The notes under the pieces are model-generated. The model searched no databases. It was not told the DNA's origin and worked only from the letters and a program-made list of their open reading frames with translations. Positions 1-9,895 of a stretch of DNA of 9,895 bases are shown one piece after another (positions within the stretch are counted from its first letter, which is position 1; each line of letters starts with the position of its first letter). The position numbers and the translations under genes were made by a program. The stretch lies in the sequence record MF443784.1. One strand, written 5' to 3'.

Positions 1-354
1 CCCCCCCCCCCAACTCGGACCACGGCAAACCCCACGTGCGGACCATAAGGGCGACCTTCAACTCCCCTATTTAAAAACCCCCCCATCCTTTCATCACAAA
101 TTCACGCAACTANACGCAACTGACCAACGTCGGGCTAACGGGCGGGGTTAATAAACGTTCAGACCACGAAAGCTTATATAGTTGTTTCACACGCGTGCAA
201 AAAATGGGTTTTAGGGAAATGAGTGTAATACCCGTCAAAGTGAGGCAATTCGTGTTAGGGCGGGTTTGACGAGTAGTTTCGGGTATTATGGAAAACCCAA
301 CGTTTCTCTCCAACATGGCAAAATCCTTTTTAACCCCCCCATCACGACCTTCCG
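1..354 (+). repeat. Left inverted terminal repeat (354 bp), starting with C11
   Basis: Reverse complement of 9541-9895 (position i pairs with 9895-i). Identity ends after TTCCG at 354. N at 113 corresponds to G9782 and so is C. Confidence 0.98.
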
Positions 355-408
355 TTTACTAGGCAAGTGTCACCGTCCACAAATTGAATAGGTAGGGTGG
401 GCTAAACC

Positions 409-434
409 AAGTGAAGAAGAAATCTCCTTCACTT
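409..434. promoter_or_regulatory. 26-bp imperfect palindrome (operator or hairpin) upstream of the first ORF
   Basis: AAGTGAAG-A-AGA-AA-TCT-C-CTTCACTT: 11 of 12 arm positions pair. The function is inferred. Confidence 0.5.
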
Positions 435-497
435 AATTCTGTGCGGCCGAGTTGTTTCGGTCACGGGTGTCCTTCTTAAGGGTTTAGTAAGGTTACC

Positions 498-857
498 ATG
501 TCGTCCAAAAAAGAGTCTCAAAAAGGTGGCCTCAGCCTTGACCAGTTTTTTGATGCGGTGAAGGATGAGGTCGTTCTCCTACGCCTGAACGCGGGGGACT
601 ACGTCTTCCTAGAGGACGTGGAGTTCGAGAGTGTGAGGGTCTCCAAGAACGGTAATAAGGTGGTGGACCTGAAGGGTAGGATCGCCCAGACCAACACTAG
701 CCTCATGCCAGGACAGATGGTCCGTTTCACCACTTCCATACCGAACGCCATGGAAGTTGCCACGTTTCTAAAGCAGGGTATGAGGTACATCCTCATCAAG
801 AAGGGGGACCGCATATATGTTAATGGATATGTTGAGTTACCGAGAAAGGCACAGTGA
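498..857 (+). CDS. Hypothetical protein (119 aa), beta-rich, possible OB-fold ssDNA-binding protein
   Basis: ATG-started ORF and first gene of the left operon. Alternating hydrophobic strands with turns (LNAGDYVFLEDVEF, VSKNGNKVVDLKG, YILIKKGDRIYV). The fold is inferred only. Confidence 0.75.
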   Translation: MSSKKESQKGGLSLDQFFDAVKDEVVLLRLNAGDYVFLEDVEFESVRVSKNGNKVVDLKGRIAQTNTSLMPGQMVRFTTSIPNAMEVATFLKQGMRYILIKKGDRIYVNGYVELPRKAQ

Positions 858-1167
858 AGTCTACTTGGTTCAGCCCTCCCTTTTTGCCCCCTACGACCTC
901 ACGAACAGGAAGTTTTCCGTCCAGATGCACACGATATACCCTAGGAGGGGGGTCGTCACCAGGCTGACCCTCCCCCAATTCGTCGTTGGTGCAGTGTTGG
1001 AGGGCATGACCCTACGGTTCGAATACCCATACTACCTGACTTGGATGAATTGGGTAAAGGGCTATCCATGGTCTCTCGTCCCCGTTCTCAGGTGTGAAGA
1101 CCTGATTGAAGAATTCGGTATAGTGAGGGGGGTGTTGTTATGCAGAAAATTGGGCCTGAGGAGGTAG
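817..1167 (+). CDS. Hypothetical protein (up to 116 aa)
   Basis: Fills the gap between ORFs 498 and 1140 and overlaps both. Several ATGs (817/823/829) make the start uncertain. No motif recognised. Confidence 0.65.
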   Translation: MLMDMLSYRERHSEVYLVQPSLFAPYDLTNRKFSVQMHTIYPRRGVVTRLTLPQFVVGAVLEGMTLRFEYPYYLTWMNWVKGYPWSLVPVLRCEDLIEEFGIVRGVLLCRKLGLRR

Positions 1168-1535
1168 TGAGGTACATCCTGGACCATCCCGCGACCATAA
1201 TATGGTATAAGGAGTATATCACGGGAAAGACGGGGAAACCGTTCTTCACTGAGGTATACAGTAAGGACTTCGCCGAGAAGGGGGTGGCCGTGGACTTAGT
1301 CACAGTGAACTGGAGCCGAAAAATCATGATCTTGGTCCCTGTCAAGACGTCGTTGGGGATAAGGGGTTCTGAGGTGGTCCTAACGGACCCTAGACGTGTA
1401 CTGTGGATGGGGGGAGACATCCCCTTCCTAGGTAACTGGATGTTTTACGCTAAATGGGCATGGTATGTGGCCCAAACACCACGACACCCACTGAATAAAT
1501 ACGTAAGGAAGAAGATGAGGGAGGAGGGTGTATAA
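1140..1535 (+). CDS. Hypothetical protein (131 aa)
   Basis: G-rich SD-like tract upstream; its TAA overlaps the next ATG (TAATG). Trp/Tyr-rich with a basic C-terminus. Confidence 0.8.
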   Translation: MQKIGPEEVVRYILDHPATIIWYKEYITGKTGKPFFTEVYSKDFAEKGVAVDLVTVNWSRKIMILVPVKTSLGIRGSEVVLTDPRRVLWMGGDIPFLGNWMFYAKWAWYVAQTPRHPLNKYVRKKMREEGV

Positions 1536-2080
1536 TGCCACAGGATAACCCCGATATGGGGAACATAACACGTGCGGGGTACCGAATCACGACCCGATGG
1601 ACGTGGGATGACATCAGGAGGGCCATGTTTTGTTTCGAGACGGTCTCCAACGCGAACCAGTTCGTGGGGTGTGTAAGGAAGAGGAGGACGGACGCTCTTG
1701 CTCTTTATAGGTACCTGAGGGACGTGAGACAGGGGACGGGCCTAGTCTGGGAGCTGTTGCCCCCGTCATTCGAGGAGGAGGGGTCTAACCCAGGGGGGGA
1801 GGGGACTTGTTTTACTCTCGTAATCCCAGATACCTACTTCTATTATCTTTGGGTAGACCCATCCGAGATAATCTCGGACATCTTAGCCACGACGTCATGG
1901 GAGGTGTCCTACCCAGGGGCCTACCGAATTACCAGACCTCCCGCGAACGCAGACGTGATATGGTGGCCCATGCGACCTGAGTACTTTACATATGTTATCT
2001 GTACAGGTCAGCCTAACCCTGCATTTCAGCAGGCCCTGGACCAGTATGTACTGAAGCTAAAGGAGATCCTAGGTGAGTAA
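1535..2080 (+). CDS. Hypothetical protein (181 aa); terminal-protein candidate by position only
   Basis: GGAGG SD upstream, translationally coupled, largest ORF of the left arm, and directly upstream of the AEP-like gene. Confidence 0.8.
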   Translation: MPQDNPDMGNITRAGYRITTRWTWDDIRRAMFCFETVSNANQFVGCVRKRRTDALALYRYLRDVRQGTGLVWELLPPSFEEEGSNPGGEGTCFTLVIPDTYFYYLWVDPSEIISDILATTSWEVSYPGAYRITRPPANADVIWWPMRPEYFTYVICTGQPNPAFQQALDQYVLKLKEILGE

Positions 2081-2081
2081 A

Positions 2082-2411
2082 ATGATCACACTGGACCACG
2101 ACATCCCGTTCGACCAGTATAGACAGTCGGCGAAGGGCCAACTCGTATATGAGTTTTGCAGGATGTTCCGTGTGAGGTGTTGGTATAGACGGTCAGCGTC
2201 GGGAAACGTTCACGTCGCTATGGACATGAACGTGGACTTCCTTAGAGAATTGGAAATCAGGGCAATCCTTCTCGACGACCCCATGAGGATATTGAACGAC
2301 TTGCGTCGGCACGCATTCCACGTCCCAACGGGTAGGCTCTGGGACGTGAAGGTGGACAGGGAAGGCAAAAGGCAGGCGGGTCAGTGGGAGGTCTTGTTTT
2401 CCCCTGAGTAG
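2082..2411 (+). CDS. Minimal archaeo-eukaryotic primase (AEP)-like protein (109 aa; 112 aa if the GTG at 2073 is used)
   Basis: Motifs in AEP order: I ITLDHD, II RRSASGNVH, III LLDD. GGTGA SD at 2072-2076 favours ATG 2082. The ORF is solid; the function is inferred from motifs. Confidence 0.6.
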   Translation: MITLDHDIPFDQYRQSAKGQLVYEFCRMFRVRCWYRRSASGNVHVAMDMNVDFLRELEIRAILLDDPMRILNDLRRHAFHVPTGRLWDVKVDREGKRQAGQWEVLFSPE

Positions 2412-2413
2412 GG

Positions 2414-2419
2414 TTTTTT
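2414..2419 (+). terminator. Archaeal oligo-T terminator
   Basis: T6 immediately after the stop of the last gene of the left operon. Confidence 0.55.
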
Positions 2420-2444
2420 ACTCCACATATCCTACTTGTATCGT

Positions 2445-2822
2445 ATGAGTCAAAGTCAGCCTACTCAGGAACAAACCCCCCCACAAGAGGAGGGGAAGGA
2501 CGAGAGCCAGTGGACGGAATGTGAAGTCTGTGGGAAGAAAGTGCGGATGAACATGTACAAACGTCATATGTCTGCGGTGCATGGGTTCATTACGAAAGAG
2601 GAGTACCAGAGGCTCAAAGAGGAGGTGGAGAAGACTATACAATCTACGATACACAGTGCACTCCAGGAGCACTGGAAGGGGCACTACAAAAGCTTAAGCG
2701 AACTTCTTGAGGAAGGGGAAAAACATGCCGAGACGTGTCCTACATGCCAAAAGGAGTTGGAGGAGTGGCTCAAGAAAAAACGGAACGAGAAATACAAACC
2801 CGCTAATAGGAAGTGGCTCTAA
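2445..2822 (+). CDS. C2H2 zinc-finger protein (125 aa), putative regulator
   Basis: CEVCGKKVRMNMYKRHMSAVH = C-x2-C-x11-H-x4-H (2520-2582), plus a C-terminal H..H..H/CPTC cluster. ATG 2445 is preferred over TTG 2436. Confidence 0.8.
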   Translation: MSQSQPTQEQTPPQEEGKDESQWTECEVCGKKVRMNMYKRHMSAVHGFITKEEYQRLKEEVEKTIQSTIHSALQEHWKGHYKSLSELLEEGEKHAETCPTCQKELEEWLKKKRNEKYKPANRKWL

Positions 2823-3284
2823 ATGACCAAGAAGAAGAAGGAGGAACAGGAGGCCCCTAAGGAGGAGGGGCAGGCCACTCCCGAAACCCCAAGTCCTGAA
2901 ACCCCTCAGGAGCCTCAGAAGGAAGACCCCGTTCAGGTCATCATGAGGCTGACGACCGTAATACAGGAACAGCAGAAACGTATAGACCAGTTGGAAGCAA
3001 ACCTCAACAGCGTGATGGAATTCCTGAAGGCACAATCCCAGGCACCCCAAGGTCAGGGAGGAGGAGGGGGTCTAGTGGAGGCACTAGTACCCCTCTTAGG
3101 GAAGTTGATGGAGCCTTCGAAAGACCCCCTACGGGATATCGCCCTAGAACTAATGATCGACAGCATGAAATCGAACGTTGAGCTCTCGAAGGCCATAACA
3201 CAGAAGATCATCCAAGGGGTGCAAGACCGAGTCGCGAGGAACGTCGTGGAGACTGTCGCCACGGGGGTGATTACACACGAATGA
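2823..3284 (+). CDS. Coiled-coil protein (153 aa)
   Basis: ATG abuts the previous TAA. Disordered E/P/K-rich N-terminus, heptad segment (LTTVIQEQQKRIDQLEANLNSV), poly-Gly linker and a helical C-terminal half. Confidence 0.85.
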   Translation: MTKKKKEEQEAPKEEGQATPETPSPETPQEPQKEDPVQVIMRLTTVIQEQQKRIDQLEANLNSVMEFLKAQSQAPQGQGGGGGLVEALVPLLGKLMEPSKDPLRDIALELMIDSMKSNVELSKAITQKIIQGVQDRVARNVVETVATGVITHE

Positions 3285-3318
3285 GCGTATTAGAATTATC
3301 AACTTAACAAGGAAGTTA

Positions 3319-3441
3319 ATGATTGAACTGGGGGTGGGTACGTACTACCCCATGGTACAATACCGTCTTACCAGTCTCCCAGAGGAACAGATAAAGAGGG
3401 CGTATAAAATCATAAGGGATGAGGTGAAAACGTGGCCATAG
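3319..3441 (+). CDS. Small hypothetical protein (40 aa, MIELGVGTYYPMVQYRLTSLPEEQIKRAYKIIRDEVKTWP); not in the supplied ORF track
   Basis: Hand-translated. AAGGAAG upstream; fills an otherwise empty 150-bp gap and overlaps the next gene start by 10 nt. Confidence 0.6.
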   Translation: MIELGVGTYYPMVQYRLTSLPEEQIKRAYKIIRDEVKTWP

Positions 3442-3749
3442 TCCATGAGGAGGTAACGTTTCATACTGAAGTGGATGATGAGAGCGTAGAGGCAATCAGG
3501 AGGATCATAAGGGACCAGTGTGGAGAAAACCCAAAGCCTGAATGTTGGGGCCCGTTGGTGTGGTCCATGTTCGACAGCGTGGCCCGTGCCATCCCGTGCC
3601 CAAAGTGCCGAGGGGAGGCACTGGAATTCCTGACCTTTTTGCATGATTTAATTAACATACAGAAGGGTAGTGCTATATACAATACCCCGCAATTCCTTAG
3701 GAAGAAAAAGGAAGAGATACTGAGCCTACTCAGGACCCGAGGGATATAA
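3432..3749 (+). CDS. Minimal Erv1/Alr-like FAD-dependent sulfhydryl oxidase (105 aa)
   Basis: GAGGTGA SD before the GTG. WGPLVW ... IPCPKC ... FLHDLINIQKG..IY mirrors the Erv/Alr signature (WGPxxW, PCxxC, HNxVNxxLGK) with internal deletions. Confidence 0.7.
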   Translation: MAIVHEEVTFHTEVDDESVEAIRRIIRDQCGENPKPECWGPLVWSMFDSVARAIPCPKCRGEALEFLTFLHDLINIQKGSAIYNTPQFLRKKKEEILSLLRTRGI

Positions 3750-3757
3750 TATAAATA
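3750..3757 (+). promoter_or_regulatory. TATA box (TATAAATA) for the core structural operon
   Basis: About 30 bp upstream of ATG 3788, which lacks an SD; typical geometry for a Sulfolobales leaderless or short-leader transcript. Confidence 0.6.
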
Positions 3758-3787
3758 GGAGAACTGATGTAACTATGGTAGAGAGCC

Positions 3788-4054
3788 ATGGTGTCCAATA
3801 GAGAACTCGCCAAAAGGCTCAGCCAGTCGGCCAGGGAGGCGTGGAATTCAGAGGAGGGCATGAGGATCAGAGAGGAGCTAAGTGCAGACTCTGCCTCCTA
3901 TGGGGCGTGTCTGAGGAGAGTCATGGAAAGTGGAGGAGGCAGTCGTGGTTACAAGGATTGCGCGAGGAGGTCAGGAATAGGTACGGCGTTTGCCAGTGTC
4001 TGGGGGTCTACAAAGGCCTATGGTAGGCCGATGGTGGAAGTAGTAGCGAGGTGA
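3788..4054 (+). CDS. Small Arg-rich protein (88 aa), putative DNA-binding virion core protein
   Basis: First gene after the strong TATA box. R/S/G/A-rich and helical with two Cys (Cx16C). The function is inferred from composition and position. Confidence 0.75.
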   Translation: MVSNRELAKRLSQSAREAWNSEEGMRIREELSADSASYGACLRRVMESGGGSRGYKDCARRSGIGTAFASVWGSTKAYGRPMVEVVAR

Positions 4055-4059
4055 CCTAG

Positions 4060-4389
4060 GTGGACTTCTCCAGACAAACGTGGGAGGGGCCAGTGGCTGT
4101 TGGCGTCGGCGGGTACGTGTGGAACAAGGTAAAGGGGAACACGCAAGTTCAGACGTTCGTGAGCAAGGTAGGTGGCAAGACGAATGCAGGGCTCATCTTA
4201 GTGGCCCTAGGCGTAGTCGCTAAGGCATACAAACCCGAGTCAGAAGCCATGAATATACTGGGGTACCTGTTGGCGGGACTCGGTGCGGGGGCACTCGGTG
4301 ACGACTTGCCCGCCACTGGGTCACAGGCGACGTTTACGAATAAAAGCCCAGAGTACCCTAGTCCAGTTAGTGGGGTGAACGTGCTGTGA
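4060..4389 (+). CDS. Putative virion membrane protein (109 aa)
   Basis: GAGGTGA SD 5 nt before the GTG. Hydrophobic Gly-rich helices (AGLILVALGVVA; ILGYLLAGLGAGALG). Confidence 0.8.
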   Translation: MDFSRQTWEGPVAVGVGGYVWNKVKGNTQVQTFVSKVGGKTNAGLILVALGVVAKAYKPESEAMNILGYLLAGLGAGALGDDLPATGSQATFTNKSPEYPSPVSGVNVL

Positions 4390-4799
4390 AACTCTACATG
4401 AAAACGATTGAGATCCAATATTCCATCCCTGCGAGTGCACCATCCGAGTCACAGGTGCCTGGAGTGTTCATAGACCTCTCCAGTGGCACTAGCCAAGGCC
4501 AACTCCAAGTCCCCGTGAACCAAGAGTGGGTCATCATAGACGTCTACAACAGGGGGTCTCAGGACGTCGGCGTAGATGCCGTGGCGACGTTCACTAAGAA
4601 CAGCGTCTCCAACGTCCTCACTACGGACCCAGTCTCATCCCTGAACATCTCGAACCCATCCAGACCAACCTACCCGCCAATACAGATGGCCCCAGGGACG
4701 ATATTGACCTCCAAAGTCACTACGCTCACGTCCAACGGCACTAGTGCGGCCGTGGATAACCTATTCATAAAGGTCAAGATCATAGACTACTCGCAGTAA
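4386..4799 (+). CDS. Putative major capsid protein, single jelly-roll type (137 aa)
   Basis: GGTGA SD and GTGA overlap. All-beta pattern with about 8 strands and no TM segment. Last gene of the TATA-driven operon, before a T6 tract. The fold is inferred. Confidence 0.6.
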   Translation: MKLYMKTIEIQYSIPASAPSESQVPGVFIDLSSGTSQGQLQVPVNQEWVIIDVYNRGSQDVGVDAVATFTKNSVSNVLTTDPVSSLNISNPSRPTYPPIQMAPGTILTSKVTTLTSNGTSAAVDNLFIKVKIIDYSQ

Positions 4800-4818
4800 A
4801 CACGCGTAAGACATCTCC

Positions 4819-4824
4819 TTTTTT
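4819..4824 (+). terminator. Archaeal oligo-T terminator
   Basis: CTCCTTTTTTAGT 20 nt after the stop of ORF137; the same TTTTTTAGT occurs at 8559. Confidence 0.6.
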
Positions 4825-4847
4825 AGTAGTATTTCCTTCTTTATAGT

Positions 4848-5525
4848 ATGGCATGCCAGACTATACAAGACCTATCGATAGGCCCGTACACCATAGAATC
4901 GGGTCAGGTCTGTGTGGAGGGCACTACCTCAGGGACGGCTAGCCTGACTATGAAAGTGGGGCCGTTCACGTACACCAAGACTATCCCATGGGGGGCGGTA
5001 AACCCCCAACAGACGTTGGGTACGTCCTCAGGGAGGGTCTACCTTATCGGGACGAACCCCCTGTCGTCACTCCTAGTGGACGACGTCCTAACGGTGGCTG
5101 AGTATGCACAGAAAGTGGCGTCGTACTTAGGGTACAGCGGTTCGTTTTCCATAGTGAACGTGGGTTTGACGAATGGCTCAGACTGCAACGACTGTGTAGT
5201 TTACGTGGACTACGTCGCCTCTTCTCCTCCTCTTGCGGTAGCCCTAGTGATCGCTCTCGTGATCGTTTTCGTCATAGCTATCGTATTGGGTATCTATTTC
5301 ATTTCGGCCGCGATAGAGAGTTTTCAGCCCGCACCTCCCACGCCCCCTCCTCCAGGGAGTCCCCCGTCCCTGTACCAACAGTACTACCAGGAGTACGCCC
5401 AGTATTTGAAGGAGAAACAAACGGCCTCAATCACGGGAGGGGTATTCGGCACGTCCACGGCCCTAGTGGCGTTAGGGATAGCCATTTTAGCCTTCTTGGC
5501 GTTTACTGACCATGGTGGGAAGTGA
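4848..5525 (+). CDS. Membrane-anchored virion protein (225 aa, two TM segments)
   Basis: Beta-rich N-domain with 4 Cys, TM1 LAVALVIALVIVFVIAIVLGIYFI, Pro-rich/YQ loop, C-terminal TM2 ALVALGIAILAFLAF. Confidence 0.85.
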   Translation: MACQTIQDLSIGPYTIESGQVCVEGTTSGTASLTMKVGPFTYTKTIPWGAVNPQQTLGTSSGRVYLIGTNPLSSLLVDDVLTVAEYAQKVASYLGYSGSFSIVNVGLTNGSDCNDCVVYVDYVASSPPLAVALVIALVIVFVIAIVLGIYFISAAIESFQPAPPTPPPPGSPPSLYQQYYQEYAQYLKEKQTASITGGVFGTSTALVALGIAILAFLAFTDHGGK

Positions 5526-5809
5526 TGGTGTACCAGATATACGACGGGCAATACACGGTTTACCCCGTGGGAAACCCCCAGGTCACGCTCATCAGGGTAG
5601 ACGTAGCGGGGAGAGTGAAAATCATGATCCTCCCCACGGTGTCAGAGGCCCTTCAACTGACCCTGAACGGAAACTCAGGTTACCTGAACCAGGGAAACGT
5701 CCTCTCGGCGGGAAATTGGTACGAGTTCGAATACGTGAGTTGTGGGAAAGACATCATAAGCATAAATGGGACACAGCAAGGAGTTTACCTTAGGGTGATA
5801 GTGTATTGA
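5522..5809 (+). CDS. Small beta-rich structural protein (95 aa), possible turret or minor capsid subunit
   Basis: GTGA overlap with the previous gene; alternating hydrophobic strands throughout; lies in the structural operon. Confidence 0.8.
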   Translation: MMVYQIYDGQYTVYPVGNPQVTLIRVDVAGRVKIMILPTVSEALQLTLNGNSGYLNQGNVLSAGNWYEFEYVSCGKDIISINGTQQGVYLRVIVY

Positions 5810-6825
5810 TTAGAGGTCAGATACACAAACTCTCCAAGTGGGAGTTAAGGGACTACGCTAGGACACTAGTCCCCGTCTTTGAATCCCACGAGGTGGACGG
5901 CACTAGGGACATGAAAATCGTGGACGCCGTGATATCGTACGCCATGAAAGGGACGAAACCCTGGCTGAGGAGGGGGTCAGCCCTCCAGGGCTTTATAGGG
6001 CCTAGGATGTCTGTCCTCGAGGGTTACCTCATCTTCCCCACGTCAGGTATTGAGCCCGTGACCATCCAGTCCACTACCCTAGAGAACTCCTACCTAGTCC
6101 TAGATATCGTGGGGGCAGGTGGAGGAGGTGGTGGTGGAGGTGGTGGGAACACCACGGCCACTACCCCGTTCGCCCAGGGTGGTGGAGGTGGGGGAGACGG
6201 TGGCCGTCTCATTATCAGGACCCAGGGGCCACTAGTCTCTGGGACCCAGTTCACAGCCCAACTGGGAGGGCCAGGTGGGACAGGTGGAGGGACAGGTGCC
6301 ACAGGGACACCAGGTTCAGCACCAAACGGGGCGACTCAGGTAGTCCTAGGGAACGGCACACTCACGCTCAGTGTGTCAGGTGCGTCAGCCCCTACCATGC
6401 CCCCGACAGCAGGAGGACAGGAGGCAGGAGGGTCAGGAGGTGCAGGAGGGTCAGCAGTGTTCACGTACTTGCCAACGACGCCCATATTCTCGGCCATACA
6501 GTTGAACCCAAGGACGTCCTTCCTCTCGAATTACTCGGGCGTACTGGACCAGGGTATTGGTGGAGACGGCGTTGGGTCTGAGTACTTCACCCTGTCCAAC
6601 GCCACGCCTATATTCGTCTCGACGCCACAAGGAACGAGGGTCACTGGGGGAAGCCCAGGGGGCACAGGCACCTCAGCCACGGCGAACGTCCCCTCTGGGG
6701 CAATCCCGCTCAGGGGGTCAGGTGCAGGAGGAGGAGGGGGACAGAACTCCTCTTCCGCCCCAACAGCGGGAGGGAACGGCGGGTCTGGAGGGCCTGGACC
6801 TATCATTATCTTGGTGATAGGATGA
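5806..6825 (+). CDS. Glycine-rich virion protein (339 aa), probable turret or adhesin
   Basis: GGTGA SD before the TTG (TTGA overlap). DIVGAGGGGGGGGGG...GGGGGGDGG...GAGGGGG...GGNGGSGGPGPIIILV pattern like the glycine-rich domains of phage structural proteins. Several NxS/T sequons. Confidence 0.85.
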   Translation: MIRGQIHKLSKWELRDYARTLVPVFESHEVDGTRDMKIVDAVISYAMKGTKPWLRRGSALQGFIGPRMSVLEGYLIFPTSGIEPVTIQSTTLENSYLVLDIVGAGGGGGGGGGGNTTATTPFAQGGGGGGDGGRLIIRTQGPLVSGTQFTAQLGGPGGTGGGTGATGTPGSAPNGATQVVLGNGTLTLSVSGASAPTMPPTAGGQEAGGSGGAGGSAVFTYLPTTPIFSAIQLNPRTSFLSNYSGVLDQGIGGDGVGSEYFTLSNATPIFVSTPQGTRVTGGSPGGTGTSATANVPSGAIPLRGSGAGGGGGQNSSSAPTAGGNGGSGGPGPIIILVIG

Positions 6826-7040
6826 CAGACTTGGTCACCGTGGCAGTGTTAGGGGTACAGACGGCCGTTTTCATCTACGCTAGTGCCAAACTGAGGAAGA
6901 TGAGCGAGATGGCCGACAAGTTGGCGTCAGCCCTGTCCAACATAGCAAAGGAGATAGAGACGGCGTCCATGGACATGAAAAGCATACAAAGGGAGATGAC
7001 AGAACTGGAAGACTTAATTCGGACAGCACTGAGGGAATAG
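6822..7040 (+). CDS. Small membrane protein with a coiled coil (72 aa)
   Basis: ATGA overlap and GGTGA SD. N-terminal hydrophobic helix followed by heptads. Confidence 0.8.
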   Translation: MTDLVTVAVLGVQTAVFIYASAKLRKMSEMADKLASALSNIAKEIETASMDMKSIQREMTELEDLIRTALRE

Positions 7041-7042
7041 GT

Positions 7043-7453
7043 ATGAGCTGTCAGACATGTGGTCAGCAGGGCGTGTGTTACGTCCTGGAACACGTGGGTA
7101 CTGAGCCCATCTATATAAACGGGCAACAGTACGGCCAGGGCGACTTTTGTTTCTCCTCCCCTGAGCTCACGATAGAATACCAGGGCGTACAGTACCAGAT
7201 CGACATGTCCTACGCCCCCACAGTGCAGAACATATACGGGTGTTGTCCCTCAGGTACCACAGCCAAACTCACGACGGTGACTACGATACAGGGACAGAAC
7301 ACTCCCATATTCGTCCCGTATGCCGTCCTAGTGTCTCAAGGTACCACGTCCACTAGTAGTACCACGCCTAGTGTCCTAAGTAAGGTACCGTGGTGGCTCA
7401 TCATACTACTCGTCATACTGGGGGCTATACTCCTAGGAGGAGGAAACCCATGA
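7043..7453 (+). CDS. Cys-rich, C-terminally anchored virion protein (136 aa)
   Basis: N-terminal CQTC, six Cys in total, Thr/Ser linker, then WWLIILLVILGAILL. Confidence 0.85.
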   Translation: MSCQTCGQQGVCYVLEHVGTEPIYINGQQYGQGDFCFSSPELTIEYQGVQYQIDMSYAPTVQNIYGCCPSGTTAKLTTVTTIQGQNTPIFVPYAVLVSQGTTSTSSTTPSVLSKVPWWLIILLVILGAILLGGGNP

Positions 7454-8556
7454 ATTACACTTGGTACGTGCAGAACCAAGACCCCTCGACGATCCAGTTC
7501 TGTGTCATGCAGTCTGGAGGGTATAACAACTGCACCTCAATACCAGGGAACAGCACAGAGCCGTTCACGATACCAGACATGGACGTGCAGATATATGGCA
7601 CCCCCACGGGGTACTACGTGTACTACTCTAGCGTTGGGGTGAAGACTAGTACCAAGTCCCTCCCGTCATCAGGATCAACGATCACGGTGCCCCCATACAC
7701 GGGATGTGACCCCCTACTCACGCAAGGACAGGGGTACCCCCCACTCGTGCCGTGTTCGTCCCCGTTGATCTTCCTGAAGAGCGAGAGCACCCCTGCCATG
7801 TTTATCGAGAACTGGGGGGCAGAGACGTCAGGGTTTTCATACGGGTACGGGATAGCGGGGAGCCAATTGGCCATAGCGACAGGGCCAAACTGGGTATACT
7901 ACCGACAGTACCCCCAGGCACAGGTATACCTTATCGGAAACTGGAAGGTGGTGAACGGAAACTACGTAGACATGGACTCGGGGAAAACGTTCTGTGGGTG
8001 CCAGGGGAAGAGCGTGTACGTCATACCCACGTCTGACCTACCTGGGCCGTCCTCAGGGACTACGTCCACAGGGACTAGTACCACGGGGACTTCCACGAGT
8101 ACAACAGGGACTCCCACAGGGACGTCCACTCAGCAGACGACACAGCCCACGACAGGTATCCTGAACGTGGCTAACCAGTGTTCGACGGGGGTAGTCGTGT
8201 ACGCGGGAGGGAAAACGGCATACGCACCCCCATACCATTCCATCAGCCTAGAAGTACCCATCCCCACGGGGTATACGCTTATTAGCCAGGGTCAGACAGT
8301 TGGTAAGGGGACGGTGTACCAGAGCGGGGAGTACGTGTCCCCAAGTTCTTGTCCCTCTGTTAGCCCTACACCCAGCCCTACCCCGACACCGTCCCCAACT
8401 GGGGGACAGACCACTTCCACGACTACGACTACCACGACTACCCAGACCACTTCAACACAGACTACCCAGAACACACAGCCCCCAACGACGCCTAGCATGT
8501 CGTGGGGTCTTATCCTACTCTTGGTAATCCTGGGGGCACTAGCCCTCTCAAGTTAA
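7450..8556 (+). CDS. Thr/Pro-rich, C-terminally anchored spike or receptor-binding candidate (368 aa)
   Basis: ATG 7450 (ATGA overlap, GGAGGAGG SD) is preferred to 7390. Beta-rich Cys-containing domains are separated by T/S/P linkers; NxS/T sequons; C-terminal TM WGLILLLVILGALAL. Confidence 0.85.
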   Translation: MNYTWYVQNQDPSTIQFCVMQSGGYNNCTSIPGNSTEPFTIPDMDVQIYGTPTGYYVYYSSVGVKTSTKSLPSSGSTITVPPYTGCDPLLTQGQGYPPLVPCSSPLIFLKSESTPAMFIENWGAETSGFSYGYGIAGSQLAIATGPNWVYYRQYPQAQVYLIGNWKVVNGNYVDMDSGKTFCGCQGKSVYVIPTSDLPGPSSGTTSTGTSTTGTSTSTTGTPTGTSTQQTTQPTTGILNVANQCSTGVVVYAGGKTAYAPPYHSISLEVPIPTGYTLISQGQTVGKGTVYQSGEYVSPSSCPSVSPTPSPTPTPSPTGGQTTSTTTTTTTTQTTSTQTTQNTQPPTTPSMSWGLILLLVILGALALSS

Positions 8557-8558
8557 GC

Positions 8559-8564
8559 TTTTTT
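8559..8564 (+). terminator. Archaeal oligo-T terminator
   Basis: T6 two nt after the stop of the last gene of the large structural operon. Confidence 0.6.
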
Positions 8565-8680
8565 AGTCCAGGTCTCCCATTATACCTGAGCGGTGCGAGG
8601 TGGATGTGACGGGAGGCTCTGGGAATGTCCGAGAGACGGAGGCGTACCCGTCCTCCACTGCACCGCACTAGGTGAGTCAC

Positions 8681-8911
8681 ATGAGCCAAGTCCCAAAGAA
8701 GAGACTCGGGGCAAGGGTCATCAGAGCGGTTTTCAACGGGGTCTCCTTAGGCATCCTAGGAGGGGCAGGAGTGTACGTCCTAGCCCAGGGGGTGAACACG
8801 TTATCAGGCACCACTACTTTGAACCCTACGGCGTTTCTCCTGTTGGTCTTGGGGGCGTCCATCACGGCCAGTGTGGGGATAGAACTCTCCAAGGACCTAA
8901 GCGGTGAGTAG
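8681..8911 (+). CDS. Small two-helix membrane protein (76 aa; 79 aa from GTG 8672)
   Basis: GGTGA SD at 8671-8675 before ATG 8681. Basic N-terminus (PKKR), then two hydrophobic helices joined by a VNTLSGTTT turn. Confidence 0.8.
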   Translation: MSQVPKKRLGARVIRAVFNGVSLGILGGAGVYVLAQGVNTLSGTTTLNPTAFLLLVLGASITASVGIELSKDLSGE

Positions 8912-8959
8912 TCTCAGTCAAGTCTCCTTTATTTTACCCCCTGAACCAATAGACCCAAA

Positions 8960-9199
8960 ATGGATGTCCAAACCCAACTCAAAGAATGGATTTCCCTGTT
9001 GGACGACAGGCTGTCGTCCATAGAAATGAGCCTCAAGTCCCTCCAAAAGAGACTTGAGCAGGCAGAAAAGCGACAAGAAGAACTTGAGGAGGCGTTCGAC
9101 CAGCTGAAAGAAGAAATAGACGACTGTGTGGCTGACACGACCTACCTCCACGACGTACTGGAGGAGGTCCAAGACGACATAGACGACCTAAGGAAGTGA
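8960..9199 (+). CDS. Acidic coiled-coil protein (79 aa)
   Basis: Continuous heptads (LDDRLSSIEMSLKSLQKRLEQAEKRQEELEEAFDQL); GTGA overlap with the next gene. Confidence 0.85.
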   Translation: MDVQTQLKEWISLLDDRLSSIEMSLKSLQKRLEQAEKRQEELEEAFDQLKEEIDDCVADTTYLHDVLEEVQDDIDDLRK

Positions 9200-9417
9200 G
9201 CCCCGTGGAGTTCGTATACAAGATCAACGACGACACGGTCACAGTGTGGGTCACTGACGAGAAGACGGGGAAGAAAGTGGCGTCCCTACAAATGCCGAAG
9301 AAGGACGTGGACTACGTCGCGAGACGTGCAATACAAGAACTCGACATAGCCCCAGATGAGGCATACGACTTAGCGGTCTACTTCACCTACGTTAAGGTCA
9401 CCTGGGGCCTCCTCTGA
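9196..9417 (+). CDS. Hypothetical protein (73 aa)
   Basis: GTGA-coupled start, protein-like beta-beta-beta-alpha-alpha pattern, followed by a T6 tract. Confidence 0.75.
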   Translation: MSPVEFVYKINDDTVTVWVTDEKTGKKVASLQMPKKDVDYVARRAIQELDIAPDEAYDLAVYFTYVKVTWGLL

Positions 9418-9422
9418 ACCTC

Positions 9423-9428
9423 TTTTTT
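9423..9428 (+). terminator. Oligo-T terminator, followed by a 7-bp hairpin (9443-9460)
   Basis: T6 five nt after the last stop; CCTGACC-CTAC-GGTCAGG downstream. Confidence 0.55.
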
Positions 9429-9527
9429 CTCTCGTACTTACCCCTGACCCTACGGTCAGGCTCTACTTCTCTCACGAACCTGACTCCCCCATCCTCATCA
9501 AACATATGATTTATTTCACAGCAGGGC

Positions 9528-9537
9528 TTTATATAAA
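9528..9537. promoter_or_regulatory. Palindromic TATA-like element TTTATATAAA at the inner edge of the right ITR
   Basis: Self-complementary AT box 3 nt before the ITR; there is no equivalent next to the left ITR. Confidence 0.4.
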
Positions 9538-9540
9538 TTG

Positions 9541-9895
9541 CGGAAGGTCGTGATGGGGGGGTTAAAAAGGATTTTGCCATGTTGGAGAGAAACGTTGGGT
9601 TTTCCATAATACCCGAAACTACTCGTCAAACCCGCCCTAACACGAATTGCCTCACTTTGACGGGTATTACACTCATTTCCCTAAAACCCATTTTTTGCAC
9701 GCGTGTGAAACAACTATATAAGCTTTCGTGGTCTGAACGTTTATTAACCCCGCCCGTTAGCCCGACGTTGGTCAGTTGCGTGTAGTTGCGTGAATTTGTG
9801 ATGAAAGGATGGGGGGGTTTTTAAATAGGGGAGTTGAAGGTCGCCCTTATGGTCCGCACGTGGGGTTTGCCGTGGTCCGAGTTGGGGGGGGGGGG
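9541..9895 (-). repeat. Right inverted terminal repeat (355 bp), ending in G12
   Basis: Reverse complement of 1-354; differs only by one extra terminal G. Confidence 0.98.

Follow-up and report, generated by a model that had tools for sequence, protein, structure and literature searches.

The stretch of DNA analysed here (the window, 9,895 bp) is the whole linear genome of Metallosphaera turreted icosahedral virus strain MTIV2 (MF443784.1), to which it was 100% identical in a megablast search. The genome carries 21 annotated genes, all of them on the + strand, and one of these, c109, is the subject of this analysis (Table 1). A Shine-Dalgarno-like GGTGA sequence, separated by 5 nt from the c109 ATG, sits inside the end of the b181 gene. 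A GTG start at 2073, which appears in the list of open reading frames, falls within this GGTGA site. When 29 distinct metagenomic copies of c109 were compared, the variable sites were distributed as 62, 36, and 106 over the first, second, and third codon positions, respectively, and no stop codon was found. The + frame is under purifying selection and the gene is real; because of this selection on the + frame, the short ORFs lying over c109 on the opposite strand are not the gene.

Table 1. Features in and around c109 in the MTIV2 genome (positions are those of the window).
Feature	Position	Strand	Evidence
Left inverted terminal repeat, starts with C11	1-354		sequence
Left-arm genes c119, a116, c131, and b181; fast-evolving module exchanged together with both inverted terminal repeats	498-2080	+	MTIV2 vs. 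MTIV1 identity
GGTGA, Shine-Dalgarno-like, serves the ATG at 2082	2072-2076	+	sequence
c109, single-domain protein of 109 aa, annotated "hypothetical protein c109"	2082-2411	+	annotated CDS; founding cultivated family member
Motif I, ITLDHD, on predicted strand beta1; D5 and D7 are putative metal ligands	2085-2102	+	conservation; model; alignment to NrS-1 D78/D80 and pRN1 D111
Hairpin of motif II, R36-R-S38-A-S40-G41-N-V-H44; putative loop for binding (d)NTP phosphates	2187-2213	+	lies between strands 33-37 and 43-47; conservation; NrS-1 alignment
R60-x4-D65-D66-x2-R69-x3-D73-x2-R76 block with conserved arginines; the second acidic cluster and a candidate for motif III	2259-2309	+	conservation
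C-terminal three-stranded beta meander with conserved R85, D88, K90, G100, and W102	2334-2399	+	model strands 89-92, 95-98, and 103-106; conservation
c125, zinc-finger/zinc-ribbon protein directly downstream of c109; possible partner	2445-2822	+	CEVC...H-x4-H and CPTC motifs; weak zinc-finger Pfam matches
Right inverted terminal repeat, ends with G12	9541 to 9894/9895		sequence

The MTIV2 genome is bounded by a perfect inverted terminal repeat (ITR) of 354 bp, and the homopolymer ends that an initial annotation of this DNA had pointed out are indeed there, as a run of C at the left end and a run of G at the right. The genome of MTIV1 also begins with C12 and ends with G12, on a different ITR sequence, and a shotgun metagenome contig bears C10 and G10 on a third ITR of 324 bp. 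A complete relative of 10,029 bp has a 366-bp ITR that starts with CCTCCTCCCCCCCC, and further contigs that reach the end of a genome have C6 at the start, or C10 preceded by 5 nt. We considered that the poly-C/G ends might be an artefact of tailing during sequencing and rejected this, given that shotgun assemblies with other ITRs start with C6-C10 or CCTCCTC8. Because the C-rich terminus recurs in independent assemblies with different ITRs, it is a conserved feature and not an artefact. The variation in the length of the C run is as expected if the run is regenerated by slippage.

Comparison of the two strains showed that MTIV1 and MTIV2 are nearly 100% identical from about 2540 to 9590, whereas identity drops to 30-70% in the left arm and the two ITRs. 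At the protein level, identity was 54% for c119, 38% for a116, 43% for c131, 53% for b181, 84% for c109, and 100% from c125 onward. Such co-variation of the left-arm genes and the ITRs would be expected of genes that recognise the ends. Situated in the non-structural left arm, c109 is a constrained gene at the edge of this variable module and the only conserved one of the arm. In MTIV3, a c125 homologue likewise comes after that of c109, and in HHIV-2, SH1, and PH1 the family member is followed by small CxxC proteins. Small zinc-finger and CxxC proteins are common in archaeal viruses, so that the adjacency of c109 and a zinc ribbon is only suggestive.

The initial annotation had described c109 as a minimal core resembling archaeo-eukaryotic primases (AEPs), in which three motifs follow each other in the order and spacing of AEP motifs I to III. 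Its coordinates were exact: ITLDHD makes up residues 2-7 and the codon of D5 lies at 2094; H44, the last residue of SASGNVH, is at 2211; and D65, within LLDD, is at 2274. The motifs themselves are real, being invariant or nearly so in the family described below, and they do stand in AEP order and spacing, 39 residues separating D5 from H44 and 21 separating H44 from D65. The equivalent distances are 34 and 26 in pRN1 ORF904 and 37 and 18-24 in NrS-1. A loose AEP-type three-motif pattern occurred in 1% of shuffled c109 sequences and a strict version of it in 0.005%. The c109 motifs are therefore above chance, and their conservation is a stronger argument than the shuffles.

c109 belongs to a previously unnamed protein family. 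In a PHROG scan it matched only its own family, phrog_31183, at E 8e-75, and the family consists of PHROG 31183 together with remote members. Close homologues, with 75-87% identity, are abundant in hot-spring metagenomes, and a profile search of 1.84 billion cluster representatives at E<=1e-3 yielded 118 clusters at 50% identity, nearly all of them stand-alone proteins of 105-160 aa. With the family HMM, cultivated members were found in MTIV1, in MTIV3 (ORF14), in "Sulfolobus polyhedral virus 3" SPV3 (ORF13), and in Sulfolobales Beppu virus 1 SBV1 (gp38). The same HMM identified the halovirus proteins HHIV-2 ORF30 (1.6e-12), SH1 ORF41 (1.7e-11), and HCIV-1 ORF36 (4.9e-9), as well as the lipothrixvirus proteins AFV1 ORF144 (2.5e-8) and AFV2 ORF116 (1.1e-7), and PH1 ORF35 was found as a member by tblastn. 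Thus, all four alphasphaerolipoviruses (SH1, PH1, HHIV-2, and HCIV-1) encode a family member; the proteins of PH1 and SH1 are 93% similar. A Foldseek search of BFVD independently recovered AFV2 ORF116, AFV1 ORF144, the HHIV-2 protein, an SBFV3 protein, and a 267-aa betalipothrixvirus protein, with a marginal match to a PSV protein (E 0.09); at E<0.05, the search gave nothing further except the self match and A0A3Q8Q424, both of which were listed without a name.

From the HMM, tblastn, and BFVD members, therefore, the named viruses that carry the family are archaeal and possess a linear dsDNA genome, and the family is common to MTIV-like viruses, alphasphaerolipoviruses, and lipothrixviruses. 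Neither c109 nor the homologous genes carry a functional annotation in the records of these viruses, and no recognised DNA polymerase was found in those member viruses that were checked. We found no mention of a link between c109 and the alphasphaerolipoviruses or lipothrixviruses in the literature searched. A scan of 185k species genomes for the c109 pattern returned no relative. We discounted a weak tblastn match between HHIV-2 ORF30 and Dhillonvirus coliphages, located in a region of capsid genes.

Across 95 diverse homologues, D5, R36, S38, R60, D66, R69, and W102 were invariant, and D7, H44, D65, D73, R76, and K90 were conserved in at least 90%. In the 11 members from cultivated viruses, the invariant residues were D5, D7, G41, H44, D65, D66, R69, and R76. 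The residues of the motifs named in the initial annotation are thus the core of the family, because they occupy the most conserved columns across the homologues. The haloviral members have the hairpin in the form SSSGLGMH, in which the turn reads G-x-H, and AFV2 is the single isolate that departs from Ser at the position of S38, where it has Thr. The family signature, taken together with a full-length HMM match, can be written D-x-D / R-x-S-x-x-G-x-x-H / R-x4-DD-x2-R-x3-D-x2-R, and c109 carries it. Two family members contain a tandem duplication, the second copy of which is degenerate and has lost the DxD; such duplicated members suggest, at the level of sequence, that the unit may be dimeric.

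We predicted the structure of c109 with AlphaFold2. A first model, built with 22 close sequences, was mediocre (pLDDT 74.5) and was replaced by a model built on the alignment of 95 sequences, in which c109 is confidently predicted to fold as a single domain (pLDDT 96.9, pTM 0.86). In this model, a strand (2-6) is followed by two helices (10-15 and 17-28), a hairpin of two strands (33-37 and 43-47), two more helices (53-62 and 67-78), and a meander (89-106), so that the elements are ordered b1-a-a-b2-b3-a-a-b-b-b. The first strand is predicted to end in the DxD, residues S38-G41 to form the turn of the hairpin, and H44 to open the third strand, whereas D65 and D66 are placed off any strand, in the loop that joins helices 53-62 and 67-78. 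From this topology, we infer that the motif residues would all be found at one end of a ferredoxin/RRM-like beta-alpha-beta-beta-alpha unit.

We then compared c109 with the AEPs, which are defined by a two-module core and by the motifs hhhDhD/E, sxH, and hD/E (PMC4538821). Motif I, hhhDhD/E on a beta strand, corresponds to ITLDHD on the predicted strand 2-6, and motif II, sxH, corresponds to G41-N42-V43-H44 after the hairpin turn, which aligns to H115 of NrS-1 and H145 of pRN1. The third motif is ambiguous, for hhalign places D73 on D171 of pRN1 but D65/D66 on D133/D134 of NrS-1. The two-module core is not present in c109, because the protein begins at motif I: this motif starts at residue 2 of 109 and no N-terminal unit precedes it. 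The AlphaFold2 model also shows no zinc-binding or helix-bundle module, of the kind that serves primer initiation in AEPs, inside c109.

Database searches did not place c109 among the AEPs. c109 matched 0 Pfam families at E<=1 and nothing in NCBIfam; when 97 family members were searched against Pfam, we obtained one weak match to Herpes_UL52 (E 0.041), and AEPs were not enriched even at E<=10. Sequence searches of the PDB with three profiles gave no AEP, only noise from the Spt6 SH2 domain and L22/YbaB, and the c109 HMM matched neither pRN1 ORF904 nor the NrS-1 primase. In Foldseek searches of the PDB with both c109 models, no match had E<0.6, and the best one (E 0.7) was not significant. The initial annotation had looked to such a fold comparison for the AEP assignment. 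AEPs do recur among the best fold matches, with the highest TMq of the weak matches (0.42-0.44, from Prim-PolC, LigD-Pol, and CAPP), but none is significant, the lowest E among them being 1.1. Specifically, Prim-PolC 5op0 gave a TMq of 0.43 at E 1.1, and LigD-Pol 4mky and 2fao gave 0.44 and 0.43; CAPP 7nqf was also among the weak matches, and the rmsd was 7-10 A for Prim-PolC and LigD-Pol. Other weak PDB matches were generic HPr and KH folds and AAV Rep.

A direct profile comparison gave a modest signal. This comparison covered two AEP families, NrS-1 and pRN1, with templates that are shallow because few and close relatives were found and no diverse AEP profile was to be had: the pRN1 relatives were all pRN1-like with 55-68% identity, and those of NrS-1 were 2 loci in IMG/VR. 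With the profile of isolates, hhalign scored the NrS-1 PrimPol domain at 22.4-23.3 (P 0.003-0.005), in a colinear alignment of c109 residues 1-103 with residues 74-172 of this shallow template. D5/D7 were paired with D78/D80 of NrS-1, S38-A-S40-G41 with S108-P-S110-G111, and H44 with H115. This score was reached by 0 of 60 column shuffles; the reversed template gave 10.6, and the highest value among 146 unrelated viral proteins was 17.2. The pRN1 domain scored 18.4-20.6 with the same profile (P 0.01-0.03; for the single pRN1 domain, 20.6 at P 0.01), which is above the 146 controls, and one of 60 shuffles reached it. A merged profile of 102 sequences still ranked NrS-1 first, at 21.1 against a control maximum of 19.5, and with the 95-sequence profile alone, P was about 0.1 for either template and the alignment to NrS-1 was not colinear. 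HH probabilities in these comparisons reached 7% at most.

Could the AEP-like motifs be convergent or coincidental, in a family whose function lies outside replication, for example in host takeover or counter-defence? Neither Pfam nor Foldseek supports AEP homology, the hhalign signal is modest and comes mostly from two short motifs, and the motif patterns are of low complexity, as the frequency of the loose one among shuffles indicates. We nevertheless consider this the least probable of the explanations weighed here, as the family spans viruses of Sulfolobales and of Halobacteria, hosts that differ in their defences and physiology, and as it is a core gene in all four alphasphaerolipoviruses and a conserved gene inside a hypervariable arm in MTIV. 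This distribution across hosts, the core status, and the conservation within the variable arm are better explained by a core role in replication than by an accessory role.

The likeness to NrS-1 can be followed along the chain. The N300 domain of NrS-1 gp28, a PrimPol-type AEP without a zinc finger and the best hhalign partner of c109, resembles it in a strand that ends in hhhDhD, a helix of about 25 residues, and a hairpin with S-x-S-G-(x)-G/N-x-H, and the distance D78-H115 is 37 in NrS-1 compared with 39 for D5-H44 in c109. In NrS-1, the serine loop stands in for the zinc finger of other PrimPols; S108 contacts the gamma-phosphate of the dNTP, and the S108A change abolishes activity, while S108T keeps some (PMC8718748). 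The Ser/Thr38 position of the c109 family, where either residue is always found, aligns with S108, and the Thr of AFV2 is a residue of the S108T type. The two proteins differ in that NrS-1 has about 75 residues of an N-terminal AEP module before motif I, a motif III carried on a strand, a helix bundle, and a helicase, whereas c109 starts at motif I, has two helices and a DD loop after the hairpin, and ends at 109 residues.

The prim-pol of pRN1 ORF904, a replicase of a Sulfolobus plasmid, shares with c109 the Sulfolobales hosts and the order and spacing of the motifs (D111/E113, H145, and D171), and the hhalign alignment is colinear, setting ITLD on VILD and the region of H44 on GGIH. Its signal is weaker (P 0.01-0.1), its motif II is formed without a serine-rich loop, and it possesses a zinc knuckle, a helix bundle, and an SF3 helicase. 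LigD-Pol and Prim-PolC, the AEP polymerases of bacterial NHEJ, gave the top TM-scores, over 78-92 columns; they are two-module enzymes of about 290-330 aa, and with Foldseek E-values of 1.1-2.8 and probabilities of <=0.35, a common fold is not established.

Taken together, the claim of an AEP-like core holds in part. Motifs I and II, the beginning of the chain as strand (DxD), helix, and hairpin (SxSGxH), and a modest profile signal backed by controls speak for it, but the two-module core is absent. As to membership in the AEPs, no significant AEP match emerged from Pfam, PDB sequences, or Foldseek, and the third acidic motif is predicted to lie in an inter-helix loop. Because the Pfam and Foldseek results are negative, the N-terminal, helix-bundle, and zinc modules are absent, and motif III is ambiguous, c109 is not demonstrably an AEP. 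In our reading, its first half appears PrimPol-like in sequence signature and in predicted local structure.

We also considered whether c109 might be a metal-dependent nuclease or phosphoesterase, in which D5/D7/D65/D66 and H44 would hydrolyse or transfer phosphodiester bonds; possible roles include nicking or processing of the ITR ends, resolution of replication intermediates, and degradation of host nucleic acid. Four conserved Asp, one His, and several Arg/Lys suit many nucleases as well as transferases. Cas2 and similar small ferredoxin-like nucleases act as dimers, with which the tandem-duplicated family members may be compared. The AEP fold is common to rolling-circle endonucleases (PMC4538821), and AAV Rep was among the weak fold matches. 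The HUH rolling-circle Rep proteins, of an AEP-related fold class, have motif I on strand 1 and the His motif on strand 3, as in c109. The c109 family, however, is without the second His of HUH and without the catalytic Tyr: only H44 is conserved, position 46 varies (A/I/K/L/Y/V), and no Tyr is conserved family-wide. The HUH alternative, which the initial annotation had named as one that would overturn its proposal, is thereby excluded. No nuclease family was matched by sequence or fold in Pfam or in the PDB Foldseek search, and a nuclease does not explain an S-x-S-G-x-H hairpin that aligns specifically with the dNTP-binding loop of PrimPols. We therefore regard a nuclease as unlikely, although it is the foremost of the alternatives.

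Other catalytic folds were examined and set aside. In the classical palm nucleotidyl transferases (polymerases, GGDEF, and class III cyclases) the comparison fails at the hairpin, where the S-A-S-G-N of c109 is without a conserved acidic residue, and for PIN, HAD, HNH, and Cas2, either the signature residues are missing or the strand topology is incompatible.

The only recurrent PDB sequence match, which was local and fell on the phosphate-binding strand region of the Spt6 SH2 domain (E 0.026-0.2), raises another explanation: c109 could be non-catalytic, either a protein that binds the genome ends or is attached to them as a terminal protein, or an adaptor that recognises phosphate. The R-x-S-x-x-G-x-x-H hairpin would then bind a phosphate group on DNA or protein, and the acidic residues would have a structural role. 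The invariant S/T38 could be the linkage residue of a terminal protein, and the alphasphaerolipoviruses, all four of which encode a family member, carry terminal proteins without an assigned gene, as far as the available parts of the reports go. The SH2 E-values are not significant, and an SH2 reading was rejected because no fold match supports it, the fold search having returned no SH2. Moreover, the paired DxD and DD, which are invariant from viruses of thermoacidophiles to those of halophiles, are typical of metal catalysis. In MTIV, the annotation does not count c109 among the structural proteins of the virion, and the homologue is likewise absent from the annotated virion proteins of HHIV-2, which argues against such a role. 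We think a non-catalytic role quite unlikely, more so than a nuclease.

The question of function bears on how these viruses replicate. The statement in the initial annotation that the genome lacks a polymerase is true at the level of Pfam: 0 ORFs of MTIV2 match a polymerase domain, and the longest annotated ORF has 368 aa. For SH1, PH1, HHIV-2, and HCIV-1, the literature describes ITRs and reports no identifiable polymerase gene; terminal proteins have been demonstrated in SH1 and PH1 and are ascribed to the family, while for HCIV-1 they are a suggestion only (PMC3622292, PMC4958249). The mode of priming of MTIV is explicitly called undetermined (PMC5867849). The same sources treat the replication of MTIV, SH1, PH1, HHIV-2, HCIV-1, and the lipothrixviruses as an acknowledged open question and describe linear genomes, mostly with ITRs and some with terminal proteins, in which no polymerase or primase gene was recognised (PMC3622292, PMC4958249, PMC5867849). 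The protein-primed systems of phi29, PRD1, and adenovirus, and of the archaeal viruses His1, His2, and ABV, resemble these viruses in linear dsDNA, ITRs, and reiterated terminal bases, such as the C11 and G12 of MTIV2. They rely, however, on a virus-encoded family B polymerase, and none is encoded by MTIV or the sphaerolipoviruses.

We tentatively favour the interpretation that c109 is a small metal- and nucleotide-binding enzyme, a candidate single-module, PrimPol-like nucleotidyl transferase that acts at the C-rich genome ends; we hold this with rather less than even confidence. D5/D7 and D65/D66 would hold divalent metals, and R36, S38, S40, G41, and H44 would hold the triphosphate of the incoming (d)NTP. 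c109 might then transfer a nucleotide at or near the 3' G run of the template strand, onto either a nascent short primer or a protein hydroxyl, after which host polymerases would elongate the product and copy the genome. Literature titles and reviews describe AEPs as capable of nucleotidyl transfer at DNA ends. The priming or tailing of the MTIV2 ends that the initial annotation had ascribed to c109 is something we infer as a possible activity of such an enzyme.

To hold the initiating nucleotide, AEPs depend on a helix-bundle or zinc module (PMC8718748), and for de novo priming c109 would thus need a partner or a second protomer. Since the helix-bundle, zinc, and N-terminal modules are absent from it, c109 would probably act as a dimer and/or together with neighbours such as the zinc-finger protein c125 and the left-arm proteins. 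Extension or tailing would be less demanding for c109 than de novo priming.

A bolder version of this transferase interpretation would make the c109 family the missing replication-initiation enzyme of the polymerase-less linear archaeal viruses. The enzyme would be a dimeric one-domain descendant or relative of PrimPols, which would either make a short primer of oligo(C) through slippage along the G run at the 3' terminus or attach a deoxynucleotide to its own Ser/Thr38 and so serve as the terminal protein, in both cases offering a 3'-OH to the host polymerase. We put this forward as a speculation that is very unlikely to be correct in full. If it were true, protein priming or end priming would take place without a virus-encoded family B polymerase.

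If active, this 12-kDa protein would be by far the smallest nucleotidyl transferase of its kind, and it would bear on how one RRM-like unit gave rise to the AEP, Rep, and palm folds. The most valuable outcome of this analysis is the tie between c109 and genes of the alphasphaerolipoviruses and lipothrixviruses. The invariant residues of the family reproduce the metal and dNTP motifs of primase-polymerases, which makes c109 a specific and testable candidate for several virus families at once.

The structural protein c137 of MTIV2 gave a weak Pfam match to the SPV1 major capsid protein VP4 family (E = 7e-5, below the curated cut-off), and this sequence match appears to link MTIV to portoglobovirus-like capsids. 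A second structural protein, a339, is glycine-rich and reached the Pfam threshold for Gly_rich_2 (24.3 bits). Local GC content rises to 0.62 at a339, because the gene is low-complexity, G/C-rich coding sequence.

We also analyzed the homologues of c109, the 109-aa MTIV2 protein with PrimPol-like motifs, in other sequences. Two metagenomic proteins, P0051 and P0093, carry the domain as a tandem duplication in which the second copy lacks the DxD (motif I) and hairpin (motif II) residues, hinting that the c109 domain may act as a dimer. In the alphasphaerolipovirus HCIV-1, the family member is directly followed by ORF35, which is annotated as 'DNA topoisomerase' in RefSeq and had no Pfam match at E<=0.01. 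In a second alphasphaerolipovirus, HHIV-2, the family member shares one leftward gene block with ORF36, which matches DUF4326 (E = 2.8e-11).

The inverted terminal repeats (ITRs) of both MTIV2 and MTIV1 contain recurring copies of a TTTAAA-like box with a C7-8 run starting no more than a few bases after it. These units could serve as a set of promoters, or else as reiterated sites for binding or for initiation. The MTIV2 ITR also holds a putative 68-aa ORF, present in two copies because it is entirely contained in the repeat. An ambiguous base, N, stands at position 113 of the left ITR, where the right copy implies C.

Coordinates of features in MTIV2 and related viral genomes
Feature	Genome	Coordinates (strand)	Remark
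C-rich ends	MTIV2	1-11 and 9884-9895	C11 and G12
TTTAAA-like box + C7-8 run	MTIV2	71-84, 327-340	mirrored in right ITR
TTTAAA-like box + C7-8 run	MTIV1	around 43, 124 and 295	
Putative 68-aa ORF	MTIV2	110-316 (-) and 9579-9785 (+)	unannotated
c137	MTIV2	4386-4799	
a339	MTIV2	5806-6825	
ORF35	HCIV-1 (L018)	3471-4502	
ORF36	HHIV-2 (L010)	24623-25063	

C-rich ends (C6-C12, or CCTCCTC8) are conserved in MTIV2, MTIV1 (L002) and the MTIV-like sequences L019, L027, L061 and L074, a set of genomes with at least four unrelated ITR sequences. The length of the terminal run can be unequal within one genome, as in MTIV2.

MTIV1 and MTIV2 are about 100% identical over the right 7 kb, whereas MTIV2 1-2540 and 9591-9895, comprising the left arm and both ITRs, show 30-70% identity to MTIV1. 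The left and right ITRs stay identical to each other. From these sequence comparisons we conclude that the MTIV1 and MTIV2 genomes are mosaic, and that the left-arm genes and the replicon ends seem to form a single unit of exchange.
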